Assembly: GCF_001677475.2 (NCBI RefSeq)
Contig: NZ_CP015229.1
From: Escherichia coli
GTDB lineage: Bacteria; Pseudomonadota; Gammaproteobacteria; Enterobacterales; Enterobacteriaceae
Length of the DNA stretch: 64,000 bases
Reading direction: 5' to 3' (one strand)
The position numbers and the translations under genes were made by a program. The notes beneath the pieces were generated by a model. The model saw only the letters and a program-made list of their open reading frames with translations, did no database searches and was not told the origin of the DNA. Numbering within the stretch: position 1 is the first letter of the stretch; the number at the start of each line of letters is the position of its first letter. This document shows positions 1-64,000 of the stretch, piece by piece.

Positions 1-9647: not shown

Positions 9648-10154
9648 TTGAGTATTTTCAATAAACACGCACACCAGGAACGTCCGTACATCGTCATAGT
9701 AGATATTGATGGGACGATATCAGAGGCAACGGAAGACAGGCTGCATTTACTTCCACCACCAGGTAAAGGTGCATTAACAGAGCACTGGAACGAGTTTAAC
9801 CTTGCCTGTGAAACTGATGCTCCCATTACTCCAGTTATTGATATGGTGCGCCAGTTATCCAGCATTTACACGGTCTGGTTTGTAACCGGGCGCTGTGAGA
9901 TCGCAAGGGATAAAACACGAGCCTGGCTGCGAAAGTACGTAACAAACGGGGATGAGCCTTTGCTATCTATGCGTCCTGCCACCGATGACAGAAATGACGG
10001 TCCAGCAAAGATTGATCTCCTGAAGAAAATTGGTCTAAGTAAAATTGCGTTCGCGCTGGAAGATAAGATTGAAGTGGCGCGTGTTTTCAGGAGTCACGGC
10101 GTACTTACATTAATGGTTAGGGAGTATGAAAATGCGCTTCTTCATCAACAATAA
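9648..10154 (+). CDS. HAD-superfamily hydrolase/phosphatase-like protein
   Basis: 168-aa track ORF; TTG start 7 nt after GAGGAGGG; HAD motif I VIVDIDGT. Confidence 0.6.
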   Translation: MSIFNKHAHQERPYIVIVDIDGTISEATEDRLHLLPPPGKGALTEHWNEFNLACETDAPITPVIDMVRQLSSIYTVWFVTGRCEIARDKTRAWLRKYVTNGDEPLLSMRPATDDRNDGPAKIDLLKKIGLSKIAFALEDKIEVARVFRSHGVLTLMVREYENALLHQQ

Positions 10155-10170
10155 TTGCTCTAATAAATGT
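10154..10170 (+). promoter_or_regulatory. C1-repressor operator
   Basis: ATTGCTCTAATAAATGT, 16/17. Confidence 0.7.
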
Positions 10171-10252
10171 TGATTTTTAAAACAGAGAAAGTGAAAATAA
10201 AAACATGCCGCAAGGCGCGGCATGTATCCAATCAATCACAGGAGCTGAAAAT

Positions 10253-10339
10253 ATGAACACGGCATTCAAAATCATTATGGCCGCGATCTATTTCTGGCTG
10301 TTCTCTATCACTTTTGGCGGCATCGTCGCGCATGGGTAA
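10253..10339 (+). CDS. 28-aa hydrophobic peptide (tentative)
   Basis: AGGAG 8 nt upstream of the ATG; translation MNTAFKIIMAAIYFWLFSITFGGIVAHG; below the track size cutoff. Confidence 0.3.
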   Translation: MNTAFKIIMAAIYFWLFSITFGGIVAHG

Positions 10340-10348
10340 GGGGGATGC

Positions 10349-11077
10349 ATGAAAGGCGAAGTGAAAGAGCGCGGCATGATTTTCAACGATGAGATGGTCC
10401 GGGCCATCCTCGAAGGAAGGAAAACGCAGACGCGGCGGATAATGAAAAATCAGCCTGCGGAAGTTGGTCCAGAAGCACCAGTGATGGTTAGAAAAATTGG
10501 TGCAGGTTTTCAGTGGTACGGGGCTGATGGTGTAAGCAGTGTTTTCAATTGCCCCTTTGGTATCGTCGGCGATCGAATTTGGGTTCGTGAAACATGGGCG
10601 ATATTAGGCAATGAGGATGGTTGCAGTGTGGACTGGAACGACAACCCTTGTCGTGGCGATGAGAAGAACGCAGCAAGGATTTATCGGGCCAGTTGTGAGC
10701 AAAAGCCTGGTGATTACGGCTTATGGTCGATACCCGATGATGCCGACTGGAAACCTCACACTGTGAATGAAAAGTTTGATGGTGGGTGGCGTCCATCAAT
10801 TCACATGCCGCGATGGGCATCACGCATTCTGTTGGAAATTACCAACGTGCGCGTTGAGCGGTTGAACGATATCAGCGAATGCGATGCAGGGGCTGAGGGC
10901 GTTCCGCCTGCTGGAAGTTTACTTCCTGATTACCCGGGAACATTCCTTACTCCCAATGGGGACTTCGCAATGGCCAAGGTTGCGTTCCAGCGTCTGTGGG
11001 AGTCCATCTACGGCGAAGAAAGCTGGAACGCTAATCCCTGGGTGTGGGTAATCGAGTTTAAGCGCATTCAGGAATAA
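10349..11077 (+). CDS. phage protein with ASCH/PUA-like N-terminal domain
   Basis: 242-aa track ORF; MIFNDEMVRAILEGRKTQTRR motif typical of this prophage family. Confidence 0.55.
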   Translation: MKGEVKERGMIFNDEMVRAILEGRKTQTRRIMKNQPAEVGPEAPVMVRKIGAGFQWYGADGVSSVFNCPFGIVGDRIWVRETWAILGNEDGCSVDWNDNPCRGDEKNAARIYRASCEQKPGDYGLWSIPDDADWKPHTVNEKFDGGWRPSIHMPRWASRILLEITNVRVERLNDISECDAGAEGVPPAGSLLPDYPGTFLTPNGDFAMAKVAFQRLWESIYGEESWNANPWVWVIEFKRIQE

Positions 11078-11080
11078 ACC

Positions 11081-11353
11081 GTGAGTATGCATCAAGTCGT
11101 CAGCTTTTCAGGTGGACGAACATCGGCTTATCTCGTTCATCTGATGGAAGCACAGCGAAAAGCTGGCGCTAGCGTCCATTTCATTTTTATGGATAAGTCT
11201 TACGGCTGGACTGAGTGCGATACCTTCGAAAGGTATTACGATTGGTCGAGAAACAAATGGTGGGCAGTCACTGACGATGGGGAAGAATCAGCATCGAAAC
11301 TAACTCACTGGATGCCACTACCAGAACCGCCACAGGAGTCGAAGAGTGAATAA
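11081..11353 (+). CDS. PAPS-reductase-like PP-loop fragment (90 aa, probably a truncated remnant)
   Basis: VVSFSGGRTSAYLVHL...FIFMD resembles the N-terminal PP-loop of PAPS-reductase-family proteins, but the ORF is far too short for the full domain. Confidence 0.4.
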   Translation: MSMHQVVSFSGGRTSAYLVHLMEAQRKAGASVHFIFMDKSYGWTECDTFERYYDWSRNKWWAVTDDGEESASKLTHWMPLPEPPQESKSE

Positions 11354-11552
11354 AGCAGAGTTATTTCAGAAAATATCGGCTCTCGCGACTGAATGCCACG
11401 CTATAGCATCTGAGCTTGATGTTGGCGATGAACGAACCGAGATGTTCGAAATATACAGTGTGCTGCGCAATCTCTGTCGGCGTGGCTACGCCACTCAAGT
11501 AGGGCGAATGACTAACCCACTACTCTCATCCTGTGATGAGGATGACGAATGA
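11346..11552 (+). CDS. hypothetical protein
   Basis: 68-aa track ORF overlapping neighbours by a few nt. Confidence 0.4.
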   Translation: MNKAELFQKISALATECHAIASELDVGDERTEMFEIYSVLRNLCRRGYATQVGRMTNPLLSSCDEDDE

Positions 11553-12214
11553 TGCATAAATCAGTAGCCGGTGAGTTTCAGAAGGAAGTCGATAATACTA
11601 CCGTTCTATTGGACGATATTTTAAGCATTCTCGCGCTGCTTGAGGCTGGCGATTGGTCAGAACATTGCACTAAAACAGAGCTAGGCGGTCGGCTTGAAAG
11701 AGAGATTACACGGCTTGTTGGTGATGCGCAGGAAGCTACAGTCACTAGTTATGAGTTAATCGCTGAAGCCTGGCGTTTGATGGATGGACAAGATCCTAAA
11801 ACAAGCGATTGGCATAGCAAGGCTTCGAAGTATTTAAATTCCAATAGGGTAGAAAAAGTTGATGATGTGAAACCGAAGCCAGTAGACCACGGTTTCCGCG
11901 ATAACTGCGAATGCTCTAGTTGCCAGACCACGGCCCGTATTTGTTCCGAATTGACAGATAAGTCCAGCCTAATCTACGAAGTTAATGTAGGCGGTAATAC
12001 ATGGGTCGAATGCACAAGAGCTGCATACGTAAGAGCAAAAGACAAGGGTGAATTAACCAGAGTTGTTACCAATCACCCAAATAATGAGCTTAAAGATCAC
12101 CAGATTCGAGAACTGGTGAACGAGTTGAGGGATATTGCGGTTCAGTACCACGGAACGCAGCAATTGCGGGAGAAGATTGCCAGAGCAGTGAACAACTCAG
12201 TCCGTAAAAAATAA
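11549..12214 (+). CDS. hypothetical protein
   Basis: 221-aa track ORF; ATGA overlap with the upstream ORF. Confidence 0.6.
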   Translation: MMHKSVAGEFQKEVDNTTVLLDDILSILALLEAGDWSEHCTKTELGGRLEREITRLVGDAQEATVTSYELIAEAWRLMDGQDPKTSDWHSKASKYLNSNRVEKVDDVKPKPVDHGFRDNCECSSCQTTARICSELTDKSSLIYEVNVGGNTWVECTRAAYVRAKDKGELTRVVTNHPNNELKDHQIRELVNELRDIAVQYHGTQQLREKIARAVNNSVRKK

Positions 12215-12427
12215 GCAATAGTACGATAAAGAGGCCCCATGCTCTTGATGGGGCCTGTAGCAACTAGCGTTATGGACGCTGGTTTACGTACTCAATGATC
12301 GCTTTGATAATCGCGAACATCGGCGGCACGATTTTGAACAGTAAGTTAACCATAACAGGTCTCACTTAGTTTTATCGCGCCTAGCTGCAAATACCTTTGG
12401 GCTTGCCTTTGCAGTTGCAATATCTGT

Positions 12428-12620
12428 AGTCGCCAGATACTTACGGCACGATTTCGAGTTAAGGTAAGGTTTTAGAGTCACCAAAAACCTGGACTTAAAT
12501 CTTCTTTGAGAACAACGATGTTTAGTAAATGGTCATTATTACCTGGTATGACCACTCAACGTTTCTTGATGAATCCAGTACATTCGGTTAATCTTAATTC
12601 AGTCGCCAGATACTTATGGC
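12428..12620 (+). repeat. two 20-bp direct repeats AGTCGCCAGATACTTAYGGC (12428-12447 and 12601-12620) in a structured non-coding region
   Basis: 19/20 identical copies 173 bp apart, with several hairpins between and after them; no ORF with a plausible start in 12215-13015. Confidence 0.6.
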
Positions 12621-12653
12621 TCAGGAACAGAGCCGCAAACTCTGTTTCCTCTT

Positions 12654-12685
12654 AAAAAGCCCAGCCTAGTCAACTGGGCTTTTTA
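12654..12685 (+). terminator. rho-independent terminator
   Basis: AGCCCAG-loop-CTGGGCT stem with A-run before and T-run after. Confidence 0.7.
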
Positions 12686-12980
12686 ATGTCTATTTTTAAC
12701 CCAATGAACCTTCAATACCGCAACATCAGTGTCTTGCGAATTAAGATAGTGTGTATAGGTTATACATGCAAGTGCATAACTCTGTGGATAACTCAGGAAG
12801 GAAAAAGTAGCTTCCGCGCAATTTAGGCCAGACAAGGCTTTCGCAAAAGTCAACGGAGAGAAAAAATTTGTTAAAAATAACGTTTGTTGGAATTGTATAT
12901 ATTTATGCCTTTCAATAGTTAGCATCTTATTAACATCTTTTTTAAGAGATAGAGTTCAAAAATATATAGCTTCAACATAT

Positions 12981-13000
12981 ACCGTATGTATATACAGTAT
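12981..13000 (+). promoter_or_regulatory. LexA (SOS) box-like sequence upstream of humD
   Basis: ACCGTATGTATATACAGTAT: perfect CAG half and alternating TA core, CCG instead of CTG in the other half; 16 nt before the humD ATG. Confidence 0.4.
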
Positions 13001-13015
13001 TAAGAGGCGAGTATT

Positions 13016-13405
13016 ATGGGCTTCCCTTCTCCTGCGGCGGATTATGCTGAGAGCCGTATTTCTCTTGATCAGCAGATAATTAGACATCCTTCAGCGACCT
13101 ACTTCATGAGGGCAGCTGATAGTCATCACCGTGAGGGAATATTGCAGGGTGCTTTGCTGGTGGTTGATTCTTCGCTTACTCCAGTTGATGGTTCGCTGCT
13201 TGTCTGCGCTATGGAGGGTGAATATCGCATAAAGAGATACCGAAAGTATCCGCGTCAGCACCTTGAGGATTTAAGCACCGGGAAGAAAGAGGCGTTACCA
13301 GTAGATGACGATGGTTACACGGGTAGTAATGCTGTTTTTGGTGTGATCACTCATGTCATTAATGATGCCCGAAGTGGGGAATTTGATGATTGTCCGGTGA
13401 TTTAA
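13016..13405 (+). CDS. humD: UmuD-like protein (LexA/S24 peptidase fold)
   Basis: 129 aa; UmuD-like S24 fold with a putative SOS box upstream; sits immediately before phd-doc as in P1. Confidence 0.8.
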   Translation: MGFPSPAADYAESRISLDQQIIRHPSATYFMRAADSHHREGILQGALLVVDSSLTPVDGSLLVCAMEGEYRIKRYRKYPRQHLEDLSTGKKEALPVDDDGYTGSNAVFGVITHVINDARSGEFDDCPVI

Positions 13406-13440
13406 GCTGCAAAGTGCTGGTGCTTTATGCCTGTGAAGTT

Positions 13441-13470
13441 TATAATTGTGTACACATAACGAGTACACGA
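13441..13470 (+). promoter_or_regulatory. phd-doc promoter/operator region
   Basis: TATAAT followed by palindromic GTGTACAC and GAGTACAC elements just upstream of phd. Confidence 0.55.
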
Positions 13471-13477
13471 GGTGTTT

Positions 13478-13699
13478 ATGCAATCCATTAACTTCCGTAC
13501 CGCGCGCGGCAACCTTTCTGAAGTGCTCAACAATGTTGAAGCCGGGGAAGAGGTTGAAATCACTCGCAGAGGCCGTGAGCCAGCAGTAATTGTCAGCAAG
13601 GCTACTTTCGAAGCCTACAAAAAAGCGGCGCTGGATGCCGAATTTGCATCCCTGTTTGACACCCTGGACTCCACCAACAAGGAACTGGTAAACCGATAA
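13478..13699 (+). CDS. phd: Phd antitoxin
   Basis: 73 aa [49 protein letters not shown]... matches P1 Phd as recalled; stop overlaps the doc start. Confidence 0.92.
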
Positions 13700-14079
13700 T
13701 GAGGCATATATCACCGGAAGAACTTATTGCGCTTCATGATGCGAATATAAGCCGCTACGGCGGCCTGCCGGGAATGTCAGATCCGGGTAGGGCAGAGGCC
13801 ATTATCGGGAGAGTTCAGGCCAGAGTTGCCTACGAAGAGATCACCGACCTTTTCGAAGTCTCCGCCACCTACCTGGTGGCTACTGCGAGAGGGCATATAT
13901 TCAATGATGCCAATAAGCGTACCGCGCTAAACAGTGCGCTGCTATTTCTACGCCGTAACGGGGTGCAGGTATTTGATTCACCAGAACTGGCAGACCTTAC
14001 CGTAGGGGCTGCGACCGGAGAGATATCTGTATCTACTGTCGCCGCCACGTTACGTAGATTGTATGGTTCTGCGGAGTAG
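13699..14079 (+). CDS. doc: Doc toxin (Fic-fold kinase)
   Basis: 126 aa [25 protein letters not shown]...; size and sequence as P1 Doc. Confidence 0.92.
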
Positions 14080-14083
14080 ATTA

Positions 14084-14263
14084 ATGGCACGTAAATACAA
14101 CAAATTGTCCCGTAGAGCGTTAAAGATGCTTCTTGATGGCGTGAGTCGCCGCGAGGTAAAGCAATACCTGGTTGGTAAGCAAATTGGTGCCAGGACCGCT
14201 ATTGCTGTGTTATGCCGTCAGGAAATGGTTGTGCTTAAACAGAAAATGCCGGGCAGCAGATAA
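14084..14263 (+). CDS. small basic protein (at the P1 pdcA position)
   Basis: track ORF 14063-14263 trimmed to the ATG just after the doc stop. Confidence 0.4.
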   Translation: MARKYNKLSRRALKMLLDGVSRREVKQYLVGKQIGARTAIAVLCRQEMVVLKQKMPGSR

Positions 14264-14290
14264 AGCCCAATCAGTGATTAAAGGTGTGAT

Positions 14291-15334
14291 GTGAAAGCCG
14301 TAATTACTCCCTTTGTACAAAAAGAGCTTGGCCTCGCCACATTCAAAGTGGATCAGGAAGTCAGAAAGCTGGTGGAGGCTGGCCGTAAATTTATTATGGA
14401 GCCGGTGCCGCGTGAGTTAATCGAGCACATGGACGACGGCCTCGTTGTTTCCGAGCAAACCATGGCAACAAATGAGGCGTTGCAGCCGTTTTTTAACAGC
14501 GATGAACTGTTTCGCCGTATTGGTGGAATTGACGCGCTGGTGGCGTGGTTGCGCAGGAAAGAGGGGCGATGCCAGGCCGCAGATCGTAGTTGGTGTGACA
14601 ACCATATTGTCCACGCTGAACGAGACAATAGCGCGGTGTTGTTGTGCTGGCATCACGATAACCATTACCGGATGCGTGGTTTTAATGAGCTGAAAGAAAC
14701 GCTGCATAATAATCGCGTTAACTGGATGCTGGATGTCGCCCGTCAGGAAATGGGGCTTTCAGATGGCCATGATTTAAGTATTCAGGAACTGTGCTGGTGG
14801 GCTTTCATGCGCAACATGATGCACCTGATGCCGGAAGAAGTCTGCCGTATATCAATAAATAAGATGAAAGCTGCAACGCAGGATAGCGGACCTCTGAAAG
14901 AGGCGGATATTCGCCCGTATGACGATCGCGCTACAGCATATGTTCAGATGATGGAAGAACGCGCCGCGCCGATGCGTGCAAAAGTATGCCCTGTGGATGT
15001 TGACTCCGACCCAGGTATGGCGCATTTCAAAATACCAAAACTTCAATCGCTAAAATTGCCCGAGTACATGGACTTTGTGGCTTCCCGTCCATGCTGTGGC
15101 TGTGGAGCTGCGAGAGCTGGCGCTCACATTACGCCTTATATCGTTCGTCATAGTCGATTATGCGCGCATGACATTTACGCAATTCCTCTGTGCCAGTCAT
15201 GCCAGCGTGATATTGAGCGTGACCGCGATAATTGGGAGAAAACGCACGGCAGGCTGGCGATGCATCAACGATTGTTCTTTGATTACGCGCTTGGAGTCGG
15301 CGCTATCACAAGTCATTCGTCGTGTGTTAGATAA
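14291..15334 (+). CDS. hypothetical Cys-rich protein (at the P1 pdcB position)
   Basis: 347-aa track ORF; GTG start after AAGGTG. Confidence 0.6.
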
Positions 15335-15335
15335 A

Positions 15336-15352
15336 ATTGCTCTAATGCATTG
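15336..15352 (+). promoter_or_regulatory. C1-repressor operator
   Basis: ATTGCTCTAATGCATTG, 14/17, 2 nt after the upstream stop. Confidence 0.6.
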
Positions 15353-15422
15353 ATATTTCTTTAATCTAGTGTATTATATTGCACGTTGATTAGTTGACAT
15401 GGGCTAATCAGTAGGTGACAGG

Positions 15423-15875
15423 ATGTTACTTAACTGGCAGGGACGCCACTTCATGGAAATAAATCACTCACGAATAACATCGTATGAGATTGCGGATTAC
15501 ATGATCCGCACTAAATCTCTTCTATCAGCGAAAGAACTCGCAGCAATCCTTGAAAAGGAATACCCGCATCTGGATGTCGATAAGCGCGACGTTTATCTGC
15601 GCTTAAAGGCTATCGCTGTGTCTAAGTATTCGTCTGTTTTGATTGATGACAGTACACGCCCACGTAGATTTCAGATCCACTCTCTGAATCCTGAATTCTT
15701 TCGCCGCAGCCGCGCGCCGCGCCGGTTTGATGAAAAACTCCAGAACGAACTCTATATGACGCAGGACGAAAAGGAACGCCGGGAGCACCAGCCTTGGGTA
15801 ATGGCGCGTCAACTTTTCAATAAGGTGGCCCGTCAGCACCGTCATTACGGTAATGCCACATCCGCACGTATCTGA
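15423..15875 (+). CDS. putative late-promoter activator (Lpa-like)
   Basis: 150-aa track ORF immediately upstream of pacA and preceded by a C1 operator, as for P1 lpa; assignment by position and size only. Confidence 0.5.
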   Translation: MLLNWQGRHFMEINHSRITSYEIADYMIRTKSLLSAKELAAILEKEYPHLDVDKRDVYLRLKAIAVSKYSSVLIDDSTRPRRFQIHSLNPEFFRRSRAPRRFDEKLQNELYMTQDEKERREHQPWVMARQLFNKVARQHRHYGNATSARI

Positions 15876-15960
15876 TTGATTGCTTGCCCGTTCCGGGCCT
15901 TTTGACATGTGACTTTCGTTACCCTCGCGTCAAAAAGAGTTTTTACGAAAGGAAGCATAA

Positions 15961-17154
15961 GTGACCTGGGACGATCACAAGAAGAATTTTGCTCGCCTGG
16001 CGCGAGATGGTGGTTACACCATCGCACAGTATGCCGCCGAGTTTAATCTTAACCCTAATACCGCACGTCGTTATCTCCGTGCCTTCAAAGAAGACACCAG
16101 GACAGCGGACAGCCGCAAGCCAAATAAGCCAGTCAGGAAGCCACTAAAAAGCATGATCATTGATCACTCTAATGATCAACATGCAGGTGATCACATTGCG
16201 GCTGGAATAGCGAAAAAACAAAGAGTTAATGCCGTTGTCAGTGCCGCAGTCGAGAATGCGAAGCGCCAAAATAAGCGCATAAATGATCGTTCTGATGATC
16301 ATGACGTGATCACCCGTGCCCACCGGACCTTACGTGATCGCCTGGAACGCGACACCCTGGATGATGATGGTGAACGCTTTGAATTCGAAGCTGGCGATTA
16401 CCTGATAGATAACGTTGAAGCGCGGAAGGCCGCGCGCGCTATGTTGCGTCGGTCCGGGGCCGATGTTCTGGAAACCACTCTTCTGGAAAAGTCTCTTTCT
16501 CATCTCATTATGCTGGAGAACGCCAGGGATACGTGTATTCGCCTGGTGCAGGAAATGCGCGATCAGCAAAAAGACGATGATGAAGGTACTCCGCCTGAAT
16601 ACCGTATCGCGAGCATGCTAAACAGCTGTTCCGCGCAGATAAGCAGTCTGATCAACACCATTTACAGCATCCGGAATAACTATCGAAAAGAAAGCCGGGA
16701 GGCGGAAAAGCACGCTTTATCTATGGGGCAAGCTGGCATTGTTAAGCTGGCATACGAACGAAAGCGTGAAAATAACTGGTCAGTGCTGGAAGCAGCTGAA
16801 TTCATCGAGGCGCATGGTGGGAAAGTGCCGCCCCTGATGCTGGAGCAAATCAAAGCCGATCTGCGTGCTCCTAAGACCAATACCGATGATGAGGAAAGGC
16901 AAACTGCCGTCGGTGGCCCTTCTCTTGAAGATCTGGACAAAGTTGCGCGAGAACGGGCCGCCAACCGCCGCGCCGATGCCGCATTGTGGATTGAGCAACG
17001 TAGGGAAGAAATCGCCGATATCGTTGATACAGGCGGTTATGGAGATGTTGATACTGAAGGTGTATCAAACGAACCATGGCTGGAACAAGACCTGGACGAA
17101 GACGAGGAGGAAGACGAAGAAGTTACCCGCAAGCTATACGGGGATGATGATTAA
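15961..17154 (+). CDS. pacA: terminase (pacase) small subunit PacA
   Basis: 397 aa; GTG start after AAGGAAG; contains the pac hexamer cluster; precedes pacB with a 1-nt overlap. Confidence 0.85.
16154..16312. other. pac packaging site (4 + 3 hexamers TGATCA/TGATCG flanking the cleavage region)
   Basis: TGATCA at 16154, 16161, 16173, 16188 and TGATCG/TGATCA at 16284, 16296, 16307, all containing Dam GATC, inside pacA as described for P1 pac. Confidence 0.7.
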
Positions 17155-18638
17155 TGGCCAGAAGTTGCGTAACGGATCCGCGTTGGCGCGAGCTGGTGGC
17201 GCTATATCGTTATGACTGGATTGCGGCGGCAGATGTTTTGTTCGGCAAAACACCTACCTGGCAGCAGGATCTGATTATTGAGTCTGTGCAGGAACAGGGT
17301 AGCAAGACATCTGTTTCGTCTGGTCACGGTACCGGGAAATCAGACATGACTTCTATCATGATCATGTTGTTCATAATCATGTATCCCGGTGCCCGCGCCA
17401 TTATCGTTGCGAACAAAATTCAGCAGGTAATGACCGGTATATTCAAGTACATCAAGATAAACTGGGCTACGGCCACCAGCCGTTTTCCATGGCTTGCTGA
17501 TTATTTTGTTCTGACAGAAACCGCTTTCTATGAGGTTACTGGTAAAGGTGTATGGACTGTAGTACCGAAGGGCTTTCGTCTGGGAAGTGAAGAAGCTCTC
17601 GCTGGTGAACACGCAGACCATCTTCTGTATATTATCGATGAAGCCTCCGGTGTCAGTGATAGAGCTTTCGGTATCATCACCGGTGCTCTTACCGGACAGG
17701 ATAACCGCATCTTATTGCTGTCACAGCCTACACGCCCAAGCGGCTATTTCTACGATACTCACCATAAACTGGCCAAGCGTCCTGGTAACCCTGATGGCGT
17801 TTATACGGCGATCACGCTTAACAGTGAGGAATCACCGCTGGTAACGCCAGCATTTATCAAAATGAAGCTGGCGGAGTACGGCGGGCGTGATAACCCTATG
17901 TACATGATTAAGGTACGCGGCCTATTCCCTAAATCACAGGATGGCTTCCTTCTTGGACGTGATGAGGTTGAACGTGCAACGCGGCGGAAAGTCAAGATTG
18001 CCAAAGGATGGGGCTGGCTTGCATGTGTGGACGTTGCTGGTGGTACGGGACGGGATAAGTCCGTTATCAATATCATGATGGTGTCCGGCCAGCGAAATAA
18101 ACGCCGTGTAATCAACTATCGAATGCTGGAATACACAGACGTTACAGAAACGCAGCTTGCTGCCAAAATTTTCGCAGAATGTAATCCTGAGCGATTCCCC
18201 AATATCACCATAGCGATAGACGGCGATGGCCTGGGTAAAGCAACGGCGGATCTGATGTACGAGTATTATGGTATTACCGTACAGCGTATACGCTGGGGTA
18301 AAAAGATGCATAGCCGTGAAGATAAGAGCCTGTACTTTGATAAACGTGCTTATGCCAACGTTCAAGCCGCAGAGGCCGTAAAATCTGGTCGTATGAGACT
18401 GGATAAGGGTAATGAAACTATTGAGGAAGCGTCGAAAATCCCTGTAGGGATTAACTCCGCAGGTCAATGGAAGGTGATGAGTAAGGAGGATATGAAGAAA
18501 AAACTCAACCTGCACTCACCAGACCATTGGGATACATATTGTTTCGCTATGCTGGCGGATTATGTTCCCCAGGATGAAGTGCTTAGCGTCGAAGACGAAG
18601 CGCAGGTTGATGAAGCTCTGGCATGGCTTAATGAATGA
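17154..18638 (+). CDS. pacB: terminase large subunit PacB
   Basis: 494 aa; ATPase motifs GHGTGKS and LYIIDEASG. Confidence 0.9.
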
Positions 18639-18641
18639 ATA

Positions 18642-18658
18642 TTTGCTCTAATAAATTG
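18642..18658 (+). promoter_or_regulatory. C1-repressor operator (Op51-like, heading the immI-like module)
   Basis: TTTGCTCTAATAAATTG, 15/17, immediately after the pacB stop. Confidence 0.65.
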
Positions 18659-18699
18659 TGTTTTTTAACTACCGATGTTACATTGAACCTGACCTCTTG

Positions 18700-18815
18700 C
18701 GCCTTGAGGCATTTTCGGTTTATGCTGATCAGGCACCTCATTAAAACGGGTGCCGGGATTGGCCTCCCGCTTAAGTCTAAGGCGATACAGACGCCGCTCG
18801 CGTCTTTTTTTGTAT
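18700..18815 (+). ncRNA. candidate c4-type antisense regulatory RNA region
   Basis: GC-rich structured stretch ending in hairpin GACGCCGCTCGCGTC plus a T7 run, between the operator and the icd ribosome-binding site; placed by analogy with P1 immI; boundaries approximate. Confidence 0.3.
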
Positions 18816-18976
18816 CGGCGTACACGCACACCTCTACAATGGTGGGCTGTATGGGGCTACCTTCGGGTAGGCTGGTTACCTTGGACGCCAGTAAGGCCAA
18901 CTCCGTACAGTCCACCGCCAGCAAGATTGGTCTCTTCTGCGGTGGTTACATACCAACGTCTAAGGAGGCTGCCATT

Positions 18977-19198
18977 ATGGCTACTACCCCTACCCCAGCT
19001 CACCCTGAATTCATCTGGCGCTTTTACTCCTGCCAGAAACGTCACTATCACTTCGTTATCGCACCAACAGAAGATGAGGCACGTTCTCAGCTTCCGGATG
19101 CTCCCTGTATTTTCTCCGCCCGTTTTTCTACCGATTTGCGCAATTCTCTCAGTTACTGGTGCCCCCCTGTAAACGCTTGTGCTCAGGAGGGACTATGA
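18977..19198 (+). CDS. icd: Icd-like small protein
   Basis: 73 codons; TAAGGAGG 6 nt upstream of the ATG; stop overlaps the ant ATG (ATGA), matching the P1 icd/ant arrangement. Confidence 0.55.
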   Translation: MATTPTPAHPEFIWRFYSCQKRHYHFVIAPTEDEARSQLPDAPCIFSARFSTDLRNSLSYWCPPVNACAQEGL

Positions 19199-20310
19199 GA
19201 ACGTCATTAGTCACCCGTGAAGAGATGATCGAGGCAATTGAACAGCACACTGCTTGTATCAGTACCAGGGATATACCAGGCGTTATAGCCAACTACTTCA
19301 TGATCACCAAACAACTTTACCGGAGAAAGGACAAGAACGCGGTTCACCGCATCCTGCTGTCTGATATCCGCGAATACCTGCTCGAACAGGGGCATCTGAA
19401 TTACGCAACCGTCGCAGCCGAAACACGCAAGGAGGCACACAGAATGAAAGCAACTAACGTTAAATCAGAAAAAGTTCATGCACCTTCAGTTCAGGAGTCA
19501 GAGCTGGTGGTTGTTCAGAATCAGTCTGATGAAATTCCCGTTCTGGAATGGCTGGGAGTGCGTGTAGTGACAACCAAGATCCTTGCTAAGGGGTATGGGA
19601 CCGATGCGGATAACATCAAGAAGAACTTTTCCCGTAATGCTGAACGTTTTTGTGAAGGCAAGCATTTCTATAAAGTTATTGGAGATGATTTGAACAATTT
19701 GCGGGTGACTTTAAGTAACTCACAAAATCCCATCTCTCCTAAAGCCCGCTCACTCATCCTCTGGACGGAACGAGGAGCTGCCCGTCACGCAAAAATGCTC
19801 GAAACAGATCAGGCATGGGCATTCTTTGAAAAACTGGAAGACAGCTACTTCCGACAAAAAGAACAGCAACCGATCGCAATCCCCCAGACGCTTCCAGAAG
19901 CTCTGCGCCTGGCTGCCGAGCTGGCTGAACAAAAGCAACTTCTGGAACAGAAAACCCACCAGCTAAATCAGCAGCTGGTGGCCGCAGCCCCTAAAGTCGA
20001 TTTTGCCGACCGGGTATCAGTGGCTAAGGGGATCCTGATTGGGAATTTTGCAAAGGTTGTTGGACTTAAGCAAAATGCGCTGTTTGCCTGGTTACGGGAG
20101 AACGGCATCCTGATTGCGTCCGGCGGACGTAAAAATGTACCGTTTCAGCAGTACATAAACGCCGGATATTTCACAGTGAGAGAAGTGGTGCTGGATGATG
20201 AAGATGGCTATCAGATACGGCTGACGCCTCAATTAACGGGGAAAGGCCAACAGTGGTTGACGCGTAAACTGCTCGATGCTGGCTTGTTAAAACCGGTGGC
20301 GGCTGAATAA
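19195..20310 (+). CDS. ant: antirepressor (Bro-N/ORF6N-like N-terminus, KilAC/ANT C-terminal domain)
   Basis: 371 aa from ATG 19195 (track ORF starts at 19159); C-terminal KNALFAWLRENGIL...QQYINAGYF is a typical ANT-domain signature. Confidence 0.75.
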   Translation: MRTSLVTREEMIEAIEQHTACISTRDIPGVIANYFMITKQLYRRKDKNAVHRILLSDIREYLLEQGHLNYATVAAETRKEAHRMKATNVKSEKVHAPSVQESELVVVQNQSDEIPVLEWLGVRVVTTKILAKGYGTDADNIKKNFSRNAERFCEGKHFYKVIGDDLNNLRVTLSNSQNPISPKARSLILWTERGAARHAKMLETDQAWAFFEKLEDSYFRQKEQQPIAIPQTLPEALRLAAELAEQKQLLEQKTHQLNQQLVAAAPKVDFADRVSVAKGILIGNFAKVVGLKQNALFAWLRENGILIASGGRKNVPFQQYINAGYFTVREVVLDDEDGYQIRLTPQLTGKGQQWLTRKLLDAGLLKPVAAE

Positions 20311-20342
20311 TGGAAGAATGCCCGGTTGATGCCGGGCATAAT

Positions 20343-21194
20343 TTATTGCGCGCTTTCGGGGTTGTCGTTTACTGGCTGCCCCTTCTTAGTTTTACGGCTG
20401 CGCGTAACTGATGCGGCTGACTTAACCTTTTTCTCTTCGCGAGTGATGGCAATTTGTTTTTTTACATTTTCAATATCTGCCAGGCGATATATTTTTGCTT
20501 GCGGCCAGCGGTCGCAGATGATCGGTTCTATGGAGTCATAAAGGCTAAATTTTGCTTTTTCGAATTCACCGTTGATGATAATTCCATCACGGAGAGTTTC
20601 ATCGCAGATAAACACGCCACACAGTGGCACATGGTAACTAACTGATTTACCATCATTGTAGTTAGGGCTACTGGAAATGTAGTGGACGCGCAGCATTGTT
20701 TCGCTAAAGCCGTGTACGCGCATACGGAATTTTTCATCCTCTGGGTACTGCTTCATTAGCTCTTTTGTTGCTTCCAGGTTCTCTATGTATTTCGCACTGT
20801 GCTCATTGATCCCCGCGCTTTTTTGGATGCGAATGTCCTTATCAATCAGATGAATAATGCGGCCAGCGGTCATGTTGACGCTGTTCACAGCTTCTGTCTG
20901 ATAAGTCGTAACCTTACGTACACCGCGAAGGATGTTAGGCACAGGATATAAAATAGTCTTTGGGATATTGAGGTCTGGGTACTGTTCCAGTTCCCGCGCC
21001 ATTAAAGTCCATTTATCAATTTCAGCCTGAATGCTGTCTGTTTCTTTGAACGGTAGAACGACAACCGGGCGTACAGGACGACCGTCGCTGGCGGCATCAA
21101 CGTGTTGGGCGCGTGCAACAGCTTTTTTTAGAAAGAGATCCCTGAAGCTGACGAACTCCTGGTACAGTTGTTCGCCGTAGACATAATTTATCAT
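20343..21194 (-). CDS. c1: C1 repressor of lysogeny
   Basis: 283 aa MINYVYGEQLYQEFVSFRDLFLKK...; length and sequence match P1 C1 as recalled. Confidence 0.95.
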   Translation of the reverse strand: MINYVYGEQLYQEFVSFRDLFLKKAVARAQHVDAASDGRPVRPVVVLPFKETDSIQAEIDKWTLMARELEQYPDLNIPKTILYPVPNILRGVRKVTTYQTEAVNSVNMTAGRIIHLIDKDIRIQKSAGINEHSAKYIENLEATKELMKQYPEDEKFRMRVHGFSETMLRVHYISSSPNYNDGKSVSYHVPLCGVFICDETLRDGIIINGEFEKAKFSLYDSIEPIICDRWPQAKIYRLADIENVKKQIAITREEKKVKSAASVTRSRKTKKGQPVNDNPESAQ

Positions 21195-21288
21195 TGATCC
21201 TCCTCCAGAATTGACATGGTCAATAACGCCCGGCTGAGAAAACCGGTCATTACTGACCTATATTATAGAGGGATCAAACAAAAATAAT

Positions 21289-21305
21289 AGATTTATTAGT
21301 GCATT
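21289..21305 (-). promoter_or_regulatory. candidate C1 operator between coi and c1 (weak, 14/17)
   Basis: reverse complement AATGCACTAATAAATCT. Confidence 0.3.
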
Positions 21306-21514
21306 TATTGTGAGTCTAACTGGTTAGTTGCCATGAGATATTCGATTGTGTCAGTGAGGTCATCCAGGTCGTCTTGGGTGATGCGGTACTCCTGATTGGA
21401 TATCTTTGAGTAGTGTTCAGCAATGGCGCGAGCAGCGTCGGTTTCGGCGGGGTCTACAGATAAAGCGTTAGAGCAATGTCTAACATCGTCGATGGTTGGT
21501 GGAATGAAAGCCAT
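21305..21514 (-). CDS. coi: Coi (C1 inactivator)
   Basis: 69 aa, directly upstream of c1 on the same strand as in P1 immC. Confidence 0.85.
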   Translation of the reverse strand: MAFIPPTIDDVRHCSNALSVDPAETDAARAIAEHYSKISNQEYRITQDDLDDLTDTIEYLMATNQLDSQ

Positions 21515-21752
21515 AATTATGCCTCACTGTATTGACAACACAGAGCCTGAAGCTCTGACCTACTGTTTCACCCATGTTCCATGCTGGGGTTATCTATCAA
21601 CATTGCGCTGTGTGTAAGATGAGCAATGCATAGCTGTAATGCCGTTGTATAAGGTTTCCCTGTTTGCTCATTTCCTTCTGAGCCGCTCTACAACGCTGAA
21701 GACACATTAAATAGTGAATCCAAAGTCGTATTACGAAACGGTGGCAAAACTA

Positions 21753-21769
21753 TAATTTATTAGAGCAAT
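21753..21769 (-). promoter_or_regulatory. C1-repressor operator (Op99-type)
   Basis: reverse complement ATTGCTCTAATAAATTA, 16/17, upstream of coi-c1. Confidence 0.75.
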
Positions 21770-21835
21770 TGTCAAACAACTATGAAAAACAATCCAGTTT
21801 TTGGCTGGTGGAGTGGGATTTATCTCTCAAAATAT

Positions 21836-21852
21836 ATTGCTCTAATAATTCT
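21836..21852 (+). promoter_or_regulatory. C1-repressor operator
   Basis: ATTGCTCTAATAATTCT, 15/17, divergent from the 21753-21769 site. Confidence 0.7.
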
Positions 21853-21895
21853 TGTTTTTTATGCGCAGCTGGACGTAAACTCCTCTTCAGACCTA

Positions 21896-21929
21896 ATAAC
21901 TTCGTATAGCATACATTATACGAAGTTAT
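21896..21929. other. loxP recombination site
   Basis: exact ATAACTTCGTATA-GCATACAT-TATACGAAGTTAT (13-bp inverted repeats around an 8-bp spacer). Confidence 0.97.
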
Positions 21930-21948
21930 CTTAAGGGTTATTGAACAT

Positions 21949-22021
21949 GATCAATTTACCTGTAAATCCATACAGTTCAATACCTTATCAGGTCAAATAG
22001 TGATCACTTGATCATTTGATC
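21949..22021. promoter_or_regulatory. GATC (Dam site) cluster between loxP and the cre-proximal genes
   Basis: four GATC within about 70 bp, three of them in TGATCACTTGATCATTTGATCA; P1 cre promoters are known to be Dam-sensitive. Confidence 0.4.
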
Positions 22022-22118
22022 AAGGTTGCGCTACGTAAAATCTGCGAAATGTTGGCAGTGTTAGTGCTCCAGATTTCGCGTAGCGCACTTAGCACCACCA
22101 ATCAATCAGAGGTGAAAA

Positions 22119-22340
22119 ATGGGATATTCAGCTGCTAAAGTGTCCACTCATCTTGAGCTTGAGAAAAACCGTGGTTACTGGCGGGCAAAAGGGTTTGAGC
22201 GTGATAGTTACCAACTGTCATTATCTCGCGGTGAAGAGAAAATAGAACGCACGCGCGGTCGCTGGCGTTTCTATGACGAGAACCATAAACAGGTAAAGGC
22301 AGATCCAATCCTGTACACTCTGCTGAAAACAATAATTTAA
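22119..22340 (+). CDS. small hypothetical protein (73 aa) between loxP and cre
   Basis: GAGGTG ribosome-binding site before the ATG; preceded by a long stem-loop (about 22026-22085). Confidence 0.5.
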   Translation: MGYSAAKVSTHLELEKNRGYWRAKGFERDSYQLSLSRGEEKIERTRGRWRFYDENHKQVKADPILYTLLKTII

Positions 22341-22359
22341 CTTGATCATGAGGTGATGC

Positions 22360-22755
22360 ATGTTTAATAGCCTGACGGATGCCAAGGTAAACGCCTTACT
22401 TAAGGACGCAAAACAAAAAGCTGCTAACCCTGGAACGAGTGAAAATGAACGTGCTATGGCCGTTGCAATTTGGGAGTTAGCAGAAGAAGTAAAGCGAAAC
22501 CGCATGCAGTACACTCGGGTTTACCAGCAATTTGATGGTGCAAGCTGGAAAGATATCGAAGAGGCTGAATATTCAGCATGCAAAGAAGAAAAAAAGACTG
22601 TTCGGATTTTGCATGAAGCAGCAACTCCAATCACTGTAGAAATCCCCGATCACAGATATTTCGAGAACGATGATCTACCTGGGGATGTGATTCGAATTAT
22701 TGATGAGATACTTCATGAACAAGGCTTAACTGTTAAAATTACGCATAATAAATGA
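22360..22755 (+). CDS. hypothetical protein (131 aa), translationally coupled to cre
   Basis: GAGGTG before the ATG; stop overlaps the cre ATG (ATGA). Confidence 0.55.
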   Translation: MFNSLTDAKVNALLKDAKQKAANPGTSENERAMAVAIWELAEEVKRNRMQYTRVYQQFDGASWKDIEEAEYSACKEEKKTVRILHEAATPITVEIPDHRYFENDDLPGDVIRIIDEILHEQGLTVKITHNK

Positions 22756-23783
22756 CTAAATCGTTAACCGTTCACCAAAATTTGCCTGCATTGCCGGTCG
22801 ATGCAACGAGTGATGAGGTTCGCAAGAACCTGATGGATATGTTCAGGGATCGCCAGGCGTTTTCTGAGCATACCTGGAAAATGCTTCTGTCCGTTTGCCG
22901 GTCATGGGCGGCATGGTGCAAGTTGAATAACCGGAAATGGTTTCCCGCAGAACCTGAAGATGTTCGCGATTATCTTCTATATCTTCAGGCGCGCGGTCTG
23001 GCAGTAAAAACTATCCAGCAACATTTGGGCCAGCTAAACATGCTTCATCGTCGGTCCGGGCTGCCGCGACCAAGTGACAGCAATGCTGTTTCACTGGTTA
23101 TGCGGCGGATCCGAAAAGAAAACGTTGATGCCGGTGAACGTGCAAAACAGGCACTAGCGTTCGAACGCACTGATTTCGACCAGGTTCGTTCACTCATGGA
23201 AAATAGCGATCGCTGCCAGGATATACGTAATCTGGCATTTCTGGGGATTGCTTATAACACCCTGTTACGTATAGCCGAAATTGCCAGGATCAGGGTTAAA
23301 GATATCTCACGTACTGACGGTGGGAGAATGTTAATCCATATTGGCAGAACGAAAACGCTGGTTAGCACCGCAGGTGTAGAGAAGGCACTTAGCCTGGGGG
23401 TAACTAAACTGGTCGAGCGATGGATTTCTGTCTCTGGTGTGGCTGATGATCCGAATAACTACTTGTTTTGCCGGGTCAGAAAAAATGGTGTTGCCTCGCC
23501 ATCACCCACCAGCCAGCTATCAACTCGCGCCCTGGAAGGGATTTTTGAAGCAACTCACCGATTGATTTACGGGGCTAAGGATGACTCTGGCCAGAGGTAC
23601 CTGGCCTGGTCTGGACACAGTGCCCGTGTCGGAGCCGCGCGAGATATGGCCCGTGCCGGAGTTTCAATACCGGAGATCATGCAAGCTGGTGGCTGGACCA
23701 ACGTAAATATTGTCATGAACTATATCCGTAACCTGGATAGTGAAACAGGGGCAATGGTGCGCCTGCTGGAAGATGGCGATTAG
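22752..23783 (+). CDS. cre: Cre tyrosine recombinase
   Basis: 343 aa, near-identical to P1 Cre (...TVHQNLPALPVDATSDEVRKNLMDMFRDRQAFSEHTWKMLLSVCRSWAAWCKLNNRKWFPAEPEDVRDYLLYLQARGLAVKTIQQH...); differs at the N-terminus (MTKSL vs MSNLL) and around ASPSPT. Confidence 0.97.
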   Translation: MTKSLTVHQNLPALPVDATSDEVRKNLMDMFRDRQAFSEHTWKMLLSVCRSWAAWCKLNNRKWFPAEPEDVRDYLLYLQARGLAVKTIQQHLGQLNMLHRRSGLPRPSDSNAVSLVMRRIRKENVDAGERAKQALAFERTDFDQVRSLMENSDRCQDIRNLAFLGIAYNTLLRIAEIARIRVKDISRTDGGRMLIHIGRTKTLVSTAGVEKALSLGVTKLVERWISVSGVADDPNNYLFCRVRKNGVASPSPTSQLSTRALEGIFEATHRLIYGAKDDSGQRYLAWSGHSARVGAARDMARAGVSIPEIMQAGGWTNVNIVMNYIRNLDSETGAMVRLLEDGD

Positions 23784-23800
23784 CCATTAATGCGTAAATG

Positions 23801-23817
23801 ATTGCTCTAATTCTTTG
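23801..23817 (+). promoter_or_regulatory. C1-repressor operator
   Basis: ATTGCTCTAATTCTTTG, 13/17 with intact core. Confidence 0.55.
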
Positions 23818-23833
23818 ATATTTATGGTGACAT

Positions 23834-24145
23834 ATGAGAAAGGATTTCAACATCGACGGAAAATATGTAGTGCTGTCTGTAAGCACTAATATTCAGTCGC
23901 CAGCCGTCATTGTCACTGTAAAGCTGAGCGATAGAATGCCTGATATTGACTCAATATCCGTTGCGTTTCCTGTCAAAAGTATGCGTAGTGCTGAACATTT
24001 CGTGATGAATGCCACCGAGGAAGAAGCACGGCGCGGTTTTGCTAAAGTGATGTCTGAGTTTGGCGAACTCTTGGGTAAGGTTAACAATGTCCTTTCAATC
24101 AGTTCAGCAAGGTCCAAAGCGTTAACAGCTTCCATGATGAAATAA
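23834..24145 (+). CDS. hypothetical protein (at the P1 cra position)
   Basis: 103-aa track ORF directly downstream of cre. Confidence 0.6.
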   Translation: MRKDFNIDGKYVVLSVSTNIQSPAVIVTVKLSDRMPDIDSISVAFPVKSMRSAEHFVMNATEEEARRGFAKVMSEFGELLGKVNNVLSISSARSKALTASMMK

Positions 24146-24277
24146 AAAAAAGCTTGGCAAGGAGCCAGGCTGCACAAAAGAGCGGGTTTGTATTCCGCAT
24201 CCAATCAATCAAGAAGGAGTATAGCACACTGGTACTGAAGTGAAAAAATGTGATTCGCGATAAACAAAATATCTATC

Positions 24278-24307
24278 ATTGCTCTAATTGATTGCTATAA
24301 TTGAGCC
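24278..24307 (+). promoter_or_regulatory. C1-repressor operator upstream of ref, with an overlapping degenerate second copy
   Basis: ATTGCTCTAATTGATTG (14/17) overlapping ATTGCTATAATTGAGCC; ref is C1-controlled in P1. Confidence 0.6.
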
Positions 24308-24360
24308 GCGGTTTTTGTCAACTACGAAGACGAGCCATTACTTAACTCCTTGACATCATA

Positions 24361-24386
24361 GGCGGCCATTAGGCCGCCTTTTTTTT
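24361..24386 (+). terminator. rho-independent terminator-like hairpin
   Basis: GGCGGCC-ATTA-GGCCGCC followed by a T8 run, 6 nt before the ref ATG; TTGACA at about 24350. Confidence 0.65.
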
Positions 24387-24392
24387 GACCAT

Positions 24393-24953
24393 ATGAAAAC
24401 AATCGAACAAAAAATTGAACAGTGCCGCAAGTGGCAGAAGGCAGCCAGAGAACGAGCGATCGCTCGGCAACGGGAGAAGTTGGCTGATCCGGTCTGGCGA
24501 GAATCTCAATATCAGAAAATGCGAGATACTATCGACCGCCGTATCGCTAAACAGAAAGAGCGCCCACCAGCCAGCAAAACGCGGAAAAGCGCGGTAAAAA
24601 TAAAATCTCGTGGCTTGAAGGGGAGAACACCAACGGCGGAGGAACGGCGCATCGCCAATGCTCTTGGCGCTCTCCCCTGCATTGCCTGCTATATGCATGG
24701 AGTAATATCTAATGAGGTGTCTCTGCACCATATCGCCGGTCGTACCGCGCCGGGTTGTCATAAAAAGCAATTGCCACTTTGTAGATGGCACCACCAGCAT
24801 GCAGCTCCGGCTGAAGTAAGAGAAAAATACCCCTGGCTGGTCCCTGTTCATGCCGATGGTGTGGTTGGAGGCAAGAAAGAATTCACCTTGCTGAACAAGT
24901 CAGAGATGGAGTTGCTGGCTGACGCCTATGAAATGGCAAACATCATGCACTAA
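24393..24953 (+). CDS. ref: Ref (recombination enhancement function), HNH endonuclease
   Basis: 186 aa; basic N-terminus and Cys/His HNH core (CIACY...HH...CRWHH). Confidence 0.9.
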   Translation: MKTIEQKIEQCRKWQKAARERAIARQREKLADPVWRESQYQKMRDTIDRRIAKQKERPPASKTRKSAVKIKSRGLKGRTPTAEERRIANALGALPCIACYMHGVISNEVSLHHIAGRTAPGCHKKQLPLCRWHHQHAAPAEVREKYPWLVPVHADGVVGGKKEFTLLNKSEMELLADAYEMANIMH

Positions 24954-25141
24954 TAAATATATTATTTTTAATCTTAAATGATTGACAACTGACAAGTGAC
25001 TTGAGTCAGAATCATCACACGCCCGGTACGGATGGATCCCTTTTCAAATATTCCATGGACGGCACAGTCTGAGTACCGGGCGCTACCTTCAGTTGTATTG
25101 CTAAGCCGCCGCTGGTGGCTTTTCTTTTTGTAGGGGGAGCT

Positions 25142-25783
25142 ATGGATAAGAAAATATGCGTTGTTTCGATGAACGTCGGCAAACCGGCGTCAATGACTGC
25201 TGCATGGATCAACAACGAGCTGATAATGGCTGAGCGGACCAGCTACCCTGAACGCCGCCGCGACATGGAACTCCAGCTGCTGCGCGAATTGCGAGAAAAA
25301 GAGGAAAAGGGTTTTATCGTGCTGGTGGAAGAGGAAAACAGCTTTATTACTGGTCGAGTTGGCCAGCGTGTAAGGTTGCGCGATCCCTTCATGAACGGCA
25401 GGCCGGTACTGATTGAAGCAATGCAGATTTACAAGGAGCTGGAACGCCAGAAAGCGATCAAGTTACCACGCAAGGAGTCCGGCAAGTACATTCTCCATCA
25501 AAGCATCTTCGATTCCGAACACGACAAAAAAGGCGATGAATTTTTCAACATCAACTGGAGCGAAATAACCACAGAGCACGTTCTGACGCTACTATGTTGC
25601 TTTGCAACGGAATACAACAACGTGGTGAGCGCGCACTACATTCAGGCAATGGCTGGTAGGATTAATACGCAGCGTGAGCCCTCGCTGATAGAGCCATTCA
25701 TCAATATTATTAATGCTACTCAACGAATGGGAGAAACACGTGTGCCGCAAGGCTTACTCACAGGTAAATATGATTACCTTTAA
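25142..25783 (+). CDS. hypothetical protein (at the P1 mat position)
   Basis: track ORF 25115-25783 trimmed to ATG 25142, preceded by GGGGGAG. Confidence 0.6.
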   Translation: MDKKICVVSMNVGKPASMTAAWINNELIMAERTSYPERRRDMELQLLRELREKEEKGFIVLVEEENSFITGRVGQRVRLRDPFMNGRPVLIEAMQIYKELERQKAIKLPRKESGKYILHQSIFDSEHDKKGDEFFNINWSEITTEHVLTLLCCFATEYNNVVSAHYIQAMAGRINTQREPSLIEPFINIINATQRMGETRVPQGLLTGKYDYL

Positions 25784-26020
25784 TTTCAAACTTATTACAC
25801 CAAGCAGCTAATTACAAATTACTACTTAAGGTAACCAAAAATTATTATTTGCAAAACACATAAAAAACAAAAACAAAACAATAAAAAACACAAATTAACA
25901 TCAACACCAAATGAAGACATTTTACTAACCAAGCCTCAGCATCTATTACCAGTAGATATAAAGGTGATAAATGGAGGAATTAATAGCACGCATATTAAGC
26001 TGGTTGTTTCATAATCAATA

Positions 26021-26138
26021 ATTGAATAATAATTCAATGCGTCTCCATGATTTTTATGTAACGATGCACATTAATCGCATATATTTGTTGAATGATTTTC
26101 ATTTGAAATTTATTTAAAGTGAATAATTGATTTATTCA
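26021..26138. promoter_or_regulatory. two AT-rich palindromes upstream of the autotransporter gene (candidate operator sites)
   Basis: ATTGAATAATAATTCAAT (26021-26038) and TGAATAATTGATTTATTCA (26120-26138) share TGAATAA/TTATTCA arms. Confidence 0.35.
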
Positions 26139-26267
26139 ACCTCCTTATTTATTATTTTTCCGATTTTGTGCAGCGAAATGCATGAATATTTGCGAGAACA
26201 TAATCACACAGTAAACTAAAACATCTGTTATTATAAATCCGGATAATGTATAAACTCGAGGTTATCT

Positions 26268-29200
26268 ATGTCACTTTCTGTTTATAATAATAAAAAAAAT
26301 AGCTCTTCAGGGGGGAACTCTCCTCGCTTGACCCTACTGGCAGCTATAATCGGCGCATTATTTTCAAATGCTTACGCTTCAACAACTGCTATTAAAATTG
26401 ATAATGATGTTCAAGTTAATAAAGATAACCTCGATATTAATACGGGCAGTAATACAGGAAGTAATGGATATGCGATCTCTGTCACAAATTCAGGTGAACT
26501 AACTACCGAAGGTACAGTGACGTTATCTACAGAAGGTGATAAGGCAAACGGAGTTAATATATCCAGTGGGTCTAAAATTAACTCTCAAGGTGGGATTACA
26601 ATAACCACAAAAGGCAAAAACGCCTCTGGCATTTCACTTGATAATAATTCTTCAATGACTATCGCTAACGGTATGTCAATTACAACAAGTGGGATAAACG
26701 CTACAGGGATTAATGTTGACAAATCTTCACTAACTGTTGAACAAGGTGATATTAACACATCTGGTGTAAATGCTAGTGGTGTTTCTATTTTAAATGGAGG
26801 CCAAGCCAGTTTAAATAAAGTTAACATTACCACATCTGGAGATAATGCCAGAGGTATTGTTAGCTCTGGCATAAATAGCAAAATAGTAATTAGCGACTCA
26901 ACCATTACCACTCTGGGGGATAAAAAACCATCACAAGCATGGGGAGCTCGTGGCATATCTGCCGAAAACAACGGTTATGTTTCACTAACAAATACGCAGA
27001 TTAAAACTGATGGAACAGGGGCTTGGGGAGTATCTGCATCGTCAGCTGGCTCAGCTGAATTAGCTGATGTTCATATTTCCACTTCAGGCCAAAATGGCTA
27101 TGGTTTACGTGCAGATGGCAATAACTCTAGTATATCTGTATCTAAAGGACTCCAGGTAACCACTTCTGGCAAACAAGCTCATGCCGTAACTGCCTCTAAT
27201 AATGGGAATATAAATCTTGGAGTAAATGCATCTCTTGAAACATCAGGGACGCAGGCTAATACCATCCATATCACCGGTGGTAATGGTGGTATAATAACGG
27301 GTGATAGTATCTCAATAAAAACAAATGGCACATCAGCCAAAGGTATATATGTTACGGCTTTAAATCCCTCAGACTCAGCACCTGATTCACGCGTAGAGCT
27401 GACGGGAACATCAACAATCGCCACATTAGGTGATCAGTCAATAGGTGTGTGGGGGCATGGTAAAGTAGCTGATATTAGCTTCGAGCAAATAGCTATTAAT
27501 ACAGCCGGTACTGACTCATACGGTATAAATGCACAAAATGAAGCCACTGTTAATGCCCATACAGCCCAGATTATTACTAAGGGGCTAAACTCATATGGAG
27601 CAACAGCAAATTCAGCTGCAAAAATTACACTTGGTTCTGGTTCATCGATTACAACAAGCGGTGATTATGCTCATGGAATATGGGTCAGTGATGACAATAC
27701 AGTTATTAGTGGCAATAATGCATCCATTCATGTATCAGGAAAAGAGGCTGACTCTGTAGTCGCTGCCAATAATGCAAAAGTTGAGCTTACCCAAGAGAAT
27801 GGGGTGATGATTAGCGAAACTAGATATAACTTTAATGCTAATGGTGGTGCTATTTCCGCCACGTTAGATGGCAGCCAAATAAAGAATAACGGCACATTCA
27901 TCTTCTCAACCAGTAATGATGCCGGTGTGGGAGGGAACGTTGATGTTACAGTCAAGAATACTTCCTTTAATGGCGATATTCGCGCTGATAGTAACAGTAT
28001 TGCCAATCTTTCATTAGAAAATTCCAACTGGACTGGAACCGCGTATAATGGTGGCATTGTTAATTTAGCTAAAAACAGCATCTGGAATATGGTTAGCGAT
28101 TCGGATGTTGCTCATCTTAATAATAATGGCTCTATATATTTGGGCAGCGATGCAAAAAACACTTTAACAATTAATGGTGATTATACTGGCGAAAATGGCT
28201 ATATCTACTTTTCAGGCGTTCTTGGTGACGACACATCTCCAATCGATAAGTTGGTTGTAAAAGGAAATACAGAGGGTAAAACCTTTGTTTCCGTAAACAA
28301 CGTTGGTGGTATTGGGGCACAAACACTCAATGGCATCAACATTATCCAGGTTGATGGTCAATCTAACGGTGACTTTGTACAAGTTGGCCGAATTGCGGCT
28401 GGTGCTTATGATTACACTCTTGGGCGGGGGCAAGGCGATAAAAATGGCAACTGGTACCTAACTAGTGGCAAACAACCTGAGGATCCAACTCCGAACCCGG
28501 ACCCGGAGCCAAATCCGACCCCAACACCAGGTGACAATGATCTTCGCCCAGAAGCTGGTAGCTATACGGCAAACATTGCTGCTGCAAATACTATGTTCGT
28601 GACTCGCCTACACGAACGTCAGGGGCAAATGCAGTATACCGATGTGATTACCGGTGAATTGAAAACTACAAGCATGTGGATGCGTCATGAGGGTGGACAC
28701 AATCGCTGGCGCGACGGAAGCAACCAGTTAAAAACACAAAGCAACCGTTATGTTATGCAACTGGGCGGCGATATAGCACAGTGGGGTTGGAATAAAACGG
28801 ATCGCTGGCATCTTGGCTTAATGGCCGGATACGGTAATGACCACAATAATACAGAATCTGTGCGCACAGGATATCGTTCAAAAGGTAGTGTGAATGGTTA
28901 CAGCACTGGGCTGTATGCCACCTGGTATGCCAATGATGAAACACATAACGGGGCTTACCTAGACTCTTGGGCACAGTACAGCTGGTTTGATAACTATGTT
29001 AAAGGTGATGGATTGCAGAGTGAATCCTGGAAATCAAAAGGACTTACTGCATCACTGGAAACTGGTTATACCTGGAAGGCTGGTGAGTTTACGGGCAGCC
29101 AAGGTGGTTTGAATGAGTGGTATGTCCAGCCTCAGGCTCAGGTCATCTGGATGGGTGTTAAAGCGGACGAACATCGCGAAAGCAACGGTACCCGTGTTGA

Positions 29201-29522
29201 AAGCACCGGAGATGGTAATGTCCGTACCCGTCTGGGCGTGAAAACATGGATTAAAAGCCACAGTCGTATAGATGAAGGCAAATCCCGGGAATTCAGCCCA
29301 TTTGTGGAAGTGAACTGGCTGCATAACACCCGTGATTTTGGTACTCGTATGAATGGTGTGACGGTACATCAGGACGGTGCCCGTAATATCGGAGAAATAA
29401 AAACCGGTGTTGAGGGGCAGATAAATTCCAGACTGAACCTGTGGGGGAATGTAGGTGTTCAAGTCGGTGACAAAGGGTATAACGACACATCTGCAATGTT
29501 GGGTGTGAAGTATACCTTCTGA
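26268..29522 (+). CDS. AIDA-I/Ag43-type autotransporter (adhesin-like passenger, C-terminal beta-barrel)
   Basis: 1084 aa; N-terminal signal peptide, Gly/Ser/Thr-rich repetitive passenger, Pro-rich linker PTPNPDPEPNPTPTP, C-terminal barrel ending ...LGVKYTF; AT-rich codon usage unlike flanking P1-type genes. Confidence 0.85.
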   Translation: MSLSVYNNKKNSSSGGNSPRLTLLAAIIGALFSNAYASTTAIKIDNDVQVNKDNLDINTGSNTGSNGYAISVTNSGELTTEGTVTLSTEGDKANGVNISSGSKINSQGGITITTKGKNASGISLDNNSSMTIANGMSITTSGINATGINVDKSSLTVEQGDINTSGVNASGVSILNGGQASLNKVNITTSGDNARGIVSSGINSKIVISDSTITTLGDKKPSQAWGARGISAENNGYVSLTNTQIKTDGTGAWGVSASSAGSAELADVHISTSGQNGYGLRADGNNSSISVSKGLQVTTSGKQAHAVTASNNGNINLGVNASLETSGTQANTIHITGGNGGIITGDSISIKTNGTSAKGIYVTALNPSDSAPDSRVELTGTSTIATLGDQSIGVWGHGKVADISFEQIAINTAGTDSYGINAQNEATVNAHTAQIITKGLNSYGATANSAAKITLGSGSSITTSGDYAHGIWVSDDNTVISGNNASIHVSGKEADSVVAANNAKVELTQENGVMISETRYNFNANGGAISATLDGSQIKNNGTFIFSTSNDAGVGGNVDVTVKNTSFNGDIRADSNSIANLSLENSNWTGTAYNGGIVNLAKNSIWNMVSDSDVAHLNNNGSIYLGSDAKNTLTINGDYTGENGYIYFSGVLGDDTSPIDKLVVKGNTEGKTFVSVNNVGGIGAQTLNGINIIQVDGQSNGDFVQVGRIAAGAYDYTLGRGQGDKNGNWYLTSGKQPEDPTPNPDPEPNPTPTPGDNDLRPEAGSYTANIAAANTMFVTRLHERQGQMQYTDVITGELKTTSMWMRHEGGHNRWRDGSNQLKTQSNRYVMQLGGDIAQWGWNKTDRWHLGLMAGYGNDHNNTESVRTGYRSKGSVNGYSTGLYATWYANDETHNGAYLDSWAQYSWFDNYVKGDGLQSESWKSKGLTASLETGYTWKAGEFTGSQGGLNEWYVQPQAQVIWMGVKADEHRESNGTRVESTGDGNVRTRLGVKTWIKSHSRIDEGKSREFSPFVEVNWLHNTRDFGTRMNGVTVHQDGARNIGEIKTGVEGQINSRLNLWGNVGVQVGDKGYNDTSAMLGVKYTF

Positions 29523-29544
29523 ACTAAATAGCATCTAAGAACAA

Positions 29545-29571
29545 AGAGCAGAACCATGGATGGACTGCTCT
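29545..29571 (+). terminator. possible terminator hairpin after the autotransporter gene
   Basis: AGAGCAG-loop-CTGCTCT stem; T-run weak. Confidence 0.3.
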
Positions 29572-29626
29572 TTACCATGACACCGATATTCCATTATTTC
29601 TATCTTTTGATATATATATTAACAAA

Positions 29627-29971
29627 ATGAATAATAAAAAAGAAACTTGTTATATAAAAGCACATATAGAAAGGCATGATATTACAGTTCATGTGTGGAT
29701 ATCTGCATCATTGACAGAAGCTGAATGCAGCGTACTTGAGTTATTATTAAAGGGATATAATATCACTCAGATATCAAAGTCCCGATTTCGCAGCATTAAA
29801 ACAGTTTCTTTTCAGAAATACAAAATATACAAAAAGTTAGGAATTCATAATGACATCACATTCTGGGTAGATATTTCATTATCCCCTTATGTGAGAATAA
29901 AGTTCTCCGGTAAAGATAGTACGTTCAAGAAATGTATATTACCATGTCCTAATTACATCTCGATGCAGTGA
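29627..29971 (+). CDS. LuxR/GerE-type helix-turn-helix regulator
   Basis: 114 aa; LTEAECSVLELLLKGYNITQISKSRFRSIKTV matches the LuxR-type HTH signature; AT-rich. Confidence 0.65.
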   Translation: MNNKKETCYIKAHIERHDITVHVWISASLTEAECSVLELLLKGYNITQISKSRFRSIKTVSFQKYKIYKKLGIHNDITFWVDISLSPYVRIKFSGKDSTFKKCILPCPNYISMQ

Positions 29972-30111
29972 TAACTGCACTCAAACAATATCTACCTATA
30001 CAATATAAATACTCCATGACCAAGAAACGCATGAAGATATGGAACTTCACAAGTTTGCTCTTCATGGAGTATGGCTATCAGAGGGGCCAGTAACCGCAAC
30101 CTTTAAGTATA

Positions 30112-30360
30112 TCAATCTATATTCAGGAGCAATGCATTATCTATGATGATTTGCTCCCATTCTTCGAATGCCCGGTCGCGGACGCCCTGGGGAACGCTGT
30201 TAGTTTTGAAATCGACGACCGTCCGCCATTTTCCGTCCGGACGGTACATCCGCAGAGCTTTACTTCCCCCTTCCCTGCGCACCTCAACGTTATGCTTATC
30301 AGCAAACTCTTGTAATGCTCGTAGCGTCCCATGCTTTACTGTGTAGTATCGCTTTTTCAA
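30112..30360 (-). CDS. small basic protein (at the P1 lxc/bof position)
   Basis: 82-aa track ORF at the end of the darB-containing minus-strand gene string; assignment by size and position only. Confidence 0.45.
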   Translation of the reverse strand: MKKRYYTVKHGTLRALQEFADKHNVEVRREGGSKALRMYRPDGKWRTVVDFKTNSVPQGVRDRAFEEWEQIIIDNALLLNID

Positions 30361-30797
30361 GTTTTCTCTCCAGCCTGTGCTAAGGCTTCAACTTCCAAAT
30401 CGTAAGACTCAAACTCATAGTCCTGGTCGTCAACCTCTTCAGGCACTGGCAGTAAATGCCAGGCTGAGTATATCTGACCATTATCAAAACGCTCCTGGCT
30501 GTAGAGCGTCGCGGCTATGAGCGTCAGCGCCGGGCGGTCATAACGGTAAATTTTGCGAACGTCACGGTCAACGAGACGACCGAAATTACCATAACCGCGC
30601 TCCAGTAATAATTTTTTAATTTCCGGCCAGTATGGGCCGTAGCTGCGGTACAGGCGGGGATTTTTCAGTAATCGCCCGCGTAGCCCTGACAGGAAGAAAT
30701 CAACGTATTCGTCTTCTGTCTTTCCTAACAACGCTGTACGGAGTACCGCCTCAAGATATGTTTTATTCGGTTTTATTGTATCAGATAGTGTGGCCAT
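30357..30797 (-). CDS. hypothetical protein (at the P1 ulx position)
   Basis: 146-aa track ORF; 4-nt overlap with the downstream gene. Confidence 0.5.
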   Translation of the reverse strand: MATLSDTIKPNKTYLEAVLRTALLGKTEDEYVDFFLSGLRGRLLKNPRLYRSYGPYWPEIKKLLLERGYGNFGRLVDRDVRKIYRYDRPALTLIAATLYSQERFDNGQIYSAWHLLPVPEEVDDQDYEFESYDLEVEALAQAGEKT

Positions 30798-30830
30798 ATT
30801 ATGCGACGCCCGGCGAACCGGGCGCTCCTG

Positions 30831-33800
30831 TTATGCGTATTGTTGGATGACGGCCAGAACGTCCGCCACGTTGTGTTTTGTCTCGATAATCCACCAGTTA
30901 CCCGGGAAATCGCTGTTCTTCGCCTTCGCTGGCAGCCAGCGAGCGCCGAATTTCGCCTTGATTGCGTCTTTCGCACGGAAAAGAATGCCTTTCATGCCGG
31001 ACGCCTCCTGAAGCCCAAATACCTCACCAGCGGCGAATTTTGGTGCGTACATCATCTTCAAGTCGGCGGTGGATACGCGATAATTCAGACCAAGAGACTG
31101 AGCTATGCTGGTGGCATCACCCTGTATTGATGATAACTCTTCTTGTTTCTCGTTTCTGGCGGCAATTTCTTCCTCCGTGATGTTGCCTAGGGCCAGGTTT
31201 ATCCGATCAGCGTCGGCCTGTTTCTCTTCATCAGTGCGCCCGGCAAGTGCCGTGTTAATTCTCTGCAATATCTCCACATGATTCTTGCGCATGCTGAGCA
31301 ATTCCGGCGTAACCTCGTTAAGGTCCACCAGCCCAAGAATGGCAAGGTCAGAAAACATTGATACCAGGTTGTAGGTCATGCGATAGCTGAGTTGGCCATA
31401 GGCTGATGGCAACTGCACCGAATCCATTTTATAGGCATCCATAAATTTAGAGCCTTCGTTTACGACATCCGCAATTGCAGGTGTGATTTTCCCTGTGGTG
31501 GCGGCCTCCCTGATTGCTGTTACCCACGATTGAGTCAGCGCGGCGACTGCATGATTCAGATTGGCTTTCCGTTCTGCTGCAATGCGCGCGCTTGCTGCGT
31601 CCATTGCCTGCTTGATCTCATCTTTATTGCTGTAAATGTCAATGGTGCCAAACTGTGTTGTGGTGATCTCATAATCTGACGACCGGAACTCATGGGTACC
31701 GAAAATAGCATTGGTGACCTCAAGTTCAGAATCCCCGTTACGAGTAGCCCCCTGGCTTGTTTTCTCCGGCATTCTGGCGATCGCATCCGCTATTTTCTCC
31801 TGAATTGCTTCAGGAGATAGCGTATCTCCGTATGACGCGATTACATCGCCATAATTGGAGCCAAACAGTTCAGTCAGGAATACTTCTGCCAAACGGACCT
31901 GGCGGTTATTCCCTTCCGACATCATACCAAGCACCCATTTTGCAATTGACGACTTCAGCGCGCCGTCACGGCGATCCGGGTAAACCGCATGCTTCAGTGG
32001 GTTCGTATAGGTACCGACAAAATCAATGCTATAGCCTGACTCTGTAGTCTGAACGCCGTATGAGTCAGTGATTTTGATCATGCCGCGCTGCTGGAAACGG
32101 TAGAAATCGTCACAGGAAATGATGTCGTTAATCCCGGCGATGGAGACGCCACCACTGATTTTCTGCATAACAGCATCTTCATCGGGAGTTACATCCACCT
32201 GTTTATCCAGCGTCTTCACATCCCAGTTACCCGATTTGGTGCCTTTGAAGGTAAAGATAATCTCCACGTCTGCGCGCTGGCTGTCGAAGTCCAGCGACTT
32301 AATGCGAACGATATCACCGGCACAATCGTAGTATTGGCCTACACGCCATGAGCGATCGCCGATAACAAGGAACTCATTCGCATGGTTAACCAGATCAGGA
32401 TCAACATCCAGAATGCCTTTATTTATTGCATCCTCCACCAGCGGGCGCAGGCGTTTGATATCCGTCGCGGCCTTCTGAGTACGGTTCAATAATTTCTCAT
32501 AGCGGGAAATGGCTTGAGAGATATTAGCCTTGCGCTGAATGGCGCTTTTCAACGACGCGCGATACTGTGCTAACAACATACGGTCTGTGTGATGGACACT
32601 CCCCCAGCGGGCCTTCCAGTCTGCGTTATCAGCTGCTTTGGCCATTACCGCCTGTTTGAATTTAGCTACCTCGTCGGTGCTCTTTTCAAATTCCGCTTTG
32701 CTTCGCTCTAATTCAGCGGTAAGTACCTCCACATCCTCGCCAGCTGCGTGCTGCGCCTTGATGTAGTTCTGAAGGTCGATAGTAGCCTGTTCTTTCTGGC
32801 GAGCGCGTTGCGCGGCTTTCGCCTTATCCATTTGAACCTGCATCATTGCCAGACGTTCGCCATCATCCTTAGCGGTATACATCTGCATTTCGATCATATC
32901 GTTGGCGTCGGCGTTCTCCATTTCTGACTTATCTGAACGGAGGATATCGGAGATCCAGCCTGCTTTACGCTTCAGCGTCTTAAGTCGGTATTCATCGAAA
33001 GAACCCTTGCCGCAGTAGTAATGAACGCGAACGCTTGCACGGTTGGAGCCAACTCGGGCACCGCGACCGTTACGCTGTGCGATACTGGCTGGTGTCCATG
33101 GCAACGTCAGATGATGGATGTCAGTCGTTCCTCGATGCAGGTTGATACCCACCTCTGCCTTTTTGTTGCAGATGATGATCGGAGTCCAGCCCTCCTGGAA
33201 GTCGGCTGCAATCTTTTCCAGACCGCCCAACGACATTTCATTTTGCTGCGCGATATAGGCGTCATACAGAGCCATTTGCTCGTTGTATTTCGCTATCTGT
33301 GCATCTGTTGGTTCATCCGGTAGCTCTTTCGGCGGTTTAACAGCTTTCAGTTTCTGACCGGTTTTGCCTGCCTCGGCAACCGTCTGAGCATTCAGGATCC
33401 CCACCTTTGAAGGTTCAAGGTTAAGAGCATTGCAGATAATGCGTTTGAGCTTCTGGTGTTGCGTTTTTTCATCGGTGAAGATGATTTGCTTACCTTCCGG
33501 GAAAAACTCCTTCAGCGTGGCGATCAGCTTCGCGTATTTGGGCGTAACGGGGTGAGTTACGGTCTGTTCGTCAATGCCAAACTTGGCCAGGCGCTTATTC
33601 ACTTCCTGCTCAAACGCTTCCGGAACCTGCAACTGAATAAACTCGCCCTTATCTATCAGGGAGTATTGCGATTGCTGCGTGATTGAATCATCACTGTCGT
33701 CGTCTTCGCTGGTGGCTTGTTTAGGCAAACTGTCCGCCAGCTGCTGCACCGCATCGGCGTACTCCGGCAGGAAACGATAGGTGATCCGGCGATAGTACAG

Positions 33801-36800
33801 GTCCATGTCAGTACATACGCGGTCCATATCCCTGATTATTGAGAAGATCGGACGGGCTTTCTCGTGCTCAATCACGCCGTCTTCATTAACCGAGGTCGTT
33901 ACGCCATTGTTGGCTTTTGCTGCCGCTTCCGCCTGCTGACGCAATTCTTCATACGCCGCCAGTTGTTCTTCAGTAAGTGGTGCATCCTGCTGGTGTTCGT
34001 CCAGCTCCGGGATCTCCACGGTATCCTTAACGTCTTCCGCCGTTTTAAGCGTTACCCAGCGATGGAATATACCGCGCAGCGCATCAAGGTTTTCAAAGCC
34101 CACCAGCGCCATTTTTTCTTCAACTTCACCGCTGATTTTCTGTACCGTTTCCAGCCTGGTCTTGCCGAAGAATTTAACGAAGTCATCAGGACCGTAGATC
34201 CCCATCTTCTGCCAGTATTCCTTCGGCAGAACATGAGAAAGCATGTTGTATGCATCGATCGGGGTGTTAACGACTGGCGTTGCAGTCAGGAGAACCGGTC
34301 CGCGCCCGCCATTCTTTTTCATCAGGTACGCGTTTTTAATTGCCATATCCCGCGCCGATTGCGCCACCGCACTGGTGGGCAGATAGGCCAGTTGTGACGC
34401 TTCGCGACCATTTTTATAGCTATTGCGGTAGTTGTGGCCTTCGTCGGCGATCACGCTGTCGAAGCCCATATCCTCAAAGTACGGATACTTCTCTGCTTTT
34501 TCGGTACCGGTATCTGAATACTCCGACAATACCCGGCGACGCGCCGCCTCTTTGCGATGGGAATCGGAATCCATTGCGCTGGCCACACGTCCGGCAGCAA
34601 CGAAGTCATAAAGCATGTCTTGTGCATGCTCATCTACGGTGTCATCACGTAGCGGAATGCGGGCGTATTGTTCTTTGGTAAACACGACTGCACGGTAATT
34701 TGAGTGCGGGATCGCATTCATCCGCGCCGTGATAGTGGCTTCATCTGCCAGCTTAAGAGCATCGCGCATAACTGGAGTGCCATCAGCACCAAGAACAGGT
34801 TTACCGTTCTCATCGAGCACCGGCACCTGGCGAATCTGATCGCCATCCATCAGCACATCAAGACCGACGAACAGGTAGTTACTGAATGCCTCTTCACTCA
34901 GGAATTCTTTTGCTTCGTAATACCAGTTTTCCAGCACTGATTTAGGCACTACATACGCAGTACGGGTGGAGCGACCGTTCTCATAGTTGAACGCCTCAAG
35001 TGCCAGCGCGGTCGTGGTTTTACCCAGCCCGGTGCCGAAGCCCAGGATGCCGCGCCCATCTTCGGACAGTCGGCGCACCTCGCTATTCTGGTAATCAAAT
35101 GGCTGACGCTTACCGCTTAATCCCTTCAACCCAAGCGGATCGCCAGAGTGTTCATACGGGATATTGCTATTGAACACATCGTTGTATTTGGCAACCAGCT
35201 CATCGTAGCGATCGTGCGTCTTGATCCACTTATTGAACTGGTCCTCAAGCAGTGCCATCTGCTCGCGGTAGCCGTTCGCCGTCGCGCTATCTTTGCCACC
35301 GATACGCGCACCATTGAGATACTTTTCCAGCTGTGCCGGGAACCCGGTCGCGTTTTCACCTGATTTACGGTCCCACTCGTAGCGGATCTCGCCTGTTTCT
35401 TTATCCTTGCGCTGGACGACACCGTATCGGTGCCCGACGAACAGACCATCACCACCGTGATAGGTGTCAGAAACCATTTCGTCGCCTTCCAGCTGCACTG
35501 ACTGCACATAGCGCAGATCCGGATAGCCGTTTTTCTGCAAAAACTCCAGAATGACGGAGCGGTCGAACCAACGGCTATTGAGCTTAAAGCGGATATTCTC
35601 TGCTGGCGTCTTGATGCGCTTCTCTTCGATCGCTGCCAGCTGATTAAGGACGTTGTTCTTTACTGGACCGTCGGGGAGTGTGGCAAGGAATTCCTGTTTT
35701 GGAGCCACTATCTCGTTAATGTCGCCGCTGGTGGCGCGGGCGAACGGAACAATCCCGCCATACGGTGAAACCGCAATACCAGGGGTGCTGGCCAATAAAT
35801 TAAGCAACTCTTCATCACTGGCTGGCAGTTCGCCGGTAAACGCAAGGCGGAAATCATCGAGCTGGATTGGATCGCGGGTAAGATCGCTATAGAGATAACG
35901 CAGGGTGTCCTGATAGCTGGTGGAGTCATAACTGGCGCTGGAATCATGCGTAACCAGCTTTCCTGTCAGCTCGTCAGAAATAGTGCCATCCAGCTTAATT
36001 GCCCCACGGAAAGCAAACCAGGCGCGCGCACCGCTTCCCGATAATTTAGCTATCGGACCGCGACCGGGGTTACCAAAACGGTCAATCTCTGCCTGCAAAC
36101 GGGATACCAGAGAAAGGCGCTTCTGTTCGATTTGTTCAGCACTATGCCCGGCGGCCTTCATATCCTGATATTCAATTAACATCCGGCCAATCATCGCCCC
36201 GCGATACAAGCGTTCACGGTATTTTTCAGGCTGGCTGTTAATCCAGTCCACCAGCTGCACCATATCGTCGCTGATTGATGTGGTGTACTTATCGCGGACA
36301 TTTGCCATCTGGGTAAATGTCATACCGAGACGGCCTTCTGTTGTAGTCAGGTTACGCTGAAGAGCCTCCCAGCTATCCGCGCCATAACTGGCAGCATCAA
36401 TCTTAAGCTCCTTACCAGCATCAGCTTCAATCCAGCGACCACCAGCATATTTTTGCCATACGCCATTAATCAGGCGCATTTCCCCTTCATCAACAACATC
36501 TGCGGTCGGTGACGGTTCAGCCATATCGAGCAAAGACCAGTCGATACGACTTTCGAAACGATGAATCAGCTTCGCTTTAAGAGCCTGGTTATCAATCTGC
36601 CCGTCGGCACGAACCTCAATACGCCCCTGGAAGCCCTTTTCCTGGGTACCATGAACAAACCGGCGGCCATCCTTTTCAAACCACTTGCCAGAAATAAACG
36701 TTGGCCAAAGCACATTTGCCGATTCAAGAGTGCTTTCATCCACCAGGGGGATTTTCTCAGCCATCTCTGCCGGATGTTTGCGCATCAGCACCACATCAAC

Positions 36801-37598
36801 GACTGTACTGGTCCCGTTTGCGTCAAAAGTACCGGTAGGCAAGCGGTGGGCACCAAGAAATTCAGCTTTCCGTGATAGGCGCAGGCGTAACCGCTTCATG
36901 TTTGAACCTGAAACAATGGACGGCGGCACAATCACGCACATGAATCCGCCTGGCTTTATCTTGTCCAGCATGCGGAGCATGAAGTAAGAACCCATGTCCG
37001 TTTCTTCTGCGTAAGGCTTATCGATGTTGCGTGTGTTATCACGACCGCCGAACGGAACGTTACCCACAACATGGTCGAATGAATCGTTAGGTGTGCTTAT
37101 AGCCAGCTGTTCGAACGGGGAAATCTGTACGCTGTCTTCCGGGTGTAACAACTGGTTTATACGACCGGAAACACTGCTGATCTCAGTCGCGGTCATCACC
37201 GTACCAACCGGTTTTGTCTCATTAAAAACGCCAGTTCCCGCCGATGGTTCCAGAGTGTTACCTACGTCCGCGCCGTAGAGCTTCATGATCTCCCAGACAC
37301 CTTCAGCGATCGGCTTTGGTGTGTAATATTCGGAGACGGACCCGCCAATGCCGCCTTCACCGGTGTACCCAGCCAGGATCTGGCGCTGTTCATCTGTCAG
37401 TGTCGCGCCGTCCACCAGCGAATTAAGCAAATCTATCGCCTTCTGATTCGCCTCCCGGCGCAGTCGGTCATAGCTTTTGCCTTCCACCTTTTCCACGCCG
37501 TATTTAATCGGCGCTCGGTGAGATGTTATTGCCCTAATGTATTTCAATATTTCGCTGACACTTGAACAGCGAAACACCCCCATAGATAGCTTGTTCAT
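30831..37598 (-). CDS. darB: DarB antirestriction protein (N6-adenine methyltransferase + DExH helicase)
   Basis: 2255 aa, the P1 DarB length as recalled; methyltransferase motif NVPFGG and helicase motifs GFGTGLGKT and VIADEGHNYRN. Confidence 0.9.
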   Translation of the reverse strand: MNKLSMGVFRCSSVSEILKYIRAITSHRAPIKYGVEKVEGKSYDRLRREANQKAIDLLNSLVDGATLTDEQRQILAGYTGEGGIGGSVSEYYTPKPIAEGVWEIMKLYGADVGNTLEPSAGTGVFNETKPVGTVMTATEISSVSGRINQLLHPEDSVQISPFEQLAISTPNDSFDHVVGNVPFGGRDNTRNIDKPYAEETDMGSYFMLRMLDKIKPGGFMCVIVPPSIVSGSNMKRLRLRLSRKAEFLGAHRLPTGTFDANGTSTVVDVVLMRKHPAEMAEKIPLVDESTLESANVLWPTFISGKWFEKDGRRFVHGTQEKGFQGRIEVRADGQIDNQALKAKLIHRFESRIDWSLLDMAEPSPTADVVDEGEMRLINGVWQKYAGGRWIEADAGKELKIDAASYGADSWEALQRNLTTTEGRLGMTFTQMANVRDKYTTSISDDMVQLVDWINSQPEKYRERLYRGAMIGRMLIEYQDMKAAGHSAEQIEQKRLSLVSRLQAEIDRFGNPGRGPIAKLSGSGARAWFAFRGAIKLDGTISDELTGKLVTHDSSASYDSTSYQDTLRYLYSDLTRDPIQLDDFRLAFTGELPASDEELLNLLASTPGIAVSPYGGIVPFARATSGDINEIVAPKQEFLATLPDGPVKNNVLNQLAAIEEKRIKTPAENIRFKLNSRWFDRSVILEFLQKNGYPDLRYVQSVQLEGDEMVSDTYHGGDGLFVGHRYGVVQRKDKETGEIRYEWDRKSGENATGFPAQLEKYLNGARIGGKDSATANGYREQMALLEDQFNKWIKTHDRYDELVAKYNDVFNSNIPYEHSGDPLGLKGLSGKRQPFDYQNSEVRRLSEDGRGILGFGTGLGKTTTALALEAFNYENGRSTRTAYVVPKSVLENWYYEAKEFLSEEAFSNYLFVGLDVLMDGDQIRQVPVLDENGKPVLGADGTPVMRDALKLADEATITARMNAIPHSNYRAVVFTKEQYARIPLRDDTVDEHAQDMLYDFVAAGRVASAMDSDSHRKEAARRRVLSEYSDTGTEKAEKYPYFEDMGFDSVIADEGHNYRNSYKNGREASQLAYLPTSAVAQSARDMAIKNAYLMKKNGGRGPVLLTATPVVNTPIDAYNMLSHVLPKEYWQKMGIYGPDDFVKFFGKTRLETVQKISGEVEEKMALVGFENLDALRGIFHRWVTLKTAEDVKDTVEIPELDEHQQDAPLTEEQLAAYEELRQQAEAAAKANNGVTTSVNEDGVIEHEKARPIFSIIRDMDRVCTDMDLYYRRITYRFLPEYADAVQQLADSLPKQATSEDDDSDDSITQQSQYSLIDKGEFIQLQVPEAFEQEVNKRLAKFGIDEQTVTHPVTPKYAKLIATLKEFFPEGKQIIFTDEKTQHQKLKRIICNALNLEPSKVGILNAQTVAEAGKTGQKLKAVKPPKELPDEPTDAQIAKYNEQMALYDAYIAQQNEMSLGGLEKIAADFQEGWTPIIICNKKAEVGINLHRGTTDIHHLTLPWTPASIAQRNGRGARVGSNRASVRVHYYCGKGSFDEYRLKTLKRKAGWISDILRSDKSEMENADANDMIEMQMYTAKDDGERLAMMQVQMDKAKAAQRARQKEQATIDLQNYIKAQHAAGEDVEVLTAELERSKAEFEKSTDEVAKFKQAVMAKAADNADWKARWGSVHHTDRMLLAQYRASLKSAIQRKANISQAISRYEKLLNRTQKAATDIKRLRPLVEDAINKGILDVDPDLVNHANEFLVIGDRSWRVGQYYDCAGDIVRIKSLDFDSQRADVEIIFTFKGTKSGNWDVKTLDKQVDVTPDEDAVMQKISGGVSIAGINDIISCDDFYRFQQRGMIKITDSYGVQTTESGYSIDFVGTYTNPLKHAVYPDRRDGALKSSIAKWVLGMMSEGNNRQVRLAEVFLTELFGSNYGDVIASYGDTLSPEAIQEKIADAIARMPEKTSQGATRNGDSELEVTNAIFGTHEFRSSDYEITTTQFGTIDIYSNKDEIKQAMDAASARIAAERKANLNHAVAALTQSWVTAIREAATTGKITPAIADVVNEGSKFMDAYKMDSVQLPSAYGQLSYRMTYNLVSMFSDLAILGLVDLNEVTPELLSMRKNHVEILQRINTALAGRTDEEKQADADRINLALGNITEEEIAARNEKQEELSSIQGDATSIAQSLGLNYRVSTADLKMMYAPKFAAGEVFGLQEASGMKGILFRAKDAIKAKFGARWLPAKAKNSDFPGNWWIIETKHNVADVLAVIQQYA

Positions 37599-37664
37599 TG
37601 GTAATCCTTAACAAGTGACTAGTGTTAAATTCCGTTAAAACACGATGCGAATTATTCTAATTAA

Positions 37665-40395
<2,731 letters not shown>

Positions 40396-40406
40396 CCACC
40401 AAAAAT

Positions 40407-40432
40407 AACCCCGGCGGCTGCCGGGGTTCTCG
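40407..40432. terminator. bidirectional rho-independent terminator
   Basis: AACCCCGGC-loop-GCCGGGGTT stem flanked by A-run and T-rich run between convergent genes. Confidence 0.6.
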
Positions 40433-40439
40433 TTAACTA

Positions 40440-40694
40440 TTATCTCCTTCGCCTGCGTGCCATATATTTGCGCACCGCGCGGCGTGGACAATCTGAAGCA
40501 GTTTCTTTCTGCTGCATCAATCTCGCAGCCATGCTCAAAAATGTCAGGCACAGCCGAAGCCCGGCATACAATAGCGGTTCCAGTGGCCACGTCTCATTGA
40601 GCACATATACCGCCATGAAAATCGAGTCAAAAACTATCGCCGCCAGCGATAACTTCATTGTCGAAAGTCGGCGGAGCTGCCGGAGTTTATTCAT
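40440..40694 (-). CDS. small membrane protein downstream of lyz (lysis accessory, LydC-like position)
   Basis: 84-aa track ORF with a hydrophobic N-terminal segment and Arg-rich C-terminus; overlaps the lyz stop. Confidence 0.4.
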   Translation of the reverse strand: MNKLRQLRRLSTMKLSLAAIVFDSIFMAVYVLNETWPLEPLLYAGLRLCLTFLSMAARLMQQKETASDCPRRAVRKYMARRRRR

Positions 40695-41244
40695 TGACCA
40701 GTCCCGTCAGGCAAAGCTGGCGTTCTTTTTCACGGCGAATCTTTAAACCTCGCAGGGGCACGCCGTTACTGTTCACGAAATCAGGGAGATGGTTACACAT
40801 ATTCACCCATTCCCCTTTCTGCGCCCACTTGTGGATGGACGTTTCAACTCGCATGCCTCGCGCTTTGCTGTAGTAGGTCCGTAAGCTATTGCATCCCATA
40901 TTGAATGCCGCGCTTGTCATTGCACTGAAGGCATTATCGGGCATGTCTTTGCCCCGGAAGTGCTGATTAATACAGCGTTCAGCGATCAGGATATTCTTTT
41001 CCCAATCAGCGGCGATTTGCTGGTCTGTTTTTCGCACACCCGGCGTTACCCCGTGTGTATTACCGATCCCGTCAGTCCATACCCCCGCCGGGCACATGTA
41101 TGGATCACGTCGGCAACCTTCAGCGTTTCCGATAAGCTCAAGCCCCGCCTGGTTGGTTCGCACATTGCCATTACCCATCACGATGGTAATCATCACCGCG
41201 ATAGCGCAAATTGCACCGCCTCCTGCGGCTGTTTTTCCCTTCAT
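40687..41244 (-). CDS. lyz: SAR endolysin (T4-lysozyme-like, GH24)
   Basis: 185 aa from MKGKTAAGGGAICAIAVMITIV (signal-anchor-release segment); track ORF extends to 41343 through an upstream in-frame start. Confidence 0.85.
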   Translation of the reverse strand: MKGKTAAGGGAICAIAVMITIVMGNGNVRTNQAGLELIGNAEGCRRDPYMCPAGVWTDGIGNTHGVTPGVRKTDQQIAADWEKNILIAERCINQHFRGKDMPDNAFSAMTSAAFNMGCNSLRTYYSKARGMRVETSIHKWAQKGEWVNMCNHLPDFVNSNGVPLRGLKIRREKERQLCLTGLVNE

Positions 41245-41377
41245 AAAGACCTCATAAGCGAATTTTTTACGCTCCAGGACAAACACCCATTCACAGCCAA
41301 TACCGACTGACTCGATCCCTTTAGAAGGTACAGGATAATGCAAATCACTTGTTAGCTACGTTTCAAAGATATACATT

Positions 41378-41394
41378 ATTGCTCTAATTAATTT
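41378..41394 (+). promoter_or_regulatory. C1-repressor operator between divergent lyz and ssb
   Basis: ATTGCTCTAATTAATTT, 16/17. Confidence 0.75.
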
Positions 41395-41413
41395 ATTTTA
41401 TTAGGTAAGATAA

Positions 41414-42046
41414 GTGGCACAACGCGGTGTAAACAAAGTCATCCTGATTGGTACCCTGGGGCAAGACCCGGAGATCAGGTATATACCAAATGGCGGCGCG
41501 GTCGGAAGACTCAGCATCGCAACGAATGAATCATGGCGCGACAAGCAAACGGACCAACAGAAAGAGCAAACAGAATGGCATAAAGTCGTTTTGTTCGGAA
41601 AACTTGCTGAAATTGCGAGTGAGTATTTACGAAAAGGTTCTCAGGTCTACATCGAAGGGAAACTTAAAACCCGTAAGTGGACAGATGACGCCGGTGTAGA
41701 ACGTTACACGACGGAAATTATCGTCAGCCAGGGCGGCACCATGCAAATGATCGGCGCTCGCCGTGACGATTCACAGTCCTCAAATGGCTGGGGGCAATCA
41801 AACCAACCTCAAAACCACCAGCAATACAGTGGTGGCGGTAAACCTCAGAGCAACGCCAATAACGAACCTCCAATGGACTTTGACGACGATATTCAAAAAC
41901 GACTGAAAGAAAAGCGGTGGTCCAGACGCCGACAAAAGCACGAACTCGCTAAAAAACGCCAAAGCTGGCAATGGCACGCGCTTTTCACGAAAAGAACACC
42001 CCGAGGCATTGCTTTCGCTGGTGGGAAAACATTCCTCCCCACCTGA
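41414..42046 (+). CDS. ssb: single-stranded DNA-binding protein with atypical C-terminal extension
   Basis: GTG start; N-terminal OB fold near-identical to the E. coli SSB sequence as recalled, through ...[10 protein letters not shown]; the canonical final PF-stop is replaced by about 50 basic residues ([14 protein letters not shown]...). Confidence 0.85.
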
Positions 42047-42083
42047 AGGCGCAATACATCAAATTTTAAGCAGAGAAAAGACT

Positions 42084-42737
42084 ATGAATAAAATGGCAAC
42101 GAAAGAGCTTTTTAAGTTCCTTCCCAAATACAAAGCTCACAAAATCGTTAGTGCATCGAAAATCAAAGATATCGAGATTATCTCATTGATTGATAATACC
42201 CCTGCTTGTGGCTATATCACATTAATGGACCCCCAAGGCGTAACGGTTCGTGTTGATGCAGCGTTTTTGCAAAAACACCGACCAGATACTGGCGGCTATC
42301 TGCTCGGTTATGAGGACGGTTATCTGTCCTATTCACCAGAAAAAACATTTGAAGAAGGCTTTAGTCGGACTAACGACTTCTTCGAAAATGAGGTATCGCT
42401 TAGCATTGAAGGTCACAATGGGGTGACATTCATTACAGCCAGGGACGTAACTATTGCTGCCGGTGGCATCATTACCACACAAGAAGAAATCGACCTTGAA
42501 GCAGCCGACTTCTCTGACGCGCTAATGTGGTTGAAGGAAGGCAAGAAAGTTGCCCGACGCGAGTGGAAAGGCGAAAAGCAATTCTGCTGGTTAGTTCTCG
42601 CTGGAAGCGTCAATTTACACGGCATTCACGTTCCTTATGGTGACCATTTTGTATTGAAAGATGCACAAAATATGGACAGCGTTTGGTTGCCGTCTGTGGA
42701 TGATTTACTGGCATGTGACTGGTTTGTAGTGGAGTGA
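42084..42737 (+). CDS. hypothetical phage protein with DUF2829-like C-terminal domain
   Basis: track ORF 42009-42737 trimmed to ATG 42084; C-terminal ...ALMWLKEGKKVARREW...DLLACDWFVVE. Confidence 0.5.
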   Translation: MNKMATKELFKFLPKYKAHKIVSASKIKDIEIISLIDNTPACGYITLMDPQGVTVRVDAAFLQKHRPDTGGYLLGYEDGYLSYSPEKTFEEGFSRTNDFFENEVSLSIEGHNGVTFITARDVTIAAGGIITTQEEIDLEAADFSDALMWLKEGKKVARREWKGEKQFCWLVLAGSVNLHGIHVPYGDHFVLKDAQNMDSVWLPSVDDLLACDWFVVE

Positions 42738-42743
42738 TTTAAC

Positions 42744-43526
42744 GTGGAAAATACTAAAGCAATTCAATACCGCCTGCGTAATGGTCAGAGTGTCGAAGTG
42801 ACCATCAATAATGATGGTGTGCCTGGCGAAAAGGTTTCGATCTCTGATCTGGCTATCGAAAAAACCATCATGTGCCACCTTGGCTTTACTGAAGAAGTGA
42901 GCAAAAAGCATGGTGTAGCAATCTGGAGCGCAATGGATACTGGTATGCGCAGATTCATTACTGCTCGTACCCCAGGGATGACCATGATGGACCTCATGCA
43001 GATTGCGCCGCTGTTTGAATGTGAGCCTTTAGATGTATTCAGCAATCCAGCTATCTGCCAGCAGTTATATGGTGAGATGAAACTCGCGGTTACCCCCATT
43101 GTGCTGCATGAAGGATCGCTTGCTGGCGTGTGGAAAGTGGAGCGTATTTCAAGCTACATGCCTTTCCATGTCAACGGCGTAATCACTGGTGAAAATCAAC
43201 CTGTTTCCGTTATAAAGTCAGACCTCAAGCGCGCAATTCTTGAAGCAAGTTGTCGAGTTGTCGGCCTGGGCAAACAGTCTTATGTTTCCTTCCCGGCTGG
43301 CCCTGAAGGCCCGGCAGAAATTCTGATTATGGATGCCGATCTGCTATGGCAAATACAGTTTCTGATTGGCAAAAGCATCATCCGCGCTGAAGAACTCGAT
43401 CAGTACATTACCTGCACGATGACGGATGAAGTCAAAAGTGTGGCTATAGCCAATGCCCGGAACCTATGTCGTGCTGCATTAACAGAACTGCAAGAAAACA
43501 CCACGGAAGAGGTGGAAAGTGATTAA
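42744..43526 (+). CDS. hypothetical protein
   Basis: 260-aa track ORF (GTG start), overlaps the next gene by 8 nt. Confidence 0.55.
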   Translation: MENTKAIQYRLRNGQSVEVTINNDGVPGEKVSISDLAIEKTIMCHLGFTEEVSKKHGVAIWSAMDTGMRRFITARTPGMTMMDLMQIAPLFECEPLDVFSNPAICQQLYGEMKLAVTPIVLHEGSLAGVWKVERISSYMPFHVNGVITGENQPVSVIKSDLKRAILEASCRVVGLGKQSYVSFPAGPEGPAEILIMDADLLWQIQFLIGKSIIRAEELDQYITCTMTDEVKSVAIANARNLCRAALTELQENTTEEVESD

Positions 43527-44613
43527 TCGTATACAGAATGAATCTGCCTGGTTAGCACTGATAGAACGGTATAAAGACAATTGGGAACTGGCAGCAAAAG
43601 AGTTGCTTGATATTGAGTTAACACCTCATCAAGCAAAAATTATTAACGCGATAAAGAACACCGGAGCCAAAGTCACTGCCACCACACCACATGGTATTGG
43701 GGAAACCTCTATTGTGGCAGTGATTAGCATCCTGCAAACAATACTGTATTCGTGTTCCCGTACAGTGGTTGTTTCTCCTGCGATTAACGATAGTCGAAAA
43801 ACAATAATTGACTATATGTTCCGTTATTGGGAGCGAGTTACCCAAAAACACCCTTTTCTTGGCAATTATTTCAGAATACACCCTGACAAAGGGTTGGTGC
43901 ATATCAGTGAAACATGGGGATGCGTCTATATAACCTATTGTCTGAATAACGAAGAGTCTCTGGCTGGTTTTACTGGACCGCACGATCTTTTCATCGTTAT
44001 TAACTCGGCGGAAATCAGCGATCGCGCTCATGCAGTGATAACTGGCAATTTAACCAATTATGACTCGCGCCTGCTGTTGCTGTCGAAACCATCGGAACGC
44101 GAGAAAGGGTACTTTTATGATTCGCATCACCGGTTGGCCCATAGTAAAAACAATCCTGCTGGTTTTTTCACGGCGATAACTCTAAACACAGAGGATTCAC
44201 CTCTCGTTTCTGAAGCATATCTTGAATTCAAAGCCAAAGAGTTTGGTGGACGCAATAGCGATGAATATCGCCGATTGATCTTGGGGAAATTCCCCGGGAT
44301 TCGGGAGTTGATGGAAAAGTCATCTGTTCCCCGTAATATGCACTTCACAATGACTGACGGTAGTAAATGGGTAGTGCCTACGATCGTGATCGCCAAACAC
44401 CATGCGAAACATCACGCTCAAAAACACAACTCCAGCACATTAGACTGGCTGAAGGCCTATACAATACCGTTATTCTCGGCAAACCATAACGCTATAACTG
44501 AATGGGCTAAACAAATCCCCTGGCAGGATGTGGCTGAAGAGGCGTTTGTCGAAAAACCACCAAGAGATTTGCACGAGCACTGTTGGCTGACATCAGAAAA
44601 AAGCTTCTCGTGA
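43519..44613 (+). CDS. terminase-large-subunit-like ATPase paralog (PacB N-terminal domain homolog without nuclease half)
   Basis: 364 aa; shares blocks with PacB at 17154-18638 (LLLLSKPSEREKGYFYDSHHRLA vs [22 protein letters not shown]; FTAITLNTEDSPLV vs [14 protein letters not shown]). Confidence 0.65.
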   Translation: MINRIQNESAWLALIERYKDNWELAAKELLDIELTPHQAKIINAIKNTGAKVTATTPHGIGETSIVAVISILQTILYSCSRTVVVSPAINDSRKTIIDYMFRYWERVTQKHPFLGNYFRIHPDKGLVHISETWGCVYITYCLNNEESLAGFTGPHDLFIVINSAEISDRAHAVITGNLTNYDSRLLLLSKPSEREKGYFYDSHHRLAHSKNNPAGFFTAITLNTEDSPLVSEAYLEFKAKEFGGRNSDEYRRLILGKFPGIRELMEKSSVPRNMHFTMTDGSKWVVPTIVIAKHHAKHHAQKHNSSTLDWLKAYTIPLFSANHNAITEWAKQIPWQDVAEEAFVEKPPRDLHEHCWLTSEKSFS

Positions 44614-44616
44614 GGT

Positions 44617-44646
44617 AAAAATCCCGCCGATTGGCGGGATTTCTTC
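44617..44646. terminator. bidirectional rho-independent terminator
   Basis: ATCCCGCC-GATT-GGCGGGAT stem flanked by A-run and T-rich run between convergent genes. Confidence 0.6.
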
Positions 44647-44953
44647 AATATACGATCTGGTCTACATGATCACCAAAATCATCGTCGTCGTCCTCATCGC
44701 CACCATCTACTGCTGGCCAATCAACAAACCAGCCAGCGTAAAGATGCAGCGTTCGGAGAACATCACTTGCGGGAGCATCAAGGGTGTTAACGAATCCCAT
44801 ATAGCTATTGGGATTTGCTCCAGCTATGGCTTCAGCGATCATGTCCTCGGTAATGTCACCGGAGATAATGCTTAAACGCCCGGAAACTTCTTCATTATCA
44901 TCAAATTCGATAATGGCATCTCCACCTAATGGCGCTGCGATTTTAATCTGCAT
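44645..44953 (-). CDS. small acidic protein at the end of the darA-type operon
   Basis: 102-aa track ORF ending in an Asp-rich tail; overlaps the ddrB-like stop. Confidence 0.5.
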   Translation of the reverse strand: MQIKIAAPLGGDAIIEFDDNEEVSGRLSIISGDITEDMIAEAIAGANPNSYMGFVNTLDAPASDVLRTLHLYAGWFVDWPAVDGGDEDDDDDFGDHVDQIVY

Positions 44954-45789
44954 TATTTAGCTCCTTTGCCACACCTAATAACAGTTCCAGCAATCCGTCA
45001 CCATTCATCAGTGATGCGGCAGCGGCCTCTTTGTCATGATACAACTGAAGAGCCATAGAGAATACTTCCGTTGCTGACGTTTTGGAAATAGTCGGTGATT
45101 TCTGCCGAATTTTCCCGGTGTTACTTACTGAGGCTGGCGGGTATACCTTCGCCATATAAATATTACTCAATCGAGATCTGAAGCACCATTCAGGCTTGCC
45201 ACGCCCACCGATATTGACGAAAGATGGCTTATCCCCTTCAACATTGGCCTTCAGGAATGACCGGGCTTTCTCTAACAAACCAGGGTTACTGTACTCAAGA
45301 TGATGACCCAGCTCGTGCCACAGTGCACTTGCATTTTCATCGTTCAAATTGACAGCAACAACACCATTTAGATTTGCATATGCCCTTCCCTGGTGGTGAA
45401 CTACCTTTGATAAGGTCGATATTTTCCCGCCGGTCAGGCGATAAATATCAGCAAGTTCCTTGCGCAGGTCTATCCCACCATTCTGTCCAGCGCGGGCTTC
45501 TTCCACTTCTTCTGTGATAAAAGAGTCGGCCCACTCAAGAGCTTTTTCTTCAGATACGGATGAGTTTGCGATCGCACTGTTCATGGCAGATAACACTTTC
45601 TCGTGGACCGAACCCATACTTCGCTGATTCATTTGCCAGCGTGTCTGCGGGTTATATGAGAATCGCTTAAGTAGTTGGTCAAGCTGCTCAAGTTCTTCTT
45701 CACTGACATACTTTTTAGCCTCACTATTAGACGTCAACTAGTTTTGCCGACTCGCGCCAACTATACTGGCCGCACCCTTCAGGGCGACA

Positions 45790-46545
45790 TCAAGTCGCGC
45801 TTGTTACTGCCTTCGCTGTCTTTTTCCTGTAGCTTTCCCCTTTCAGTTCGAACATATATCCGTGATGGATCAGCCTGTCTGCCGCAGCCACCGCCATAGT
45901 CTCATCCACGAAGATGCTGCCCCACATGCTGAACGGATGGTTACTGGTTATCACCAGGCTCCCACGTTCATAGCGATGCGCTATTAACTCGAACAGCACA
46001 CCCGTTTCGGCACTATCGCGTTTGACATAGCCAAGATCATCCACCACTATCACCCGGTAGCGATCCAGTTTCAGTAGCAGCTCATTCAGTTTCAACTGAG
46101 CTCTGGCTTTACGTAGTTCCTGCAACAGCTCTCCTGCGCTGTAGAACCGGGCCCGGTAGCCCTGACCTACTACGCCATCCACGATCGCTGCCGCCAGATG
46201 GCTTTTCCCCAACCCGCTGGCTCCGAACAGCAGAACGTTTTCTCCTGCATCAACCCAGTCTGTCGTTTCACAGAGTTGCCGGAACTGAGCTCCATTCAGT
46301 TCCGGCACCTGACTGAAGTCGTATTCGCTCAGCGTTTTGGCAACTGGCAACCGGGCCTCCTTTTTATAACGACGCAGTTTTTCACTCTCGCGCCACAGGA
46401 GTTCTTCATTGCATAGCGTCAGAAGATAGCGCGATGGTGTCCAGCCTTCTGCCAGCGCTCGTTTTTCCAGAGCGTGCCATTCAGCTCCAACTCGTGTCAG
46501 GCGTAGTTTACGCAGGCTATGTTCAAGGTGATGGATATTGCTCAC
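45790..46545 (-). CDS. istB: IS21-family IstB helper ATPase
   Basis: 251 aa, one residue different from copy 1 (DRLIHHG vs DRLLHHG). Confidence 0.92.
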   Translation of the reverse strand: MSNIHHLEHSLRKLRLTRVGAEWHALEKRALAEGWTPSRYLLTLCNEELLWRESEKLRRYKKEARLPVAKTLSEYDFSQVPELNGAQFRQLCETTDWVDAGENVLLFGASGLGKSHLAAAIVDGVVGQGYRARFYSAGELLQELRKARAQLKLNELLLKLDRYRVIVVDDLGYVKRDSAETGVLFELIAHRYERGSLVITSNHPFSMWGSIFVDETMAVAAADRLIHHGYMFELKGESYRKKTAKAVTSAT

Positions 46546-48041
46546 TGCGAACCTCCCTTGCCACGCAGTAGTTGCTCATAACTGCTCAGGTTATGCTGTA
46601 TCACATTGACTACCGGCAACGCCTTTTCTTTTATACCCAGGAAGCGCATCAGCCGGTGCAGATCCACGTTTCCCGGGGTATTCAGCATCTGCTCCATACC
46701 TTTTGCCACGACTGAGATATCGTCGTATCCTGCAGCCAGTTTCAGGGCATGTACCATCAGCCTTCCTGCCATATCGGGCTCCAGATGATTACATAAGCGA
46801 CGCCACAGCCTCCGCCATTCATCGTCCGGCAGGATGTCATTTCTCAGCGTTGCATGGCAGAACGCACCGGGCTTTTTTGCCAGACTGTCGATCACATGTC
46901 GGAAGTCGATACGACGGGCCCGCGTCTTCCCTTTTTCTGGTCTGACGCGAGGGCAGCTCATGACCTCGCTGCTGCCAACGTAACAGCTCAGACGATCGTC
47001 CCATAACCTGACCCGTAACAGTTGACCTACAAGCCGGGAAGGTACGCTGTAGACGACGTGCTTCACATTGATGGTACTGCTGCGACTAACCCTCACAGTC
47101 AGCTCATCATAGTCAGCACTGCGACGAAGCGGCAGCGGTTTCAGATGAAGACGTTCTTCCTTGACCAGATCCTGATTGTTACGGTTGTGCCGCATAACCT
47201 GCTGAGTGATGAAGGCCTGATATTCTTCTATGGTGCTGAAGTCGTTACTGCCCCGCAGTATCAGCGCCTGACAGATACGCCTTTTCAGATGTCCGTGGGC
47301 ACTTTCAACCGAGCCATTTTCGTGGCCCCGACCGGCATTATTGTGTACGCCCTGCATTCCGTAGTGCTGACAGAGAGTAGCATAACGCTCAGTCAGCTCG
47401 CGGCGTCCATCTTCGCCCTGTTGTTTCCATGCTGCCCTCAGGCTGTCCGTTTTATGTTCTACCGGCACTCCGCCCAGTTGTCCGAGGGCTTCCTGCAGGC
47501 CTTCAGCCAGAGCAGAGAAGCTCTCACCACCCAGAACAACCCGCATCCAGCTCCAGTGGCTCCATTCCAGACGGAAGTGATACAACTTATGCGCCAACAA
47601 CTTACCGGCGATGGTGACAACTACACCTTTCAGTTCAGTAAAGTCCGACAGGCCTCGCAGGCCGGGCTGATGTTGCTGGCGGAACATGACCTCCTGCTCT
47701 GTACCATACTGTAGTTTCCATTCGCGAACCCGCCGTTGCATTGTTCTTCGAAGGCTGTTGGGGTACTGGCCGGGATATTTATCCTGTAGCATCTCCAGTA
47801 GAGTTGTTGGTGTCAGAGCCGGCCTCTCTTTCAACAGAGGAACAAGCATGCTGTCCCACACAGCTTCCAGAGGATCTTTGCGTGTGCGCCAGTGCCGAAC
47901 ACTGTTTTTTGCCCACTCTCCTTTTTCGATCCGACGACCAGAACGGACTGAGATACCAGCCTTCATGGCCGAGATATGCTGAGTTATACCTTTCTTACGC
48001 TGAGTCATATAGTAACTGACCTGAGAAGTATTGAGCGTCAC
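46542..48041 (-). CDS. istA: IS21-family IstA transposase (intact)
   Basis: 499 aa, GTG start; continuous frame spanning both fragments of copy 1. Confidence 0.92.
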   Translation of the reverse strand: MTLNTSQVSYYMTQRKKGITQHISAMKAGISVRSGRRIEKGEWAKNSVRHWRTRKDPLEAVWDSMLVPLLKERPALTPTTLLEMLQDKYPGQYPNSLRRTMQRRVREWKLQYGTEQEVMFRQQHQPGLRGLSDFTELKGVVVTIAGKLLAHKLYHFRLEWSHWSWMRVVLGGESFSALAEGLQEALGQLGGVPVEHKTDSLRAAWKQQGEDGRRELTERYATLCQHYGMQGVHNNAGRGHENGSVESAHGHLKRRICQALILRGSNDFSTIEEYQAFITQQVMRHNRNNQDLVKEERLHLKPLPLRRSADYDELTVRVSRSSTINVKHVVYSVPSRLVGQLLRVRLWDDRLSCYVGSSEVMSCPRVRPEKGKTRARRIDFRHVIDSLAKKPGAFCHATLRNDILPDDEWRRLWRRLCNHLEPDMAGRLMVHALKLAAGYDDISVVAKGMEQMLNTPGNVDLHRLMRFLGIKEKALPVVNVIQHNLSSYEQLLRGKGGSQ

Positions 48042-50358
48042 GCCATTTCCTGTTGGATCATGTAAATGACACTCAGGTTACAAAACCGGCCAGAATAATC
48101 GGCGCCAGGCGGACTGAGTTATTGTCGTCTCATACCTCACCAATAATGCCAGGGAGAATATTGCCGTTAGGATTAAACGCTCGCGAAAGGAAGAGTTTCA
48201 GCGCCCCCATGCCCTCCGATGCTTCAATATCACCAATAACCCGGTTAACAATGGCCGCACTCTTCGGATTAGCATCCGCCAACGCTCTGGCTACAATTTG
48301 CAGGGACGATACGACCTCACGCTGCATATCCGTCCTGATCTCATCAATAAACTCTGGCGTTATGCCGTGCTCTTTAAGAATATCCCTGCCTTCCGCCGTT
48401 ACCCCATCGATATCACCGACATGTTTATTAACCCGACTTTGCAATGCCTTAAATGCCTTCAGAATTCCACGGGAATCATCCGCTTTACTAACGGCCTTCC
48501 TGAATGCTGGCAAGAAGTCTGAGTTAACCTCATTTTGTTGATCGGCCCACTGAATGGAGGCTTCTTTCATCTCGTCCAGAGTCAGATCACCCAACGCGGT
48601 ATGGTCTGTGAATATGAGCGACAACCTCTGAACCATTTCTGCCAATGGTGATGCCGAATGCGCCGCGCTAAGGAATGCTTTCACCCTGGTTGGGCGAATG
48701 GAAAACCAGTCAATAGCTGGTGGCATATCTCCGTTTTGTATCGCCTGCGCTATCTCATCAAAGCCGTCGCGCCCAAGGGAGGATGCGTGATTTAACAATC
48801 CGCGAAGTAACGAATTGCTGATACCGAATAATCGGCACCATTTATTCACGTCGGCAACAGGCATTCGAACAAAATGCGCAAGCACTTGTACAAGCTGTTC
48901 ATCCTGGGGATCTGTACGGGAAAGCAGCCTGATCAGATGAATAATGTCTTTGATGCCGGATGCCCGATGTAATAGCAAGCTGGTATATGGAGCAACACCG
49001 TTGTAACTACCGCCGGAAACGGACTCGAAAAGACCGCCGGATATCCCTTGCATGCCTTCGTTTTCCAGTTCCTGAGACACCTGGCGAAGGATATCCTGTA
49101 ACGACACATCGCCGCCGCCAAACATATCCCCCAGCGCCTGGCCCTGGTGCTGTAACTCATCATTGATACGTTGAGCCATCAACTTAAAGGCGGTGGCCAT
49201 ACGCTTCGCGCTACGGTTATTCGCGACGATGAACAACGCGAGTGCTTTCACTTCCGGGGCCGTTTCGCTGAACATATCCCCCTGAGCAATAACATCGGTA
49301 ATATGCTGGCCTGACTCCTTCGATTGCCTTACCAGGTCTACCGCATCTTTCAATGCCGCCAGCGCCTTTTTATCGAGGCTATCCGCTGTCTCAATGCCAT
49401 CAACAATAGTTGTCACAGCCTGCTTGTGCGCTTCTCCTGATAAAGCCTGCATCTGGACAAAATCATTGGCTGCCGCATTAAGCGCCGTCAGAACATTACG
49501 CATATCCGGATCAGGTTCTTCTGCAACCATCCTTACCAGGCGCGCATCCTTATATGCCTTGGCAAAGATCGCGTTTTGTATACGGTCAACAAGTTGCCGC
49601 GTTGGTCGCCCATCTTCCGTTACAAGGCCAGCAGCCTGTGTGGCACCAACTTGCGTCATGAATCCGCGAATAAACGCGTCATTACTGCGGCTAAGCAGAT
49701 CTCCGCTTTCTGACGGATTAAACAGCGCCATCATCGCCGGTGTTATGCTGTCGGCATCAACAAAAGCCTTTTCACTGGCTGCCATTTCCTGAAGATCAGA
49801 AATATTTGAGTCCTTGGCAAACTGAACGCGGTCAACCTTAGTTAACCGGCGGCGCACCAATACAGGAGCCGTCATTGATTCAACCTTTTCAGGTCGTATG
49901 CCGAATTCGGTCGCATGTTCAATCAGGTACTCACGATACCGATCCGCATTGCCGTCCTGATAGGCTTTAATGATTCCCATGGTCCGTCCATTACCTGACT
50001 CAACGGCATTGTCCTCACCAATTATCGGCGCGCCATGGCTGGATAAACCGGAATCGGTAAGCTGAGCAGGCCGCAAATCTTTGGATATCTGGTTAACCTG
50101 AAGAAGGCTGGATGCGCGGGTCCGGTCGCGCGGCTGAAGTTCCTGGGGATAGTCAGGATTAATTTTCCCATCCAGAGTATTGGATACCAAAAGAGCTGAG
50201 GCATCGACGATATCAAACGCTGTTTTTACCTCGTCTCCCTTCGCTGTCACCACATACGAAACCCGCCCATAATCGGGCAGGTTCTTAAGCAGCTCGATCA
50301 GCGTTTCTATGCTGGTGGCAATTACCACCTGATCGCTTAAGCTCATCCCTGTTACGCC

Positions 50359-50724
50359 TTATGCTGCCTCTTCAATGTTGGCGGCTATCCATGCCGCCGT
50401 GTGCTGTTTAACCTGGTCCAGGTCGATGTATGTGCCAACATATTGACTCAAGTCCTGCAAGGTACCGATAAATGCATCTGTGCTCTGATCGACGAATTTA
50501 TCAGCCAGGAAATCAGCAACCAGTTTTGGCACACCATCATGTTCCGAAGGTTGTTTTTCCTCGCCACTACCACCGCCGGACGCGCCGTACCCCATCTGTT
50601 GCATGATCTGGTCAATTTCATCGCTGATATCCAGCAACTCCATGCCACTCGCGGTAGCAGCTTTGGACATCAGAGAATCCAACTTGTCGCTGAGGTCCAT
50701 TAACTCAATAGCTGATAGTGTCAT
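50359..50724 (-). CDS. small acidic protein (at the P1 ddrA position)
   Basis: 121-aa track ORF between the darA-like and ddrB-like genes. Confidence 0.5.
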   Translation of the reverse strand: MTLSAIELMDLSDKLDSLMSKAATASGMELLDISDEIDQIMQQMGYGASGGGSGEEKQPSEHDGVPKLVADFLADKFVDQSTDAFIGTLQDLSQYVGTYIDLDQVKQHTAAWIAANIEEAA

Positions 50725-52640
50725 GCCGCTACCCCCGCTTTCTGGATTGCTACCAGCAGATCAGCCAGGTGGCGAGCAGCGCCATTAACCAGCTCTTCGT
50801 TTTCCTCAAAACGCCCGGCAGCCTGAAGGGCTGCAATCGCTTCCCGGACATTACCCCGGGCGTTACGGATCTCCGCCATGTCAGTGCTTTGCATATCCAT
50901 CACGTTATTGAGATATTCAATGGCTTTATTAGCCTCTGCATCTGCTTCGCTAACCGTTTCATCAGGCTGTGCCGGGGCAGGTTCTGGCTGAGTAATCTCA
51001 CCGACTTCGGCCTGCAATGCATTGATCATGCTCTGCACCATTTTCTCGGTGCCAGCGCCCCCCGGAAACGCAATATTGGGGAAAGTTTTTTGAAACTGAG
51101 TTTTCAGCATTACGCGGAACTCGTCTGGTGAGCTGGTGGCCAGCTCCAGAGCTTTTTGTGCATATTTGCCAAACGGACCATTAGTAAGTGTCTTCGCCAG
51201 GAAGTCGAAAGAATCCTCGCGAGGCAATAACTTCAGGTCGTACTCACTCATTTGCTGATCAGAAAGCGGGGTATCGTAAGTAGCAATGCCGTAGCGTGCA
51301 TATTCATAATACGGGTCACCTTCATCAGGGCGCGGCAGAATTGCTTTGTTACCTTCAGGTATTGCGCCAGGGGCCGCCGGACGCATTTGCAGGGCATATC
51401 GATATGCACCTACAGAGACTTCTGGTTCAGGCGAAGAGCTACCGGTATCCTCCGCTGGTTCAGGTTCGACGTTTTCCGGTTTATGTTCTTCTGGTTGGAC
51501 CAGGTATTCCGATACATTACCCGCTTTATAGGCTTTAAACAGCTTGCCGATCGCATCTGCCATGTCCACACCCTGTATGGATTTAGCCTTGATCATGTAC
51601 ACGCTGCCATCCGAATCGGTTAACTGGATATACCCTTCGCCGTCCTCAATGAATTGCTTCATTGATGCTCCATTACTGAGCGTCACTTCCCCGTTCATAT
51701 GCATACGATTTTTGATACTGGCAAGGCGATCCGTCAGCGCGCGCGAGTGCCCACCAGTCATCCCCGCTGGATCAATGGTATCGCGCCCACCTGTGCGATT
51801 GAGCTGATCAATCTCCGTCTGCAAACGCTCATTCTCTTCATAAAGAGAATCCGCTTCCGATGCAACAGCGTTAATTTTCTGCTCCAGATCTACCTTCTGC
51901 CCTTCTACCGCTGCCACCTGATCCGCGAGGTCGCTCATGGCATCCTCTTTCTGGTCACTGTCAGCCTGTAGTTGGGTTATTTCATCAACCAGGGCTTTTT
52001 TCTTCTTCTGCGCACGCTGGAATTTTGCCGAGTTTTTCTCTGCAAGGTTGGCAAGTTTCATGGTGACCTGCGCCAGCGTCATATCACGTCCACTCATCGG
52101 AGCAACGGTGTGAGTAACGTCTTTTTTATTCAGTAAGAACTGGAAAGCAACCAGCGTATCGCTATTGGTGATCCGGTTTTCCGCTGTCGGGCTATGAAAC
52201 AGAATGCTGATAGTCTGACCATCACTGAGCGGAATAATGGCTGGCAGGACCGGCAGCCCGTTAACGTTACGTGCCCGGCCAATTTCAGCACCGCCGATCG
52301 CGCGCGCGCCGCTCTGGGCCACCTCCCCCGTTTTATCACTCCCCGCAGAGATTCCGGTACCATTCAGCTTCTGGTTCAATGCCCGGACAAATGCCTGCAT
52401 GGTCCGGTGTAACTGCAAACGAGTAGAACTAATCGCCTCCAGTAAATCCGTAGCACACCAGTGGATCGGCGTGTCATAGAAGAACGTAGCCTCGATTTCC
52501 TCCAGGGTGTTGGATTCCGTCATCAGATAGCGGTCCTCACCGGCCATTAATGCGCGATATTCATCATCAGTCACTGGCGGGGGAAGCACGTCAAGCCCAG
52601 GCTTGATCGTCACCCCTTTATTGATATTTAACTGTTCCAT
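50721..52640 (-). CDS. DarA-like internal head/antirestriction protein
   Basis: 639 aa with central coiled coil; follows the holin/antiholin pair as in the P1 darA operon; assignment by size and order. Confidence 0.6.
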   Translation of the reverse strand: MEQLNINKGVTIKPGLDVLPPPVTDDEYRALMAGEDRYLMTESNTLEEIEATFFYDTPIHWCATDLLEAISSTRLQLHRTMQAFVRALNQKLNGTGISAGSDKTGEVAQSGARAIGGAEIGRARNVNGLPVLPAIIPLSDGQTISILFHSPTAENRITNSDTLVAFQFLLNKKDVTHTVAPMSGRDMTLAQVTMKLANLAEKNSAKFQRAQKKKKALVDEITQLQADSDQKEDAMSDLADQVAAVEGQKVDLEQKINAVASEADSLYEENERLQTEIDQLNRTGGRDTIDPAGMTGGHSRALTDRLASIKNRMHMNGEVTLSNGASMKQFIEDGEGYIQLTDSDGSVYMIKAKSIQGVDMADAIGKLFKAYKAGNVSEYLVQPEEHKPENVEPEPAEDTGSSSPEPEVSVGAYRYALQMRPAAPGAIPEGNKAILPRPDEGDPYYEYARYGIATYDTPLSDQQMSEYDLKLLPREDSFDFLAKTLTNGPFGKYAQKALELATSSPDEFRVMLKTQFQKTFPNIAFPGGAGTEKMVQSMINALQAEVGEITQPEPAPAQPDETVSEADAEANKAIEYLNNVMDMQSTDMAEIRNARGNVREAIAALQAAGRFEENEELVNGAARHLADLLVAIQKAGVAA

Positions 52641-52641
52641 G

Positions 52642-53253
52642 TTAATTTCCTGCTTTCAGTTGCTTAAGACGACGTTTGAGTTCGCCATTCCGTGCCTTTT
52701 CGTTATTGAGTCGGCCCGTCTCCTTATCCAGCTTCGCCCGCAAATCAGTGATCTGCTGTTGATTGAAAGACACCGAATTCTGCGCGGACTTATAAGCGGC
52801 AACCACCTGAGCATTCCGCTGTTTTGCTTCTTGCAGGCGCTGAAAGTTGGATTTAACTGCCGGTTTCTTGTCTACCGGATTGGCAACACGCTTCGCTTTG
52901 GCGATCAGTGATTTCTGGAATTTTGCGGAGTTTTTGCGGGCCGCCTGTCCCATGACGGTACCAAGCGTCTTGATATCCGGCGACTGAGCGTTAGGAATAG
53001 CTTTTCCATTCAGTTTCACAGACGATATATCGCCAGTATCGTTTACCTGTATGGCAAGAATTTGTCCGTCGTTAAGAACCAGCTTTGCGGTTTTAACTTT
53101 AACGCCATCTTTCGTTGTTGCGCGGTTGCTGGAGTCAACCTCAATTACCGTAACACCGGTTTTATTGATCGCCGCGATAAGGGATTTCAGCCCCTTTTCA
53201 TTAACCTGGTCAAAATCGACCGTTGCATACTTATTTTTCGTCATCTGACACAT
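52642..53253 (-). CDS. hypothetical protein (at the P1 hdf position)
   Basis: 203-aa track ORF between the lydB-like and darA-like genes. Confidence 0.5.
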   Translation of the reverse strand: MCQMTKNKYATVDFDQVNEKGLKSLIAAINKTGVTVIEVDSSNRATTKDGVKVKTAKLVLNDGQILAIQVNDTGDISSVKLNGKAIPNAQSPDIKTLGTVMGQAARKNSAKFQKSLIAKAKRVANPVDKKPAVKSNFQRLQEAKQRNAQVVAAYKSAQNSVSFNQQQITDLRAKLDKETGRLNNEKARNGELKRRLKQLKAGN

Positions 53254-53674
53254 CCTGTGCGAGATTTATTACGTAACTTCTGCGGATTTGCTGAGTAACA
53301 GGGAAAATCCGATACAACGGGTTAATGAACGAGTCGCCATGCGTAACCATGACGTTGAAATGCCACAGTCGCTCTCCTTTACCCATATATTCAGTGGGTA
53401 TGTACAACCATTCACTGTTTTCGCCCTGTTCAGCTGACGTCAGACAACGTTGTTCGCCTTCAATCACTGTCGTCGGCTTCTGAACATCGCGGATCCAATA
53501 TCTGACCGTTGCGCCGCGCAAAAACGGGAATTTAGACCGGTATTTGAACGGCACCCGGATGAAACCCGGTTTAATTTCCACATCACCAAGTTCTAAATGC
53601 GTGATGTCCTTGCGTTTTAGCAAATAGCGATCGGCTAAGGCTAACGCAAGAACGCATACACCCCAGCCAATCAT
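53231..53674 (-). CDS. LydB-like (antiholin) protein
   Basis: 147-aa track ORF immediately after the holin-like gene. Confidence 0.5.
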   Translation of the reverse strand: MIGWGVCVLALALADRYLLKRKDITHLELGDVEIKPGFIRVPFKYRSKFPFLRGATVRYWIRDVQKPTTVIEGEQRCLTSAEQGENSEWLYIPTEYMGKGERLWHFNVMVTHGDSFINPLYRIFPVTQQIRRSYVINLAQDVSDDEK

Positions 53675-54000
53675 TTCCCGCCTCCCTTTTTCACCAAACT
53701 TGTAAGAACATTCAGAATGCTATCGATATTCACTCGTTTCATCCCTGAAATCACCTCATGACCGTTATTGCTGGCTATCGTTACCATTAAGTACGTAATT
53801 GATAACTCCCAGCCCTCGTGTTGCCCCAATAGGTACGCCACCGCGCCAGCTGTCACTGCAACAAAGATCTCCGTAACCAATCCCAACAAATTGCCAGACT
53901 GGCGACCGTCTCGGACATCCATCAGGAACGTGCCTATCCCACCAATTACTGAAAGCAGGAGCGCAATAGCAACTGGAGCTAATTCCTGTGTGTCAAGCAC
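53671..54000 (-). CDS. holin (LydA-like)
   Basis: 109 aa with two to three hydrophobic helices and a charged C-terminus; first gene of the operon. Confidence 0.6.
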   Translation of the reverse strand: MLDTQELAPVAIALLLSVIGGIGTFLMDVRDGRQSGNLLGLVTEIFVAVTAGAVAYLLGQHEGWELSITYLMVTIASNNGHEVISGMKRVNIDSILNVLTSLVKKGGGK

Positions 54001-54466
54001 AAGTTCCCTCCTACGTTGTCAGGAGGTAATGGTATGCAAAGTAACTTCTCATCTGGTTGTTCATAATTTGCCAATACATTCGTAAATCAAGTGAAAAACC
54101 CATATTTTGGTTATTCTTAATACAAAATGGCTATTCCAACTACATATCAAAAAAGCAACCACATTCAAAAATGAGTTTCCCCACTGAACTTCTGCAAGAC
54201 AAAAACCAACAAAACCACCTTTTATGGCAAGCAGCCATGCTTCAAGCCAATGTAAAAAACATGGCTTATAAGCTCCACGCCTAACTCCAGTAAGAAATAA
54301 ATAGGTTCCACTAATAATGGACATTAAAAAAATCAAAATCTGCATAAGCTCCTCCCGGATCTAACAAAAATCAAGCAGGAACCTATTCAGATTGTTATTT
54401 CTGTGCATAACGCTTTGTTCTTTAAAATTCGCAGACTCATAAGAACAACGCATTAGAGTAAAAATC

Positions 54467-55027
54467 ATGCTGATCGGCTATGTACGCGTATCAACAAATG
54501 AACAAAACACTGCTTTGCAACGAAATGCCCTTGAAAGCGCAGGATGTGAGCTAATTTTTGAGGATAAGGCGAGCGGCAAAAAGACTGAACGCCCTGGGCT
54601 AAAAAAGGTTTTGCGTATGCTTTCCAGAGGTGACACCCTGGTCGTATGGAAGTTAGATCGTCTTGGGCGCAGCATGCGTCACTTGGTTGTGCTGGTGGAA
54701 GAGCTGCGTGACAGAGGAATTAATTTCCGGAGTCTCACTGACTCTATCGACACCAGTACACCAATGGGGCGTTTTTTCTTTCACGTAATGGGGGCGCTGG
54801 CTGAAATGGAACGCGAGCTTATCGTTGAACGTACACGCGCTGGACTTGATGCAGCTCGCGCAGAAGGTCGAATAGGAGGCCGTCGGCCTAAATACCAAGA
54901 AGAAACATGGCAGCAAATGCGTCGATTGCTGGAGAATGGCATCCCCCGTAAGCAGGTTGCAATCATCTATGATGTTGCTGTTTCCACGCTTTATAAAAAG
55001 TTTCCTGCGTCATCATTTCAATCCTAA
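54467..55027 (+). CDS. cin: Cin serine invertase
   Basis: 186 aa; MLIGYVRVSTNEQ... catalytic Ser and C-terminal HTH typical of the Gin/Hin/Cin family; stop lies inside cixL. Confidence 0.92.
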   Translation: MLIGYVRVSTNEQNTALQRNALESAGCELIFEDKASGKKTERPGLKKVLRMLSRGDTLVVWKLDRLGRSMRHLVVLVEELRDRGINFRSLTDSIDTSTPMGRFFFHVMGALAEMERELIVERTRAGLDAARAEGRIGGRRPKYQEETWQQMRRLLENGIPRKQVAIIYDVAVSTLYKKFPASSFQS

Positions 55028-55044
55028 ACCTTGGTTTAAGAGAA
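55019..55044. other. cixL crossover site of the invertible C segment
   Basis: CAATCCTAAACC-TT-GGTTTAAGAGAA, a 26-bp site with inverted 12-bp arms and AAACC..GGTTT core. Confidence 0.7.
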
Positions 55045-55074
55045 CTCGGTACCAGCGGTGAAAAGATCCCCCTG

Positions 55075-56676
55075 TTGAGCACGGCTAACACATGGAGTGC
55101 GCGCCAGACTTTCAACGGCGGGATCACCGGAGCGCTGACAGGGAACGCCGATACCGCAACGAAATTGAAAACAGCCAGAAACATTAATGGCGTCAGGTTC
55201 GATGGTTCTGGTGACATTAATATCAATACTATGGTATCGCGTGGTCGCGTAACGGCTCTGGGGGCGAATGCACAGGGGACATCCGGGATTCAGCTGTATG
55301 AGGCATACAACAATGGCTACCCTTCCCCCTATGGCAATGTGCTTCACCTTAAAGGTGCCACCGCTGCTGGCGAAGGTGAGTTATTCATTGGCTGGAGTGG
55401 CACGAGTGGTGACCATGCGCCCGTACATATCCGTTCGCGGCGGGATACTGATTCTGCTAACTGGTCTGAATGGGCGCAGGTCTATACGTCAAAAGATTCC
55501 GTTCCCGGCGTTAATGCCAAAGGGAATCAGGACACCTCTGGTAATGCGGCTACAGCGACTAAATTGCAGACAGCATGTACTATTAACGGTGTCTCGTTTG
55601 ATGGTTCTAAAAACATTGAGTTAACGGCGGAAGATTTAAATCTACAGGAATTCATTAATAAAGCAAATAATGCCGTTCAGCGTTCAGGCGATATCTTGTC
55701 CGGCGGGCTTACTTTTGAAAATGACTCAATCCTTGCCTGGATTCGAAATACTGACTGGGCAAAGATTGGATTTAAAAATGATGCCGACAGCGATACTGAT
55801 TCATACATGTGGTTTGAAACAGGCGACAACGGAAATGAATATTTCAAATGGAGAAGCCGCCAGAGCACCACAACAAAAGACCTGATGAATCTTAAATGGG
55901 ATGCTTTGTCTGTCCTTGTTAAAGCCCTTTTCAGCAGTGAAGTAAAAATATCGACAGTCAATGCACTGAGGATATTTAATTCATCTTTTGGTGCTATTTT
56001 TCGTCGCTCTGAAGAATGCCTGCATATCATCCCTACACGAGAGAATGAGGGAGAAAATGGTGATATAGGGCCACTACGCCCCTTTACGCTTAATCTCAGA
56101 ACTGGTCGGATAAGCATGGGGCATGGTCTGGATGTTACAGGAGATATAACAACTAACGCCTGGGTGTATGCAAACAGGTTTGCTATTAATAGTGGCTCAA
56201 CCTCATGGATTGATATGCGAAACCAGAATGTCATTTTTGGTAGAAACGCAGTATCAACAAGTTCTGCGCAGGCTTTGTTAAGACAAGACCATGCAGAACG
56301 CAAATTTTTTGTCGGTGGACTTGGTAACTACCAGTTTGGTTTTTACATGATTAATAATTCAAGGACAGCCAATGGCACCGATGGTCAGGCGTACATGGAT
56401 AATAACGGAAACTGGCTTTGCGGTGCGCAAGTTATTCCCGGCAACTATGGCAATTTTGATTCCAGATATGTGAAAGATGTTCGACTTGGTTCACAGCAAT
56501 ATTATGGAGTGAACAACTGGCAAACATGGAATTTCCAGTGCCCGTCAGGTCATGTATTGTCTGGTATTAATGTTCAGGATACAGGGTCCAACTCTGCCGA
56601 TAATATAGCTGGCGTTTATTACAGACCCGTTCAAAAGTATATAAATGGCACCTGGTATAATGTAGCGAGCGTTTAA
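55075..56676 (+). CDS. alternative tail-fibre C-terminal segment (Sv'-like), currently not fused to the constant part
   Basis: 533 aa beginning inside the inverted repeat ([33 protein letters not shown]...); the apparent TTG start is an ORF-finder artefact. Confidence 0.7.
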
Positions 56677-56677
56677 T

Positions 56678-57205
56678 ATGATGCACTTAAAGAACATAAA
56701 AGCGGGTAACGCTAAAACACTGGAACAGTATGAGTTAACAAAGAAACACGGAGTTATCTGGCTTTACTCTGAGGACGGAAAAAACTGGTATGAGGAAGTG
56801 AAAAACTTTCAGCCAGACACAATAAAGATTGTTTACGATGCAAATAATATTATTGTCGCCATCACTAAAGATGCCTCCACGCTTAACCCTGAAGGTTTTA
56901 GCGTCGTTGAGGTTCCCGATATAACAGCCAACCGCCGCGCTGATGATTCAGGAAAGTGGATGTTTAAGGATGGAGCTGTAGTTAAACGGATTTATACGGC
57001 AGACGAACAGCAACAACAAGCCGAATCACAAAAGGCCGCATTGCTTTCCGAAGCTGAATCAGTCATTCAGCCGCTGGAACGCGCTGTCAGGCTGAATATG
57101 GCAACAGACGAGGAACGCACACGACTGGAAGCATGGGAACGCTACAGTGTTCTGGTCAGCCGTGTGGATACGGCAAATCCTGAATGGCCACAAAAGCCTG
57201 AATAA
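56678..57205 (+). CDS. tail-fibre assembly chaperone (U'-like)
   Basis: 175 aa [10 protein letters not shown]..., paralog of the 57234-57767 protein. Confidence 0.7.
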
Positions 57206-57233
57206 AAATTAAGGCCCGCTATCGGGCCTTGTC

Positions 57234-57767
57234 TCATTCAGGTTGTTCGGGAAATGTTACTGGCAGGCTGGAGGTGTCTGTAGATTCGACTTTCTGCGCA
57301 TAGAGCATCCACTCGGTTAATTTTTGTTTATTCTCGTCGGAAAGGATGCCCAGCCGTAGCTGTGAGTCCCATAGCTGGGTTTTATCCCTGACAAGTTGCA
57401 ACAGGCTTTGCTTTTCATTCTCTGCCTGCTGCCTCTGTTCCTCCTCGGTATAAGTTCGCTTTATCACTACGCCATCTTTGAACATCCATTTACCCGAAAT
57501 ATCAGCCCGGCGATTTGCTGTAATATCAGGAACCTCAACGACGCTTGCGCCTTCTGGATTAATTGCTGAAACATCCTTTTCAATACAAATAATAACGTTG
57601 TTGTGGTCATAGACCATTTTCAACGTATCAGGCTGAAAGTTCTTTTGTTCCTCATACCAGTTTTTCCCATCCTCTGTATAAAGCCATTTGATGTTAAATT
57701 GTTTCGTTAGCTGGTATTGCTCTTTTGTTTTAGGGTTGCCAGCAGTAATATTTTTTAAGTGCATCAT
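57234..57767 (-). CDS. tail-fibre assembly chaperone (U-like), expressed orientation
   Basis: 177 aa [10 protein letters not shown]...; directly downstream of S on the minus strand. Confidence 0.75.
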
Positions 57768-57769
57768 AA

Positions 57770-60691
57770 TTAAATACTCCCCGCGTTATACCACGTTCCA
57801 TTAATGCAATACTGAATTGGCCTTGCCTGAGTTGTATCAATTAATTCATCACGGTTTCCGTTAACTGAACCCGTAACGACATAACCTGACCTGTCAGACC
57901 AGCCGGGACCATTCCATGTCTGAACAGATGACAGACCGCCAAGGCGAATACCTGTAATAAACCTTGAGTTACATTCTGCCTGCGTATATGCACCAACATC
58001 TCCTGCTGATGGCTTGCGTGTTGTGGTGTAAAATTCTGACCAGTCAGCTTCGAATCCGTAACCATCACGCGCTGAACGATAAAAAATACCACCGTTCCTG
58101 TAATTCACGCGGAACTGTACAGCAGGGCAGCTCCCCGTATTCATATTGAAGTGGAGGATTAATGTCGATGCGCCACCAATGATTGCGTTATAGACCCCGC
58201 TATTCCAGTTCCAGCCAACAGCTTTATCATTTCCGACAGTGCTTCCTGTTTGCCCTAAAGCAAATGCAGGTTGCTGATTTTTCGTGTTGTAGTCACGCCG
58301 CCAGCCTGGCGCATAATCTCCACCGTGGTTTATATAAGTAAATTGTGCATTAGTAGTTCCGCCACCGCTGGAAGTGCTTGGTGTTGTTACACGGATGGTC
58401 ATGGCACCTTTATTACCCATAACCTCAATAACGCAACCTGCAAGATGAATAGTTCCACAGCCAGTATCGGTAATAATTTTATTATTGCCGTATGACCATG
58501 AACATTTGCACATCCAGTATGGGTGATTGAATGCCCCTTGAGAATCCAGCCATTCAATCAATTGTGCTGTTGTCCAGTTACCTGCCCCTGTACTAATAGC
58601 ACTGTGAAAAGCGCGACATGCACCAATATTTTTGGTGAAGGTATCTTTTCCTGGAATATCCGCGCCGTTCTGGTTTTTCTGTAATGCTCCTACGGCTAAT
58701 TCTACGGTTTGCTCAAGATTTAAATCTTCCGCCGTTAGCTCAATGTTTTTAGAACCATCAAACGAGACACCGTTAATAGTACGTGCTGTCTGCAATTTGG
58801 TCGCTGTAGCCGCATTACCAGAGGTGTCCTGATTCCCTTTGGCATTAACGCCGGGAACGGAGTCTTTTGACGTATAGATCTGTGCCCATTCGGACCATGC
58901 CGCAGCAGTGCTATCTCTTTTGGATCGAATGAAAGCAGGTGCATGAGCGCCATTTGTGCCACTCCAGCCAATGAGCAACTCGCCTTCACCAGTTGATGCA
59001 GCTCCCTTCAGGTGAAGTACATTCCCGTAAGTCGTCGGATAACCATTGTTGTATGCCTCATACATCTGCAATCCAGTAGCAGCACCTTGCGTTGTACCGG
59101 TAAGCGCAGTAACGCGTCCTCTAGACGTAATTGTTGGTATCGAAATGTTCGTAGAACCATCGAACCTGACGCCATTAATATTTATGGCTGTTTTTAATTT
59201 CGTCGCGGTGTCGGCGTTCCCTGTCAGCGCCCCGGTGATCCCGCCGTTGAAAGTCTGGCGCGCACTCCATGTGTTAGCCGTACTCAACAGGGGGATCTTT
59301 TCACCGCTGGTACCGAGTTCTCTTAAACCAAGGTATTGGATAACGGCCAGTGTGCTTGTTTTAGCCAGAATATCGCGACCGACTGACGTTAAATCAGTCT
59401 GAGCTACCGTATCCTTACCAGTAAAATAAGGCAGTTTGTTTGCACCAGTCGCAAGGGCCGCGAGAGCGGTTAAAGTTGCATCCAGAGGCTGTTTGCCTGC
59501 CAGCGCATTTGTCATTGTTGTCGCAAAGTTCGGGTCATTGCCAAGTGCTGCGGCAAGCTCATTCAGGGTATCAAGAGCTTCTGGTGATGAACCAACCAGT
59601 GCGGATATGGCAGCTCTTACATAAGCGGTCGTAGCAATCTGCGTATTATTTGTGCCCTGTGCGGCGGTCGGCGCAGTAGGGACACCCGTTAATGCAGGGC
59701 TTGCCAAAGGCGCTTTGAGAGCCAGGGCATTGTTGATAGTTGTGCTGAAATTCGGGTCGTTATTGATCGCAGCCGCTATTTCTTTCAGCGTATCCAGTGT
59801 GCCAGGCGCACCGTTGATAAGTGCAGTTATAGCTGCCTTAACAAAGGCTGTATTTGCGATCTGCGTGCTGTTTGTACCTTGCGCTGCCGTCGGCGCGGTT
59901 GGCGTTCCTGTCAGACTCGGGCTTTCTATTGGCGCTTTGGTATCAGCCAGATCCTTTACAGACTTAACGGCTTTAGGGGTCGCCGCCATTGTTTCGCTGT
60001 CGCTGTTAGTTTCGCTACTGAGCTGAACTAATCCCTTTTGCGTTGTGCTTGCATCCTGCGCCGTATACTTGCTTTTTGCCAGATCGTAGGCTTTTTTAAC
60101 TGCCAGCGAACTTGCAGCAACATCACTTCTACTACTGGTTACAGAGTCTGAAATATCAATGCCGATCGTGCGGTTAATACGCTCGGATGTATCAATCATC
60201 TCCTGGGTAATGGCTGATACGCCAGCAGGGATATTCACCGTACAAACAAGCAGCTCCCCATCTCCTAACTGATATGAATCGGTATAGGTTCTGGCAACAA
60301 ATTCAGCCGCATGAATATGTGACGCGGTATTAACCTGATAGGTATCCTCTCCAAGGAGGTATCTTCCCTTCAGCACAATTGCATATTTCTTGCCTGCACT
60401 AAGTGCAAGAGAAATATCCTTACGGTGCTGAATAGTTACCTGGTAGAATTCACCAATATCCACCGACGCCGCGCCTGCGGTTTTATCACCATCCACTGAG
60501 GTGATTAACAGGTTCATCCCACCGCCAGGCTTAGGTAAGAAACCGGCATAAAATCCCGGGTCAACAATCCCCCTGAATTTTCGGTTTAGCGCGGCTGACA
60601 GATATGGTTCGTGGTATTGCACATCAGCCACCAGAGCCAACGACTCGGGTGATGGGGAAGTAACCGATGTGACAACTGTAACGTCATTCAT
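57770..60691 (-). CDS. tail fibre protein S (constant part fused to the Sv variable part)
   Basis: 973 aa from ATG 60691 (AAGGA upstream); track ORF extends to 60778 through an in-frame upstream start overlapping R; crosses cixR. Confidence 0.85.
59318..59343. other. cixR crossover site
   Basis: TTCTCTTAAACC-AA-GGTATTGGATAA, inverted relative to cixL. Confidence 0.7.
59480..59930 (-). repeat. internal tandem duplication (about 2 x 216 bp) within the S gene
   Basis: two consecutive ~72-aa blocks ([59 protein letters not shown]... and [59 protein letters not shown]...); coordinates approximate. Confidence 0.5.
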
Positions 60692-60702
60692 CAAACATAT
60701 CC

Positions 60703-61137
60703 TTATGCTGTAGTCGTGTTTATGGCCATAACTGCGGTATATGTTTTGCCCACATACAGCGAGTCTTCCTGGACACAAATAATGGCGATTGGCTTGTTCT
60801 CGTTATCCAGAACAACCAGAGTGTTGAATGGGTAGTTTTTCCCTTCCTGCAACTGGCTTTGATCAAGGTCCATTCGGACAGTAATTATCCCGCCTGAGTA
60901 GGTTGGGACGAGGTTGATGGTGCAAAATTGACTGGTCAGTTCTGCCAGATCGAAAGCCTTTGGCAGTTCTCCAATCTCATAAGTGCCATCTCCTTTCTTA
61001 GTAACCAGTGAACTGGTACCGAAAACGGCCTTGCTGATTAAAAATCGAGAGCCTTTGTTAATGGACGATTCAGCGCGCCGCTGATAGTAATAGTCCAACA
61101 ACTGACTCTTATAGAGGTTTGTTGAGACGTCAGACAT
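60703..61137 (-). CDS. tail-fibre-associated protein (R-like)
   Basis: 144-aa track ORF immediately upstream of S. Confidence 0.55.
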   Translation of the reverse strand: MSDVSTNLYKSQLLDYYYQRRAESSINKGSRFLISKAVFGTSSLVTKKGDGTYEIGELPKAFDLAELTSQFCTINLVPTYSGGIITVRMDLDQSQLQEGKNYPFNTLVVLDNENKPIAIICVQEDSLYVGKTYTAVMAINTTTA

Positions 61138-61215
61138 GATTTTCCCTAATCAATGTTGTGAAGCCTCATTGTAAGAGAAGTAACTTGTCACCCCGCCCTG
61201 CGGACGGGGTGATTG

Positions 61216-62055
61216 TCAGGCGTCGCTATCCAGCAACAAATCATCTGCGCGTGTGCGATCAAACGTAGGTGTCGCTTTCACAATAGTGCCACCCGGCGTT
61301 GCGGTGATAGGGGCGCTAATCGACGTAACTCCAGTAAGCGAAGTTGTATCCGAAGTTTCAAACCAGCAGAATGCTTTTTCGGTATCAGAAATCTCGTTCA
61401 AGGTGATCATGTCGGCCTGTTCATTTACAACAACCGACAAATAGAGCGTAAGCCCATCAAACACTATATGCAGTGGCAGTAGAGGCTTTACGAACTGATT
61501 AAACTTTCTGAGAATTTCTTCTGTAATTGCTGACTGATCTATCGTGCCAGTAATACCCATTGTCCGGGCCAGGTCGTTTATGGGAATACTGATCATCCCT
61601 CTGGAAGTCAGAAACATCTCGCCGAATGTGCCGCCGGTAGTCTCCAGTGTGCTTTCTGGTATTAGAACTGTGCCATAGGGATGACGCTCAAGGTCCACCG
61701 GTGCATATATCGGATCCCATAAAACAGAAATACCGTTAAATTCGCGGTAAATTGTCTGGTTTATAGGGCGTTCAGTTCCCTTAAAGTGAATCTCATCAAG
61801 ACGCTGTTGTAACAACATCGGAACGGAAGATGAGTTCGACGTTCTGATAGTAAAGAACTGGCCAAGTTCATTTGTCCTGGTCTCCAGATCCTCCTTGCTC
61901 ATGGAAAAAATAGACTTCCGGTTGGTAATTCGCTCCAACCATGGGTCAACAAAGGTATCCATCATTAACTGAACCAAATCAGCCAATGATTTATAGAGCA
62001 ATGACTTTTGCTTAGCTGATGTAAGCCGGTTATTAAACCAGGAACGCTGCATCAC
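61216..62055 (-). CDS. baseplate-region structural protein
   Basis: 279-aa track ORF; 4-nt overlap with the upstream gene. Confidence 0.5.
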   Translation of the reverse strand: MMQRSWFNNRLTSAKQKSLLYKSLADLVQLMMDTFVDPWLERITNRKSIFSMSKEDLETRTNELGQFFTIRTSNSSSVPMLLQQRLDEIHFKGTERPINQTIYREFNGISVLWDPIYAPVDLERHPYGTVLIPESTLETTGGTFGEMFLTSRGMISIPINDLARTMGITGTIDQSAITEEILRKFNQFVKPLLPLHIVFDGLTLYLSVVVNEQADMITLNEISDTEKAFCWFETSDTTSLTGVTSISAPITATPGGTIVKATPTFDRTRADDLLLDSDA

Positions 62056-63485
62056 TCCTCCTCATACGAAATATTAAAGGTGGAGTTTTCTGTATCCAGA
62101 TAAACGAAATCGTAAAAGCCGTTGGACTCATTCCACTCGACAAATTCCAGATAAAAGTCGCGGAAATAACCCAGCGTTTCGATAAATGCCCAAACGTCTT
62201 TTTTCTTAATCAGGATGTACTTGCCGACACGGTTCGGATCAAAGAAAGTTGAGTCACGCCCAAATTTTGTTTCCAGTGCCGACTTCAGCTCATCGGTCAC
62301 GTTCTCAATGGTCAGGCTTGCCGATATCCGCCCGGTGATGGTGATCTTAAAGGGTAGTTTTCTGACCTCTTTATACGAGAATTTCTTGTTCAACTCATTC
62401 GGCACCTTCTTAAAGGCAGCCAGGATCATTTCTTCAAGCTCTGACTGGCTTTTGTTTGGATGCCATCCTGAAATAAATATCCTATTGATATTCCGAATAT
62501 TATAAGCACCATCTAATTTCTCTTGCTGGCCTTCGCCCCATGCCTTTACCCAGGACAGTCCCGGGATGTTACGCACCAGAAAATACGTATAGTCCCCGCC
62601 CCATACGACCTGATCATCATAGGCAAGGTAATATTGTGCACGGTTACGTGTGATCTCCGTTGTTTCAGCATCGGTACCTGCGGTTATAGGTGTCGTTGTC
62701 TTAACTGAAATCAAATTAGCTAAATTAGCCGCAGAATCGACAGGCGTCAGGTTTTGGCCAGCAACCAGGGTTATATCGCCGTTGGTGCACCATACCTTAA
62801 GCGTAATTGTCGAGCCTTCTGGCGGTATTTGCCCAATTAGCCCATCGCCGAATCGAACCCCCAACTGCTCGGATGGTTTATAAAACTCAACGTAGACCTG
62901 GCTTTTACTACCGGCTAACCGGAACATAGTGCTGGAAGACCACTGCGTGGTCTTACCATCGGTCGTCACGAATACTTCCAGCTTATAGCAGACAGCAGTG
63001 AGAGCCTTTGATAACACGACTTCCAGAAATTCTTTGGCTGCCGTAACGGTATATGTCACCTCCTGGATTTCCAACTGTGCCACTTCTACCGTACCGGTGC
63101 CGTCAACCAATCTGCATACATCCATAGTCATGTAAGGGTACTGGTCGTCAGATATTAAAGGCATGTTTTTGGGGATTACCGCTGGAGCATCTTCACTTGT
63201 GGCTGTGATCTCAATCATCCCCGATGACGGTGTTGGCTTGGTACCAACATAACTGTTCGTTTCTGCCGCAGCCAGGATAGAGGAACGCCGCGTCGCAGTC
63301 GATATAAAGCCTTCAGCCAGCGCAGCATCGGCATATTGAAAACACCTGTATACAATCTGGGTAATAAACAATGTCAGCATCGAGACAAATTGAGAGCCGA
63401 CAAACTTCGACCAGAATGAATCTTTCTCGACAAGCTCTTCAAACTCTGCACGAATACTGTCTTTAGTCGGTGTTGTTTTACTCAT
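62052..63485 (-). CDS. baseplate protein (BplA-like)
   Basis: 477-aa track ORF in the structural operon. Confidence 0.5.
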   Translation of the reverse strand: MSKTTPTKDSIRAEFEELVEKDSFWSKFVGSQFVSMLTLFITQIVYRCFQYADAALAEGFISTATRRSSILAAAETNSYVGTKPTPSSGMIEITATSEDAPAVIPKNMPLISDDQYPYMTMDVCRLVDGTGTVEVAQLEIQEVTYTVTAAKEFLEVVLSKALTAVCYKLEVFVTTDGKTTQWSSSTMFRLAGSKSQVYVEFYKPSEQLGVRFGDGLIGQIPPEGSTITLKVWCTNGDITLVAGQNLTPVDSAANLANLISVKTTTPITAGTDAETTEITRNRAQYYLAYDDQVVWGGDYTYFLVRNIPGLSWVKAWGEGQQEKLDGAYNIRNINRIFISGWHPNKSQSELEEMILAAFKKVPNELNKKFSYKEVRKLPFKITITGRISASLTIENVTDELKSALETKFGRDSTFFDPNRVGKYILIKKKDVWAFIETLGYFRDFYLEFVEWNESNGFYDFVYLDTENSTFNISYEEE

Positions 63486-63838
63486 AGCACCACGTCCTGT
63501 GTGATAGTTATATCCCTGATACGAATGGATATTTTCAACTTATCAAAAGCATCTCCCTCGGCTACTGACAAGCCAGAAATCGGTATGTCGGGTAAATCTA
63601 CCGTCAGTTTTTGCAAAAGCATTGCCTCAACCGCAATTTGAACATACGACAAGTTGGTCGGTTCGTGTTTAAACTGCGGTAAAACATTGCCCCATGACGG
63701 ATCTCCGTATACCTCACCCTGATAAGTGTTTAGCCACTCATATAAACGAGCGCCCCAGGCCTCCTCCTGGGACTCATACGTTTTTACGCCGGATAACTCC
63801 AGCGTCAGTAAAGGATCAATTTCGTTATTGTTGGCCAT
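63482..63838 (-). CDS. small structural-module protein
   Basis: track ORF 63482-63841 trimmed to ATG 63838. Confidence 0.5.
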   Translation of the reverse strand: MANNNEIDPLLTLELSGVKTYESQEEAWGARLYEWLNTYQGEVYGDPSWGNVLPQFKHEPTNLSYVQIAVEAMLLQKLTVDLPDIPISGLSVAEGDAFDKLKISIRIRDITITQDVVL

Positions 63839-64000
63839 CAATCAACTCTCGCGTAGTCATTCATCAACGGATCATCAATTGACAGTGGCACCGTGCGCAT
63901 AACGCCCGGTTGAGGCGTGCTGACCTTTACGACAGTTCCCTGGCCTTTCGCCGAGTCTTTGGTGTGCTCTTCAATCCTGGCAAGCAATGAGGTCATCTGC
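63838..64000 (-). CDS. 3' end of an upstream structural gene (partial, runs off the window end)
   Basis: open minus-strand frame from the window edge ending ...PLSIDDPLMNDYARVD-stop, overlapping the next start. Confidence 0.4.
   Translation of the reverse strand, partial: QMTSLLARIEEHTKDSAKGQGTVVKVSTPQPGVMRTVPLSIDDPLMNDYARVD

Follow-up and report, generated by a model that had tools for sequence, protein, structure and literature searches.

Gene S, the P1-like tail-fibre gene in the 64-kb stretch of Escherichia coli DNA analysed here (the window), carries two abutting 74-residue units, b1 and b2, which are an ancient duplication and not a recent DNA repeat. The best explanation, to which we assign a probability of about 85%, is an old tandem pair of shaft modules in the constant part of S that is held by constraint on the protein and from which variant arrays would have arisen by rare recombination. 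This reading builds on direct observation of the anatomy, age, orthology, copy-number variants and junctions of the units. The pair is already known, being annotated in P1 as repeated elements, and nothing essential differs in the window. For the window itself it carries little weight, having long been annotated in gene S of P1 and belonging to a type of modular fibre repeat that is very common.

Organisation of gene S

The phage in the window is a P7/RCS47-like relative and not P1 itself; over its full length its S gene has 93% nucleotide identity to S of RCS47 and of P7, and its variable part differs from that of P1. The S protein of P1 is part of the virion and is the determinant of specificity (PMC9024508). 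We place the start of the gene at an ATG preceded by AAGGA; a longer ORF of 1002 aa, which opens at a TTG at position 60778 and overlaps gene R, probably does not mark the real start of S. The last 325 aa of S match the tip of the Mu S/S' fibre, a solved structure (8ju3). The limits of the constant part, Sc, were transferred from the P1/P7 annotation. It ends at the Cin crossover site cixR, an exact 20-nt match to the annotated P1 site, which lies 140 nt downstream of b2 in the sense of S. This match and the P1/P7 annotation bear out the location given to the blocks by an earlier sequence-only reading of the window, in the constant part of a P1-like tail-fibre S.

Directly upstream of b1 are the elements a1 and a0, mapped from M81956, which are repeats of the Pfam Phage_fiber_2 type. 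S contains in them a second kind of short tandem repeat, which likewise differs in copy number from one P1-like S gene to another. The S protein scores 100.9 bits against PF03406 (Phage_fiber_2), and the best stretch, aa 215-254, covers the upstream a elements but not the b units. The b units (aa 257-404) fall outside the PF03406 match and do not reach its gathering score, and none of the Pfam and NCBIfam models gave a match to them. The pair lies in the constant N-terminal half of S, between a baseplate-proximal domain that includes the a repeats (Phage_fiber_2) and the C-terminus, which is Cin-invertible and binds the receptor.

Table 1. Positions in the window of gene S and of the elements discussed in the text.
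Feature	Position	Strand	Remarks
Tail-fibre gene S	57770-60691	-	973 aa from ATG at 60691
Sc, constant part of S	59331-60691	-	upstream of the Cin crossover
a0, repeated element	60068-60103	-	a1 and a0 together 59936-60103
a1, repeated element	59936-60067	-	
b1 unit	59702-59923	-	222 nt/74 aa; ends ALALKAPLA; GenBank phase 59714-59935
b2 unit	59480-59701	-	222 nt/74 aa; ends ALAGKQPLD; GenBank phase 59492-59713
8-mer ACGCAGAT in b1	59859-59866	-	unit nt 58-65; junction zone of the b2-head/b1-tail chimeras of relatives
8-mer ACGCAGAT in b2	59637-59644	-	
8-mer GCGCCGAC in b1	59889-59896	-	unit nt 28-35; junction zone of the b1-head/b2-tail unit of pEC17CM12_1
8-mer GCGCCGAC in b2	59667-59674	-	
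cixR, Cin crossover site	59321-59340	.	ends the constant part
cixL	55022-55041		partner of cixR

The two units align without gaps, with 51 of 74 residues identical (69%); in a composition-adjusted BLASTP comparison the E value is 6e-35, for an alignment of 73 residues that contains no gap. The consecutive blocks noted by the sequence-only reading, at an estimated ~72 aa each, are therefore present where it put them, with a true length of 74 aa. The ungapped nucleotide identity of 62.2% is ∼10 SD above the 27.5 ± 3.4% obtained when b1 is compared with every other 222-nt window of S in frame. A profile made from the two units and run over the whole 64 kb finds exactly two full-length, abutting units.

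Age of the duplication and state of the DNA

Identity between b1 and b2 is 78%, 80% and 28% at codon positions 1, 2 and 3 respectively, with dN of 0.25 and synonymous sites that are saturated (pS = 0.84). Given the two proteins and the codon usage, random synonymous codon choice predicts a nucleotide identity of 62.3 ± 2.0%, which is the value observed, and the longest exact run that the units share in register is 8 nt. The DNA is too diverged for repeat finders to detect the pair; Tandem Repeats Finder reported no arrays at a minimum score of 30, and of the 40 families from a repeat-family search (find_repeats, seed 7) the 20 largest included none with 222-nt spacing. From a nucleotide identity that the protein alone explains, the saturated synonymous sites, the 8-nt maximum run and the failure of repeat finders to register the units, we conclude that the duplication is ancient. 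It had been suggested that the underlying DNA is visibly repeated. Its identity does stand far above background, but only to the extent that protein similarity forces it to.

Since the pair is ancient and, as described below, orthologously kept, in the window it represents a stable, protein-constrained feature and no active DNA repeat. The long near-identical copies that would mark an active tandem repeat, of the slippage or contingency type, are absent from the window and occur only in the three- and four-unit arrays of relatives. With at most 8 nt in common, b1 and b2 make a poor recombination substrate in the two-unit state. As only constraint on the protein holds it, the two-unit array is not to be regarded as an unstable DNA repeat.

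Prior annotation and orthologues

The features 'repeated element b1/b2' are annotated in the P1 GenBank records M81956 and AF234173, and it is on such feature tables that we base the statement that the pair was known before. The M81956 annotation maps on to the window without gaps, in the same gene, with the same order of elements (a0/a1, b1, b2, cixR) and the same unit length of 222 bp. The P1 annotation (M81956, AF234172/AF234173) reportedly derives from the work of Sandmeier, Iida and Arber in 1992 and of Lobocka et al. in 2004.

Comparison with P1 gives nucleotide identities of 99.1% for b1 and 90.1% for b2, so that each unit of the window resembles the corresponding P1 unit more than it does the adjacent one, as orthologues should; the b2 unit is closer still to that of SJ46 (99.5%). 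The same orthologous pair is found in P1, P7, RCS47, D6, SJ46, JL22 and Ro157c2YLVW. Across the window phage and these seven relatives, orthologous b1 units are 82-100% and orthologous b2 units 88-100% identical in nucleotide sequence, whereas b1 and b2 are 58-63% identical to each other in every genome. The sequence-only reading had itself named diverged blocks in relatives as evidence against a DNA repeat, and all seven relatives show both blocks in that state; on this point its proposal is not supported. Every P1-, P7- and D6-type S gene that was examined and carries b units has the pair in collinear, orthologous form. Two P1-like records, 813R1 and 673R5, lack b units and have Phage_fiber_2 arrays at that position; both contain clear frameshift errors in S.

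Copy-number variants in relatives

A comparison of copy number among P1-like relatives, proposed as a check by the sequence-only reading, yields arrays of one, three and four units besides the usual two, in frame and in register, in P1-like and D6-like plasmids and phages. Three units are present in the P1-like phage phi456, in NZ_CP122864 and in at least nine complete E. coli records in which the chimeric unit described below is at least 99% identical. Four are found in pCombat11I9-3, pPSS-08-1_2, GZ2408P P2 and pEC213_2. All of the three- and four-unit S genes are annotated as intact CDS. A single unit is seen in pEC17CM12_1 only, where S terminates prematurely with frameshifted fragments behind it, suggesting that this may be a decaying gene. 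Among 120 protein clusters listed, 37 have three units and 3 have four; extra units appear in ∼5 of 60 sampled rows and a single unit in 1 of 60, these frequencies being row-level samples and lower bounds among ∼370 E. coli records, for which search summary counts hide 222-nt indels. No reports on b-unit copy-number variation were found in the searchable literature, outside which the 1992 and 2004 papers lie.

All of the extra units are chimeras with the head of b2 and the tail of b1, joined at an 8-nt identity in the zone of ACGCAGAT, and the order in the three-unit arrays is b1, b2 head/b1 tail, b2. Junctions of the variant arrays are located at ACGCAGAT and at GCGCC. Only in arrays of three or more do neighbouring units share long exact identities, of 47-206 nt. 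Complete genomes whose sources are pigs, chicken, water, seawater and patients in different countries share the chimeric unit at 99.3-100% identity. Behind it there could be very few events, which recombination then distributed, and not repeated origins.

These junctions suggest a route by which the arrays may have formed. Unequal recombination, rare and in register, at the 8-nt stretches that b1 and b2 share would give both a one-unit array (b1 head/b2 tail) and a three-unit array; from three units on, the exact identity between neighbours would permit homologous unequal crossing-over, and hence four units. The earlier idea that the duplication is a substrate for expansion and contraction is supported in that variant arrays do exist in relatives, but the two-unit state offers no more than 8 nt, and it is these that the observed rearrangements have used.

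The b unit as a widespread fibre module

The 74-aa unit is shared with fibre proteins of unrelated phages. By tblastn it matches 788 phage records, and in PHROG it matches phrog_454 (E = 2e-104) and 31 further families, 32 in total. At E ≤ 1e-3 the representative proteins that contain it number 38,967, and the longest arrays reach 9-11 full units. The families that share it include lambda Stf, P2 H and the minor tail proteins of actinophages. Lambda Stf (orf-401/orf-314) has one b2-like unit, whereas S in the window has two, and the H fibres of P2-like phages carry units that are 82-85% identical to b2. The flanking domains and the mode of virion attachment differ between these fibres and P1-type S.

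Alternative explanations

A recent tandem duplication, still a substrate for homologous recombination or slippage in this genome, would account for two blocks that are 69% identical in protein and 62% in register in DNA, and for copy number that varies among relatives. Its recency is refuted, however, by third codon positions that agree at only 28% and by a saturated pS of 0.84. The nucleotide identity likewise equals the protein-only expectation, the longest shared run is 8 nt, no array or 222-nt-spaced family appears in the Tandem Repeats Finder output or among the 20 families listed, and the same diverged pair recurs in P1, P7, D6 and others; we consider this explanation most improbable. 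The bias in composition towards A, T, P and N could in principle produce similarity by chance or low complexity in this Ala/Thr/Pro-rich fibre sequence, but the composition-adjusted E value and the occurrence of exactly two full-length abutting units in 64 kb refute this, and its probability is practically nil. It is also very unlikely that the array is always of two units and that the others are artefacts of assembly. Repeats are a classic source of assembly error, and the 813R1 and 673R5 records do carry frameshifts in S; yet the near-identical chimeric unit comes from complete genomes of different sources and countries, the arrays are in frame in intact CDS with precise junctions at shared 8-mers, and b1 and b2, at 62% identity, are too diverged for an assembler to confuse.

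A different history deserves some weight, as a possible if less probable one: that the b units reached S of the P1 lineage by horizontal exchange of fibre modules, singly or as a b1-b2 cassette, the duplication having taken place in an older fibre gene. The b2 protein is nearer to units of unrelated phages (85% identical in 503458 and HQ103, both P2-like; 82% in the second unit of S164; 79% in lambda Stf) than to b1 (69%). Moreover, in the P2-like phage S164 a b2-like unit comes after a b1-like one, tandem arrays of the b unit are common in diverse proteins, and P1-like 813R1 and 673R5 have Phage_fiber_2 arrays where b units would be expected. On the other hand, such an exchange is inseparable from an ancient duplication in situ followed by export, and the collinear, orthologous pair in all examined P1-, P7- and D6-type S genes other than those two speaks against it. 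An ancient tandem pair, kept by its protein, remains the reading that we prefer.

Structural role and possible function

The unit appears to consist of a non-helical half with the pattern SPxLTGxPTAPTAxxGTNxTQIATTAFV, followed by a helical half. One b unit may correspond to one structural segment of a trimeric shaft, in which case copy number would set the length of the shaft, a reasonable proposal. Both the division into halves and the equation of one unit with one segment are based on low-confidence secondary structure prediction and on the resemblance in sequence to fibres of solved structure. An AF2 monomer model made with a 21-sequence alignment had a pLDDT of 44.6, and a pseudo-trimer of three copies joined by 25-Gly linkers, made with a 13-sequence alignment, had a pLDDT of 30.3; both are unusable.

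If copy number does set shaft length, it may also influence host range. One might then envisage a naturally segregating fibre-length polymorphism of P1-type phages (1-4 b units), born of microhomology, amplified by crossing-over and kept because hosts differ in their surface layers (LPS core, O-antigen, capsule) and the reach of the fibre affects adsorption to them, but we put this forward only tentatively and think it rather unlikely. The P1- and D6-like plasmids with one, three and four units and clean chimeric junctions provide a natural series in which to relate shaft length to adsorption and host range, and in P1-derived delivery vehicles the number of units could serve as an engineering handle.

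Two solved trimeric fibres offer structural points of reference. Residues 194-261 of the tail collar fibre gp4 of mycobacteriophage Bxb1 (PDB 9D93) align with b2 in its helical half and with the stretch after it (E = 2e-9), and residues 187-226 of the fibre gp24 of cyanopodophage A4 (PDB 9K09) align with the SPxLTG...IATTAxV half (E = 0.009), just after a second, weak and non-significant match to the motif at residues 151-186. The likeness of Bxb1 gp4 and A4 gp24 to the b unit is one of sequence only, and they belong to unrelated virion architectures. In the adenovirus fibre, the shaft is built of pseudo-repeats, the number of which sets the length of the fibre. Pseudomonas tailocins have fibre length haplotypes, and the sensitivity of a target strain to a given tailocin correlates with the target's own haplotype (bioRxiv 10.1101/2023.04.17.536465). 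Unrelated to the b units in the sequence of their repeats, the adenovirus and tailocin fibres nevertheless have a modular shaft with natural length variants, as is proposed here for S.

The b1/b2 pair and its setting

The tail-fibre operon that occupies this region belongs to a P1-like phage or plasmid prophage; gene S is followed by U, after which U′ and Sv′ of the Cin-invertible C segment lie in inverted orientation. S is 93% identical in nucleotide sequence, over its full length, to the S genes of RCS47 and P7, and its constant part, Sc, upstream of the Cin crossover site cixR, shares ∼95% identity with the P1 record for Sc (GenBank M81956). Translation of S probably starts at ATG 60691, which is preceded by AAGGA and agrees with the P1 and P7 annotation; the mechanical reading frame begins at TTG 60778, inside R. 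The variable part of S has an internal repeat of its own, encoding GNA(D/A)TATKL(K/Q)TA..INGV.FDGS.

Features of the tail-fibre region in the window and of S genes in relatives
Feature	Position	Strand	Remarks
bplA, gene 16		minus	tail-fibre operon
R	60703-61137	minus	tail-fibre operon
S	57770-60691	minus	tail-fibre gene
a0	60068-60103		mapped from M81956
a1	59936-60067		mapped from M81956
b1, GenBank phase	59714-59935		mapped from M81956
b2, GenBank phase	59492-59713		mapped from M81956
b1	59923-59702	minus	74 aa
b2	59701-59480	minus	74 aa, abuts b1
cixR	59321-59340		exact 20-nt match to annotated P1 site
Repeat in variable part of S	58742-58819; 59144-59221	minus	aa 491-520 and 625-654; 402 nt apart, 72% nt identity over 78 nt
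U	57234-57767	minus	after S, between cix sites
U′	56678-57205	plus	inverted; between cix sites
Long inverted repeats	55021-55650; 58709-59341		83-87% complementary; common 5′ portions of Sv and Sv′, within C segment
cixL	55022-55041		inverted partner of cixR; differs at 2/20 positions
S without b units	813R1 (L005) 2172-5690; 673R5 (L004) 3876-5689		Phage_fiber_2-type array from shared N-terminal domain onward
S with one unit	pEC17CM12_1 (L016) 2330-5452		only one found; 154-kb plasmid

The sequence-only reading had placed two consecutive blocks of ∼72 residues at 59480-59930, and both the blocks and, to within 7 nt, their position are borne out; the unit is in fact 74 residues long. The two units, b1 and b2, align without gaps with 51 of 74 residues identical (BLASTP E = 6e-35), and a two-unit profile search of the whole window found exactly these two places. 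The duplication is already known. M81956, which covers R and the constant region of S in P1, carries the features 'repeated element b1' and 'repeated element b2', of 222 bp each, with 'a1' (132 bp) and 'a0' (36 bp) ahead of them, as does the complete P1 genome record. M81956 maps gaplessly onto the window, its b units beginning four codons earlier (APIE/APLA) than in the phase starting at 59923 and 59701, a choice that is arbitrary in a tandem repeat. The a elements match Pfam Phage_fiber_2, best over aa 215-254; the b unit is covered by no model in Pfam or NCBIfam.

Age and origin of the pair

The underlying DNA had also been described as visibly repeated, and in one sense this stands, since b1 and b2 are 62.2% identical without gaps, a value that far exceeds the 27.5 ± 3.4% obtained when b1 is set against other in-frame windows of S. 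All of this similarity, however, is explained by similarity of the protein. Identity at codon positions 1, 2 and 3 is 78%, 80% and 28%. Synonymous differences reach a proportion of 0.84, past saturation, with dN 0.25. Random synonymous codon draws, using the codon usage of neighbouring late genes, predict 62.3 ± 2.0% identity, which is what the DNA shows. In register, b1 and b2 share no exact run longer than 8 nt, a length reached by three 8-mers, GCGCCGAC, ACGCAGAT and GACCCGAA; Tandem Repeats Finder reported no array, and no 222-nt-spaced family is among the 20 largest listed by a repeat search. From the saturated synonymous sites, the match to the codon-draw expectation, the short runs and the missing array we conclude that the duplication is old and that the two-unit array is, mechanistically, not a DNA repeat at all; for this genome, the claim of a DNA repeat is wrong.

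Exactly two units are present in each of P1, P7, RCS47, D6, SJ46, JL22 and Ro157c2YLVW. Across these relatives orthologous b1s are 82-100% and orthologous b2s 88-100% identical in nucleotide sequence, whereas b1 and b2 share 58-63% within every genome compared; the pair is therefore older than the division between the P1 and D6 lineages. Two blocks present in relatives as diverged DNA is also the outcome that the sequence-only reading had named as refuting its claim. b2 is nearer to units of unrelated phages (85% in P2-like 503458 and HQ103, 79% in lambda Stf) than to b1, and P2-like phage S164 has a b1-like followed by a b2-like unit. These likenesses indicate exchange of the pair, or of its members, between fibre genes; the duplication may have occurred in the P1 lineage or earlier.

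No b unit is found in S of two P1-like phages, 813R1 and 673R5, where long a-type arrays instead join the sequence (...LPYFTG) that follows b2 elsewhere. In both, S is broken up into several overlapping 'fragment' CDS, apparently owing to frameshift errors within repetitive sequence.

Copy number in relatives

The array was further proposed as a substrate for expansion and contraction, and this holds for arrays of this kind, with one, three and four units in relatives. Three units occur in phage phi456, in NZ_CP122864 and in at least nine complete E. coli records carrying a chimeric unit (b2-type head, b1-type tail) at ≥99%, and four in pCombat11I9-3, pPSS-08-1_2, GZ2408P plasmid P2 and pEC213_2. 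A sample of 60, spread over the 369 complete E. coli genome records that matched, contains ∼43 with two units (full-length, single-piece, single-place matches), ∼5 with extra places and one with a one-unit span; as a rough estimate, about 1 in 10 arrays differ from two units. Three units are present in 37, and four in three, of the 120 best protein clusters for an Sc query, a list skewed to higher unit numbers because bit scores add up.

Over nt 1-65 the middle unit of phi456 equals P7/D6-type b2 exactly, and from nt 58 on it is almost the same as P1 b1, placing the junction within ACGCAGAT, which is among the three shared 8-mers. E. coli plasmids from pigs, chicken, water, seawater and patients carry this chimeric type at 99.3-100% identity. 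All extra units combine a b1 tail with a b2-type or other non-b1 head; the heads (SPALTGI, SPALTGV, SPAFTGT) and the surroundings of the junction vary by lineage, suggestive of multiple events or of subsequent exchange. The sole unit of pEC17CM12_1 is of the reciprocal type, b1 head and b2 tail, joined at about nt 28-32 at a GCGCC microhomology. Its S gene stops after ∼744 residues and is followed by frameshifted fibre fragments, and so may be a decaying prophage fibre gene.

Array changes in relatives involve whole units, in register and in frame, and the first-step products have their junctions at two of the three longest identities between b1 and b2. Where three or four units are present, neighbours have 47-206 nt exactly in common, compared with 8 nt in the two-unit array. 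A two-step route would accommodate these features: rare microhomology-mediated unequal exchange or template switching would take two units to three (or one), and the long identities so created would permit ordinary homologous unequal crossing-over from three to four. In phi456 the first unit, JL22-like, differs at six positions from the tail of the chimeric unit, which is P1-like; this fits exchange between two co-resident P1-like genomes. Each unit would lengthen the trimeric shaft by a fixed amount, and copy number might thereby tune the reach of the fibre. Beyond the known b1/b2 feature, the range of unit numbers in natural P1-like plasmids offers a minor addition that can be tested.

Other changes are seen in individual proteins. 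P0045 (residues 331-369), a partial protein from Salmonella Infantis, has a three-unit array whose middle unit carries an in-frame 27-residue internal deletion; its join comes after 'IN' on both sides (…ALIN|NALA…), which corresponds to the two ATCAAC hexamers of the b1 tail. Four P1-type S proteins, P0041-P0044, have ∼100 extra residues of a-type (Phage_fiber_2) repeats ahead of b1 (residues ∼215-356), so that copy number of the a array is variable too.

Distribution of the unit

The pair is ancient, is held by constraint at the protein level and is one case of a very common fibre module. The 74-residue unit matches 788 phage records, including enterobacterial, mycobacterial, Gordonia, Caulobacter and cyanophage fibres, 32 PHROG families and 38,967 representative proteins (E ≤ 1e-3), with 1 to 11 full-length units per protein in the best 150 of these representatives. 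Extreme cases include P0121 (1039 aa), whose array is made up of nine abutting full units and a truncated tenth.

A low-confidence secondary structure prediction gives each unit ∼20 non-helical residues followed by three helices. By sequence, the helical half matches the Bxb1 tail collar fibre gp4 (E = 2e-9) in the tail-tip structure 9D93, and the first half matches the cyanophage A4 fibre gp24 (E = 0.009), a trimer with a long three-helix stem (A4 structure paper, 9k09). The N-terminal half (SPxLTGxPTAPTAxxGTNxTQIATTAFV) also forms arrays on its own, with up to 23 matches. In P0122 (6556 aa) 11 full units lie mostly 150-290 residues apart, with some larger gaps, and in P0126 (1947 aa) the N-terminal half-motif by itself occurs 23 times.
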